A stretch of DNA of 64,000 nucleotides from the NCBI RefSeq assembly GCF_028641065.1, contig NC_073412.1, positions 7,502,001-7,566,000 on the forward strand, read 5' to 3'. Below, piece by piece: positions 1-64,000 of the stretch. The translations under genes and the position numbers were made by a program. Position 1 is the first letter of the stretch, and each line of letters starts with the position of its first letter. The stretch comes from Leucoraja erinacea (taxonomy: Eukaryota). Below the pieces are notes generated by a model. It was given only the letters and a program-made list of their open reading frames with translations. It made no database searches and was not told the DNA's origin.

Positions 1-400
1 GAGTAAGTGAAACAAGCCGGACACTTTGTTTTGTGTGCTATCCTATGGAACACATCTAAAGGTCTAAGCGGAAGCTGCAGAGGGGATTTCCGCCTTTTCT
101 GTTGCTGCTCCCACTCTGGACACACCTTGCCGTTTGCCCATCACAGTCCCCCTCAAAAAACTGGTCCAATCTTCAAATCCACCCTACTGGGAAAATTGTA
201 GTGGATAAAATCAGATCCTCTTCTGGGATAGCAGTCAAAGAGTGCCAATACACTTGCAACTTTCAGGGCTCAAGTCTCCCAAATGTCAATGATCTTGGCT
301 TGGAAGATAATTTCAGGTGCAAGACACAACATGCTTTGTCAAACTAAACAGCCAACATTTAATTCAAATGAGGTACGTACAGAGGAATTCACGGCACAGA

Positions 401-406
401 TTTATT
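401..406 (-). terminator. candidate polyadenylation signal of HDDC3
   Basis: AATAAA on the minus strand ~160 nt downstream of the stop codon. Confidence 0.5.
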
Positions 407-563
407 CAGTCCAAAGACAAATAGCATGAAGAGGAAATGATTCTTCAATGTTTAGCTTTATCTTGGAACAAGATGGATATTTAAAGTTGTGCATATTACA
501 GTAACATTCTACATTGTGCGTCCGTTAAGAAAGGCCACACAGAATCAGTTAACCGGTGACCCA

Positions 564-697
564 TTACCGAGTGAAAATGTTTCGTTCTTTAAACAGACCA
601 GCCAGGCTATTTTCCAGGGTCTGATTCGTCCCTTGAAGTCCAGCGACTACTTTGGAAGCCCAGATGAAATATTCTTCAACTCTTTCCTCGGTCCATC
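564..697 (-). CDS. HDDC3: HDDC3 exon 4 (last coding exon)
   Basis: AG acceptor at 698-699; WTEERVEEYFIWASKVVAGLQGTNQTLENSLAGLFKERNIFTR then TAA at 564-566. Confidence 0.92.
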
Positions 698-3600
698 CTG
701 AGCAATGATTCAATAGAAGTCAGAGTAAGATAAGGTTCCAACCATGTAGAGGTGTCTCTACCCTCTGGTACAATCCATTCCCCACTCTAATGCAAACCGG
801 CCATAATGTAGCATCTTATCACATTCCTCTATGCCACATACTTTGGTGGAGGGACGTTTGTAGCCAAATGCAACATTTGTCTTTCATAATGTATTGACCA
901 ACAAACCTTTGATTCCCTATTCAGTTGGTCAGGGTATTTATCCCAACACCAGGGCTGAGGGCATGGGCAGCACAGCGAACTGTGGAAGCAACAGTCTCAT
1001 TGGCAAATGTTCAAATTACAATCAGAGAAAGAAGCTAAAATGAATCATTGCAAATGGCATCTTGTGTGTAAAGTGTACAGTGCATTTCAATTTGAGGAAA
1101 GAATACGGCACCATCTTAGGAAATTAGCTCAGTATGGGAGAGAGGGGGCAGGCATGTGAAGTGGCAAGGAGTGGCAAAAGACACAAAGTGCTGAAGTAAC
1201 TCAGTGGGTCAGGCAACATCTCTGGAAAACATGGATAGCCAATGTTTTGGTTTGGGACCCTTCAGACTCTCCTACTGGGTAACTTTAAGTGTCCAGAGGC
1301 ATGAATTCAAAACCTAATGAACCAAAACCTAATTTATTAAATCTGGAATGAGAAGCCAGTCCCAGAGATGGCGTCCATACAGCTACTGGATTATCAGACA
1401 AAACCATGTGGTTGACAACTTCCAGCAGCAAAGGGTGTATGCCATATTTACTCAGTCTTTATCGACACCCTTTATGTGGCATATCTTGGGTATGCAAAAC
1501 AAAGAATATCACTGTGACTTGTCACCTGTGACAATAAAGTATAATTAATCAATTAATTAATTCATCCATTCATTCATTCAGTCATTCATTCATTCATTCA
1601 TTCATTCATTCATTCATTCATTCATCATTTATCTTGCCCGCATGTGACTCAGTTCCACCACTTGGCCGACTCTTGACTGAATGGCCCAGTGATCCTTTCA
1701 GTTCAGGGAAGACAGTCAGAACCTTTTCCTCCAGGATGGAAGAATCAAATCCCAGAGGATATAGCTATCTGGCGAGAGTGGCAAAGTTTAAAGATATGCA
1801 GGACAGGTATTTTTTAACACACAGAGAGTGGTGAGTGCCTGAATGCCCTTGCTGGGGTGGTGGTGAAGGCAGATGCATTAGTGGCGTTTGAGAATCTTTT
1901 GGATAGGAAGGGATATGGATTATGTGCAGGCAGGTAAGAGTTGGTCTTGGCATCATGTTCAGCTCAGACTAACATAGAAACATAGAAATTAGGTGCAGGA
2001 GTAGGCCATTCAGCCCTTCGAGCCTGCACCGCCATTCAATATGATCATGGCTGATCATCCAACTCAATATCCCGTACCTGCCTTCTCTCCATACCCCCTG
2101 ATCCCCTTGGCCACAAGGGCCACATCTAATTCCCTCTTAAATATAGCCAATGAACTGGACTCAACTACCCTCTGTGGCAGAGAGATCCAGAGATTCACCA
2201 CTCTCTGTGTGAAAAAAGTTCTCCTCATCTCGGTTTTAAAGGATTTCCCCCTTATCCTTAAGCTGTGACCCCTTGTCCTGGACTTCCCCAACATCGGGAA
2301 CAATCTTCCTGCATCTAGCCTGTCCAACCCCTTAAGAATTTTGTAAGTTTCTATAAGATCCCCTCTCAATCTCCTAAATTCTAGAGAGTATTTCAGGCTA
2401 TGGTCTGAAGGGCCTGTCCCTTTCACTGTATTGTTGCATGTTCAATAGGCCTGAGGTCAGTGGATTCAAGTCAAGAGTGGGGGAACAATGGCATAAAGAG
2501 TAACACCCTTGGAGATAGACACAAGACGTGGATCCGAGCTGAGAGTCGGAGTCAGAATGGCACTGACCTCTTGGCGTGCAGCGCTTGAGATCCCGCAGAT
2601 TGTACAGTTTGTCTGCCAGTTTCACCAGTTTGGCTTCACGGCTGCAGTGGGGCGCGTGCTGGATCTGAAGCTCCTTCCGCGCCGCCTTCGAGAGGGCTTT
2701 ATCGTCCGTCACCTCGGCAACGACACTCCGGACCTTCTCTCCAAACTTCTCCTCGATCTCTGCCAGCGTGGTGTCAGTGTCCTCAACCGTGTCATGGAGA
2801 AGTGCGGCCTTGAGGGAAAGCACAGGAGGATCTAGGTCAGAAAGCACAGGGGCATCCCAGTCCCAACTAGGCCAACACTTGGTTGGTGCAACATTCAGCT
2901 CTCGATCAGAGGTTCGAAAACAATATCACATAATCTGAGGTAGACAGAAAATGCTGGAGAAACTCAGCAGGTGAGGTAGCATCTGTGGATTTCTCCAGCA
3001 TTTCTTGTCTCCATAGATGCTGCCTCACCCACTGAGTTTCTCCAGCATTTCTTGTCTACCTTCCAGCATCTACAGTTCTTTCTTAAACATCATGTAATAT
3101 GGCCTTATGCAGGGGGAGTGTTGTGTAATAATAAATCATAAAGTATCTTTATGAATGAGAGGGGAACCTAGTTTCAGACATAACACGCAAGTGTACGGGC
3201 ACAGGCCTTTCGGATCGAATGGTCTGCTATTTTGCCAAGATCTGGATGCACAGTGGCGCAGCAGTAGAGCTGCTGCCTTACAGCGTCAGAGATCCTAACT
3301 ACAGGTGCTGTCAGTACGGAGTTTGCACGTTCTCCCTGTGACTGCGGGGGTTTTCTCCGGGTGTTCCTTTTTCCTCCCGCACTCCAAAGATGTCCAGGTT
3401 TGTAGGTTAATTGGCCGGTAAAATTGTAAATTGTCCCTAGTGTATAGGATAGTGCTAGTGTACGGAATGATCGCTGGTCAGCGTGGATTTGGTGAGCCGA
3501 TGGGCCCATTTTCTGCTCTCTAAAGTAAAAATCTCTATCATTCATAAAGGGTAGATAGAAGGGAACTGTGTGAAGCCCAGGCAACAACATCCTTAAACGG

Positions 3601-5888
3601 CCAAGATAGACTCACTAAGGAGATAATTTAAAAGATATTCACCTGCAAGACAACCACATCTGTAATTGCTGCTTCATGGGACAGGATTCGAGAAACGCCT
3701 ATAAACAGAAAGAAAAGCAATTCCCAACCTGTAACATTCTCATTGGCAAATGTTCAACACAATCAGAGAAAGAAACAAAAATGAATCATTGCTGACAGGA
3801 TCTGGTGTGTAAAGTGTGCAGTGCACTACACATGGAGGAAAGAGTAAGGTATCATCTTAGAAAATGAGCTCTGTATGGAAAGAGGGGGCAGGCATGTGAG
3901 GGAGCAAGGAATTCCACAGATTCACAACTCTCTGGGTGAAAAAGTTTTTCCTTATCTCAGTCCTAAATGGCCTACCCCTTATTCTTAAACCCCTGGTTCT
4001 GGCCTCCCCCAACATGGGGAACATCTAGCCTGTCCAATCCCTTAAGAATTGTATATGTTTCTATTTGAAAGAGAAATAATCAAGGGGACTGGCTGTTCAA
4101 AATAAATAATTGTAGATGACAAAGTTAGACACAAAATGCTTGAATAACTCAACGGGTCAGGCATCATCTTTGGAGAACATGGACAGGTGATGTTTTTGGT
4201 CAGGACCCTTCACTGGAAGAAGGTTCCCAACCCAAAACATTACCTATCAATTTTCTCCAGAGACACAGCCTGATCTACTGAGTTACTTCAGCATTTTGCA
4301 TCTATCTTTGGTATAAACCAGCATCTGCCATCCCTTTGTATTACAGTGAGCTTAACACAGAGAAATGAAACACCTCCAAGCACTGATTAGAAGTAGGAGT
4401 AAGCATCTCCAAACCACTCCACCAATTAATACGATGATGACCAATCTGATTGTAACCTCAACCCTGCTTGCTGCTTGCCTCCGGTAACATTTCCCCCATC
4501 AGGAATTTATCTATCTCAGTCTCGACATTATGAATGAATGTAGACAAAAGTGCTGGAGAAACTCAGCAGGTGGGGCAGCATCCATGGAGCGAAGGAAATA
4601 GGCAACGTTTCGGGCCGAAACCCTTATTCATTCATTCATTCTGAAGAAGTTTATTGGCCAAGTATTCACATACAAGGAATTTGCCTTGGTGCTCCGCCCG
4701 CAAGTGACAACGATATACAGTGACAGTTAGGAATGACACATTAAACATTAATAATAAAACATTATTGATTAAACATGTGAATTAAATAAAATACCAGAGC
4801 AAAAGGAGACTACAGATTTTTGGTTATTGAGTAGGGCTACTGCTCGTGGAAAAAAAGCTGTTTTTATGTCTGGCTGTTTGAAAGACTCTTTCCATTGCCT
4901 TTTGAGGAAGTTATAAACACTCAGCTCTGTGAAGAAAACGTGTGTGTCATTTGGAAGGTAGAGTTCACTAACACTGATGTTCTTCTGAAATGTGTAGGAA
5001 GGAACTGCAGATGCCTGTTTAAAGTGTAGACACAAAAAGCTGGAGTAACTCAGCGGGACAGGCAGCATCTCTGGAGAGAAGGAATGGGTGACGTTTCGGG
5101 TCGAGACCCTTCTTCAGGCTGAAAAGTCACCCCATTCCTTCTCTCCCGAGATGCTGCCTGTCCTGCTGAGTTACTCTAGTTTTTTGTGTCTATCTTCACC
5201 AACACTGGTGTTCTTCATAAAAATAACCCGCAAGTTGTCACCCCACAATCAGCAATGGCTTCAACTGTGGGACCCCTCACAGTTGCAGTAAAACTCTGTA
5301 CAGTCTCTTAATGACTCAGAGCATTAACTTTTCTATCCTGCAAAACTCACAGCTTAAAGGACTTCAACGTTTCTCCACCTTGGTCAAAATAGAGTACCTA
5401 TCTTTCGTTGGCTGTGGGAATGTACTGCTGTATAGCTCACAAGGCGACAGTATATGGCATAGATAGTGCTGGAGTAACTCAGCGGGTCAGGCAGCACCTC
5501 TGGAGAACATGGATAGGTGGTGTTTTGGGACCTTTCTGCTAGTGTTGGACCGAATGGCCTGCTGGTGACAGTGGGCCAACCATTCAAAAGTAATTTACGA
5601 CTGAAACAATACAAGACACCTTGAAATATATGTCTCTCTTTCTGCGAAACAGCCTGTACTCCGGGAACAGGAAATAGATTGTAGCAAACCTTGTGTTTGG
5701 ATACAGTGAACGCGGGAGGGATTTCCTTAGTAATTTACAAACGGGCCGAGCGGACCCCACCCCCCATTTTCCTTACCCAGGGGATGGTTGATGTACGGGG
5801 TTTGCTCCGGGTCTTTGCGCCGCTGGCTTTTGTGTTTTCTCGCCGCAAAATCGGCAGCGTCAAGGATTCGCTGCACGTCTGAGGCCAT
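564..5888 (-). CDS. HDDC3: HD domain-containing protein 3 (MESH1, ppGpp/NADPH phosphatase); 4 coding exons 5777-5888, 3643-3698, 2568-2808, 564-697; 180 aa
   Basis: Spliced translation MASDVQRILDAADFAARKHKSQRRKDPEQTPYINHPLG-VSRILSHEAAITDVVVLQ-AALLHDTVEDT...KLVKLADKLYNLRDL...-GWTEERVEEYFIWA...NIFTR*; HD motif; all introns GT-AG; 112+56+241+134=543 nt, frame consistent. Confidence 0.96.
1561..1625. repeat. (TTCA)n microsatellite
   Basis: Direct reading of the tandem repeat. Confidence 0.9.
1971..2390 (-). mobile_element. CR1/HER1-like LINE 3' fragment
   Basis: ORF2 C-terminus LEFRRLRGDLIETYKILKG...FFTQRVVNLWISLP and TTTCTATG tail repeats. Confidence 0.9.
2568..2808 (-). CDS. HDDC3: HDDC3 exon 3
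   Basis: AALLHDTVEDTDTT...RCTPR; AG/GT boundaries; 241 nt. Confidence 0.95.
3247..3525 (+). mobile_element. HE1-like tRNA-derived SINE
   Basis: tRNA-like head GCACAGTGGCGCAGCAGTAGAG, central domain and LINE-like tail shared with many other copies in the window. Confidence 0.8.
3643..3698 (-). CDS. HDDC3: HDDC3 exon 2
   Basis: VSRILSHEAAITDVVVLQ; 56 nt; AG/GT boundaries; phases fit neighbours. Confidence 0.93.
5090..5117 (-). ncRNA. minimal hammerhead ribozyme core in a PLE terminal module
   Basis: Minus strand CTGAAGA-A-GGGTCTCGACCC-GAAACGTC: catalytic core, stem II, palindromic ACGU stem III, GUC triplet. Confidence 0.7.
5777..5888 (-). CDS. HDDC3: HDDC3 exon 1 (coding part)
   Basis: GCCATGG Kozak context; MASDVQRILDAADFAARKHKSQRRKDPEQTPYINHPL; GTAAG donor. 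Confidence 0.94.
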
Positions 5889-6354
5889 GGCGCTGTGTGT
5901 CCAGGGGAGGAGCAGAGAGGCACCCACAGCGTGCCCGGCTAAGGGCACAAACCCGCCCCCAAACCTGCACTCGTCCTCGGCACAAGCTGCTATTGCCCGG
6001 GGCTGAACCCCCTTTTATCTGCTCTTCACCTCCAGCCTTTGTCACTAATTCTACCCACCTGCCCAATCAAACCTTAACAGACTTTGTCAAGAGTTCAAGA
6101 AAGTTTATTGTCATTTTATGTCCCAGATAGGACAATGAAATTCTTGCTTTCAAGTCAAGTCAAGCCATTTTTATTTATATAGCACATTTAAAAACCAATT
6201 TCGTTGGGCAAAGTGCTTTACATTGGTATAAGAATAGTATAACAAACAACAGTGGTTCTTAGATTAAATACAATAGATTAAATTGCTTCCACACTATAGA
6301 ATATTGTAGGCATAAGTAAATACAGAACAGATCAGTGTGTCCTTATACCATTGA

Positions 6355-6355
6355 A

Positions 6356-6417
<62 letters not shown>
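6355..6417. repeat. (TA)n(CA)n microsatellite
   Basis: Direct reading. Confidence 0.9.
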
Positions 6418-6494
6418 TAAATAAGCATATAAAGTGCAATAGGCTATTAAAGTTCAGATTTTTGTTTGAGTTTAGTAGTCTCAAACAATCTGGA

Positions 6495-6808
6495 GATCCG
6501 GAGCGGAGACGGCATTCCGGCTTTCGGTGGCGGCGACATCACCACGGAGGTCCGCTGGACTGGAGGACGGCATCTTCGGCCTGGATCGATCGCCTCAGCG
6601 CAGAGGGAGAACAAGGAGGGAAGAGACGGAGACTAAGACTTTGCCTCCATCACAGTGAGGATGTGCTTGGTGAACTCACTGTGGTGGATGTTTAATTTGT
6701 GTTTATTGTATGTTTTGTTATTATTGTTTCTGTGTATGACTGCAGGCAACATCATTTCGTTCAGACCGAAAGGTCTGAATGACAATAAAGGATCTATCTA
6801 TCTATCTA
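6495..6808 (+). mobile_element. GC-rich short retroposon with hairpin-TGACAATAAA-(TCTA)n tail
   Basis: Shares the CTTTG..CCTYCCNYCACAGTG...TGTGGNGGAT core and tail architecture with 8254-8580, 10660-11055 and 40245-40790. Confidence 0.55.
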
Positions 6809-9426
6809 TGTGCGTCTCAAACGCAATAACCCTTAACAATCTCCACCCTTCTATTCAAACACAGCTTTACACTGTAACTTGATACAAGTGACAGTAAACT
6901 AAACCATCCTGTCATATGCTCCACAACCTGAACATGTTGGATTTTTTAAAAATGTGTTACTTCAGACTAAAGGTCACAATTTAACAAAAGGTGCTGGAAT
7001 AACTAACTCAGCAGTTCTGACGGATCCTGACCCAAAGCGCCATCTCCTGGAATGTGGTTTCTTGGAATGTGGTTTGACCTGCTGAGTTACTCCAGCACTT
7101 TGTGTACTTTAAAAAAAAATTGAAATCTTATCCTCGGCTATCCTTGAGCACAGCAACTCCTGTGGCATGCTTCCCCTGGCTTCTGCTAGTCCACCAGTCG
7201 AGCAAGGCCTTCAGTAAACCAGTGGGTTTCATCTGAACCCTCCCTGAGAACATCTGGATATTTAGTTCAGTTTAGTATATTTGGTACCGAGGTACAGTGA
7301 AAAGCTTTTATTGCATGCTAACCAGTCAGCAGAAAGACAATACATGATTACAATCGATCCATTTACAGTGTATAGATACAGTCATAGAGTGATACAGTGT
7401 GCAAACAGGCCCTTCGGCCCAACTTACCTACACCAACCAACATGTCCCAGCTACACTAGTCCCACCTGCCTGCGCTTAGTCCAAATTATCCATGTACCTG
7501 TCTGTTTCTTAAATGTTGGGATAGTCTCAGACTCAACTACCTCCTCTGGCAGCTTGTTCCATACACCCACCACCCTCTGTATGAAAATGTTACCTGTTAG
7601 ATTAAACATTTTCCCCTTCACCTTGAACCTATGATCCTCGATTTACCTACTGTCAAGACACGATAAGGGAATAACGTTTAGAGCAAGGTAATCCCAGCAA
7701 AATCCGATCAAGGATAGTCCAAGGGTCACCAATGAGGTAGATAGCTCTGGACTGCTCTCTGGTTGTGGTAGGATGATTCAGATGCCCGATAACAGCTGGG
7801 AAGAAACTGTCAATGAATCTGGAGATGTGCGTTTTCATAATTCTGTGCCTGATCTTTTTTGTTTTCACATCTTTTGCCTGATGGGAGAGGGGAGAAGAGG
7901 GAGTGGACATGAAGGACATGAACCTCAGCAGACAGTTGATTCAGACAGACCCCTCAACAGCTGTTGCCTGGACCTGTGAATGGCATTTTGGCCAGGCCCA
8001 GAAGACTGAGGAGATGGACACTTGATTGATTCACCCCCATCCACATCAGGGGCCCAAAGGCAAGGAGAGGCTGAACTGCAAGCACTAGCTGAAAGTCCCC
8101 CTTCAAACATCCAAGGGCTGCAACCCCGCACACAAATAAACACCGTGTAGCATCTCCCCCAGGCCACGGAAAGTCTGAAGATCTTGACTCAGAACGTCAT
8201 CTATTCATGCTCTCCAAAGACGCTGCCTGACCTGCTGAGTTACTCCAGCACTTACAATACAATACAATACGGTTTTATTTGTCACATTGCACATAAAGTG
8301 CAAGTGAAATGAATTTGCCAGCAGCGGTACAATGATAAAGAACACACAAAAACACAATAACAATTTAACACAGACATCCACCACAGCATTCATCACTGTG
8401 GTGGAAGGCACAAAAATTTGGCCAGTCCTCCTCCATTTTCCCCCGTGGTCGGGACCTCAGCCCTCCGCAGCCATCGCTGCGGGCGTCCGGATGTTCAGAC
8501 AAGGTAAGTCCTGAATCGGTGCCTCCCCACCAGAGACCGCGGCTTCGAGATGGTGTAGGCCGCAGGCCGGCGGTCAAAGATTTAAAGATAATAGGACTTT
8601 GTGTCCTATTGTATACTAACCAGCATCTGCAGTTCTTTATTTCTATCAGAAATAGCAGGTGGCCTGCAGAGTCCAAACCAGTTGATTTGAGAGTGTGTGA
8701 AGAGATGGTGCATACAAACATTTTAACTTAATACTGAAAGAACCACACCACACCACACCATGGAAGGATGATCAGAATTGGCTTTAATTTCAGTTTATTA
8801 CGTCCACTCTGGGAACATTCACAGAAGCATTTCAAAAGCTTTGACCGTAGGCAATCTTGTTTAACACAAGGTGCTCTCTGAGGCAGGGACTCCCCAATGG
8901 CTTCAACACTCAATATCATCCATCCAAGAATTCCACAGCTGATACCCAACATGTCTGTCGCTTTACTCCCTCCACATCAGACTGCCACTATCTCAATCAG
9001 TGCCTGCACTTCCCAGAGGTGAAGCACCTCAGATAAGACAGTAAACAAAGATCTTATAGCCCTTGATTAGCACTTGGCTAGATTCTTGAGTAGCACAGGT
9101 GTCAGAGGTTATAGGGAAAAAGCAGGAGAATGGGGTTTGGAGGGAGAGATAGATCAGCCACGATTGAATGGCAGTTTAGACTTGATGGGCTGAATGGCCT
9201 AATTCTACTCCTATTCATTATGACCTTATGACTTTTCAAATGTACAGAAGTTCTCAGTGGTGCTCCGATAAGATTTTATCCCCAAAGTGTGACAAAAAAA
9301 TGATCACCTCATTACCATGCTGCTGCCGTGGGATCTTGCTGTGTGCAGATTGGTGGCTTTTTTTTGCTACAGAACAAATGTGACTGCAAGTCAAAATTAC
9401 TTGACCAGTTGTGAAACACTCTTGAG

Positions 9427-9825
9427 CAAAGATCCTATAGCGAGCAAGGTAGATCACTCGGCGAAAAAGATGTAGTTCGGTCATGGGCAGATTCATGGAT
9501 AATTTTCGGCCCCATTTCCGTAACCGGCTTCCGTCTCCGCACCAAAGATCCCGTAGCGGAGCAAAGATACTAGTGCGGAGACGGAAGCCGGTTACGGAAA
9601 CGTCCTCGTAAAAATAAAAGTTCTTTGGTAAAAATCTTCTCATCATTTTCAGAATTTTAATTTATTAACACAAACTGTTCCCCCACAACTTCGATTACAC
9701 CGCAAGTCGGGTCGGGTTACGGAAATGGATGAAGAAAAGGCCCACGTTCCGGTCCGTTGCATACTACACGTCAGCCCATTGCATTTAGCAGGAGTGGTTT
9801 ATCTTGCTCCGCTATAGGATCTTTG
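9427..9825. mobile_element. non-autonomous DNA transposon (MITE) with 8-bp TSD (hAT- or P-type)
   Basis: TIRs CAAAGATCCTATAGCG; perfect TSD CTCTTGAG at 9419-9426 and 9826-9833. Confidence 0.88.
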
Positions 9826-9899
9826 CTCTTGAGATCCCACCAGGCAATGAAAGGGGCCACAGACATCTGTCTCCCTCTTTCACAAACACTAAATGCATG

Positions 9900-10533
9900 T
9901 CAGTCTTCCTGTTTGGGATTATTTAAGTGTTTACTAATCCTATAAAGGAAATTGCCATCCTGGTCATAAAACTCATGGTCTTTCTGGACAACGACAATGT
10001 GATTTTCCTTCCCTCTGCCAGCGAGTTCCTCCAATTCCTGGTCCATTTTCCCAGCAGTATCAAGCTGCTCATCGCTGGAGGTGTCACAGAGTTCCCTGCC
10101 TTTCCCCCTCCCTTTGCCAGTTGCTCCCTTCCTCCTGGTGTTGGCCTTCACAACCCCACCTTGGTCAGCGAGCTCGATACCAGTTCTCTGCTGGATTGGC
10201 TTGGATCTTCCCACCTTCTTCTCCCCGGCTCTGCTCGGAGGGAGAACGGGAAGAGCGTCTGGCCCCGGAGATAGTCTGGCCAGAGGTGCCTTATCCGCCA
10301 CCAGTTTGTAGTCGGCCAGGACTGAGTTCTGCGGTAAACCGATGGCCGCTTGTTTCGTTCGGGGCGAGAGAGTCGGGTTCAGTGCTGCAACTGTCGCATC
10401 CTGTTTCATCCTCCTCTCCGGCGAAGGGACAAACCTACTCCGCAGAACTCTCCGGATGACGTCCTCGCTCACCGAAAACCCCTCGGCCAGCTGTGACACG
10501 CTCCACTCCTCCGGAAACTGTGCCTTCAAAAAC
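9900..10533 (-). CDS. NGRN: NGRN exon 3
   Basis: TGCAG acceptor; FLKAQFPEEW...NPKQED then TGA. Confidence 0.94.
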
Positions 10534-13500
10534 CTGCAACACACCAAGCAAGCAAGAACATCAGCTCAAATCCAGCACCGAACACTGGGAGAGAGATTAC
10601 ACCGACCGGCACTTGTTATTTGGTAGGAAGGAGTAGATGGAGAAATAAAGTAGCCCTCCAACATGTAGGGAAAGTAGCAAGTCCGCCTGAACCTACCTGT
10701 GGACTTCTGGAGCCGCAGTCTCTGGCAGCAAGCGGCTGTTCCAGACACTCCAAGCCGCTGAATAGTGTTCTCCCGACGACCAAGTCCCATCTCCCAGCGA
10801 GAGGGCCTGAACATCGGGCCGCCGTTGCGGCAACTGCGGAGGCCTCAATAGTCACGACCATGGGTGAATAAGGAGAAGAGGACTGGACTTTGTGCCTTCC
10901 CTCACAGTGGGAACAATTGTGGGGGGATCTTTTTATGTTTTATGTTAAATTCTTCTTTAATGTGTTGTCTTACTTTTGTTGGTGTGCTGCAAATGGCAAC
11001 TCAAATTTCACTACACCAGAAATGGTGTATGTGACAATAAATGTCCTTTGTCCTTTTGATCTCCGAGTTGCTAAACACTTTAATTCTCCTTCCCATTCCC
11101 ACATTGACCTATATGTCCTAGGTCACCTCCATTGTTAGAGTGAGGCTAAACACAAACTGGAGGAACAGCATCTCATATTTTGCTTGGGCAGCTTACAGCC
11201 CAGTGGTATGAATTTTGATTTCTCCAACCTTGTAACCCAGGCATTCCCTCTCTCTCTCTATCCCCCCCCACAACCCACCCCCCACTCCACCCCATCCAAG
11301 TCGCACCAGCTTTTTATTCTCACCCACCAATGGCATGTTTCCTTCATCATTACTTTTTTTCATATCTTTCATTCATTGTTCTTAATCTCGCTACATCATC
11401 TTCTATATCTCTCGTTTCCCTTTCCCGTGACTTTCAGTCTAAAGAGGGTCTCGACCCGAAACGTCACCCATTCCTACTATCCAGAGATGCTGCCTGTCCC
11501 GTCGAGTTACTGCAGCATTTGTGTGTCTATCTTCGGTCCAAACACCCATAATCGACCTTGACTCAGGCACTGTCTGTGTGGAGTCTGCACACTCGTCCTG
11601 TGACCACATGGGTCTCCCTGAGTGCTCTGGTTACCCGCACATTTTTCCTTCCCCACCCAACCCCAATTACATTTCACGCATGATATGATGCATCCCGATA
11701 GGACCTCAATCCCGATCAGATGCTTTCTGTGTAACGGTTACCTGATTTGCTGCAGGGCCTCTGTAGTTAGAGTTCTCGTTGGAGCTCCGCCACTCTCAAA
11801 CTCCGCCTGAATTTTCCGGTATTTTATGGCTTTCCACTTTCTCTTCTCAGCCCTGCAGGTTAAGGGGAGATGCTCAGCATGATCCTTCCAAAAATCCACT
11901 TGTCAAAAAAGATCTTTTACAAACGGTACAAACTAACCATGTGTCATTGCAAACATTGTTTAAACTTTCTTTTCCGTCTGAATGATGCTTCAGAGCAGGC
12001 TATTTGTTTTGGTTCATAGAGTCGTAGAGGGATACAGCGTGGAAACAGGCCCTTCGGCCCAACTTGCCCACACTGGCCAACATGTCCCAGCTGCACTAGT
12101 CCCACCTACCCGCGTTTGGTCCATATCTCTCCAAACCTATGCTATCCGTGTACCTGTCTAACTGTTTCTTAAATCTTGGGATAGTCCCTGGCGCAACTAC
12201 CTCCTTTGGCAGCTCATTCCATACACGCACCACCCATTTGTGTGAGAAAGTTACTCCTCAGATTCCTACTAAATCCTTTCCCCTTCACCTTAAACCTATG
12301 TCCTCTTGTCCTCGATTCCCCTACTCTGGGCAAGACCCTGTGCATCTACCCGATCTATTCCTCTCATGATTTTATACACCTCTATGCAATCACCCGTCAT
12401 CCTCTTGCCCTCCAAGGAATAGAGTCCCAGCCTACTCAACTTCTCCCTATAGCTCACATCCTCAAGTCCTAGCAACATCCTCATAATTCTTCTCTGTACC
12501 TTTGTCTAATGAAGGGTCTTGACCCGAAATGTCACCCATTCCTTCTCTCCAGAAATGCTGCCTGACCCGCTGGGTTTCCCTGGCTTTTTGTGTCATTAAC
12601 TATCTGGTTCACTCTTGTCCTGAAAGGTTGGGGGGGTGGGTGTGTCCCCCAGCTACTCTTCAGCAACTCTGAATCAATCTATCCCCAACCCTCAGCAGAG
12701 TAGCTGAATCTTAATTGTGTAGAAACAAAGAACTGTAGATGCTGGTTTACGCAAAAGGACACAAAGTGCTGGAGAAGCTCAGCGGGTCAGGCAGTAATCT
12801 CTGGAGAACATGAGTCGGTGACATTTCAGGAACCCTTCTTCAGACTGAGTTTAGAGGGGAGAGGGTAAGAAAGCTGGAAGAGAGGAGGGGCAGGACAAAG
12901 CTTGGCAGGTAATTATTTCTTAATTTCACGGACATTTAAGAAAAGCCCATAAATGCAAACAACATGGATTTTTTTTCAAAAAGCCCCAGATCCCAGCAAA
13001 CTATCTAGAACAGAGAACATTAAATAATTAATCTTAGTGCTAGTTTCCTGCAGCATTGACATCAAAACATAACTGGAAGTATTTCCCTGCAAGCAAATAT
13101 TGGGAGTTTCAACAGCATCAAAACATTTGGACCAGGCTCAGTTGGTCATCTGGGTCAGCATGGAGGAGACGGGCCGAAGGGCCTGTTTCAGATCTGTAGG
13201 GCACTAAAACATAACTTGGCATGGTTTTGGTTAATTATACTGGTTAGTTTAGTTGATGCACAATTAGTTAGTTACTAAGTGAAGGGACTGTAGATGCTGG
13301 TTTACACCGTAGAGTAGATAGAAAATGCTGGAGGAGCTCTTTCTCACACATGCCTTCTCTTTATCACCCATTTATCCTCATTTCTCACCCATCCCTTCTC
13401 TTTCTCCCCCCCATCCCTTCTCTTTCTCACCCATCCCCCTTCTCTTTCTCCCCCATTCCTTCTCTCCAGAGATGCTGCTGAGTTACTCCAGTATGTTGCC

Positions 13501-13792
13501 TCTGTCCCGCTGACTCCAGCATTTAAAATACTCCAGCATTGTGTCTCTATCGTTGATTTAAACCAGCATCTGCGGCTCTTTCCTACACTACACTGCACTA
13601 CACTACACACCTGATTAACTCCTCTAGTTGCTGCTGCTCGTCGGGCTCGGCCGCTTCACCCCCGTCGTTGAACGCCCTGGTCGGCGGGGAGCCCCAGCGG
13701 CCGGGGCCGGGGTGGGCCTGGGCCTGAGCCCGGGGTCTCGGAGTGACGGCGCCCGCCCACAGGCCTCGCCTCGCCGCAGCCCACAGCCACAT
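9900..13792 (-). CDS. NGRN: neugrin; 3 coding exons 13611-13792, 11742-11852, 9900-10533; 308 aa
   Basis: Neugrin domain ...KAIKYRKIQAEFESGGAPTRTLTTEALQQIR-FLKAQFPEEWSVSQLAEGFSVSEDVIRRVLRSRFVPS and C-terminal EFYDQDGNFLYRI; 182+111+634=927 nt; Arg/Ala-rich N-terminus resembling a mitochondrial presequence. Confidence 0.93.
11058..11537 (+). mobile_element. Penelope-like element 3' remnant (endonuclease C-terminus, UTR, degenerate hammerhead module)
   Basis: VAKHFNSPSHS...LEEQHLIFCLGSLQPSGMNFDFSN followed by the terminal module with GGGTCTCGACCCGAAACGTC. Confidence 0.8.
11742..11852 (-). CDS. NGRN: NGRN exon 2
   Basis: 111-nt phase 2/2 exon AEKRKWKAIKYRKIQAEFESGGAPTRTLTTEALQQI. Confidence 0.92.
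12015..12500 (-). mobile_element. CR1-like LINE 3' fragment (second subfamily)
   Basis: RMLLGLEDVSYREKLSRLGLYSLE..VYKIMRGIDRVD; CTATGA-type tail; related pieces at 7380-7650 and 30065-30540. Confidence 0.82.
13611..13792 (-). CDS. NGRN: NGRN exon 1 (coding part)
   Basis: CpG-rich; MWLWAAARRGLWAG...EPDEQQQLEELI; phase-2 GT donor matches exon 2. Confidence 0.85.
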
Positions 13793-14101
13793 CAGTGCCG
13801 CGGCCCCAGCTCCAGCTGCAGCACAATGGTTCCGCTCTTCAACTGGTCCCGTCTCTTGCTGCCTGACTGAGCTTTGTTGGTGTGTGGGAGGGGAACTGCA
13901 GGTGCTGTTTTACACCGAAGAAAGACACAAAGTGCTGGAGTAACTCAGCGGGGACAGGCAGCATCTCTGGAGAGAAGGAATGTGTGACGTTTCTGGTCGA
14001 GACCCTTCTTCAGATTAGTCAAATGCAAAGATTATATTGTAGTCTTTGCATCCGTCAAAATATAATCTATGGTCAGATGAAAGGAAACAAGAGATCTAGA
14101 C

Positions 14102-14836
14102 CGAGTGCCCCCAACCTGGGGTAAATTTACCCTCAGGGGTAATTCAGGGGGTAAATGCATTTCGTTGTCTCTGTACTGTACACTGACAATGACAATTAAA
14201 ATTGAATCTGAATCTGAAATTTCAGTATTTCACCTACCAGGGGGTAAATTTGTTGATTCTGAATTTACACATATTTTTTTCACACAAGAGAGTGGTGAAT
14301 CTGTGGAATTCTCTGCCACAGAAGGTAATTGAGGCCACACAGTTCATTGGCTATATTTGTTTAGTAGAGTGTAGAGTGTTTAATTTAATTTGTTCATGAT
14401 ATATGTATTTTTATTTCTATTTATTTGTTGTTATTTGTACTGCACACTGAATGGACACTGGTTGAGCAACGTTTTTTTGTTTCCTCTGGGTATGTGAGTA
14501 CTCAGGAAAATGACAATAAAGATATACTGATACTGATATTTAAGAGGGAGTTAGATGTGGCCCTAGTGGCTAAAGGGATCAGGGGGTATGGAGAGAAGGC
14601 AGGTACAGGATACTGAGTTGATCAGCCATGATCATATCGAATGGCGGTGCAGGCTTGAAGGGCCGAATGGCCTACTCCTGCACCTTTTTTCTATGTTTCT
14701 CATTGAATGGCTGTGTTTGGTTCTGGTATACCAATATATGTTCATCATTACTTGTTCATAAATAAGTTAAATAGCATTGTTATGTGCTATTAAAGTTGCC
14801 AGGGGTAAACGGGACGAAAAAGGCTGGGAACCCCTG
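14102..14836. mobile_element. hAT-like MITE containing nested LINE fragments
   Basis: Right end GGGAACCCCTG, degenerate left end, 7/8 TSD ATCTAGAC/ATCTAGAA; interior holds a Rex-type tail (14155-14218) and CR1 pieces. Confidence 0.6.
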
Positions 14837-15788
14837 ATCTAGAAGGTGATGTAGAGAGATCATTCTTTGTTCTTTATCTCTCTACATCATCAATCTCTAC
14901 ACCATCATTCAATGTGATCAAGGCTGATCTTCCTCAATCAGTACCCCGTTCCTGCCTTCTCCCCATATCCCCTGACTCCGCTATCTTTAAGAGCCGTATC
15001 TAACTTTCTCTTGAAAGTATCCAGACTTGCAGTGGTTAATTTGGCTCTGTAAATGGCCCCTTGTGTGTAGGATGTGAATGCATGGATGACATGGAACTAG
15101 TATGAATAGGTGATCAATGGTCAGCTTAGACTTTAAGTGGGCCAAAGGGCCTTTTTCGCTGCTATATCTTTATACTATGGTGCAATCTGAAAAAGAAAAT
15201 GCAATAATGAAATAATTGATTGTCGATTAAAATTATTTGCCATCTTGTCCAGGAAGCAGGTGTGCAGGAGGTGATTAGTTTGGGGATCTGATAGCCATGG
15301 GCAGGCTTTTTCTGTTACGGTACATGCCAGTACTGGCACCTCTGGAAAGTTAAACATCATTATTTTGTTTTTTCGCAATGTGTTCATTAATCGTGCATTC
15401 GGGCACCAGCGGTGGAGGCCATCAACAATATCACCTGGCCAGGCCAACCCCAGGTCAACGGGCCTTTATGGCCAAAATAAAACTCTAACATTTGAACAAT
15501 TCTGAACTCGAGGGGTACAAGATGCTGCCAGGAAAATGGCAACTCTCGTGTACTACCTCAATGTAATCTACTATCCTTTTTTAATTTTTTTAATTAGATG
15601 TACAATAAGTTACAGTAGTACAAGCCACATATATCTTATTGCATTTGTTGTACCCCTTCATTTTTTGAGCTTTAAGAAAGATAGAAATAAAGGAAGTATA
15701 GAAAGTGAGAGAGAGAATCGTGAAGGTACGAGAGAGTGTTGGAAAAAAAGCCCATTAAAGAAAGAGTTAGAGAAGAAAATTAAGGGAA

Positions 15789-15925
15789 NNNNNNNNNNNN
15801 NNNNNNNNNNNNNNNNNNNNNNNNNNNNNNNNNNNNNNNNNNNNNNNNNNNNNNNNNNNNNNNNNNNNNNNNNNNNNNNNNNNNNNNNNNNNNNNNNNNN
15901 NNNNNNNNNNNNNNNNNNNNNNNNN
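15789..15925. other. assembly gap (137 N)
   Basis: Run of N. Confidence 1.
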
Positions 15926-17750
15926 AAAAAACATGCAAAAAGGGATATACCAACTTTTATATATTTTTCATCCCCCAATACCAGATCCTGGCACCATTTA
16001 TTTTTTTAATTACTGTTGCACCTTATACTGTAATTTACTATCCTTAAGGGCCTGTCCCACTTACGTGACCTTTACGGGTGACTGCTGTGACCCCTTGATA
16101 GGTTTCCGGAATTTTCAACATTTAAAATTCCGGGGCGACCAGAAAGACACTATGACTCTTTGGCGACCTTTCACGACCATAGGAGACCTCTCAAGACCAT
16201 ACAGGTAACCCCTGGCGACATGTCACAGGTGACCTCTCACGACCTATCACGGGTCGCGGCAGTCGCCTGTAAAGGTCGCGTAAAGTACCCCTGCACTTCT
16301 AGTCCAAAGTCTACAGATGGGATACTTAGATGTGCATTGGAGGAATACCAGAGCTGTTCAACTAATCAGGCAGAAACAATATGGAAAATTATTTAAAGCT
16401 GTGAGAATTCTCATCTGAGTCATTACAGGTCTCAAAATAAAATTAGATGTCAAATTATGATATTAGAAACAGTTTTTAAACAGTGTCCCAATGCATGATA
16501 TGTCCTCCTCCACAGGCCACCAAATAAATGTGATATATATTTCTGTGTGGATGCGTCAACATTTGACATGATCTCATTTTAGTTTTGAGACCCGCAATGG
16601 CTCAGTGATGAGAATTGCAGATGCTGGTTTAAACCAAAGATAGACGCAAAATGCTGGAGTAACTCAGTTGTTAATGTGCTTCAATCAATTACAACATCCC
16701 CTGGTTGATAAAAATTTAAGGTTACAGCACTGTAATCATAAGGTCATATGATTACAATACGAGTAGAATTAGGCCATTTGGCCCATCCAGTCTACTCCGC
16801 CATTCAAACATGGCCGACCCATCTCTCCCTCCTAACCCAATTCTCCTGCCTTCTCCCCATAACCTCAGACACCTGTACTAATCAAGACATACAATGATGG
16901 ACAGGATACACAAGGGATGTGGGCTGCTTCGGTGAATAGACAAATTAGCCCCTCAAGCCTTTTTGCTGTTTAATTAAAATATGACGTTATGCATTTGAAC
17001 ACCATTTATAAACACAAAATGCTGGAGTAACTCAACGGGCCAGGCATCATCACTGACCTGACCCGCTGAATTACTCCAGCATTTCCAGTCTATTTTCGGT
17101 AGTAATGCACCATCTGCAGTTCCTTCCTAAATATTTAAACACCATGTACCTTACCTTGATTCCATAACTTTGCAAACCTTGTTTTTTTCTTTCTCGTTTA
17201 TCATATTGTTTACTATGTTTACATATTCTGTTGTGCTGCTGCAAGTAAGAATATCATTGTTCTATCTGGGATATGTGACAATAAAATGAAGAAGGGTTTC
17301 GACCTGAAACGTTGCCTATTTCCTTCGCTCCATAGATGCTGCTGCACCCGCTGAGTTTCTCCAGCATTTTTGTCTACCTACTGAGAATAAAACACTACTG
17401 TCTCTTGAACTCTGCCTGAATCGATGGATGGGTAGCCGATATCAGAATAAGTCGAACTATGTAAATTTGAACACTTGCCTTGAAGCATGGAGCTTCAGGC
17501 TACTTTCAATCAACTTAAACTGCAATCTTCTGCCGTTTTAATGATTTTTCTATATTGATCACAGCATCGCCTGCTGGGCAGATAGATGGACACTGTGACA
17601 ACTCACTACAGCCCTCAGTGTTTCTGTCACCAGGCATCTGAATAAGCATTCCAAGTTTGCCAGGAGATCAGCTGACAGCAAAAAGACACTTCTCACACTT
17701 TTTGTCTTCTCATCTCTGGCGTTTATTCAAGCATCTGCCTATCATACTCC

Positions 17751-17782
<32 letters not shown>

Positions 17783-17932
17783 ACCTGTATCCACCTATCA
17801 CTCGCTCGGTTTTGTCGTGCCCCCACCTCTCATCCAGTTTTATCCTCTCCCACCATCAGTCTGAAGAAGGGTCCCGACTGGAAACGTCACCTATCCATGA
17901 TCTCCAGAGATGCTGCCTGACCCGCTTAGTTA

Positions 17933-18160
17933 ATGCCCCTGTCCCACTTAGGGAACCTGAACGGAAACCTCTGGAGACTTTGTGCCCCACCCAAGGTTTC
18001 TGTGTGGTTCCCGGAGGTTACAGGTGATTGCCGGAGGTTGCAGGTAGTGGAAGCACATAGGGAGACTGACAAAAACCTCCGGGAACCGCACGGAAACCTT
18101 GGATGGGGCGCAAAGTCTTCAGAGGTTTCCATTCAGGTTTCCTAAGTGGGACAGGGGCAT
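17933..18160. mobile_element. palindromic MITE (TIR ATGCCCCTGTCCCACTTAG..., TA target duplication)
   Basis: ~80-bp inverted arms; removing it restores the host repeat GTTACTCCAG; sister copy at 24815-25056. Confidence 0.85.
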
Positions 18161-18174
18161 TACTCCAGTGTTTA

Positions 18175-18484
18175 ATTTGGTTTAGTTTAGAGATACAGCG
18201 CGGAAACAGGCCCTTCAGCTCACTGGGTCCGCGCCGACCAGCGATCCCCGCGTATTAATACTATCCTACACCCGCTAGGGACAATTTTTCAATTTACCAA
18301 GCCAATTAACCTACATACCTGCACGTCTTTGGAGCGTGGGAGGAAACCGAAGATCTCGGAGAAAACCCACGCAGGTCACAGGGAGAACGTACAAACTCCG
18401 TATAGACAGCACCCGTAGTCGGGATCGAACCCGGGTCTCCGGCGCTGCAAGCACGGTAAGGCAGCAACTCTACCGCTGCGCCAC
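18175..18484 (-). mobile_element. HE1-like SINE
   Basis: Near full-length, with A/B-box-like head and (CTAAA)n tail. Confidence 0.85.
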
Positions 18485-18547
18485 AATGTTGTTACTGGGT
18501 TACTCCAGTTACTCTTCTGTTGTTTTAATTTAGCAAAATGAAAGTAC

Positions 18548-18587
18548 TTTATTTAGACAACAATTAAAAAACATACCATTTTTTATT
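18548..18587 (-). terminator. candidate TTLL13 polyadenylation signals
   Basis: AATAAA on minus at 18582-18587 and 18548-18553, ~0.7 kb after the predicted stop. Confidence 0.5.
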
Positions 18588-19090
18588 GATTTGGCTTACT
18601 TTGCGAAACATTTAGAAAAGCATTTATAGATTTTGTTCAACAAATAGACAAACTGTGCGCCCTCCCCTCCCCTCCCGCCCCGCATTGTTGAGTGCCCTTC
18701 CAGTCACACCCAGCGCAGTAACCTCCAACAGGAAATCTTTTCTGTTCTCTTCTCACTCTGCGATCAGATCCCAGGGCACTTTTTCCTCACCCCACCCTGA
18801 AGTGAAGGAACTTTAAATGGCAAAAACGTCATCAGGCAATGAAACAGTTCTCAGGGTTGTAGTGGAAAGGAAATCCAGCAGTGATCTGTGTCTCGGGATC
18901 AATTCAGTCGCCTGACAGGGAAGAATAGGCAAAAGTTGTTACTGACAATCTCCCAAAGTCATTCATTTTCTCTGCACAGTTATACTTTGGCTACCCTCCT
19001 CCCCGACAAACAGTCTGAAGATGAGGGTACACAAAAATGCTGGAGAAACTCAGCGGGTGCAGCAGCATCTATGGAGCGAAGGAAATAGGC

Positions 19091-19118
19091 AACGTTTCGG
19101 GCCGAAACCCTTCTTCAG
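19091..19118 (-). ncRNA. minimal hammerhead ribozyme core
   Basis: CTGAAGA-A-GGGT-TTCG-GCCC-GAAACGTT: UUCG-capped stem II, GUU triplet. Confidence 0.7.
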
Positions 19119-19259
19119 ACTGAAGATGAGTCCCAAGCCAAAACGTCACCCATCCATGTTCTCCAGTGATGCTGCATGATCCGCCGAGTTACTCCAGCAC
19201 TTTGTGTCTTTACTTTGCTACAGATTTGCTGCAATTGCCTTCTTCAACTAGGGCACAGA

Positions 19260-19404
19260 TCACAGGACACTGACACAATCCTGCCAGCCGATAGCTTTGG
19301 CAATCCCTCTGATACCCCTGGAGTTGGATAGTCTGGTATCGTTCATTACACAGGACGCAGATGTTTGAAAAGTTCCCCGAGAAGCTGATGGAGGTTTGGG
19401 GAAA
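19260..19404 (-). CDS. TTLL13: TTLL13 predicted last coding exon
   Basis: TTTGTCTTCAG acceptor, phase 2 fits previous donor; FPKPPSASRG...DCVSVL then TGA. Confidence 0.6.
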
Positions 19405-22400
19405 CTGAAGACAAAGCTACTTTCCCCATCTCCCACTCCTCCAATGTTTTCAATCGTGGAATGTGGATATCGCTGGCAATATTGGTATTGATTATCCACC
19501 CACAATTACCCCTGTATCAGCGGTGAATGCTAACATTCATAGCAAAAAGATTTGAGTATAAGAGCAGGGAGGTTCTACTGCAGTTGTACAGGGTCTTGGT
19601 GAGACCACACCTGGAGTATTGCGTACAGATTTGGTCTCCTAATCTGAGGAAAGACATTCTTGCCATAGAGGGAGTACAGAGACGGTTCACCAGACTGATT
19701 CCTGGGATGGCAGGACTTTCATATGAAGAAAGACTGGATAGACTCGGCTCATACTCGCTAGAATTTAGAAGATTGAGGGGGATCTTATAGAAACTTACAA
19801 AATTCTTAAGGGGTTGGACAGGCTAGATGCAGGAAGATTATTCCCGATGTTGGGGAAGTCCAGAACAAGGGGTCATAGTTTGAGGATAAGGGGGAAGTCT
19901 TTTAGGACTGAAATGAGAAAAAAACATTTTTAACACAGAGAGTGGTTAATCTGTGGAATTCTCTGCCACAGAAGGTAGTTGAGGCCAGTTCATTGGCTAT
20001 ATTTAAGAGTCAGTTAGATGTGGCCCTTGTGGCTAAAGGGATCAGGGGGTATGGAGAGAAGGCAGGTACAGGATACTGAGTTGGATGATCAGCCATGATC
20101 ATATTGAATGGCGGTGCAGGCTCGAAGGGCTGAATGGCCTACTCCTGCACCTATTTTCTATGTTTCACATCACTGTACAGACAATAGATTTCTGTCCCTG
20201 CCAAACATCGGTGAGAGAGATATTTTTTATGGATGTATCTGTATTTTCAGTCCACATTGAACAATATTGATTCAATATTGAATACAGCCCTTCCTAATTA
20301 ACTTCTGCATGTTCCAGTCTAGTACCATCAAAATATTGTCCCGCTGAGTTACTCCAGCTTTTTGTGTCTACCTAATACCATCAAAGTTGGCCTTCTTGCC
20401 CCAAATAAGGATTTCAACTTTTGGACATAACTCCTTTTCCATAACTATTTAAAAACAATACAACATAGTACTGGTCCCAAAGTGCTCCTCCACCAATACT
20501 TCAGTCACCTGCCCTTCCTTATTTCCCCAGACGTGGTCAAGTATTGCCCCTTCTCTAGTAGGCCCAATTATATTTAGTTTTGAGTTTGAGGGATACAGCA
20601 TGGAAGCAGGCCCTTCGGCCCACCGAGTCTTTGCCAACCAGCGATCCCTGTACACTAGTTCTACCCAACACACGAGGGACAATTTACAGAAGCCAATCAA
20701 CCTTCAAACCTGCACGTCTTTGGAATTTGGGAAGAAACCGGAAAACCTGGATAAAATCCACGTAGTCACAGGGAGAACCGTTTAATAGATTACGGTGCTG
20801 GCTCGAAGGGCCGAATGGCCTCCTCCTGCACCTATTTTCTATGTTTCTAACATACAAACTTCGTATAGACAGCACCTGTACTCAGGATCGAACTCGGTTT
20901 GAGAAAAGTTTCCTGAAATCACTTAATAAATTCCTCCCTAATTTTAAGAATAAGGAGTAAGCCATTTATTGCAGCTGTTTGTGTCTATCTTCAAATAATC
21001 AAATGGCAAATGGTAAATAAGCCATTTAGAACTGAGACGAGGAAACACTTTTTCTCACAGAGAGTGGTGAGTCTGTGGAATTCTCTGCCTCATAGGGCGG
21101 TGGAGGCAGGTTTTCTGGATGCTTTCAAGAGAGAGCTAGATACGGCTCTTAAAAATAGCAGAGTCAGGGGGAGAAGGCAGGAACGGGGTACTGATTGTGG
21201 ATGATCAGCCATGATCACATTGAATAGCGGTGCTGGCTCGAAGAGCCAAATGGCCTACTCCTGCACCTATTGTCTATTGTCTAATCAAGCCCTTTGCATT
21301 ATGGCAGTCACAGTCAAAACATAAACCCCATTATGACCAACATATTCTTGCAATTAAATGTTGATCACCATTAATATCAGAGTTGCAAGACTAAACGTTT
21401 CCACATGCAGCACTCTCACTGAAAGTACTTTAAGATTTACCTGCTGATGTCAGACTGAAATAAGCTCAGGAAGTTTGTACGTCTTGTTAGGTGCGCTCGC
21501 TGGTTCATAGGGGCTCGGGCTGAGATCACCGTTAGCTCGTGGTTTGAAGGGTTGATGGTGTTGATCTTCATGTTCCACATGTTGGTGCTGTTGCTCGTGC
21601 CATTCATTCGCACCCTGCTCACTGCACTGCTCTGGCTCGCTCCCCGCGGGTCTTTAGATTGCAGGAGCGATGTGTCTGTGCAGAAGCACACTGTAATCAA
21701 TGGACTCCTCTCTCCCCACAACCCCACTGCCTCTATCTTGGACTCTGTACCTCCCAGGATCTGGCTGCTCTCCAGTCTCAGATTATTAATACATTTTATA
21801 TTACATATTTATCACAGTACTTTGTTTAGTTTAGAGATATAGCATGGAAACAGGCCTTTCAGCCCATCTAGTCCACGCCGACCATCAATCACCCATTCAT
21901 GTTCTCCCACTTTCCCATTCCCTACACACTAGGGACAATTTACAGAGGCCAATTAACCTACAAAACCCGCTTGCCTCTGGGAAGTGGCAGGAAACCCATA
22001 CAGTCACAGGGACATCATGCAAACTCCACACAGACACAAAGTACTGGAGTAACTCATCGGGTCAGGCAGCATCTCTGGAGAACATGGATAGGTGACGTCT
22101 GTGGTCAGGTTTGAGAATCAGTCTGAAGAAGGGTCCCGACCTGAAACATCACCTGTCCATGTTCTCCAGGGATGTTGACTCACCCGCTGAGTTACTCCAG
22201 AACTTTGTCTCTTTTTTTTTGTAAATCAGCATCTACAATTCCTTGTGTCTACTTCTTTGGAGGAGGTAGTTTGAACTGTGTTGCTCCAGGATCCTACTTT
22301 TTCACCTTTAAGGGTATGTCCCACTTTTCCCGAGCTGCTCACGAATTCTCCCGAGTTTTCCCCTTCATTCAAACTCGGAGAATGTTGGTAACGGGGTCCG

Positions 22401-25400
22401 TAGGAGGCTGTAGATATATCGTAGCGGCTTGTTATGTCAGCTGTAGGTACTCGGGGCATTAAATGTTGCAATCTTTCTCCTCCCGACTATCTTTTTACTC
22501 GTTGACATTTTTTGTCATACTGGAAAAAACGTCCCGACTTACTTGATGCCCCGAGTAATTACAGCTGACATAACGAGGCGCTACGAAATATCTACAGACT
22601 CCTACCACCTCCTACGGACCCCGTTACGAACATTCGCCGAGTTTGAATCAAGGGGAAACTCGGGAGAATTCGTGAGCAACTCAGGAAAGTGGGACATACC
22701 CTTAATAATGCTGACAATGAGGGGTGCATTTCAGACCAGGGATTGTGTTCAAAGTTATTAATAATGAAACACGGATTTTTAACGCACTGGATTATTATCA
22801 CACTTCACCTATCAGATATAATTACCGCATTTAAGAGATTTTTAGACATATACTTACATAGGCATGGCATAGAAAGATACAGACAAACAGGATTAGTGTA
22901 GATGGGTAAAAATGTTGGCATAGAAACATAGAAATTAGGTGCAGGAGTAGGCCATTCGGCCCTTCGAGCCTGCACCGCCATTCAATATGATCATGGCTGA
23001 TCATCCAACTCAGTATCCCGTACCTGCCTTCTCTCCATACCCCCTGATCCCCTTAGCCACAAGGGCCACATCTAACTCCCTCTTAAATATAGCCAATGAA
23101 CTGGCCTCAACTACCCTCTGTGGCAGAGAGTTCCAGAGATTCACCACTCTCTGTGTGAAAAAAGTTCTTCTCATCTCGGTTTTAAAGGATTTCCCCTTTA
23201 TCCTTAAGCTGTGACCCCTTGTCCTGGACTTCCCTAACATCGGGAACAATCTTCCTGCATCTAGCCTGTCCAAACCCCTTAAGAATTTTGTAGGTTTCTA
23301 TAAGACCCCCTCTCAATCTTCTAAATTCTAGAGGGTATAACCCAAGTCTATCCAGTCTTTCTTCATAAGACAGTCCTGACATCCCAGGAATCAGTCTGGT
23401 GAACCTTCTCTGCACTCCGTCTCTGCACTCCCTCTATAGGTGTGTGCTGCATTTCTATGCTGCACGATACTATGACAATCACTCTGGAGATTGCTGCATT
23501 ATAAGCAGCTATACACTTGCTTCTGAGAGCATGGGTCAAAGGTTGGTTACAATAAAACTGTGGCTTTGGGGAAGCAGGGTAATGAAAGTCACAATAGCTC
23601 ATTCCCGTTTGGTTATTTCTTCAAATAAATCAATACGTACTTCTGAAATATCAGTCGCCGTCATAACAAAATACACAATGGTATAAGCGTTGGGCAGACG
23701 GTGTGGGGGGGGGGGGGGAAGATTTCCAATTAGTGGATGGTCCTTCTAACTCAATAATTGAGGTGAAGAATGGGATCAGGTAACTCAAGGGTAAACTTTG
23801 GAACATGGGATGGTGTTAGTGGACAGTGGAAGAGAGGAGGTAAGGAATAGGTGACGTTTCGGGTTGAGACCCTTCCTCAGGTGTGAAGAAGGGTCTCGAC
23901 CCGAAACGTCACCTATTCCTTCGCTCCATAGATGCTGCTGCACCTGCTGAGTTTCTCCAGCATTTTTGTCTGAAACGTTGCCTATTTCCTTCGCTCCATA
24001 GATGCTGCTGCACCCGCTGAGTTTCTCCAGCATTTTTGTGTACCTTAGATAATTCTTTCTTTGTTGAACAATCTGCTAGATTGTTCCCAGTGATCACTGT
24101 ATTTGATGCCCTTAATAAATTCTTGATTGCTTTGCCCGAGATCGTGTGTTTAAAGTTTCCTTTAACAGTGACTACAGGCTTGAGGAGCCCTCTTCTGGCT
24201 AGTATGGAGATGATGGGCTATGTGGTAAAAATGTTATATCAGGCTATGCAGCAATCTGACATGAAAACGGTCAACGGCACCACTTTCTCACCGGGAATTA
24301 GCTTGGCACTCACTGAACGAGGATAGGCTGAAACCGCGTTGAGCTGTAACTCCGAGGGGCACGCAGTCCTCATTGTGAGGGTGTCTAGTGATGGCGGCAA
24401 CTGATTCCCGCCCATCCACGACAGGCCCCTGCGGGCGGGGAAGCGGCTGTGGAAACGGTTGAGTGCCAGTCCGCTTCCGTGGTTGGAGCTCCCCTTCGGG
24501 CCGTGGTTGACGGGAGCCTGGCCTTGGGGAGAGAGCAGGGTTGACCAGTTCAAGGACGGGTTGTTGAGACCTCCCAGCTCCGTCGTGCCGTTCCCCCCCA
24601 TCGTGGCGTGGGAGCCAATGAACGCCAGCTCTTCCATCATCTGGTTGTGCCGGTACGTGCTGGGGTAAATAACAGACTGAAATATGAAAGAAACACCCAG
24701 GATCAGCAACGCCAGCAAACAAAGAGCTTGCTTACAAACTCAACCAAATCAGATCAAAAATATCTGTGTGCCATTTACAACCATTTCCATTCGTGCTCCG
24801 ATTTAGAATCCAACTGCCCCTGTCCCACTTAGGAAACCTGAACGGAACCTCTGGAGACTTTGCGCCCCACACCCCACCCAAGTCCTGCACATGGCGGTTC
24901 CCGGAGGTTTTGTCAGTCTCCCTACCTGCTTCCACTACCTGCAACCTCCGGCAACCACCTGCAACCAACTCACCGGACGAACCGCACGGAAACCTTGGGT
25001 GGGGCGCAAAGTCTCCAGAGGTTTCCGTTCAGGTTTCCCAAGTGGGACAGGGGCATTACAGCACGGAAACAGGCCCAACTCATCCTTGCAACCAAGATGC
25101 TCCATCTAAACTAGTCCCACTTACCTGCGTTTGGCCCATATCCCCTTAACCTTTCCTATCCATGTACCTGCCTTCTTCCATCCATTTACATTTTCCTCAT
25201 TGGGAGGGTGCTGGTTCAATTCGGTCAAGAGTTTGAAGCCACCTCTAGTGCCCCCCTGTTGTAGCGCTAACATCAACCAACTTTAGACAGTGTAGACAAG
25301 TCAAGTCAAGTTTATTTGTCACATACACATACAAGATGTACAGTGAAATGAAAGTGGCAATGCCTGCGGTTAGGGTGAGGCTTAAGTAAGCAGGTACTTA

Positions 25401-28400
25401 AAGTCAACCTGAAGTGGTTCACTTGTCAACTAAACCAAGTTCAGGATAAGAGGGGTCAAGGAAAGAGCGTTCGCGTCACGGCCCCGTTTCAACCAATCTT
25501 TCCACCACCACGCACAAGAAGCACAAGATAGACACCATTGTATGCAGATGCCGAGAAGTGTGGCGGTGCTGGCTCGAAGGGCCAAATGGCCTACTCCTGC
25601 ACCTATTGTCTATTGTATTCAGCTCTGGCTGAACAACTTCTAATCTTGTGTGTGGACTCGATAGGAAGAAGAAGGTAGATAAGAGAAGGCCTTGGCATTA
25701 CATTCAGGATAGCAGTTTTTCCTTCCCTGAAGGTAGCAAACGCATTGGCTTCAATGTCACTAAATTAGTTAATTACTCAAAATTAAATTACCTAGCCTTA
25801 ATTCATATTGATGTCTCCAATCCTTAGGCCTGGCCTCTGGTTACTACCAGCAATGCTGCCATTTTACCACTGTACTCACCGCTCCACAGTGTCTAGCAAT
25901 AGATTAATCACCTGGCTCTGCACAATATGCAAGATTGCCAACTGGAAACGTCACAACTCAGAAGCTGGTGTGAAAAATCCCACAGTTAAATGCCATGTGG
26001 AGTTTGGAAGTAAAACTCAATGAATGGAGGACTTTAAACGAGCATTTAACCTGTGTTATTTTTGATCAGCTGCTAACACTGGTATGCTATCTGTACACTG
26101 CGGATGGCTCGATTGTAATCATGTATAGTCCTTCTGCTGAATGGTTAGCAGGCAACAAAAGCTTATCACTGTACCTCGGTAGACAGACAGATTCAGATTC
26201 AGATTCAGATTCAGATTCAATTTTAATTGTCATTGTCAGTGTACAGTACAGAGACAACGAAATGCATTTAGCATCTCCCTTGAAGAGCGACATAGCAAAC
26301 GACAGATATGATTAAGGATCAAGGGAAGTCTTTTAGGTCCGAGATGAGAAAAACATTTTTCACACAGAGAGTGGTGAATCTGTGGAACTCTCTGCCACAG
26401 AAGGTAGTTGAGGCCACAGTTCATTGGCTATATTTAAGAGGGAGGTAGATGTGGCCCTTGTGGCTAAAGGGATCAGGGGGTATGGAGAGAAGGCAGGTAC
26501 AGGATACTGAGTTGGATGATCAGCCATGATCATATTGAATGGCGGTGCAGGCTCGAAGGGCCGAATGGCCTACTCCTGCACCTATTTTCTATGTTTCTAT
26601 GACAGTGTCGTTTAATAGACTTCTGGATATTGATATGCAGGGAATGGATCATGTGCAGGTGGATCAGAGAGGTCAAGGAAAGAGCGTTCACGTCACGGCC
26701 CTGTTACCACCAATCTTTCCACCACCACGCACAAGAAGCACAAGACAGACATCATTGTATGCAGATGCCGAGAAGTGTGGTGGTGCTGGCTCGAAGGGCC
26801 AAATGGCCTACTCCTGCACCTATTGTCTATTGTGTATTGTGTTCAGCTCTGGCTGAACAACTTCTAATCTTGTGTGTGGGCGCGATAAGAAGAAGAAGGT
26901 AGATAAGAGATGGCCTTGGCTTTATATTCGGCACAGACATTGTGGGCTGAAGGGCTGTGCTGTTCTATGATCTACATAGACAAGTCATAGAAACATAGAA
27001 AATAGGTGCAGGAGTAGGCCATTCGGCCCTTCGAGCCTGCACCGCCATTCAATATGATCATGGCTGATCATCCAACTCAGTATCCTGTACCTGCCTTCCC
27101 TCCATACCCCCTGATCCCTTTAGCCACAAAGTCCACATCTAACTCCCTCTTAAATATAGCCAATGAACTGGCCTCAACTACCTTCTGTGGCAGAGAATTT
27201 CACCACTCTCTGTGTGAAAAATGTTTTTCTCATCTCGGTCCTAAAAGATTTCCCCCTTATCCTTAAACTGTGACCCCTTGTCCTGGACTTCCCCAACATC
27301 GGGAACAATCTTCTGTGGCAGAGAATTCCACAGATTCACCACTCTCTGTGTGAAAAATGTTTTCCTCAAGTCAAGTTCAATCTCGGCACCAATGGTGAGT
27401 ATAATCACTTAAAAGAGAAATATGCACACCCTCAATCGCCAAATGCATGGGACCACACACTCGGAGTTGTGGTGGGAATTCACAAGGGCCACAAGAGTGC
27501 AGCATTAAGAGATTACCCGCTAACTCTTGCCGCTTGGTGTAACTCACTTTATTCTGGTTGGTACCATACGGAGGAGCAGTATGAACACTGCCACTCACAC
27601 CCGGAGTGTTTTGCAACACACGATAAACTTGCTCAATGACACCCAGAGCCCGGAGGAGGTTCTCCCGCTGCAGAAGCCCGCTGAGTCGCTGCAACTCCTC
27701 CTCGTAAATAATGTCCAGTGGCTTCATGATGTCCATGGCCTCCTGTAAAAACATGCAACAACAAGAGAGAACAACTTGATTACCAAAAGGTGCAGCAACC
27801 CGCCAGGCTCGTGAATTCATTCAGAGAGAAGGGCATCACTGACCTGCACACTTACCACACCTCATGAGTGGACCAGGATACAAGAAATAACAGCACAAGT
27901 GGGGCCCAATCAGCCTGCTCTGCCATTCAACAAGATCATGGCTCATCTTCTACCCTCAATGCCATTTCCATGTCCCTTGCTTCTTCCAATAACCATCGAC
28001 CACAGTTCTGAATGCAGTCAGTCACCAAGACTCCACAGCCCGCTTGCAGAGAACTCAAAAGATTCAACCACCTTGCACATGAAGACATTATTGCACCCCT
28101 TTCCTTATCAGGCAACAACGAGAGCAGTCATGAGCCAATATCTACCTCATTGGAGACCCTCGGACTATCTTTGACCGAACTTTACTGGTTTTCAACTTGA
28201 GCGCCCTGGAGAGGAACAGACTACAAAAAGTAGTAAACACTGCCCAGTCCATCATCGGCTCTGACCTTCCTTCCATCGAGGGGATTTATCGCAGTCACTG
28301 CCTCAAAAAGGCTGGCAGTATCATCAAAGACCCACACCATCCTGACCACACACATCTCCCTGCTACCTCAGTAGAAGGTACAGGAGCCTGAAGACTGCAA

Positions 28401-31400
28401 CAACCTTCGTCCCTGTAGGAGGCCACCAGGTACTAAAACCTGGCTAGTTGATTACCCAGTCCCATCGCACTGTGCTCAGACCTTCCTTCCATCTAGATAT
28501 GGACGCATCGACTACCTAAAAGCCTCAGGCCCACACCTGGCCCGGACCAAACTCAGGAACATTCAGGTATAGCTACTTCCCTGAAGACTACATTAATAAC
28601 CCGGACCACCAAAAACTCTCTGATTATAATAACCCATTATCTGTTATTTGCACTTTATCAGTTTATTTATTCATGTGTGTATATATTTATATAATGGTAT
28701 ATGGACACACTGATCTGTTTTGTAGTAAATGCCTACTATGTTCTGTGTGCTGAAGCAAAGCAAGAATTTCATTGTCCTATACAGGGACACATGATAATAA
28801 ACTCACTTGAACTTGAACTTGAACTTTAGCTTGCACTAAACGTTATTCACATTGTTCCCTTTATCATGTATCTGTACACTGTGGATAGCTCGATTGTAAT
28901 CTTGTGGTATCTTTCCACAGACAGGCTAGCACGCAACAAAAGTTTTTCACTGTACGTGACAATAAACTAAACCAAACTCAACTTATTTTCACACAGTGAT
29001 TTCTCTACTAGGGGAAAGAAACTCCTCACATTGACCACAGGATCTCTTGGACAACTGACAAGCCAGCGGTATGAAGGTAGATTTCTAATAATTTCAATTA
29101 ACCCCTGCATTCTCTCTGGTCACCCCCCTCCCTCACCATAGTCTTCCTACTAGTTCCACTGTTTGCATCCTTGTAACCCTTCGTTATCACCTCTTTCCCA
29201 GCCAACAACGGACCATTGTGGGCTCCACCCTTCCTTGGTCATCTGTTGCCAGCCCTGCTTTGTTCTGGCCTTTTCTTTTACCTCCAGTTTCTTTGCCTCT
29301 ACTTTCAGTCTGAAGAAAGGTCCCAACCCAAAAACATCACCCATCCTTTTTTCTCCAGAGATGCTGACTGACCCGCTGAGTTACTCCAGCACTTTGCGTC
29401 TATCTCCGGTATAAACCAGCATCTGCAGTTCCTTTCCCCACAAGAACTCTGTATGTTGCTGCGAAGTCACCTCCCTTCCTTCTAACCAGAAGCCAAGCCG
29501 ACTAGTCTCTGTTCAAATATCCTAATGCTAATTTCAGTCACTGACTGTGTCCACCCGGAAGTTAGATACATCACTTGGGGTGATACATCACTTGGGGTGA
29601 TACATCACTTGGATTCTCGTTTTTAATTGCAATCAAAATTCCCTGTTGAACGAATGGAGATTAAACGTGGTAGGTTTTCCAACTCATGTGCCCATTTAGA
29701 TATTAACAGTGGGCTCAAGGAGTATCAGGCTTCCAACATGCATATGTTAGCAAGCATCAACTGAAGAGAGAGTTGGGAAGCTGCCAAGAGAAGGGATAGA
29801 TTTCATCATCAACAACAATTTTACATCTGCAGACATCAGGTGACACACTTCGTTGACCAAAGTGCTGGCCACACACGTGGGTCCTGAAATGTCCTGTAAA
29901 TTTTAGAGGGGATGAAATAGCGAGGCACATATAAGTGGGCTAAGGCAATATGTGGAATCAAGGGCATTGGGCTGACAGTGGTGAAGGAAGAAGACTTGTG
30001 GAAAGCAACAAGAGGAATTTTAAAAACGAGGCAGGAATTGTTTTAAGTGGCAGAGAGCACAGAGCTCTTATAGAGGTGTACAAAAGTCATGAGCGGAATA
30101 GATCGGGTAAATGCACACAGTCTCTTGCCCAGAGTCGGTGAATCGAGGACCAGAGGTTCAAGGTGAAGGGGAAAAGATTTAATAGAGATCTGAGAGGTAA
30201 CTTTTTCCACACAAAGGGTGGTGCGTGTATAGAACAAGCTGCCCGAGGAGGTGGTTGAGGCTGGGACTATGTGCAAATATCCTAATGGTGAAGGAAGAAG
30301 ACTTGTGGAAAGCAACAAGAGGAAATTTAAAAACGAGGCAGGAATTGTTTTAAGTGGCAGAGAGCACAGAGCTCTTATAGAGGTGGGACTATCCCAATGT
30401 TTAAGAAACAGTTAGACAGGTACATGGATAGGACAGGTTGTGAGGGATATAGACCAAATGCAGGCAGGTGGGACTAGTGCAGCTGGGACATGTTGGCCGG
30501 GGTGTGGGCAAGTTGGGCTGATGGGCCTATTTACATACTGTATTAATGGATGGGATTTATATAGCACCTTTCTAGATACTCAAGGTGCTTTACATCGCAT
30601 TATTCATTCACTCCTCAGTCACACTCGGTGGTGGTGAGCTACTTCTGTAGCCACAGCTGCCCTGGGGCAGACTGACGGAAGCGTGGCTGCTAATCTGCGC
30701 TTACGGCCCCTACCACCACCAATCACTCACACACATTCACGCGCAGGCAAAGGTGGGTGAAGTGTCTTGCCCAAGGACACAACGACAGTATGCACTCCAA
30801 GCGGGATTCGAACCGGCTACCTTCCGGTCGCCAGCCGAACATTTAGCCCTTTGCGCCACCTGCCGCCCAATACTTACTCTATGACTGTAAAAGTTGGGGA
30901 TAATGGGTAAGTGGAAGCTACTGTGAACAGAATGTGGGGAGAAGAAGCTCAGGTTTGACAAATCAATGGAGGCAGAGTGATAGTGCTATTGCATTACAGC
31001 ACCAGGGACCCTGGTTCAATCCTGACCAAGGATGTTGTCTGTACAGATTTCGCATTCTCCCCATGACTGCGTGGGTTTGCTCTGGGTGCCCTGGTTTCCT
31101 CCCACATTCCAAATAAGTGAAGGTTTTTTAAGTTGATTGGCTTCCGTAAATTGTCCCTAGTGTGTAGGATAGAACCAGGCGATCGTTGGTCAGTGCAGGC
31201 TCAGTGGGCCGAAGGGCCTGTTTCCACACTGTATTTCTAAAACTAAACTAAACCAAACGCCAGAAAGGGAAGGACAAAATGGTGACACACCTAATCAAGA
31301 CAAGATCCAGTGACCACAAATCTCCGGTTACACAAAAAAGCTGGAGAAACTCAGCGGGTGCAGCAGCATCTATGGAGCGAAGGAAATAGGCAACGTTTCG

Positions 31401-34400
31401 GGCCGAAACCCTCAAGGGTTTCGGCCCGAAACGTTGCCTATTTCCTTCGCTCCATAGATGCTGCTGCACCCGCTGAGTTTCTCCAGCTTTTTTGTGTGAC
31501 CACAAATCTCCTCCTGACTACTTAGGGAAGGGTCCCGGTCTGAAACGTCGCCTGTTCCATTGTCTCCACAGATGCTGCCTCACACCCACTGAGTTCCTCT
31601 AACACTCTGTGTTTGCTGTAGAGGGTTAACCCTGCAGCCCGCTCACCTCACTAAAAAACAGGTTTGTAGATCGGAATAATAGATGGTTACTAAAATATAC
31701 CTCAACGTTGACTAGTGAAGCTGAAATGCCGGCTGCTATGTGATTAATATAAATATCAACTTACAATGAGCAAGAAATGCAAGTTATAAAGGTAGAGAAT
31801 ACTCACTGTGGCTAATCTTCCTCTTTCCCCTGAGGGTGTTAAATCATGGTAACCCTTTAATATATCTTCCCCTGATCTATCTATTGTACTTGAATTTCAC
31901 TTGATTGCATTCATGTATAATATTATCTGATCTGTTTGGGTAAGATGCGTTTTTTCACTGTCCTTTGGTACACATGACAATAATAAACCTGCACCTGCCA
32001 TTGTCACAAAAAAGCGGGACATGCAGCATCTCTGGAGAGAAGGAATGGGTGACGTTTCGGGTCGAGACCCTTCTTCAGACTGGTTACACCACAGAGATGT
32101 TGCCTGCCCTGCTGAGTTACTCCAGCTTTTGGTGTCTATCTTGGGGTTTAAACCAGCATCTGCAGTTCCTTCCTACACTTTAAGTAGCGTCCATTCTGCA
32201 ACCTGCCATCTTAGAATTATACTCTTTCCTATCCAGATGAGGAACAACCTGACTTTGCCCTCCTTAGTCAAGGGGTATCAAACTGCTCTATATCTCAGTC
32301 ACTATCATACTGATTGCAATCCATTCAGACATGAAACACGACTCATAACACCAACATAACGTCTGTTGGGTGTGTCAAACCTCGCTAACACTCTAGAAGC
32401 AAGTTTACTCTCCAAGTTGACTGTGATTAGCATCTCTGTAAGAAATTCATTTTACACATTTTCACCCACAAATTGTTACTGCCACTCCAAGTTTCCCATT
32501 CAAGGTAGGGTTTGTCACCCTGATGGGCTCCCATCTTTTATTTCCACATTCGTCATCAGTTTAGATCATTCTTGTGCTGAAAATAACAAGCCAGGAACAA
32601 GTCTAGGAAAATTTGGAAGGACACAAAGTCCTGGAGTAACTCAGCGAGGCAATGGGTCGAGTTTTGGGTTGAAACCCTAAGAAAGGTCTCGACTCGAAAT
32701 GTCACCCATTCCTTCTCTGCAGATGCTGCCTGTCCTGCTGAGTTACTCCAGTTTTTTGTGTCTATCTTCAGTTTAAACCAGCATCTGCAGTTCCTTCTTG
32801 AACAGTACCAACAAACCTAGTCTCCTAATTATTATCAAACAAAAGTCTTTAAATGACGATCAACTAGGGTAAAAAAAAAAAATTAAAAAAAAGGACGCAA
32901 AGTGCTGGAGTAACTCAGCGGGTCAGGCAGCATCTCTGGAGAACTTGGGTAGCTGACGTTACAGGTCGGGACCCTTCTTCAGACCCTTCTTGATCTAGGG
33001 TGTCCTGACTAGGCACCACTGTTGCTGATGTTTTGGTCAATGAGATACAAATGACAAGAACTAATAACTCATTGTATTCGTTTGTGAATATCTTTATTAC
33101 GAAGGGCGAGGAGCAGATGCATCTAAATTAATCAGACTTGAGAGAGATCCTGAAAGGTCAGTCGGCAGAGGTGAATGGGATGAGAACGTATTGGCAATTG
33201 TTCTGAGACCTACAACAGAATTAAAAAGGTGTCATTTAACATCAGTCACTGGAGAAATCGATTTTCCTGATGTTTCTTTCAAGGAAGTTTCTTTTCAGCA
33301 GTTATTTTACTCAAAATGAGAGCAATCAATGAACCATTCCAAGCACATTTGGCCACCACAATGCCAAGGGCACAGTTAGATACCGAACCAGATTTTATCC
33401 TTTATCCCTCTGGCATCAGCAGGTAAATTATCCCAACTCCAGCCATGTAATACAATCCAATTCAGGACTTGCCTTGACAATGCTCAAGTTCATTGAATGC
33501 AAGATCCTTCCTATTTATACAGAAGATAATCTTGGCTGGTTTTGAAAAGCCTTCAGGAACTGAATATCTCAAACACAAGGCACTGCACGTTATTACTAGT
33601 GTGATTAACAGACTACATATTGATCAAGGTCATCAAAATTATCTTTGCTTAATGCTTCGTTCAATCCTCTGGCTGTTTTTATCCTTATTTGCTTTCAAAC
33701 GTAATGGTGAAACATTATTAGGTGATAAGACCAATTATATCATAAGACTAGAACAGAATTAAACCGTTCAACCCAATGAGTCTGTTCGACCATTCGATCA
33801 TGGCTGGTCTATCATTCTCATGCCTTTCCCCTGTAACCTTTGATACCCTTATAGCCCTGTCCCACGGTACGAGTTCATTCAAGTGCTTTCCCGAGTTTAA
33901 AAAATAGCAAACTCGTGGTAAGCACGGAGAATGAACGTAGCGGGTACGTCGGAGCTCGGGGACATTTCTTAGATTCAGATTCAGATTCAGATTCAATTTT
34001 AATTGTCATTGTCAGTGTACAGTACAGAGACAACGAAATGCATTTAGCATCTCCCTGGAAGAGCGACATAGCAAATGATTTGAATAAATAATAATAAGTG
34101 TCCGGGGGGGGGGGTGGTGATTGGCAGTCACCGAGGTACGTTGTTGAGTAGAGTGACAGCCGCCGGGAAGAAGCTGTTCCTCGACCTGCTGGTTCGGCAA
34201 CGGAGAGACCTGTAGCGCCTCCCGGATGGTAGGAGGTTAAACAGTCCATGGTTGGGGTTCAAAACGCTAATGGCAGGTACTCGGGAAGACTCGCTAACGG
34301 CAGATAAGCACAGGAAGATTCGTGAAGATTTTTCAACATGTTGAAAAATGTCCACAAGAGCCCCAAGTACCGACGAGCGGCCATTACCGTAAATCTCCGA

Positions 34401-37400
34401 GTTCGAATCAGGGCAAACTCGGGCGAGCTCTTGGAATGAACTCGTACAGTGGGGCAGGGCTAATAGGAGCAGAATTAAACCATTCAACCCATTGAGTCTG
34501 TTCCACCATTCGATCATGGCTGATCTATCATTCTCATGCCTTCTCCCCGTAATCTTTGATACCCTTACTAATCAAGCCCTTACTAAACATCGTTGGTAGA
34601 CCTTCCAATTCCAGGAGCAACAGCATGCGAGAGGAAAGCAGCTTTCTTTCCATGGCAGACAAAAATGCTGGAGAAACTCAGCGGGTGAGGCAGCATCTAT
34701 GAAGTGAAGGAAATAGGCAACGTTTCGGGCTGAAACCCTTCTTCAGACCCGAAACGTTGCCTATTTCGTTCGCTCCATAGATGCTGCCTCACCCGCTGAG
34801 TTTCTCCAGCATTTTTGTCTACCTTCGATTTTCCAGCATCTGCAGTTCCTTCTAAAACTTTCTTTCCATGGCTGTGCTTAGCTTGAGCACTTGCATGCAC
34901 AGTGCACTCCCTGCATTGCCTCTGCCACCGTTACATGCTCCCTGCTTCCTTCTGCTGTGTTTTGTATCTACAGGCTAACCTCTCTGGCTGGTTGTTTAAG
35001 CCAGGCAGAGTAACAGGGTCAGAGTTACAGCTAGGAATCATAGAGTGGGTGATGCAGGTTCGTACAGGATCTGCGTGCCAAGTAGGAACAAGGGCCAAGA
35101 GGCTGGCACAAGCAGATGACAGCATTGACAATATAGCTTGAAGCTGTAAGCAACATGCAGAAACTCTGCTGGTCTTCGTTGGCCCTTGTACCTTTCGTGG
35201 CCACTAACTTGCAGGACCTTGTCGTCCACTTGGGGATGGTTCCACAAGGGGTATTCCTGTAATTTTGGGCATTTCCTCAGAGTTAATGTGCTGCTTTCTT
35301 CTGCAAAAATTAGAGGATGGCTGTCGAGAAGAGACGCAGAGATATGAAAGATATGCATCGACGAGTGGATGGGACGGGAAATGGAGCAAGGAGGAAGAAG
35401 GAAGTATGTTGAGCCGTGTGCAAATGTGAAAGAATTCCGAAGCCATAAAATGAAACCAACTCAATAGCCGGGTGTACACAAAGACCGACTAATGTGGCTT
35501 CTGACTTTTGGAATCCAAAGACAAGGAACTCTTGAGAGACAAAGATGCAGCAGTCGGAAGCATTCAACCTTTCTTTTATTAGTAGGGGTGAAATAATTCA
35601 CAGGTACACAAAAATGATGGAGAAACTCAGCGGGTGCAGCAGCATCTATGGAGCGAAGGAAATAGGCAACGTTTCGGGCCGAAACCCAAAGGAAATAGAC
35701 AACGTTTTGGGTCGAAACCCGAAGGGTTTCGTCCCGAAACGTTGCCTATTTCCTTCGCTCCATAGATGCTGCTGCACCCGCTGAGTTTCTCCAGCATTGT
35801 TGTGTACCTTCAATTTTCCAGCATCTGCAGCTCCTTCTTAAATAATTCACAGTATTATTTGAAGTAAAATCTAATAGTCCAGAAAATCTGTTAATTCACA
35901 TCCACCAAATTCCCAAGACTGTTGGATTGTCAGAGTTTTACAATAGCACGGAATGCGTATCCTTTATCACAAGAGTCAGAACAGGAAACATTAAAAATGT
36001 CAGGCTAATTAATTAACAGCAGATATATAATACCACCACTTAACAGTAAATCAAACGAGTTCCGGACATTAATGATCGTCGCATTCTGGGAATACCTTCA
36101 ACCATTCACAAGTTTGTGGACTTGACTATTTGCACTAACCTCAGCAAGAATAGATGAAATGTTTGCCAGAAGCTCCGGCATTTGTGTGTTTCATGCTTCT
36201 CTCCATACCCCCTGATCCCTTTAGCCACAAGGTCCACATCTAACTCCCTCTTAAATATAGCTAACGAACTGGCCTCAACTACCTTCTGTGGCAGAGAAAT
36301 TCCACAGATTCACCACTCTCTGTGTTTGAAAAATGTTTTTCTCATCTCAGTCCTAAAAGACTTCCCCCTTATCCTTAAACTGTGACCCCATGTTGTCTCC
36401 TGATGCTGTCTCCACCGATCTACATTATCTGTTAATGAATGCTTAATGTCTTATCTTCACCGTTTTACCCTGTGCTTGCAAGGCCCACTGCTGAATGAAT
36501 TTAAAATGGCAGATTAATATGGACCTTTCAAGATGGCAGCAGGCAGAGGAAAGGAACGATGGCGGTGAGTAGGTTGGGGGCTCACCCAACTCACCCGCTG
36601 CAGGAGCAGCCCCGTGGCATGGAGGCTGATCACTAGCCTGGTTTAGTTTAGAGAAACAACATGGAAACAGGCCCTTTTGCACATTCAGTCCACGCCGACC
36701 AGCGATCCCCGCACACTAACACTATCCGACAATTTACAATTTTACCAAGCCATTTAGCCTACAAATCTGTACGTCTATTGAGTGTGGGAGGAAACCGGAG
36801 CACCCGGGGAAAACCCACGCAGGTCACAGGGAGAAGGCACAAACTCCATACAGACAGCACCCGTGGTCAGGACAAAACCCTCGTCTCTGGCCTTGTAAGA
36901 CAGCAACTCTACCTCTGCGCCACGGTGCCACACAAGGCGAGGAAACAACGTGTTCACGGGCCGATGGCGAAGCATCGTAGTGGTCGATGTGGTGGAGCTC
37001 CATTAGATTGGGCGCTGCTCCAAGTCGCAAAGTGCGCAGAATGAACAGAGCAGTGGAGCAGCGGCAGAGGACATCAACATATCATCTGGCCAGGCCGAGC
37101 AATGCAACTCCAGCCCAATGCCGCCAACAGGATATGGCGGCATTGGGCCTATGTGGCCAAGTTAAGACTCTAGCATTCTGTTTTAAATTTCAGATTGAAG
37201 GGTAAATAAATAGGGACTAAATCACGGGGAGTCCTGTGTACTGACTCAGTGTGGTCTACTGGGGTGGAAGATTGCAACCTTCACATGGCCCGCCCTGTTT
37301 CGACTAATGCAATCAACTTGACGTGCACAAACGGAAGATCAAATAGAACAAGTTGTCCTCCAACTTTAGGCTGTGCACGCCACACGCAAGAAGAAGAAGA

Positions 37401-40400
37401 AGTGGTCCACTGTCTTACACTCTGTACTTAGTATGATTGTGCCCAATGTATGGTAGGATTGGCGCTGAACTGTGTGCAAAAAACAATTTCACTCTACTTT
37501 GGTACATGTGACAATAAAGTACCATTGGACCATCGCAAAGATATATATCTCAAAATCTCTATGGAGCTGTTCCATTTGTAACCCTGTACTGTAAATGCAT
37601 TCTGGCATGATCAACAAATATATTCCTGCTTGAAGCCAAGCTCTGGGAATAAAAATGGCATTGACCCCTTCACTCATGCCTGATGGACAGTGGCCCAGCG
37701 TCTGGTCTTGGGGAACAACACCTTTCTCCCTGCCTCGACTTGATCCAGAGACACATCGGATATGCCAGAGGACATATTTTTCAGGTTTTGGTGGGCACCC
37801 CCTCAGTTGCTTTATTATGGCGGGTCCTGGGAGTTACTGATTTAGGGTCAGAGTCATACTGCAGAGAAACAGGCCATTTGGCCCACTGTGTCCATGCTGA
37901 TTAGGAACAGCACCTCATACTTTGCTTGGGCAGCGGTATGAATATTGACATCTCTAATTTTAAGTAATCATTGCATGCCCTCTCTCTCCGTCCCTCACCC
38001 ATCCTAGACGTCCTGCTGGTTTTACTGTATCCCCTCGTTATCACCTCCTCCACAATGGACCATTGTGGGCTCTTTGATCATTGGTGCTGGCTCTGATCTG
38101 TTCTGAACCTTTTCATATCTCTAGTTTCTCTATCCCCTGAATCTCAGTCTGAAGAAGGGTCCCGACCTGAAACATCACCTATTCCTTTTCTCCAGCGATA
38201 CTGCCTGACCCGCTGAGCTACTCCAGCGTTTTGTGTCTCTCTCTATTGTACTTATTTAAGACTGGTCTTATTTAAGAGGTCATGTAAGACTGAGGTGAGA
38301 AAAAACGGATTCACCCAGAGAATTTATGGAATTCCCTGCCACAGAGGGTAGTGGAGGCCAAGTCACTGGATGGATTTAAGAGAGTGTTAGATAGAGCTTT
38401 AGGGGCTAGTGGACGGCAGGCACGGGATATTGATAGGGGACGATCAGCCATGATCACAATGAATGGCAGTGCTGGCTCGAAGGTCCGAATGCCCTCCTCC
38501 TGCACCTATTTTCTATGTTTCCATGTTATCAATACCAGTCCCTGCACATAGTCCATGCCAAGGTGCCTATATGCATGCTTCACCATTTATTTATCTGTGC
38601 TGCCAATTTCAAGGATCTATGCACATTCCTTGACAATTCAATTTATTGTCTAGATGCTTCTTAAATGTTGAGTCTCTCTCTCCACCACTTCCTCCTGCAG
38701 CACGCTCCAGATTCCAGCTGCTCTTTGACAAGGTTTCCCCTCAGATTCCCTCTAACCTTCCTATCTATCACTTGATACCCATGTCCTCTTGTTTTATACA
38801 TCCCCAACAAAGGAAAAAGATTCTTATCGAAGATAGATACAAAGCGCTGGAGTAACTCAGCGGGTTAGGTGAAAAAGGAAGGGTAATGTTTCGGGTCGGG
38901 ACCCTTCTTCAGACGTAAGATTCTTCAGACGTTTGCTCCATCTTATAAATTTGTACACCTCCCTCAGGTCACCCTTCAGCCTCCATTCCAGGGAACACAA
39001 ACTCAGCCTCTCCAATATTTTCTTGTCACTGAAATGTTCCAATCCAAGCAACATACCACATTCTACCTACAAGGTGGCAGCCTAAACGGCACATGATACT
39101 CCAAGTGTGGCTAACCAATAATTCAATGTTTTATGAAATTGTAACATGATGTCCCTTCTCTCATATTATATGCCAAGATAACTCTATGGCTATCCTACCC
39201 ACCTATCTACCCTTTCAGGGATCTATGGACTTAAACCCCAGGTCTCTCTGTTCATCAACACTCACTAGGGTACCACCATTTACCATGTACAACCTGACCT
39301 TCCAAAATGCATCATTTCATAATTGTCAGGGATAAATTCCATCTGCCATTGTTCAACTTTCAAGATGACTAATATCTAGCCGGATCTCAAGACAATCCTC
39401 TTCCCCATCTCTGACATCACAAACTTTCGTATCATCCGCAAACTTGCTCATCATACTACCGTCTCCTACATTCATATCCAAGTCGCCAATGTATAATCGC
39501 ATACATCAAGGGAGAACATTTCTGAGAATCATCCACAATTTCTGCTTGGTCTCGGTCATTCCCCGTGGCAACTATGATCAGAAGGCACATTTTTTGATTT
39601 CCAGACTCCATTAGTTTCCATACATTTCACAGATGGTATATGGTACAAAGCAGTTCATCCAGAAAGAAATATCCAAGATTAATGCACAGAACTCATCCAC
39701 ATCGAGAGAATAAATCAATACTTAAAATACCATCAGATCAGTTCATCTGTTGGATGCATGTCTATGGGGCAATGAGGAATCAGCAGTAATTACTGGGAAT
39801 AGTACCTCTTTCTTTAGGGTGAAACAGTTGTTGTACTTCCTGTAGACTCGTTCCAGTGCAGACGGCTCGGCCCCTGACTCGCCATGCAGGTGGGCGTCCT
39901 TTGGTTCCTTCACCTTTCTTCCCTTTGCCAGCTCTTTCGGTTCGTTCTTCTGTCGAATCTCCTCCAGTTGGTGCCTGATCATAAAGAACCCGATAACTAG
40001 TCAATCAACATACTCTGCTGAAGAAGGGTCGCGACCCCAAACGTCAAGAGGGGAATTCCAGAACCAGGGGTCACAGTTTAAGAATAAGGGGTAGGCCATT
40101 TGGGACTGAGTGTGGAAGGATGATGGGGTACCTCATTGAAATTACCGAATAAAGAAAGGCCTGGATAGAGTGGATGTGGAGAGGATGATTCCACTAGTGT
40201 GGGAGTCTAGGGCTAGCGGGCATAGCCTCAGAGTAAAAGAACATTTGATCTAATTTGATTTAATTTATTGTCATTGTCTTCAATTAAGAGACAACAAAAT
40301 TATTTTCCCCTTAGTCATACAAATAATAAAAACACAGAACACAGTCGTCCACAACACAAACATCCCCACAGCAGCACCAAAGTTCCCCACTGTGAGGGAA

Positions 40401-43400
40401 GGAACCAAAGTCCAGTCAACCTCCTCACTGATGTTCCCCAATGTTCACCCATGGTCGTGGCCTCCCGAGCACCAGGTAGTCACCGCTACGGGCGGCCCGT
40501 TGTTCAGGCCCTCTCGCCGGGAACGAAGGAACCCCAACGTCGAACGGGAGAACATCTTCAGCGGCTTGGACCTCTGAACCAGCCGCCTTCCACCGGAGTC
40601 CGCGGCTCCCGATGTCCACAGGCCGCGCTGGGCGGAGATTCGTGCTGGTGATCCCCGGCAAAGGGTCCCAGGACTCAGCGACTGAGGCCAGCGCCGCCCG
40701 CATTGGGAGCTCCGCGCCCACAGCTTCGCGATGTTGGAGCAGCGGCCCAACACTCCGGAGCTCCAAACGGCGATCGCCCGCTCTGTGATGTTTCCAGCAT
40801 ACTCGCTAGAATTTAGGAGATTGAGAGGGGATCTTATAGAAACTTACAAAATTCTTAAGGGGTTGGACAGGCCTCAGCCCGCCAGGACAAGGGGTGCTTA
40901 AGGATAAGCCTTTAAAACTGGTCTGGTGGTGAATCTCTGGAACTCCTGCCACAGAGGGTAGTCAGGCCAGTTCAAATTTAAGGGGAGTTAGATGTGCGTG
41001 GCCAATCCAGTTAGAGAGAAGCCGCGAGGAGGGATATGGGCGAGGGCGGGACTCAAGATAATAGTTTCATCCTTGCCAGGAAGCGACTGAAGGACGGTAC
41101 CCCCTTACCATACCCTCTTCCCCCCACATAAAATACGGAAAAAAACTTAAAAAACACACTTTAAACAGAACAAAATAACAAAAGACAACCAGACTGTGGG
41201 AGGAGGCAGCCAGTAACATCACCACCGGATGTCCAACATGTACCTTTACAATGGAGATAAGGAGGAATTTCTTTAGTCAGAGGGTGGTGAATCTGTGGAT
41301 GTTATTGCCAAAGACGACTGTGGAGGCCAAGTCATTGGATATTTTTAAACCAGAGAATGACAGATACTTGAAGGTACACAAAAAAGCTGGAGAAACTCAG
41401 CGGGTGCAGCAGCATCTATGGAGCGAAGGAAATAGGCAACGTTTTGGGCCAAAACCCTTCTTCAGACTGATGGGGGGTGGGGGGGGGCGGGGAGAAGAAA
41501 GGAAATGACAGATACTTGATTGGTAAGGGTATCAAAGGTTATGGGGAGAAGGCAGGAAATGGGGTGGAGAGGGAAAGATAGATCAGCCATGATTGAATGG
41601 TAGCGTAGACTTGATGAGCCTAGAAGACTACTTCAGCTCCTATGAATTATGAACTTTTATGAAATGGTTTTCCTGCCTACAGTTCATACCTGGCACATTC
41701 TTCCCTCGCTCTGGAAGCGACCGTCTCCTGAAAAAGCGATCCGCTTTGTTTAAAGAAGTTGTCGTATTTCTCGGAGTCCAGCCGTGGGTAAATCAAGTGG
41801 AAGGCTCCAAGGTGTTCCTTCTCATACTTCTCCACCTGCTGGAGCCAAGCCGACTGGTAGTTCTCGTATTGTTCCCGTCTGTGGGGGTAACGGATGGCAA
41901 ATCAGGAGATGGGACAAAACACATCACTCACTGACTTCGTCAAGAATCAGAATCACAGAGTGATACAGTGTTGAAACAGGCCCTTCGGCCCATCTGGCCC
42001 ACACCGGCCAACATGTCCCAGCTGCACTCGTCCCACCTGCCTGCGCTTGGTCCATATACCTCCAAACCTGTCCTATCCAGGTACCTGTCTATCTGTTTCT
42101 TAAACTGTGAGTCTGAAGAAGGGTTTTGACCCAAACCGTCACCCATTCCTTCCCTCCAGAGATGCTGCCGGTCCCGATGAGTTACTCCAGCTTTTTGTGC
42201 CTATTAACTGTTTCTTAAACATCGGGATAGTCCCATTCATAAATCATGGGAGACCCCTTCCACCCCTACAACGGACTGTTCCAGCTGCTACGGTCAGGCA
42301 AACGCCTCCGTTGCCATGCGGTGAGAACGGAGAGGTTGAGAAGGAGTTTCTTCCCAGAGGCAATTCGGACTGTAAACGCCTATCTCACCAGGGACTAACT
42401 CTACTGAACGTTTTTCCTTCCATTATTTATTATGTAAAAGAATATGTGTGTTATGATTGTGTTTATAATTTATTTGGTTGTTTTGTTGTTTGTCTTTTGC
42501 ACAAAAGTCCGCGAGCATTGCCACTTTCATTTCACTGCACATCTCGTATGTGTATGTGACAAATAAACTTGACTTGACTTGACTTGACTTGAGCCTCAAC
42601 TACCTCATCTGGCATTTTGCTCCATATATCCACCACCCTTTGAGTGAGATATTCTGAGATATTTCTACAGTCGTGGAGTGTCACAGCTCAAAAATGGGCC
42701 TTTCTGCTCTCCGTATCCATGCTGACCTTCAAGGTCATCTATTTGCCCTCATTAAAACCTCCCCCCACCCCCTCACGTTGAAGACCTTCATAAATGCAAC
42801 AGTTTAAAACAACTTTAGAGATACAACACAAATACAGGGTCTTCAGCCCACCGAGTCTGCGCCGACAAGCGTTCAGCCCATACACTGGCACGATCTTACA
42901 CATTAGGGACAATTTCCAGAAGCCAATTACTAGAAGCCTGTACGCCTTTGGAGTGTGGGGGAAACCGGAACACTCTTAGAAAACCCACGTGGTCACGGGG
43001 CGAACGTACAAACTCCGTAAAGGCAGCACCCGATGGTCGGGATCGAACCCGGGTCTCTGACATTGAAAGGCAGCAACTCTACCACTGTGCCACCAACTGA
43101 TAACATTCGCCACATGGACAGGTCACAGGATAAGCAGTTGCACAATGTAAAGCATAATCGAATCCTTCCTCGACCGTGATGACTAGAATTACACACAATA
43201 CTCCAAGTGTGGCCTAAACACTGCTTTGTGAAGTTTCAACACAGCATCTTGAGGTTTGAACAAGAGTTTCAGCCCGAAACGTTGCCTATTTCCTTTGCTC
43301 CATAGATGCTGCCTCACCCGCTGAGTTTCTCCGGCACTTTTGTCATCCTGAGTTTTATGTTCTGCGCCCTGCCCTATGAGGGCAAGCATGCCAACCGCCT

Positions 43401-46400
43401 TCACCGCCCTATCCATTCGAGTTGCCACTTTCAGCAAACTACAGACTTGGAAACTTGGGTCTCTCAACCATTGACTTTAACGTGAGGCCTTGGGAGCTGG
43501 GAATGTGCAAGCGTAGGGGTGGAAAACCCGGGGGGGCCAGAGGGGACATGCCCCCCCCATGTTTTGAGAGGTGGGGGACATCCCCGCCAGGTTAACCTGC
43601 CTGGGCTTGCGGGAAATATGGCCAGCGCGGAGAAGCAGCGCTGGTATCCCGTCAGTCCAGACAGGACTGTTAGTTAACCCGGTGAGACAGGCAGAGTTGA
43701 GCTGCATTTAGCGCTGGATTGAGCCTCCGAAGCCTCGCGCGTGTGTGAGTGTGCGCATGTGCGCGCGGCCGCCAAAAAATAGTGACCCCCCGTCCCCTCC
43801 ATGTTTTGATAGTGAGTTCCGTTCTTGTGCAAGCGTGCAGACTTGTACATAGCGTGCCAACAATATCGGGACTACAATATCTCTACCTGAATTCACGGGT
43901 TGTGTGACGCTGCCACAGACGTTCCTGCACCCTGCGCCTCTCCTCCTCATTCACCTTCTGCTTGTCACTTGCCCCAAGGTTTATCAGACAAATTGTGTCA
44001 TACAGTAGATTGTCCTTCACCTCTCTGTCCAGCCTGGAGTCTGTGGTGAAACTGGGGGAATGGTTCACCTGGAAAGCAGAATGCAGGCATGGCATTGGTA
44101 CAAAATTAAAGGTAACTGCAATTGCCCTCAAAGCTTCCGTGCTACGATGCAAGTATTTCACGGCTCCCGATTCTAATCACTATCCTTTGGACAACACAAA
44201 AATTCCATCCATGGCTTTTTTTTCCTCTGACCTTCCACTGTTGCTTCTGACCATTTGGCCGAAAGCATGTAGGGCAGCCAGAGATATCATCTCCCTCTTA
44301 AAACTTGTTCTCATGTTAACGGGGATCAATCCCTTCCATTAGTCCCTAAACTATAGGGGCCTTTAGAGTATGCATAAGGAACTATGGATATTGGAATCTT
44401 GAGCAATGCTGGAGTACATCTGAAGGTCTCGACCCAAAATATTGACTATCCACATTCTCCAGGGCAGTCTGAAGAAGGGTCCCAGCCCAAAACATCACCT
44501 ATCCATGTTCTCCAAAGCAGTCTGAAGAAGGGTTTCGACCTGAAACGTTGCCTATCCACATTCTCCAGAGCAGTCTGAAGAAGTGCCCCAACCCAAAACA
44601 TGTTCTCCAGGCAGAGATGGAAACTGCTTTCAAAACATGGAGGGGACCGAGGGTCAGGGGGGGACACAATTTATTGGCGGCCGGACGCGCATGTGCACAC
44701 TCACACACACACGCGCGAGGCATCGGAAGCTTCAGCCGTGCGCCCTGAATTAGATTTAAAGCTTGTAACGTGAGGGGGACACATCCCCACCTGTGAAAAC
44801 ATGGAGGGGACACATCCCCCCCTGGCCTCCACGGGTTTTCCGCCAATGTCTCCAGGGATCCTCAGTACCAGCTAGACTCAGTGGGAAGCTGGTCTCCCAC
44901 CTTAGAGACAGAAGGCTGTGGGGGTCAGGTATTCCTTTGGAAACAGAAGCACTTGATCCAGACCGTCCCTGCAGTAGAGAGGGAGTGCCACACTGTTGAC
45001 AGTCAGGTGAAAATACAAAGGCACGTTTCAGCAATGTTACTTCGAGCCAGTGGGGGGGTCTCACCCGGATTCCCGAGCCAAACCAGGCGGCACGGTGGCG
45101 CAGCGGTAGAGTTGCTGCCTTACAGCGCCGAAGACCCGGGTTCGACCCCCGACTACGGGTGCTGTTTGTACGGAGTTTGCACGTTCTCCCCGAGACCGCC
45201 TGGGTTTTCTCCGAGATCTTCGGTTGCCTCCCACAATCCAAAGATGTACAGGTATGTAGGTAAATTGGCTTGGTACAAGTGTAAAGTGTCCCTAGTGTGT
45301 GTAGGGTAGCGTTAATAGATATAGATAGATATGCCATTTATTGTCACTATACATGTACAGTGAAAGTGAAAGCTGCTCGTACTCAGTGCATACATACAAT
45401 TTAGCACAAAAAACAAGAAACAGAAAAAACAAAAAACAGAAGGGAGAACGGGAATAGGTGCACAATTTCTGCGGCGCTACATACATATATACATATATAC
45501 AGATGGAAGTCCGTGGTGTTGGGCAGTGAAATCAGTGCATGTGTGAATTAGAATTAATAGTAGTTATAATTCTCGGAAAGCAACTATTCCTGAGTCTATT
45601 TGTAATGTGCAGGGATCACTGGTTGGTGCGGACTCGGTGGGCCTGTTTCCGGGCTGTAACCCTAAACTACGATAATGTCAAAACAGATACAATGGTCATT
45701 TACGTCATTACCACTGCCCTCTGTGGACCCTGGTGTCAGACTTTCCTTGTCATTTAACCCACCTCCAAGAGCCATGGTTTCAAATTACGATCCATCAGAA
45801 TATCGAATCCTAGTATCTCAAAGCAGGCACAGCCACAGAGATGGGTGGAGAAACAAGTCCTGTAATTGTGCTTCAAGATCGGATAGGCAGAGATTAGCGT
45901 TTTAACAATGACGTCCTCGATGTCCGACCAAACCTTTGGCACGTCGTGGCCGTGATCTGCCAACCATTTGTTTAGTGAAGACAGTTTCCTGCATAATACA
46001 GAACACAGCATGGGTGAACTAATACAAGGATGGATAAAGAGTGCATTCATTTAAACTAGGCTTGTATTGACTGGAGTTTAGAAGGATGTGGGGGGATCTT
46101 ATAGAAACATATAAAATTATAAAAAAAGGATACAAGCTAGATACAGGTAAAATGTTCTCAATGTTGGGTGAGTCCAGAACCGGGGCCACAGTCTTAGAAT
46201 AAAGGGGAGGCCATTTAAGACTGAGGTGAGAAAAAACTTTTTCACCCAGAGAGTTGTGAATTTATGGAATTCCTTGCCACAGAGGGCAGTGAAGGCCAAA
46301 TCACTGAATGGATTTAAGAGAGAGTTAGATAGAGCTCTAGGGGCTAGTGGAATCAAGGGATGTGGGGAGAAGGCAGGCACGGGTTATTGATTGGGGACGA

Positions 46401-49400
46401 TCAGCCATGATCGCAATGAATGGCGGTGCTGGCTCGAAGGGCTGAATGGCCTCCTCCTGCACCTATTTTCTCTGTTTCTATGTTTCTATGACTCAAGGAA
46501 TTGCAGATTCTGGTTTACCCATAAAACAGAGTGGGTCAGGCAGCATCATGGGACAACATGGATAGGTGACGTTTAGGGATGGGAGCCTCCTTCAGACTGG
46601 AAAAGAGCTGGGTGTCAGACAAAGCTAGGTGGCTCTTTGTCCTTCCCTCGCCTATTTTCCAGCTTCCTCTCACCTACAACAATCAGTCTGAAGACTGGAA
46701 ATGTCACCTATCCGTGTCCTCCAGAGATGCTGCCTGACCTGCTGAGTTACTCCAGCACTTTGTATTTTTCTTTAATTTTAACTCGTACATCAGGGATCCA
46801 TGGCTATACTTCTGATATCACCTAGAAGTGCGAATACAGTTGCCCAACACAGAAAATAGTACAATTTCAATTCCACCCATGATTTAATAGGACGAAAGAC
46901 TACAAAGTCTGTTGTTGTTGCAAAATACTTTTAAAATCTTATAATTGCTCAATGAGATGTTCCCAGTTGAACATGAGGAGGCTTCACTAATGACATAATG
47001 TTACTCCTATAACAACAATATATACGTGGCATTCTGCAACATCAGCTCAATTGGCTTCATGCCTTGAAGATGCCAGCTGAAAATGGGACAATATCATCAG
47101 GTTTAAACCAAAACTGGAAGTTCCTTTCATAGAAACATAGAAAATAGGTGCAGGTGTAGGCCATTTGGCCCTTCGAGCCTGCACCGCCATTCAATATGAT
47201 CATGGCTGATCATCCAACTCAGTATCCTGTACCTACCTTCTCTTCTCTCCCTTTAGCCACAAGGGCCACATCTAACTCCCTCTTAAATATAGCCAATGAA
47301 CTGGCCTCAACTACTTTCTGTGGCAGAGAATTCCATAGATTCACCACTCTCTGTGTGAAAACAAATTTTCTCATCTCGGTCCTAAAAGACTTCCCCCTTA
47401 TCCTTAAACTGTGACCCCTTGTTCTGGACTTCCCCAACATCGGGAACAATCTTCTTGCATCTAGCCTGTCCAACCCCTGAAGAATTTTGTACGTTTCTAT
47501 AAGATCCCCCCTCAATCTTCTAAATTCCAGCGAGTACAAGCCGAGTCTATCCAGTCTTTCTTCATATGAAAGTCCTGCCATCCCAGGAATCAGTCTGGTG
47601 AACCTTCTCTGTACTCCCTCTATGGCAAGAATGTTTTTCCTCAGATTAGGAGACCAAAACTGTACGCAATATTCCAGGTGTGGTCTCACCAAGGCCCTGT
47701 ATAACTGCAGTAGAACCTCCCTGCTCCTATACTCAAATTCTTTTGCTATGAATGCTAACATACCATTAGCATTATTTCATGTTACTATAGCTTTGTGCTG
47801 TGGTGCTGACTAGCCCGAGTCAAATAGCTCGCCTTCCAGAGATACCCAATGTCACATACATCCCACAACAACTTGTCCAGCAAGTGTAACCAGTCATTGC
47901 CATATCTTTGTGTCAGAAGGGATTGCAAATGCCGGTTTAAACTGAATATTGACAGAAAAAGCTGGAGTGACTCAGCGGGTTAGACAGCATCTCTGGAGAA
48001 AAGGAACAGGTGACATTTCACGTCGAGATGCTTCTTCAGACTTAGAGTCGGGGGAAAGGGGGACGAGAGATATAGACGGCAAATGAATGAAAGATATGCA
48101 AAAAGCAACAATAATCAAGGAAAGGTAGAGCCCACAATGGTCCATTGTTGGCTGTGGGGTAAGTGATAATGTTATACTGACAGGGAAACGCAACAGGACA
48201 ACAATGAAACTAGTACAATGACTAGGGTGGGAAACGGAGGGGGGGGGGGGGATGCGGGAGAGAGAGGAGATGCAAACATCTTCTATATGATGACAGAGAG
48301 GCACAAGAGACTTCAGATGCTGGAATCATTGGCAAAACACAAAGTGCTGGAGGAACTCAGCGGGTCAGGCTGCATCTGTGGAGTGCATGGACAGACGACG
48401 ATTCGGGTGGGGGCCATTCTTCAGACATCTTTATGATGTTACAGATCGATTAGTTTAGTTTAGAGATACAGCGCGGAAACAGGCCCTTCGACCCACCGAG
48501 TCCACGCTGATCAGTGATCCCCGCACATCAACACTATCCTACACCCACTAGGGACAATTTACATTTGCCAAGCCAATTTACCTACATACCTGTACGTCTT
48601 TGGAGTGTGGGAGGAAACCGAAGATCTCGGAGAAAACCCAAGCAGGTTATGGGGAGAACATGCAAACTCCGTACAGACAGCAACCATAGTTAGGATCGAA
48701 CCCGGGTCTCCGGCGCTGCAAGGCAGCAACTCTACCACTGCGCCACCTTGCCGTCCCCGATTGGAAAATGTTTTTCAGTAAGATTTCCCTTCCCAGCCCA
48801 TTTAGGTACCTTTTGCTGCTGCTGTCCCCATCTCTGACGAAGTTCTTGCTATGCTTGTTGATGGCATAGTTTGTCAAGTGCATGCAGATGTCATCCTGTC
48901 ATCAACAAATAAAAATGCTTCATTGATTTGGGAGAACGGCATCACAAGCTCCTTCATTGCATTCATCCCTCACTCACTTTGTAACCCCCCGCCTGACCAT
49001 CCAGTCATCTTCACATCCCACATCTTTGCCATTGGCGACTTGGTCTTTAGACTTTGGAGATAGAGTGTAAACAGGCCCTTTGGCCCACTGGGTTCACACC
49101 GACCAGCAATCCCCTTGTAAACTAACACTATCCTACACACCAGTACAATTTACAGAAGCCAATTAAGCTACAAACCTGTTGTATGTCTTCAGAGTGTGGG
49201 AGGAAACCAGAGCACCTGGAGAAAACCCATGGGGTCACAGGGATAGCGTACAAACCCCATACAGATAGCCCCCGGAGTCAGGATTGAACCCGGATCTCTG
49301 GCGTTGTAAGGCAGCAACTCTGTGCCACTGTACCGCCCCAGGGTCTCCAATTATATTGGTTCCAAACACGTTGTGATCAATTTTGAGCACCATATCTGAG

Positions 49401-52400
49401 AAGCATAAGCTGGCTCTGGAGATTGTCCAGAGGCCGTTTACAAGAATGATCCAGGAATGGGTAGGTTAACATATGATGAGCGTTTCACAGCACTAGGCCT
49501 GTACTCGCTGGAGTTTAGAAGAATGAGGGGGGACCTCAACTTTGAAGAACTTCTCTTCCTTTCTGGTTTCTGACCAGAAATGTCATCTATCCATGTTCAC
49601 CAGGCATGCTGCCTGACCCGCTGAACTACTCCGGTACTCTGTTGTCTTTAATAAACCAGCATCTGCAGTTCCTTGTTTCTATCCTTAGAGATTGCCTGAT
49701 GGTTGTTGTGTTGGTATTTGTGAGAGGCAACAATGTTCTTTGCTTGCCACATACTCTACTTAAAAGCAATGATAAGTATCCCATTGCCTATAAAATGGAA
49801 GGCCTGAGAAGATTAAGGATTTTTTTATTCCCTCTGCAATGACAGTTTACTGTAACAAAAGTCATCATAAAGATGTATTTTAAAGAACTTAAGCTTTGAT
49901 GTAATACAATATTGTACAAGTAGAAATCAAAAGTTACCAAGTTGCTGTTGGAGGGCTCATTGTACTTGCTTGTTGCAAACCTTGCCAGGCCTTCATTATA
50001 AATATAAATCCGAAAGGGATCACAGGATGTCACCAAGACGTAAACACGGAGATCAAATTTGAAACCATCTATGAGGAAAGGCTGTGAAAGGAACAATGAT
50101 TACATTGTCAAACAGGTTCTAATGGAGTGTATCAAATATCAATCACCTTCACAGCAAATAACTTGCTCAGTTTAGAGATATGGCATGCCCTTCGACCCAC
50201 CGAGTCCATGCTGACCATCGATCTCCCATTCACACTAGTTTGCCCAACGCATCACCGGTTCCTCACTCCCCTCCATTGAGTCTGTCCAGAGCAAGCGATG
50301 TCTGTGAAGAGCGCGCAGCATCGTCAAGGACTGCTCTCACCCCAGCCACAGTCTGTTTATCCTCCTCCCATCCGGGAGGCACCACAGGTCTCTCCGTTGC
50401 CGGACCAGCAGGTTCAGGAACAGCTTCTTCCCTGCGGCTGCTACATTACTTAACTCTGTACCTTGGTGATTGCCAGTCACCCCCCCCCCCCCCCCGGACA
50501 CTCCACAGAGAGAACGTACGAACTACGCACAGACAGCACCCATAGTCGGGGTCGAACCCGGGTGTCCGACGCTGCAAGCACTGTAAGGCAGCAACTCCAC
50601 TACTGAGCCACCGTGGCTGCCCGTGAGGTTGGACAGATGACTAGGTTTGGATGTGATGATTAACAGCGAGGAATTGACTATCAGAGAGGAATTGCCTCTT
50701 TGGTCCAGGCCCACGTTGAATGACTAGTGACCGGTTCAGACACTGAGAGTGCTGCCTTCACCCTCAAGGAAAGGAAAGTGGAAGGAACAGGAGTGCTCCA
50801 ATACCTTGGAGATGTACTGTTGGCAGATCAGTCGGTCCCCGTGTTTAATCTCCTTTAGGTTTCTGGTGATGAAGATTCCTCGGCCCTGACACCCGCAGTC
50901 TGGTTTACAGATGTACGTCTTTGGTTTCTTCATCCTGCTGTAGGCTTGAAAATCACCAAAGCTGCGCAGAGTACAATAGAATATTGAGATCACGAGATGA
51001 ATGTCAAAATATAAATAAGAATTAGGTCTAACTGGAAGATACAAGCACCAATTCAATCAGACATAGTCTTTCAAACAGTGACCAAATCCCACAAAGCTAA
51101 TTTTGCACAAATTCCACCCAGTTACCAGACACCCCTAACAATACTGGATACAGAGTGCTGGACTAACTCAGTGGATCAGGCAGCATAGGAACATAGAACA
51201 TAGGTGCAGGAGTAGGCCATTCAACCCTTCGAGCCTGCACCGCCATTCAATATGATCATGGCTGATCATCCAACTCAGTATCCTTGTACCTGCCTGTACC
51301 AGCATCTCTGGAGGACATGGATGGGTGACATTTCGGGACAGGAACTTTTTCAGACAGTCTGAAGAAGGGTCCTGGTTCGAAAAGTAACTATCCATGTTCT
51401 TCAGAGATGCTGCCAGACCTGCTGAGTTACTCCAGCACTTTGCGTCCTATCATGTAAACCAGCATCTGCAGTTCCTTGTTTCCATACCTTAACAAGATAA
51501 CATTGTCCCCAAAAATTCCCAAGCTAAGATTGACCATTGATGAGCTGGAACTGCTCAAATAGGAGGTCAATATTCCTCAAATAATAATACCAATGAACTA
51601 TAGTTTAAGTGGTCACTGCCTGTGGGGCCTTCTGGAGCACTCACCCAAATAACAAAGGTGAATGTGCCTCCCATGCACTGTTGTCTGTGAGGAGCTGTGT
51701 GATTCCAGAGAAATGTGATGAGACTCCAGGTAAAAATACAAGCCCTTTCTTTAATGAAACAACCACAGCGCGTTTTATTTTCGCACTGTGCCCACACTTA
51801 ATTTTAAGAGCACTCACTCGGCAGGTAAACACCATGTGCGGGGGAAGATGTTATATTCCTTTGGGAAGAGTTTCAGCATCCTGTTCAAATTCCGGGCCAA
51901 TAGGTCCTTCCTGCAAATCTCGCTCATTCCTGGAAAGTGGTTAATTTTCTGCAAAGATTAAAACATTAGAAAGGAAACGATCAAAGACTGTGCCCACCAC
52001 GTAACACGGAATGAAAACATGAGAGAAATTCAGAGCTGGAAAGACTGGGAAGAAATCAGCTACGATCTGAGCTAATGGTGGCGCAGCGGTAGAGTTGCTG
52101 CCTTACAGCGCTGGAGACCCGGGTTCGATCCCGACTACGGTTGCTGTCATGTGATTTCTCCGAGGTCTTCGGCTTCCTCCCTCACTCCAAAGACATGCAG
52201 GTTTGTACATTAATTGGCTTGGGTGTAAACGTAAAATTGTTCCTAGAGTGTGTAGGGTAGTGTTAATGTTTGGGGATCGCTGGTTGGTGCAGACTCTGGG
52301 CCTGTTTCCGCACTCTATCTCTAAACTAAACTATCTGAGCCCAGACCATCATCTAGTTTTAATTCTCTGAACAAAGATCAAGGGGAAGGTGGAGACAGAC

Positions 52401-55400
52401 TTAGGGGCACGAGGCTTCAGTTCTGTGGTGTGTTTACACCACTTTAGGCTTTAGAGATACAGCGTGGAAACTGGCCCTTCGGCCCACCGAATGCGCACTG
52501 ACCAATTATCACCCTGTATACTAGCACTACCGTAGGGACAATTTAGAATTTATAGAAGCCAATTAACAAACCTGTATATCTTTGGAAAGTGGGAGGAAAT
52601 CGGAGCACCCAGAGGAAATCCACGCGGTCACAGGGAGAACGTACAAACTCTGCACAGACAGCACCCGTAACCAGGATCGAACCCGGGTCCCTGCCATTGT
52701 AAAGCAGCAACTCTACCGCTGCGACACTATGCCTCCCACTCATCTGAAGATTATTATTTCAGCCCTGACCTGAAAACGCTTCATTTCCATGACCTTTTCA
52801 TGAGACACGGACGTGTCCGTCCAGTACAATATCCACTCTTCATCATCGCCAACCTCCTTCAATCCATAGCGGCGAGTTGCACGGCGGACTAGAACACAGG
52901 GTAGAGACATAGACTATCGTCATAAGGTAGAGACAGGGAGGCAGTGGTAACTGTGAAAAGACACAAAGTTGGAAAGAGAGGATTAGGAAAAGACAAGGTG
53001 CAATTAAAGACAAAGGATAAATAAAATATTCAGAAGAGTGAAACATAAAGAAAAGGAGATAAGGAGACAAAATATTCTTGAAACTATCTATAAATTAGCT
53101 TAATAATTTTGCATTGTAAGCATGTCATTATTACAATTGCTAAGTAGATTAAATGATCAAAACAGAGCACGGATCAAATCCTGGATAGTTAGAAATTGGA
53201 CAAATCTGCATTGAAGATAGACACTAGGTGCTGGAGTAACTCAGCAGGTCAGGCAGCATCTCTGGTGAAAAGGAATAGGTGACGTTTCAGGTCAAAACAC
53301 TTCTTCAGACACTCCGACCCGAAAAATCACCTAGTCCTTTTCTCCAGAGATGCTGCCTGACCTGCTGAGTTACTCCAGCACTTTGTGCCTTTGTTTGTAA
53401 ACCAGAAATCCGCACTTCCTTGTTTCTATTAGGAGAATTCTATTGTATGTTTCTTTATCTGATCATCATCTACGGGTTAATGAAGGAATTGGGAATTAAT
53501 GAGAGTTGATACATAGATACATAGAAAATAGGTGCAGGAGTAGGCCATTCGGCCCTTCGAGCCTGCACTGCCATTCAATATGATCATGGCTGATCATCCA
53601 ACTCAGTATCCCGTACCTGCCTTCTCTCCATACCCCCTGATCCCTTTAGCCACAAGGGCCACATCTAACTCCCTCTTAAATATAGCCAATGAACTGGTCT
53701 CATCTCCCCTCTGTGGCAGAGAGTTCCAGAGATTCACCACTCTCTGTGTGAAAAATGTTTTTCTCATCTCGGTCTTAAAGGATTTCCCCCTTATCCTTAA
53801 GCTGTGACCCCTTGTCCTGGACTTCCCCAACATCGGGAACAATCTTCCTGCATCTAGCCTGTCCAACCCCTTAATTTTCTGCCAGACAGTCTCTGCGTCT
53901 GGACATCAGCAACACACAATGAGCAGGGATCACAAAATGGCCCAAAGTTGAAAAAACATAAGCAACACGCACCATCCAAGCTCACGTACAGTTAATCACA
54001 CAAGACACAAGAGAAGGGCTTGATACCAGAGGAATTCCACCCAAAATACCACCTCGGGAGTGTGAATAAAACTGGAGGATAAAAATCATGCCTGAGTGAG
54101 TCTTCCCTACTCACTAATCCCGTAATTACATTAGAACTTACCACTTTCATACTTGCAGTTGATTAGGTTCACTCCGATACACCTGCAAAATGAGAAGGAA
54201 TAATGATTTCAATAATATTAACCACAGGACCCTGAGATACACTGCAATGGAGTGGCCGCAGGGTAGACACATTGGTGTAGTGTTTAGTTTTAGTTTACAT
54301 ATATGCAGCATGGAAACAGGTCCTTTGGCTCACAGAGTCCACACCGACCCTTGCTCACCCGTTCACACTAATTCTATGTTATCCCACTTTCCCACCTGCA
54401 ACTTTCTTGTATGTATGACTGCAGAAACAACATTTCACTTGAGCCTCTATGAGGTTCAAGTGACAAATAAATTGTATTGTATTGTAAAAAAAAATAAAAT
54501 AAAATAAAAACCCACGGAGCAATTCACAGAGGTCAATTAACCTACAAACCCGCGTGTCTTTGTGATAGAAACATAGAAACATAGAAATTAGGTGCTGGAG
54601 TAGGCCATTCGGCCCTTCGAGCCTGCACCGCCATTTAATATGATCATGGCTGATCATCCAACTCAGTATCCCGTACCTGCCTTCTCTCCATACCCTCTGA
54701 TCCCCTTGGCCACAAGGGCCACATCTAACTCCCTCTTAAATATAGCCAATGAACTGGCCTCAACTACCCTCTGTGGCAGAGAGTTCCAGAGATTCACCAC
54801 TCTCTGTGTGAAAAAAGTTCTCCTCATCTCGGTTTTAAAGGATTTCCCCCTTATCCTTAAGCTGTGACCCCTTTTCCTGGACTTCCCCAACATCGGGAAC
54901 AATCTTCCTGCATCTAGCCTGTCCAACCCCTTAAGAATTTTGTAAGTTTCTATAAGATCCCCTCTCAATCTCCTAAACTCTAGAGAGTATAAACCAAGTC
55001 TATCCAGTCTTTCTTCATAAGACAGTCCTGACATCCCAGGAATCAGTCTGGTGAACCTTCTCTGCACTCCCTCTATGGCAATAATGTCCATCCTCAGATT
55101 TGGAGACCAAAACAGCACGCAATACTCCAGGTGTGGTCTCACCAAGACCCTATACAACTGCAGTAGAACCTCCCTGCTCCTATACTCAAATCCTCTTGCT
55201 ATGAAAGCCAACATGCCATTCGCTTTCTTTACTGCCTGCTGCACCTGCATGCCTACCTTCGAATGACTGGTGTACCATGACACCCAGGTCTCGCTGCATC
55301 TCCCCCTTTCCCAATCGGCCACCGTTTAGATAATAATCTGCTTTCCCGTTTTTGCCACCAAAATGGATAATGGTGTGGGAGGAAACCAGAGCACCTGGCG

Positions 55401-56490
55401 AAAACCCACGCGGTCACAGGGAAAACTCCACACAAACTCCGCACAGACAGCACCCGAGGTCAGGTTCGAACCCGGGTCTCTGGCGCTGTGAGGCAGTGAC
55501 TCTACCATGAATCATTCCGGGATTCATTATCCCTGGGATACAACGCCCAGTGTGTGTAGTGCACCCGAGTTTCAGTGGTTGCTGTGAGGGAGGACCACTG
55601 ACATGGAGTGATCCATGTGGCGGTCACAGAGGCGCAAGGGCAGTCATGGTGGCACAGCAGTAGAGTTGCTGCCTTACAGCGATTGCAGCAATGGAGACCC
55701 GGGTTCGATCCCACCTACAGGTGCTGTCTGTACGGAGTTTGCACATTCTCCCCGTGACCTGCATGGGTTTTCACCGAGATCTTCGTTTTCCTCCCACACT
55801 CCAAAGACATGCTGGTTTGTAGGTTAATTGGCTTGGTAAATGTAAAAATTGTCCCTAAAGGTTGTAGGATAGTGTTAATGTGCGGGGATCGCTGGTCGGC
55901 GCGGACCCAGTGGGCTGAAGGGCCTGTTTCCGCGCTGTATCGATAAACTAAACAAAAAAAATGTGAGGGGTGTTTTACTAATCAGTGTGCATGAGAGAGA
56001 CCCCGTGTTGTGCTGGTCAGTGTGTGTATGGAGGCCCTATGATGTACTGGTCAATGAGGGAACACACACAAATGTAATTATTCATTCAAGGTGGATGATG
56101 AATTGTCAATGTGTAGGATCAGTGTGGCAAATGATTTGCAAACCACATTGGGAAAAGTACATATATTAGGTGAATGTATCACACACGTCTGTACCTTCTC
56201 CTCCTCCTCTTTTTCTTCTTGGCTGGCTCCTCTTTAATGATGGTCTTCTCTTTGCCTCTCTGTCTGAGTGCATGGAGTTGCTGCTTGTAAAGTGTGTCTT
56301 GCTCCTCCAGCTCCTTCTGCGGCTTGACGCAAGGCGGCAACTCTCGGCTTGTCACGTTTCTGGCCTCCACATTCCCTTTGTTTGGAATTGATTCAGATTC
56401 ATCCTCCGAGTCCTCACTCTCTTCCTCATTCTCTGCTTCCTCCTCAGCCGATTCCCCCTCAGAATCATTCCTGCCTTTGGGTGCATTCAT
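19260..56490 (-). CDS. TTLL13: tubulin polyglutamylase TTLL13 (TTLL6/13 subfamily), 15 coding exons, ~899 aa (992 aa if four candidate exons are included)
   Basis: TTL-domain motifs KINHFPGMSEICRKD, KPDCGCQGRGI, QQYISKPFLIDGFKFDLRVY, HLTNYAINK, FEILGFD, WLLEVNHSPS; exon chain sums to 2700 nt with consistent phases; TTLL13 preferred over TTLL6 because of adjacency to NGRN and GDPGP1. Confidence 0.9.
19520..20166 (+). mobile_element. CR1/HER1-like LINE 3' fragment
   Basis: LYRVLVRPHLEYCVQIWSP...LEFRRLRG; frameshifted; TTTCTATG tail. Confidence 0.92.
21441..21675 (-). CDS. TTLL13: TTLL13 predicted coding exon 14
   Basis: TTCTGCACAG acceptor (phase 1), open frame DTSLLQSKD...FQSDIS, CAG/GTAAAT donor. 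Confidence 0.68.
22311..22702. mobile_element. MITE with TIR AGGGTATGTCCCACTTT
   Basis: Long inverted arms; TA/TTAA flanks on both sides. Confidence 0.85.
22920..23420 (-). mobile_element. CR1/HER1-like LINE 3' fragment
   Basis: ORF2 C-terminus and tail nearly identical to the 1971-2390 and 54564-55370 copies. Confidence 0.92.
24292..24676 (-). CDS. TTLL13: TTLL13 predicted coding exon 13
   Basis: TATTTCAG acceptor (phase 0); SVIYPSTYRH...PRSVSAKLIP; CCG/GTGAGA donor. Confidence 0.72.
24815..25056. mobile_element. palindromic MITE, same family as 17933-18160
   Basis: TIR TGCCCCTGTCCCACTT..GAAACCTGAACGGAA. Confidence 0.85.
26315..27365. mobile_element. two CR1 3' fragments in inverted orientation (26315-26600 plus; 26987-27365 minus)
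   Basis: Both match the CR1 tail seen elsewhere in the window. Confidence 0.8.
27548..27742 (-). CDS. TTLL13: TTLL13 coding exon 12
   Basis: EAMDIMKPLDIIYEEELQRLSGLLQRENLLRALGVIEQVYRVL; TTTTTACAG acceptor, GTGAGT donor; 195 nt. Confidence 0.85.
28197..28825 (+). mobile_element. Rex1/Babar-like LINE 3' fragment(s)
   Basis: ERNRLQKVVNTAQSIIGSDLPSIEGIY...IIKDPHHP; (AACTTG)n tail. Confidence 0.72.
30544..30868 (-). mobile_element. tRNA-derived SINE distinct from HE1, with L2-type tail
   Basis: A-box TGGCGCAAAGG, B-box GGTTCGAATCC, GTGTCCTTGGGCAAGACACTT core, tail GTAAAGCACCTTGAG...GGTGCTATATAAAT. Confidence 0.8.
31326..31497. mobile_element. palindromic PLE-derived mini-insertion with 16-bp TSD
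   Basis: 83-bp perfect inverted arms (31330-31412, 31415-31497); direct repeat GTGACCACAAATCTCC at 31310-31325 and 31496-31511. Confidence 0.85.
31701..35320 (-). CDS. candidate additional TTLL13 exons 35209-35320, 33101-33209, 31807-31829, 31701-31735
   Basis: Each has AG/GT ends; phases chain 0-1-2-1-0; 279 nt with no stop; no homology support. Confidence 0.45.
32051..32078 (-). ncRNA. minimal hammerhead ribozyme core
   Basis: CTGAAGA-A-GGGTCTCGACCC-GAAACGTC. Confidence 0.7.
33851..34462. mobile_element. MITE (TIR TAGCCCTGTCCCAC.GTACGAGTTCATTC) with nested Rex1/Babar 3' fragment at 33971-34258
   Basis: Matching inverted termini; interior encodes HGLFNLLPSGRRYRSLRCRTSRSRNSFFPAAVTLLN plus a (GAATCT)n tail. 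Confidence 0.8.
37905..38235 (+). mobile_element. Penelope-like element 3' remnant
   Basis: EQHLILCLGSGMNIDISNF-like end, UTR and terminal module CTGAAGAAGGGTCCCGACCTGAAACATC. Confidence 0.7.
39806..39974 (-). CDS. TTLL13: TTLL13 coding exon 11
   Basis: HQLEEIRQKNEPKE...LHGESGAE...TLKKE; phase 2/0. Confidence 0.85.
41690..41878 (-). CDS. TTLL13: TTLL13 coding exon 10
   Basis: REQYENYQSAWLQQVEKYEKEHLGAFHLIYP...SLFQETVASRAREECA; 189 nt. Confidence 0.92.
43514..43827 (+). mobile_element. hAT-like MITE with 8-bp TSD
   Basis: TSD TGCAAGCG at 43506-43513 and 43828-43835; terminus TAGGGGTGGAA. Confidence 0.8.
43887..44068 (-). CDS. TTLL13: TTLL13 coding exon 9
   Basis: VNHSPSFTTDSRLDREVKDNLLYDT... 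Confidence 0.95.
44419..44611 (+). repeat. 53-bp tandem array of hammerhead-core modules
   Basis: CAGTCTGAAGAAG begins at 44465, 44518 and 44571, plus a partial unit from ~44419. Confidence 0.8.
44612..44848 (-). mobile_element. hAT-like MITE, inverted relative of 43514-43827
   Basis: TSD TCTCCAGG at 44604-44611 and 44849-44856; shared internal CGCGCGTGTGTGAGTGTGC.CATG motif. Confidence 0.8.
45763..45988 (-). CDS. TTLL13: TTLL13 coding exon 8
   Basis: KLSSLNKWL...CFEILGFDILMDRNLKPWLLE. Confidence 0.96.
46045..46490 (+). mobile_element. CR1-like LINE 3' fragment
   Basis: Degenerate ORF2 end and TTTCTATG tail. Confidence 0.85.
47128..47770 (-). mobile_element. CR1/HER1-like LINE 3' fragment
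   Basis: 180-aa ORF2 C-terminus LYRALVRPHLEYCVQFWSP...RVVNLWNSLP. Confidence 0.93.
48450..48753 (-). mobile_element. HE1-like SINE
   Basis: Near full-length, with tRNA head and (CTAAA)n tail. Confidence 0.85.
48810..48895 (-). CDS. TTLL13: TTLL13 coding exon 7
   Basis: DDICMHLTNYAINKHSKNFVRDGDSSSK. Confidence 0.95.
49938..50081 (-). CDS. TTLL13: TTLL13 coding exon 6
   Basis: PFLIDGFKFDLRVYVLVTSCDPFRIYIYNEGLARFAT. Confidence 0.96.
50805..50961 (-). CDS. TTLL13: TTLL13 coding exon 5
   Basis: FGDFQAYSRMKKPKTYICKPDCGCQGRGIFIT...QQYISK. Confidence 0.96.
51818..51948 (-). CDS. TTLL13: TTLL13 coding exon 4
   Basis: KINHFPGMSEICRKDLLARNLNRMLKLFPKEYNIFPRTWCLPA. Confidence 0.96.
52075..52735. mobile_element. 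two HE1-like SINEs tail-to-tail (52075-52333 plus; 52445-52735 minus)
   Basis: Both match the SINE seen elsewhere in the window. Confidence 0.8.
52770..52888 (-). CDS. TTLL13: TTLL13 coding exon 3
   Basis: VRRATRRYGLKEVGDDEEWILYWTDTSVSHEKVMEMKRFQ. Confidence 0.95.
53511..53873 (-). mobile_element. CR1/HER1-like LINE 3' fragment
   Basis: ORF2 end and tail. Confidence 0.9.
54142..54182 (-). CDS. TTLL13: TTLL13 coding exon 2
   Basis: 41 nt CIGVNLINCKYES; TTTTGCAG / GTAAGT. Confidence 0.92.
54564..55370 (-). mobile_element. CR1/HER1-like LINE 3' fragment nested in an HE1-like SINE
   Basis: 219-aa ORF ...KKANGMLAFIARGFEYRSREVLLQLYRVLVRPHLEYC...; SINE halves on both sides. Confidence 0.93.
55638..55955 (+). 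mobile_element. HE1-like SINE
   Basis: Near full-length; B-box GGTTCGATCCC. Confidence 0.85.
56195..56490 (-). CDS. TTLL13: TTLL13 first coding exon
   Basis: Acceptor CTTACAG one base before the ATG; acidic tract then KKKKRRRRR; phase-2 donor fits the next exon. Confidence 0.85.
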
Positions 56491-57293
56491 TCTGTAAGAT
56501 GTTGTGACTTTATATAAGAGAAAAAGAATTACAGGAAAAAAAAAATGGCAAAAGGCTAAGAGCTGGAGGAACCCAGCAGGTGAGGCAGCATCTGTGGGAA
56601 GAACAGACAGACGACGTTTCAAGTCGGGACTTTTCTTCAGACAGGATAAGAAAGAATACCAGTCATATAATACAGAAAATATATTTTGCCATAATATTTA
56701 GTCAGGCAGCATCTGTGGAGGGAAAGAACAGATTACATTTTGAGTAAGGTCCCTTCTGGAGACTAGGTAGACACTCTACACAACCCCCTACTTCAGCAGA
56801 CTTAAGGGTCCCAACACAAAACAACATTGTGTTAACCCCTCCACAGATGCTTCCTGACCTGCTGAGTTCCTCCAGCACTGGGTGTTATGCTCAAGATTCC
56901 AGCGTCTATCGTTTCTTGTGTCCCCTGTTTATGTAAGCATTCCCTGACTCAAGTTACTCAGCATGGACTAACTGGGTAGGGATCACATTGAGTTTGAAGT
57001 GTCAGCCCTGTAACTTCAGCTCTCATTTAGTAACCCCATGCCATCATTCACCATCAGGCCTCACATACAAAATGTTCTTCACTCGGGTAAGCCATCAAAT
57101 AGTCCAATTAGTCTGATAGTCCAAATGATAACACGGAAATGAAGGGCACCGAATTACCACGATCAATGGTGGCCATCTTACATGTTCATTCATTTACAAT
57201 AGTGACAGCTTGTAGTACAGTATACTACAGGGCAGTAGAAATAAATACTAACACCTGTGTACTGAACCTGTGCTCTTGTAATTGCCATTTCTG

Positions 57294-57870
57294 GTAGACA
57301 AAAATGCTGGACAAAATCTCAGCAGGTGAGGCAGCATCTATGGAGCGAAGGAAATAGGCAACGTTTCGGGTCGAAACCCTTCTTCAGACTGATGTGAGGG
57401 TGGGGCGGGAAGAAGAAAGGAGCAAGATGGCTGAGGGAGAGCTAAGAAGGGGAGGAGAAAGTAGGGAAGTCAATGTTCCTCTAACCTAAAATTAGAGAAG
57501 TCAATGTTCATACCACTGGTGTGCAAACTGCCCAAGCGAAATATGAAGTGCTGCTCCTCCACTTTACGGTGGTCCTCACTCTGGCCATGGAGGATGCCCA
57601 GGACAGGAAGGTCGGTTTCAGAATGGGAGAGGGAGTTGAAGTGCTGAGCCACCAGGAGATCAGGTTGGTTATTGGTCTCACCGATGTAGAGCAGCTAGCA
57701 TCTAGAGCAGCGGATGCAATAGATGAGGTTGGAGGAGGTGCAGGTGAACCTCTGCCACACCTGGAACGACTGCTTGGGTCCTTGAATGGAGTCAAGGGGG
57801 GGAAGGTAAAGCGAAGTGTAGCATTTCCTGTGATTGCAAGGGAAAGTGCCCGGAGAGGGGGTAGTATGGG
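57294..57870 (-). mobile_element. Penelope-like element remnant: GIY-YIG endonuclease pseudo-ORF plus terminal module with intact hammerhead core (57360-57387)
   Basis: FTCTSSNLIYCIRCSRC*LLYIGET (GIY-YIG signature) ... AQHFNS...EEQHFIFRLGSLHTSGMNIDF; downstream CTGAAGA-A-GGGT-TTCG-ACCC-GAAACGTT. Confidence 0.88.
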
Positions 57871-58253
57871 TGGGAAGGGACGAATTGACCAGGAATTGAC
57901 CACAATTCCTTGTTTTTACACTCAGTCCACAGATGCTGTCTGACCTGCTGGGCATGCCCAATATTTTCAGATTTTCTAAAAAAATATGTACACTTTTGAG
58001 TCGCCCAGCAGGTCAGGCAGCATCTCTGCAGAAAAGGAATAGCTGACATTTTGGTCTGAATACGTCTGAAGAAGGGTCTGGATCTGAAACATTACCTATT
58101 CCTTTTCTCCAGAGATGCTGTCGGACCCACTGAGTTCCTCCAGCATTCTGTATCTATCTTTGTTGTAAACCACCATCTGCAGTTCCTTGGTATACACAAA
58201 ATTCTGGAGTAACTCAGTGGGTCAGGCAGCTCCTCTGGAGAGAAGGAATGGGT

Positions 58254-58281
58254 GACGTTTCGGGTCGAGACCCTTCTTCAG
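58254..58281 (-). ncRNA. minimal hammerhead ribozyme core
   Basis: CTGAAGA-A-GGGTCTCGACCC-GAAACGTC. Confidence 0.7.
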
Positions 58282-58589
58282 TTCCTTGCTACATATATAC
58301 TTTTGAGCACGTGTATGATTAAAATGTAAAAATTAATGTATTGTCTTATCATTTGCACACTTGGACCCATTGTTAAGAATGCATCTTATGATCATTACCT
58401 TAAATAACTTGATATTTCTGCATACTTTGCTCTGCTACCCAATCTAGACTTATTTTCCAAAAAAGCAGCGATCTCCCTGTTGAAATACACGGGGATAATG
58501 AGTATTAAGCCCAGAGCAACGCCTTTATTGTAGTGCATGCGAGGGTAACAGGGAGAGTAAACTTTGCACCCAGAGGCTGCAGGTTGACC

Positions 58590-59070
58590 CGGGACAGTGA
58601 CGCGCCGGTTGCTAGGGCTCCCCGGGCCGCGTTGCTATGGGGCCGGGGCGCGACGCCCTGAGGGGCCGAAGGGCCTCCTGTCCGCCGCCAAGGAGCGGCC
58701 GGCGGCTGCTGAGGGGAGTCCCGGCCGCACCCACCCCCCCGTTACCGGGGTCCCGGGACCCCAAGCCGCCCCCGCCGCCGCCGCCCCACTCACCTGACGC
58801 CCGCCCTCACCCACCGCGCAGCCGCAGCCCCGGCGCCCGGCGCCGCGTCACCATGGCAACCGGACGCTCGCCCTGATTGGCCCGACCATCCGCCCCGCCA
58901 TTGGTGGATCTCGACCCGCGGCGCTGATTGGCCGTCCGGTCACACAGACCCTGCTGCCATTGGTCGTCACGCTGAAGGCAGTACCCCATTGGTCAAGGCT
59001 TCCTCCTATCACGGCCCTGAGCCATTTTAATTGTGATTGGCTAATTGGTCTGCATGGGTTGGGATTGGAA
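58590..59070 (-). promoter_or_regulatory. TTLL13 CpG-island promoter and non-coding exon 1, with RFX X-box and CCAAT cluster
   Basis: X-box GTTGCCATGGTGAC at 58847-58860; CAG/GTGAGT donor at 58794/58793; eight CCAAT boxes 58876-59067. Confidence 0.75.
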
Positions 59071-59304
59071 ATATTGTCTGTCCATTCAGATTCAGATTCA
59101 GATTCAATTTTAATTGTCATTGTCAGTGTACAGTACAGAGACAACGAAATGCATTGCCTCCATATTTTATCTCTGTTTGCTTTGTTGTTAACTTCTCCCA
59201 GCTAACAATGATCTAATCTACATTTTCCTTGATCTTCATTCACTTTGTCCTATTTTCACACCTTGCACTTCCTTGTATCTCCCTCTCCCCTGACATCAGT
59301 CTGA

Positions 59305-59610
59305 AACATAGAAAATAGGTGCAAGAGTAGGCCATTCGGCCCTTCGAGCCTGCAACGCCCATTCAATATGATCATGGCTGATCATCCAACTCAGTATCCC
59401 ATCCCTGCCTTCTCTCCATACCCCCTGATCCCTTTAGCCACAAGGGCCACATCTAACTCCCTCGTAAATATACCCAATGAACTGGTCTCAACTACCTTCT
59501 GTGGCAGAAAATTTCACAGATTCACCACTCTCTGTGTGAAAAATGTTTTCCTCATCTCGGTCCTAAAATATTTCCCCCTTATCCTTAAATTGTGACCCTT
59601 GTTCTGGAAG
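59305..59610 (-). mobile_element. CR1/HER1-like LINE 3' fragment
   Basis: Matches other CR1 tails in the window. Confidence 0.85.
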
Positions 59611-60016
59611 AAGGGTCCCGAACCGAAACGTCACCCATTCCTTCTCTCCAGAGATGCTGCCTGTCCCGTTGAGTTACTCCAGCATTTTGTGTCTATCTTC
59701 GGCTTAAACCAGTATCTGCAGTTCCTTCCTACCCAATGGATGTCGAAATCTGTTTGTGGAAAATGAATCATGAAAGAAGAATTCTTCATACATGAGGGTT
59801 TAGGACCTGGTGGTGGATGTTCACTAGTGATTAAATCTTGATGTGGAAAGTTGAAAGGATAAGATCTGGAGAGGGGAGATATTTATATCTGCCATTTGAA
59901 TGGGCCCAGAGTGGAGAAGGATGACTCTTCATCAATGAATGGATCTGGTTTTGAGGACTGGAAGGGGATCATGGCTTGCAGGGAGTTAGGGATGTTCAAT
60001 GATCAGGATGCAGTAT

Positions 60017-60465
60017 CGCAGCAGCGCCTTTACTTTCTGAGGAGGCTTAAGAAAGCTCACCTGTCCCCCCAGATCCTGTCCAACTTCTACCGCTGTACCA
60101 TCGAAAGCATCCTGACCACCTGCTTCACGGTATGGTACAGCAGTTGCACCGCAGCTGACAGGAAGGCACTGCAACGGGTGGTGAAAACCGCTCAGCACAT
60201 CATCGGTGCCCCGCTCCCTACAATGCATTTCGTTGTCTCTGTACTGTACACTGACAATGACAATTAAATTGAATCTGAATCTGAATCTGAATCTGATGCC
60301 CTCCACCGAAAACGGTGTCTGAGACGGGCCGGGAAAATCATCAAGGACCCTTCCCACACTAACCATGGACTGTTTGTCCTCCTCCCATCAGGGAGGCGGT
60401 ACAGGAGCCTCAGGTCTCGCACAAGCAGGCTGAGGAACAGCTTTTTCAATAACACCATTACACTG
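60017..60465 (+). mobile_element. Rex1/Babar-like LINE ORF2 C-terminal fragment interrupted by a younger Rex-type tail (60222-60296)
   Basis: QQRLYFLRRLKKAHLSPQILSNFYRCTIESILT...LQRVVKTAQHIIG, resuming after the insert with HGLFVLLPSGRRYRSLRSRTSRLRNSFF. Confidence 0.85.
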
Positions 60466-60830
60466 TTCCCCGTAAATGGAGATTGGGGCGTATTCTCCAT
60501 TATGGGGACCTCCTGAAGTCAATAATCAGCTCCTTGGTCTTGGAGGTGTTTAGTGACAAGTTGTTACATGCGCGCGCACCAGTCCGCCAGGTTCTGCACC
60601 TCCGCCCTGTATTTTGTTTTGAATTGAATTGAATTCAATTTATGTGTGAAGTGTTTTAAATTTCATGTGCGATGCTCCGCTATTCACTGGGAAACGTCTT
60701 TTCATTTTGCACTGTAACAACTGTTGCTTGCAAGATGACAATAAAGGTTGATTGGATTGAATTAATAGAGTTGCTGTCTTACAGCGCCAGAGTTAAATCA
60801 GGACTATATGTGCTGTACACTCCAAAGACA

Positions 60831-60927
60831 GGGGGGGGAGGGGCAGGAGGAGGGGGGGGGGTGGGGGAGGGGGAGGGGGAGAGGGGAGGGGGCGTGACGT
60901 GACGTGACGTGGCCAAGATGGCGGCGC
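60831..60927 (+). promoter_or_regulatory. GDPGP1 proximal promoter: G-tract, tandem TGACGT (CRE-like) sites and YY1-like CAAGATGGCGGC at the start codon
   Basis: Direct motif reading. Confidence 0.55.
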
Positions 60928-62384
60928 CCATGGAGCGCGGTTCGGGGCCGGCAGACGACGCTCGGACCGGGCAGGACGAGCAGGAAAGCCCGAGGCCGGA
61001 GCCGCCTTTCGTGTACACGGAGCGGGACTTCATCCGGAGCGGCGTCGGGTGGTCGGGGCCGGGGTCGGGGTCGGGGTCCCGCCTGGACCGGGCCCTGTTG
61101 TCGGCCTGGGCCCGGCGCTTGGCTGCCGGCTGTTTCCGATACCCGCTGCGGGGGCCCGAGATACCGAGCCGGGAGCTGCCGGGGCCCCGCCGCCTGCTGG
61201 CGCAGCTCAACACCCAGCGGGCCAGCCAGCGCCGCCCGCCGCAGACCATCGCCGGCCTCCGGCAGCCCTTCGACCCGCAGCGCTTCAACTTCACCCGCGT
61301 CCCCGCCCGGGAGATCCTCTTCCCGCTGCGCCGGGGCGGGGGGACCGAGGCCCGGGTCGGTGGCCAGCCCGATCCCGGGGCCCCACCTGAGGCCCAGGCA
61401 GGAGCTCAGCCCGAGGCTCAGGTCCAGGTTGGGGTCCAAACTAATCCCGGGGGTGTGGCCGACGTCAGGCCTCTGTCTGAGGCCAAGGACCAAGCGCATT
61501 CCGGGGCCCGAACTGATCCAGGGGCCCAGCCCCAAACCCAGGTCAAGCCTGAGGCCCAAGCTGGGCCTCTGTCCGATCCCTGGACCCTGCACGAGGGCCA
61601 GAACCAGGCCAATGCTCGGCCCGAGGACCGAGCCCATTCCCGGGCCCAACTTGACCCCGATCCCCTGCCCGAGGCGGAGCAGGACGCCCTGCTGATCATC
61701 AACGACAGCCCGCTGGAGCAGGGCCACGTCCTGCTGGTGCCGGAGCCGGAGAAGCTGCTACCGCAGACACTTACGCGGGCCTCGGTACTCCGGGCTCTGG
61801 AGCTGGTCTTGCTGAGCTCTGACCCGGCCTTCCGGGTGGGATTCAACAGCCTGGGGGCCTTCGCCTCGGTCAACCACTTGCACCTGCATGGCTTCTACCT
61901 GCGGCACCGGCTGGAGGTGGAGTGGGCCCCCACCGAGCCGCTAGGTGTAAACGGGGCTGGGGCCCTTGTCCACCGGCTGTGCGGCCACTACACCCGGGCC
62001 CTGGTGCTGTACTCGGACGGCGGGGACTATGAGGAGGTGGCAGACACTCTGCTCGCCATCATCCACCTGCTGCTGGATCGCTCGGTGGCCCACAACCTGC
62101 TCCTGACCCGGGGCTGTGCACTGGGGCCACAGCCCCCAGACCCCGACTCCCGGGACGGGGTGAGGCTCATCCTGTGGCCCCGCCGTTCCTGCTTCGGCGC
62201 CAAGGACGGCTCGGCCTTTAACGTGGCATTTTGCGAGCTGGCCGGCTTCCTGCCCGTGAAAACGGCCCCGGACTTCGAGACTCTAACCGAGGAGTCGGCG
62301 CTGCGGATAATCGGGGAGCATCTGCTGCCGGCCGAGGAGTTCCAGCAGCTGTGCGCTGAAATAACGGGACTCTCGCTGCACTGA
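60918..62384 (+). CDS. GDPGP1: GDP-D-glucose phosphorylase 1 (HIT-superfamily, VTC2-like), single coding exon, 488 aa
   Basis: AQLNTQRASQRRPPQ, QPFDPQRFNF, INDSPLEQGHVLLVP, FRVGFNSLGAFASVNHLHLHGFY (HIT HxHxH motif), FNVAFCELAG; AAGATGG Kozak context. Confidence 0.96.
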   Translation: MAAPMERGSGPADDARTGQDEQESPRPEPPFVYTERDFIRSGVGWSGPGSGSGSRLDRALLSAWARRLAAGCFRYPLRGPEIPSRELPGPRRLLAQLNTQRASQRRPPQTIAGLRQPFDPQRFNFTRVPAREILFPLRRGGGTEARVGGQPDPGAPPEAQAGAQPEAQVQVGVQTNPGGVADVRPLSEAKDQAHSGARTDPGAQPQTQVKPEAQAGPLSDPWTLHEGQNQANARPEDRAHSRAQLDPDPLPEAEQDALLIINDSPLEQGHVLLVPEPEKLLPQTLTRASVLRALELVLLSSDPAFRVGFNSLGAFASVNHLHLHGFYLRHRLEVEWAPTEPLGVNGAGALVHRLCGHYTRALVLYSDGGDYEEVADTLLAIIHLLLDRSVAHNLLLTRGCALGPQPPDPDSRDGVRLILWPRRSCFGAKDGSAFNVAFCELAGFLPVKTAPDFETLTEESALRIIGEHLLPAEEFQQLCAEITGLSLH

Positions 62385-63016
62385 AGGCCCGGCTTCATTC
62401 AATGAGAGACGCAGCATGGAAACAGGCCCATGGAGTCCAAGCCGCCAAATGATCACTAATTTACACTAGTTCTATGTTATTCCCACATTCACATCAACTA
62501 GGGGCAATTTACAGAGGCCAATAGACCTACAAACCATAGATACAAACAACTGCAGATGCCAATGTACAAAAGAAATCCACAAAATGCTGAAATGACTCTG
62601 TGCCTTGGTCAGCATGGATGTGATGGGCTGAAGGACCTGTTTCCCTGATGCATGACTCTCTGATTCTAACTAACTAACTACCACTGTACTGTCTACTTCA
62701 AGACACACAAGACCAAACTTTCTTCGCCCAAATACTTGGGTCGGTGTGGGCCAAAGAACTGGAAACCACTCAATGAGAGTTTCACCTGAACCGATGATGA
62801 GGGATTGCTACTTCCAACACTTGACTAGAAACACTTGAACAATATGGAAAAAGGGGAAGGAGAGTTGGAGGAAACTCTCCCCATGGCACTCTCACTCTGC
62901 ATTTGATTGTTTGAAACAAAAATAGAAAATACTGGAAACTCAGCTGGATAGGAGGACTTGTGGGGGGGGAGGAGTGAAGTAGTCAATATTTCATGTCAAA
63001 GACTCTTCTCTGTTTC

Positions 63017-63545
63017 TGGGCGGCACAGTGGCTGCTGGAGCTGCTGCCTCACACTGCCAGACCCGGGTTTGATTCAAACCTCAGCTGTTGTCTGTGCGGA
63101 GTTTGCACATTCTCCCTGTGACCACGTGGGTTTCATAGAAACATAGAAAATAGGTGCAGGAGGAGGCCATTCGGCCCTTCGAGCCAGCACCGCCATTCAT
63201 TGTGATCATGGCTGATCGTCTCCTATCAATAACCCGTGCCTGCCTTCTCCCCATATCCCTTGACTCCACTGGCCCCTAGAGCTCTATCTAACTCTCGTAA
63301 ATCCATCCAGTGATTTGGCCTCCACTGCCCTCTGTTGCAGGGAATTCCATAAATTCACAACTCTCTGGGTGAAAAAGTTTCTCTCACCTCCCACGTCCCA
63401 AAGACGTGCGGATTTGTAGGTTAATTGGTGTGTCCAGAGTGCAATCGAAAGTGGGATAACATAGAACTAGTGTGAATGGGTGATTGGTGATCAGCATGGA
63501 CTTGATGGGCTTAAAGCAACCGTTTCCATGCTGTATCTCTAAAAA
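63017..63545 (+). mobile_element. HE1-like SINE interrupted by an inverted CR1 3' fragment (63135-63390)
   Basis: SINE head and tail flank a CR1 tail. Confidence 0.78.
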
Positions 63546-64000
63546 TATGTGGCTTGACCAGTTGAATATTTACAGAATTTTCTAAGTTTGTTTTAGACTT
63601 TCAGCATCAGCAGTTTTTATTAACCTTTCACTCACTCGTTTGAAGTTGGTGTCGACTGTGGAACATGGTATCTTCAAAGGAAAACTGTTTATAATAAACT
63701 GTGCCAGGATTGGATTTGAAAAACTGCAGATGCTGGAAATCTGCACAACATTGGAGAATGCTGATGGTATTGAGCAGGTTAGGTAGCATCTGTGGAGAAA
63801 CACACATTTTATATCAATGACCTGACAAAAGATTAATATGGCATTGATTGTTGAGTTCCTAAATTTATGAAGCCTCCTCTGAACCCACCATTTTAAACTC
63901 TTTCAGCAATCTGTCTGAACCATTGTGCAATTCAATAAATTACTGATTTGACAATAGACAATAGGTGCAGGAGTAGGCCATTCAGCCCTTCATGCCAGCA

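Follow-up and report, generated by a model that had tools for sequence, protein, structure and literature searches.

Four short inserts in the window analysed here, a 64-kb stretch of the genome of the skate Leucoraja erinacea, are the short end of the size range of a Penelope-like element (PLE) that is young, autonomous and of Neptune type. They are 5'-truncated insertions of this element that probably arise afresh at every site from two rounds of target-primed reverse transcription, one per nicked strand. The module of which they are built is the terminal repeat of the PLE, and the tail of the element has 36 nt. The origin of the inverted repeats and the one-sided tail of PLEs is debated; the ends, shared variants and stop points of the skate stubs provide testable rules. 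Positions in the element are counted from the C of the hammerhead core CTGAAGA (+1), and the features of the inserts are listed in Table 1.

Table 1. Parts of the four inserts and their target-site duplications (TSDs), with positions in the window
Feature	Position	Strand	Remark
Insert 1, left TSD copy, 16 bp	31310..31325	.	exact repeat
Insert 1, inverted arm, element +8 to +94, untailed end, without hammerhead core	31326..31412	-	
Insert 1, centre and direct arm, from +7/+8 to untailed end	31413..31495	+	
Insert 1, right TSD copy	31496..31511	.	exact repeat
Insert 2, left TSD copy, 15 bp	34642..34656	.	exact repeat
Insert 2, inverted arm, -1 to ~+90, untailed end	34657..34748	-	
Insert 2, direct arm, +18 (within stem II) to tail end	34748..34857	+	tail ~34824-34857
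Insert 2, right TSD copy	34858..34872	.	exact repeat
Insert 3, left TSD copy, 13 bp	35591..35603	.	exact repeat
Insert 3, inverted arm, +9 to ~+92, untailed end	35604..35687	-	
Insert 3, inner end of the inverted arm, duplicated in tandem over 33 nt	35688..35720	-	
Insert 3, direct arm, +6 to tail end	35721..35839	+	tail ~35809-35839
Insert 3, right TSD copy	35840..35852	.	exact repeat
Insert 4, left TSD copy, 16 bp, within host repeat	41356..41371	.	site present once in paralogues
Insert 4, single 5'-truncated arm, ~-38 to +95, untailed end	41372..41503	-	
Insert 4, right TSD copy	41504..41519	.	exact repeat

Between their TSD copies, inserts 1-4 measure 170, 201, 236 and 132 bp. The arms of insert 1 (31326-31412 and 31415-31501; 87 nt, 99% identity) include a perfect palindrome of 83 bp (31330-31412 and 31415-31497) whose right end enters the TSD, and the untailed end of the direct arm overlaps the TSD start, where 5 of 6 letters fit the element; having two untailed ends, this insert belongs to a minority type. 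In insert 2, the inverted arm contains a complete minimal hammerhead, which reads on the minus strand (core at 34740-34746), and the core of insert 4, which is located in an intron of a TTLL6-like gene, lies at 41459-41465 with the GAAA box altered to AAAA. In element positions the inversion points are +8/+7 in insert 1, -1/+18 in insert 2 and +9/+6, plus the 33-nt internal duplication, in insert 3, which bears out the preliminary description in placing the inversion at or beside the hammerhead core. Predicted cleavage falls at +28/+29, and the palindrome centres of these three inserts lie upstream of it by 10 to 30 nt.

The parent is an endonuclease-bearing PLE with one ORF, in which the reverse transcriptase (RT) is followed by a GIY-YIG endonuclease at the C-terminus. 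The motifs are visible in the translations, and the 775-aa frame of one long copy (L181) gave matches to RVT_1 (E 4.7e-06) and GIY-YIG (E 0.006), both below the Pfam cut-offs; among nine long ORFs of the window, Neugrin was the sole Pfam match. The element protein contains the linker motif CNRKRCNTC, a feature common to Neptune and Nematis (PMC8557442), and the putative Neptune-type assignment rests on this motif. A partial tandem pLTR, an inverted 5' copy and a one-sided tail are present in another long copy (L186) and in nine further ones; the ORF appears to begin after the tail. Both L186 and insert 2 display the features of a minimal type I hammerhead (CUGAnGA and GAAA boxes, NUH triplet, palindromic stem III, an extra base before stem II and a G-C first pair), while the catalytic core is missing from inserts 1 and 3 on both strands. 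An Rfam scan of the window gave no match at gathering score, and the monomeric module, when folded, was not unusually stable and did not take on the hammerhead shape (z 0.25). The core boxes, the extra base, the first pair and stem III are the same in the minimal type I hammerheads of metazoan PLEs; motifs occurring alone, or in pairs on opposite strands at a distance of 100-700 bp, have been ascribed to truncated PLEs (PMC4209133). The available part of that report contains no breakpoint mapping, and many skate palindromes have lost the core.

The direct repeats that had been proposed as TSDs each occur exactly twice in the window, at the positions first given for them (16, 15, 13 and 16 bp). 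Extended to other copies, this pattern held: 39 of 49 short or tailed palindromes are flanked by exact repeats, 12-19 bp in length with a median of 15, against a repeat of at least 10 bp in just 5 of 1,443 swapped flank pairs, and the direct repeats are therefore not due to chance. For insert 4, the site was recovered with the duplicated stretch present once in 57 flank-match pairs (duplicates included), as it should be for a retroposed insertion; this evidence applies to insert 4 only, and for inserts 1-3 no paralogous flanks were detected in the ~1.9 Mb of genome DNA compared. The earlier view of the inserts as retroposed PLE termini with true TSDs, and not cut-and-paste MITEs, is upheld. 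A MITE has constant ends and a short TSD of fixed length, and is paired with a transposase. The skate stubs resemble them in being short, hairpin-forming and present in many copies, but instead of a fixed length, symmetric terminal inverted repeats and a fixed short TSD they show a size continuum, asymmetric ends and TSDs of 12-19 bp. The 30 youngest tailed copies, chosen by tail only, span 77 to >1,554 bp, and ORF-bearing full-length copies have the same ends and TSD lengths as the short ones, so that the distinct young non-coding hairpin retroelement that had been envisaged is not supported. With at least 5,257 exact centre junctions genome-wide, these are thousands of young short products, and in annotation such hairpins belong under PLE stubs rather than MITEs.

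Head-to-head copies combine one tailed and one untailed arm in 55 of 63 cases and never carry two tails (29 mixed, 4 untailed and 0 double-tailed in a random sample of 33; 26, 4 and 0 in a junction-picked sample of 30; chi-square 37.8, P 8e-10 for the pooled samples). Among 20 loci, all 10 of the long head-to-head copies in which both ends are present followed the same rule; counter to it, insert 1 and 8 of the 63 copies (automatic count) have two untailed ends. In 52 elements, 17 rare variants were common to both arms (shuffled mean 1.3, maximum 8), some of them markers of minor subfamilies, and 104 were confined to one arm; at common variant sites the arms were concordant in 102 cases and discordant in none (shuffled mean 34). 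Alternatively, shared variants could stem from later conversion between the arms or from two RNAs of one locus. The positions at which paired arms end are correlated (Spearman 0.78, 15 pairs), and 5 of 7 long arm pairs end within 40 nt of each other (P 0.002). The further-reaching arm was the untailed one in 7 of the 15 pairs and the tailed one in 3, so neither arm was simply copied from the other. Altogether, the one-tail rule, the shared variants and the fact that either arm can be the longer fit two reverse transcriptions on one template, one per nicked strand. At the two start sites the element overlaps the TSD by 1.4 nt (n=35) and 2.1 nt (n=27), compared with ~0.6.

The suggestion that the junction is set by the ribozyme region stands in part. 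Junctions are non-random and clustered at the hammerhead region, but a role of cleavage in setting them is not supported, as 3,707 and 1,550 exact junctions lie upstream, at the 5' edge of the hammerhead, versus 309 at the predicted cleavage site. The group of 1,550 is centred on a 15-nt palindrome at +11..+25, and other junctions fall on short palindromes. Most short arms stop between -8 and +11; in the random sample, 82 of 102 arms reaching +11 stop by -8, and among the youngest arms 17 of 34 end in -5..+11, at 15-25 times the per-base rate elsewhere. Short single-arm copies end at -5..+2, with the TSD adjoining, in 13 of 14 cases. Genome counts drop from 30,586 to 11,259 between +11 and -1 and from 20,211 to 8,311 between -1 and -9, these being exact matches from which copies are also lost by mutation (0.56 kept over 13 downstream bases). 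A spliced template was considered, as a pyrimidine tract and CAG adjoin the core in the manner of a D. virilis intron end, and was rejected: the one donor examined had 12 genome matches, by estimate about the chance number, and the corresponding joint was absent among the joints listed from RNA reads (15 of 148; 15 of 35).

Inverted arms may also arise in other ways. In the model proposed for the PLEs of Adineta (PMC3846280), a template or cDNA folds back and primes itself at a local palindrome, so that one arm is copied from the other, and staggered resolution by the endonuclease, to which the one-sided tail has been attributed (PMC8557442), leaves a single tail. Self-priming accounts for the shared variants and near-symmetric arms, and the junctions often lie in self-complementary words, such as the +11..+25 palindrome. 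Against it, the two ends resemble the kind of internal start demonstrated in vitro for RT on sense RNA (PMC11167929). Moreover, either arm may run hundreds of bases further than its partner, and single-arm copies share the two ends and the stop hotspot with the TSD directly adjoining; for the skate inserts we regard this route as unlikely. The near-symmetric arm ends, together with centre rearrangements such as the 33-nt duplication, could likewise reflect longer palindromes that were inserted and then shrank by deletion at the centre between short repeats until stable, and long palindromes are unstable. Such shrinkage is highly improbable, considering that the short single-arm copies show the same hotspot next to their TSD and that young palindromes with arms >1 kb persist.

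The thousands of near-identical short palindromes bring to mind a non-coding hairpin family that propagates itself, with the PLE protein acting in trans on a small number of palindromic master copies. A few junction strings and the 33-nt duplication are indeed met repeatedly, including in RNA reads that carry another organism label; with an internal RT start, any module-bearing RNA could serve as template. When breakpoints were compared, however, the first 50 core junctions listed comprised 23 different strings, of which two recur (12 and 4 times, the second needing one untemplated base), and these two apart no breakpoint inherited within a lineage was seen. The same junction class spans subfamilies A, B and C/D, the junction string of insert 1 occurs in 4 copies with differing subfamily backgrounds and in both orientations, and ORF-bearing copies have the same anatomy; a hairpin of 167 kcal/mol would also be a poor template. 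A family of this kind therefore appears very unlikely. Lastly, self-cleavage of the hammerhead could produce an RNA 5' end that fixes the junction, in agreement with the 309 junctions at the cleavage site and a slight excess of arm ends at +26..+33 (8 of 81 arms, ~2-3 times the neighbouring rate). As the main route it is very improbable: exact junctions upstream of the cut are seventeen times as numerous, arms with +1..+28 cannot derive from the 3' cleavage product, and cleavage is dispensable in vitro (PMC11167929).

Under the preferred reading of two target-primed reverse transcriptions, the PLE endonuclease would introduce staggered nicks ~15 bp apart, and each target 3' end would base-pair, through 1-4 letters, at one or other of two fixed start sites (~+94 and ~+130) on the same RNA. 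Both cDNAs would extend to the same limit and be joined head to head, often via local self-complementary words, and far extension on one strand only would give a single arm such as that of insert 4. The ribozyme cut would not set the junction; the usual limit might, less firmly, be the RNA 5' end, located at a TCAGT that resembles an initiator and closely precedes the hammerhead core. No pile-up was present among the molecule starts listed from RNA runs, which are not 5'-end libraries. Twin priming of L1, in which a second cDNA starts from the second target strand, leads to a 5' inversion; there the cDNA pair is copied from different RNA regions, whereas the two cDNAs of the skate element would copy the same part from two fixed sites. 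A bolder version, put forward tentatively and with considerable doubt, is that a dimer of the PLE protein copies one RNA twice, from fixed starts 36 nt apart, onto both nicked strands, the mini-inserts being run-off products of the first 95-135 nt of a transcript starting at TCAGT. If this were true, mini-inserts would map the promoter, the antisense self-priming model for inverted pLTRs would be replaced, and single-arm copies keeping the start could serve as SINE-like templates.

The purified PAc protein of Anolis carolinensis (a Poseidon element) nicks and extends both target strands, starts at two internal sites bracketing the tail, is predicted to form a dimer and inserts without need of pLTR hammerhead cleavage (PMC11167929); apart from the predicted dimer, these are the traits in which the skate element would resemble it. 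The available text of that report demonstrates both-strand priming in vitro and leaves inversions unexplained; it describes a start site no different between strands and no homology between the RNA and the cleaved DNA, while in the skate one start site is paired with the other and overlaps of 1-4 nt occur. The difference in clade, Poseidon versus a Neptune-type linker motif, counts against a direct transfer of the PAc result, and the apparent ORF start behind the tail in the skate element is a further distinction from PAc. The inverted pLTR, one-sided tail and TSD are already published: endonuclease-bearing PLEs have an inverted 5'-truncated pLTR, a 30-40-bp tail at one end and a TSD (Adineta Pen2a, PMC3846280; scheme in PMC8557442). 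As far as these sources go, Pen2a shares with the skate element the head-to-head inverted copy, the tail at one end, the TSD around the unit and an overlap or palindrome at the junction. In the skate, both arms are cut to ~60-130 bp in thousands of copies, TSDs have 12-19 bp against 8-10 bp in Adineta, and the data favour double priming where the Adineta paper proposed self-priming (PMC3846280). In the literature searched, no account was found of PLE mini-palindromes in cartilaginous fish, nor of the one-tail rule as a count, the shared arm variants or the stop hotspot; Repbase/Dfam, subscription papers or supplements may describe the family. Non-LTR retrozymes (bioRxiv 10.64898/2026.07.22.740005) are similarly non-coding, hammerhead-related and derived from PLE pLTRs. 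As described in the accessible part of that preprint, they are head-to-tail tandems with a whole hammerhead in each unit, whereas the skate inserts are head-to-head or single with their own TSDs, and an identity with them was rejected.

The palindromes are predicted to fold as strong hairpins, in line with the preliminary description. As to the long intronic dsRNA that it proposed, an intronic position applies to insert 4 only, which is not a hairpin. Many perfect hairpins of 80-100 bp would be placed into host transcripts by PLE stubs. In four raw RNA runs and one contig run, with reads mostly 90-95% alike and under another organism label, the module and strand-switch joints were seen in poly(A) RNA.

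Four short inserts that consist of the terminal module of a Penelope-like element (PLE) are present in the window (see the table). Each of the bounding direct repeats has exactly two occurrences in the window, one at either end of its tabulated interval, and inserts 1, 2 and 3 are head-to-head inverted repeats of the module and insert 4 a single arm (one module copy), all as in the preliminary description. With +1 set at the first base of the hammerhead core CTGAAGA, insert 4 extends from about -38 to +95, and the predicted hammerhead cut lies between +28 and +29 by standard hammerhead numbering. Flanking repeats of the size of a target-site duplication (TSD) were found in 39/49 cases vs 5/1,443 in controls, far above chance. 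Insert 4 lies inside a host repeat; paralogues of that repeat have the target site once, and this empty-site comparison confirms that its TSD is genuine.

Features of the window (inserts include their TSDs; centres in element numbering)
Feature	Position	Strand	Remarks
Insert 1	31310-31511		170 bp between repeats; centre +8/+7
Insert 2	34642-34872		201 bp between repeats; centre -1/+18
Insert 3	35591-35852		236 bp between repeats; centre +9/+6
Insert 4	41356-41519		132 bp between repeats
TTLL6-like tubulin polyglutamylase exon	~41689-41880	-	E 2e-16 to TTLL6
Probable next TTLL6-like exon	~39870-39980	-	
140-aa frame, possibly a later TTLL6-like exon	35038-35460	-	candidate
Older PLE-terminus subfamily copy	31527-31599		75-85% alike
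Older PLE-terminus subfamily copy	32000-32180		75-85% alike
Older PLE-terminus subfamily copy	32617-32800		75-85% alike
Older PLE-terminus subfamily copy	32890-32985		75-85% alike
Older PLE-terminus subfamily copy	38145-38238		75-85% alike
Older PLE-terminus subfamily copy	42110-42200		75-85% alike
221-aa frame	9903-10565	-	Pfam Neugrin, E 7.6e-31
493-aa open frame, GC-rich stretch	60903-62384	+	long frames on both strands; no Pfam match

Upstream of the module, long copies have a pyrimidine-rich 3' UTR and a GIY-YIG coding end; in the 2.19-Gb genome searched, 150/150 scored protein-end matches were identical (150 scored out of 97,916 candidates). A natural full-length copy in another stretch (L186) has a unit of 4,143 nt and a TSD of 16 bp, with a truncated 5' terminal repeat (pLTR), an inverted untailed arm and a 36-nt tail at the opposite end. 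The ORF combines a reverse transcriptase (RT), a cysteine linker motif and GIY-YIG, features of the predicted protein that point to the Neptune clade (PMC8557442, in part). In the 5' half of L186 (3830-5520, minus strand), a long frame encodes tandemly repeated proline/glycine-rich peptides; it is not the frame of the RT part. At 1623-1755 (minus strand) a pyrimidine tract ending in CAG lies immediately 5' of the core of the hammerhead, and the ORF stop contains a donor-like word; the arrangement resembles the intron end of D. virilis Penelope. Read depth there drops about tenfold in poly(A) reads, with no drop in single-cell reads; no spliced joint at this place was among those listed from RNA reads, and spliced copies, in the one form sought genome-wide, were at chance level.

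Arms stop preferentially within a narrow region. Of the youngest arms, 17/34 have their end within -5..+11, a per-base rate 15-25 times that found elsewhere. In a random sample of 1.46 Mb, made up of the window and 141 stretches placed by fixed coordinates, 82/102 of the arms reaching +11 had stopped by -8, and a further 18/120 stop at +12..+25. Exact genome counts drop from 30,586 to 11,259 and then from 20,211 to 8,311 over these 20 bases (+11 to -9), part of which is mutation because a fraction of 0.56 is retained over 13 downstream bases. Among short single arms with an adjoining TSD, 13/14 end at -5..+2, arms beyond -9 being left out by design. This hotspot coincides with an initiator-like TCAGT and adjoins the pyrimidine tract and CAG, so that a protein roadblock is possible. 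An initiator-like TCACT has been described in an Adineta pLTR (PMC3846280, in part), and D. virilis Penelope is described as having an internal promoter (PMC2377424, in part). The RNA reads, of a kind that would not reveal a transcript start, showed none.

The two arms of a palindrome are related. Of 63 pooled head-to-head copies, 55 carry a single tail, 8 are untailed and none has two tails (P 8e-10). Two of those 8 look tailed on inspection; insert 1 genuinely departs from the rule. Rare variants common to both arms number 17 vs a shuffled mean of 1.3, with 104 unshared, and at common variant sites the arms agree at 102/102 (52 elements in both counts). Arm ends correlate, yet either arm can be much the longer, and the overlap of the start sites with the TSD is 1.4 and 2.1 nt vs about 0.6.

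Taken as a record of insertion, these copies are probably the product of two cDNAs made from one RNA at staggered nicks, subject to the same stop limit and joined head to head. The target would be nicked on both strands with a stagger of about 15 bp, each 3' end would start cDNA synthesis from either of two fixed sites on a shared RNA, and both cDNAs would halt at a common limit, most often the hammerhead's 5' edge as the presumed RNA end, before their ends are joined. The element ends and TSDs, the rule of pairing, the variants shared by the arms and the hotspot are direct observations; for nicking, priming, a single RNA and its end, which we infer, the Anolis PLE protein provides support by extending both strands, with two start sites that bracket the tail (PMC11167929, in part). 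The Anolis PLE showed no strand bias and no homology, neither of which is matched by the copies in this genome (same source, in part). Fold-back self-priming is an unlikely alternative, and later shrinkage of palindromes a less likely one.

The preliminary description also proposed a MITE-like, non-coding hairpin retroelement; that the hairpins are a self-propagating family we consider improbable, only marginally less so than shrinkage. The 30 youngest tail-selected copies (first 30 of 2,035 listed) range from 77 to >1,554 bp, 23 different strings occur among the first 50 core junctions (out of 3,707), and junction classes are common to several subfamilies. The insert 1 junction was found in 4 copies, in differing backgrounds and both orientations. 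Against this, one string is seen 12 times among those 50 and another, which requires an untemplated base, 4 times; they may represent a small self-propagating sublineage. Head-to-head copies made up 38/98 young clusters (469 clusters in all) of the random sample. From a list of 150, 20 long loci were picked by hand for long frames or endonuclease hits facing each other. Both head-to-head ends were present in 10 of these, each combining one tailed with one untailed end and a TSD of 13-18 bp. Least probable of all is that the ribozyme cut sets the junction. The expected clustering near the hammerhead was borne out (3,707 junctions lie at the edge of the core, 1,550 in the stem II palindrome), but only 309 fall at the predicted cut, which argues against this part of the proposal. 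Ribozyme cleavage was dispensable for Anolis PLE insertion (PMC11167929, in part).

The inserts are a real feature of a known kind and a useful mechanistic record. Inverted pLTRs with a one-sided tail and TSD have been described (PMC3846280, PMC8557442, PMC8969392, each in part), and solo and opposite-strand minimal hammerheads were assigned to truncated PLEs (PMC4209133, in part); retrozymes, unlike inserts 1-4, are tandem (bioRxiv 10.64898/2026.07.22.740005, in part). A literature search covering accessible main texts found no published account of the counted one-tail rule, the shared variants or the stop hotspot.

Regarding the suggested source of long intronic dsRNA, the TTLL6-like exon and the probable next exon place insert 4, a single arm, in an intron; it is for this insert that the intronic location is shown. 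Insert 1 has a predicted fold energy of -166.9 kcal/mol. Strand-switch joints of the module were found in poly(A) RNA with another organism label, indicating that such hairpins are transcribed somewhere.

Several copies show other layouts. At G000:C1:83216755-83216908, elsewhere in the genome, two facing tail matches 153 bp apart may form a palindrome with two tails, which would break the one-tail rule. A palindrome in another stretch (L086, 2890-3150) has two untailed ends and, in place of a direct TSD, flanks that mirror each other over about 40 bp. Two further copies (L211, L227) carry a direct-orientation tail piece and body start at the 5' end, an internal deletion and an untailed end, resembling the 'primitive' form of Penelope, which has direct tail repeats on either side. 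A 33-34-nt duplication at the inner arm end, likely slippage between short direct repeats, is present at 35688-35720 of the window, in five other stretches (L046, L101, L105, L128, L057), in many palindromes and in RNA reads with another organism label. Some of the older copies in the window are likewise head-to-head with one tail.
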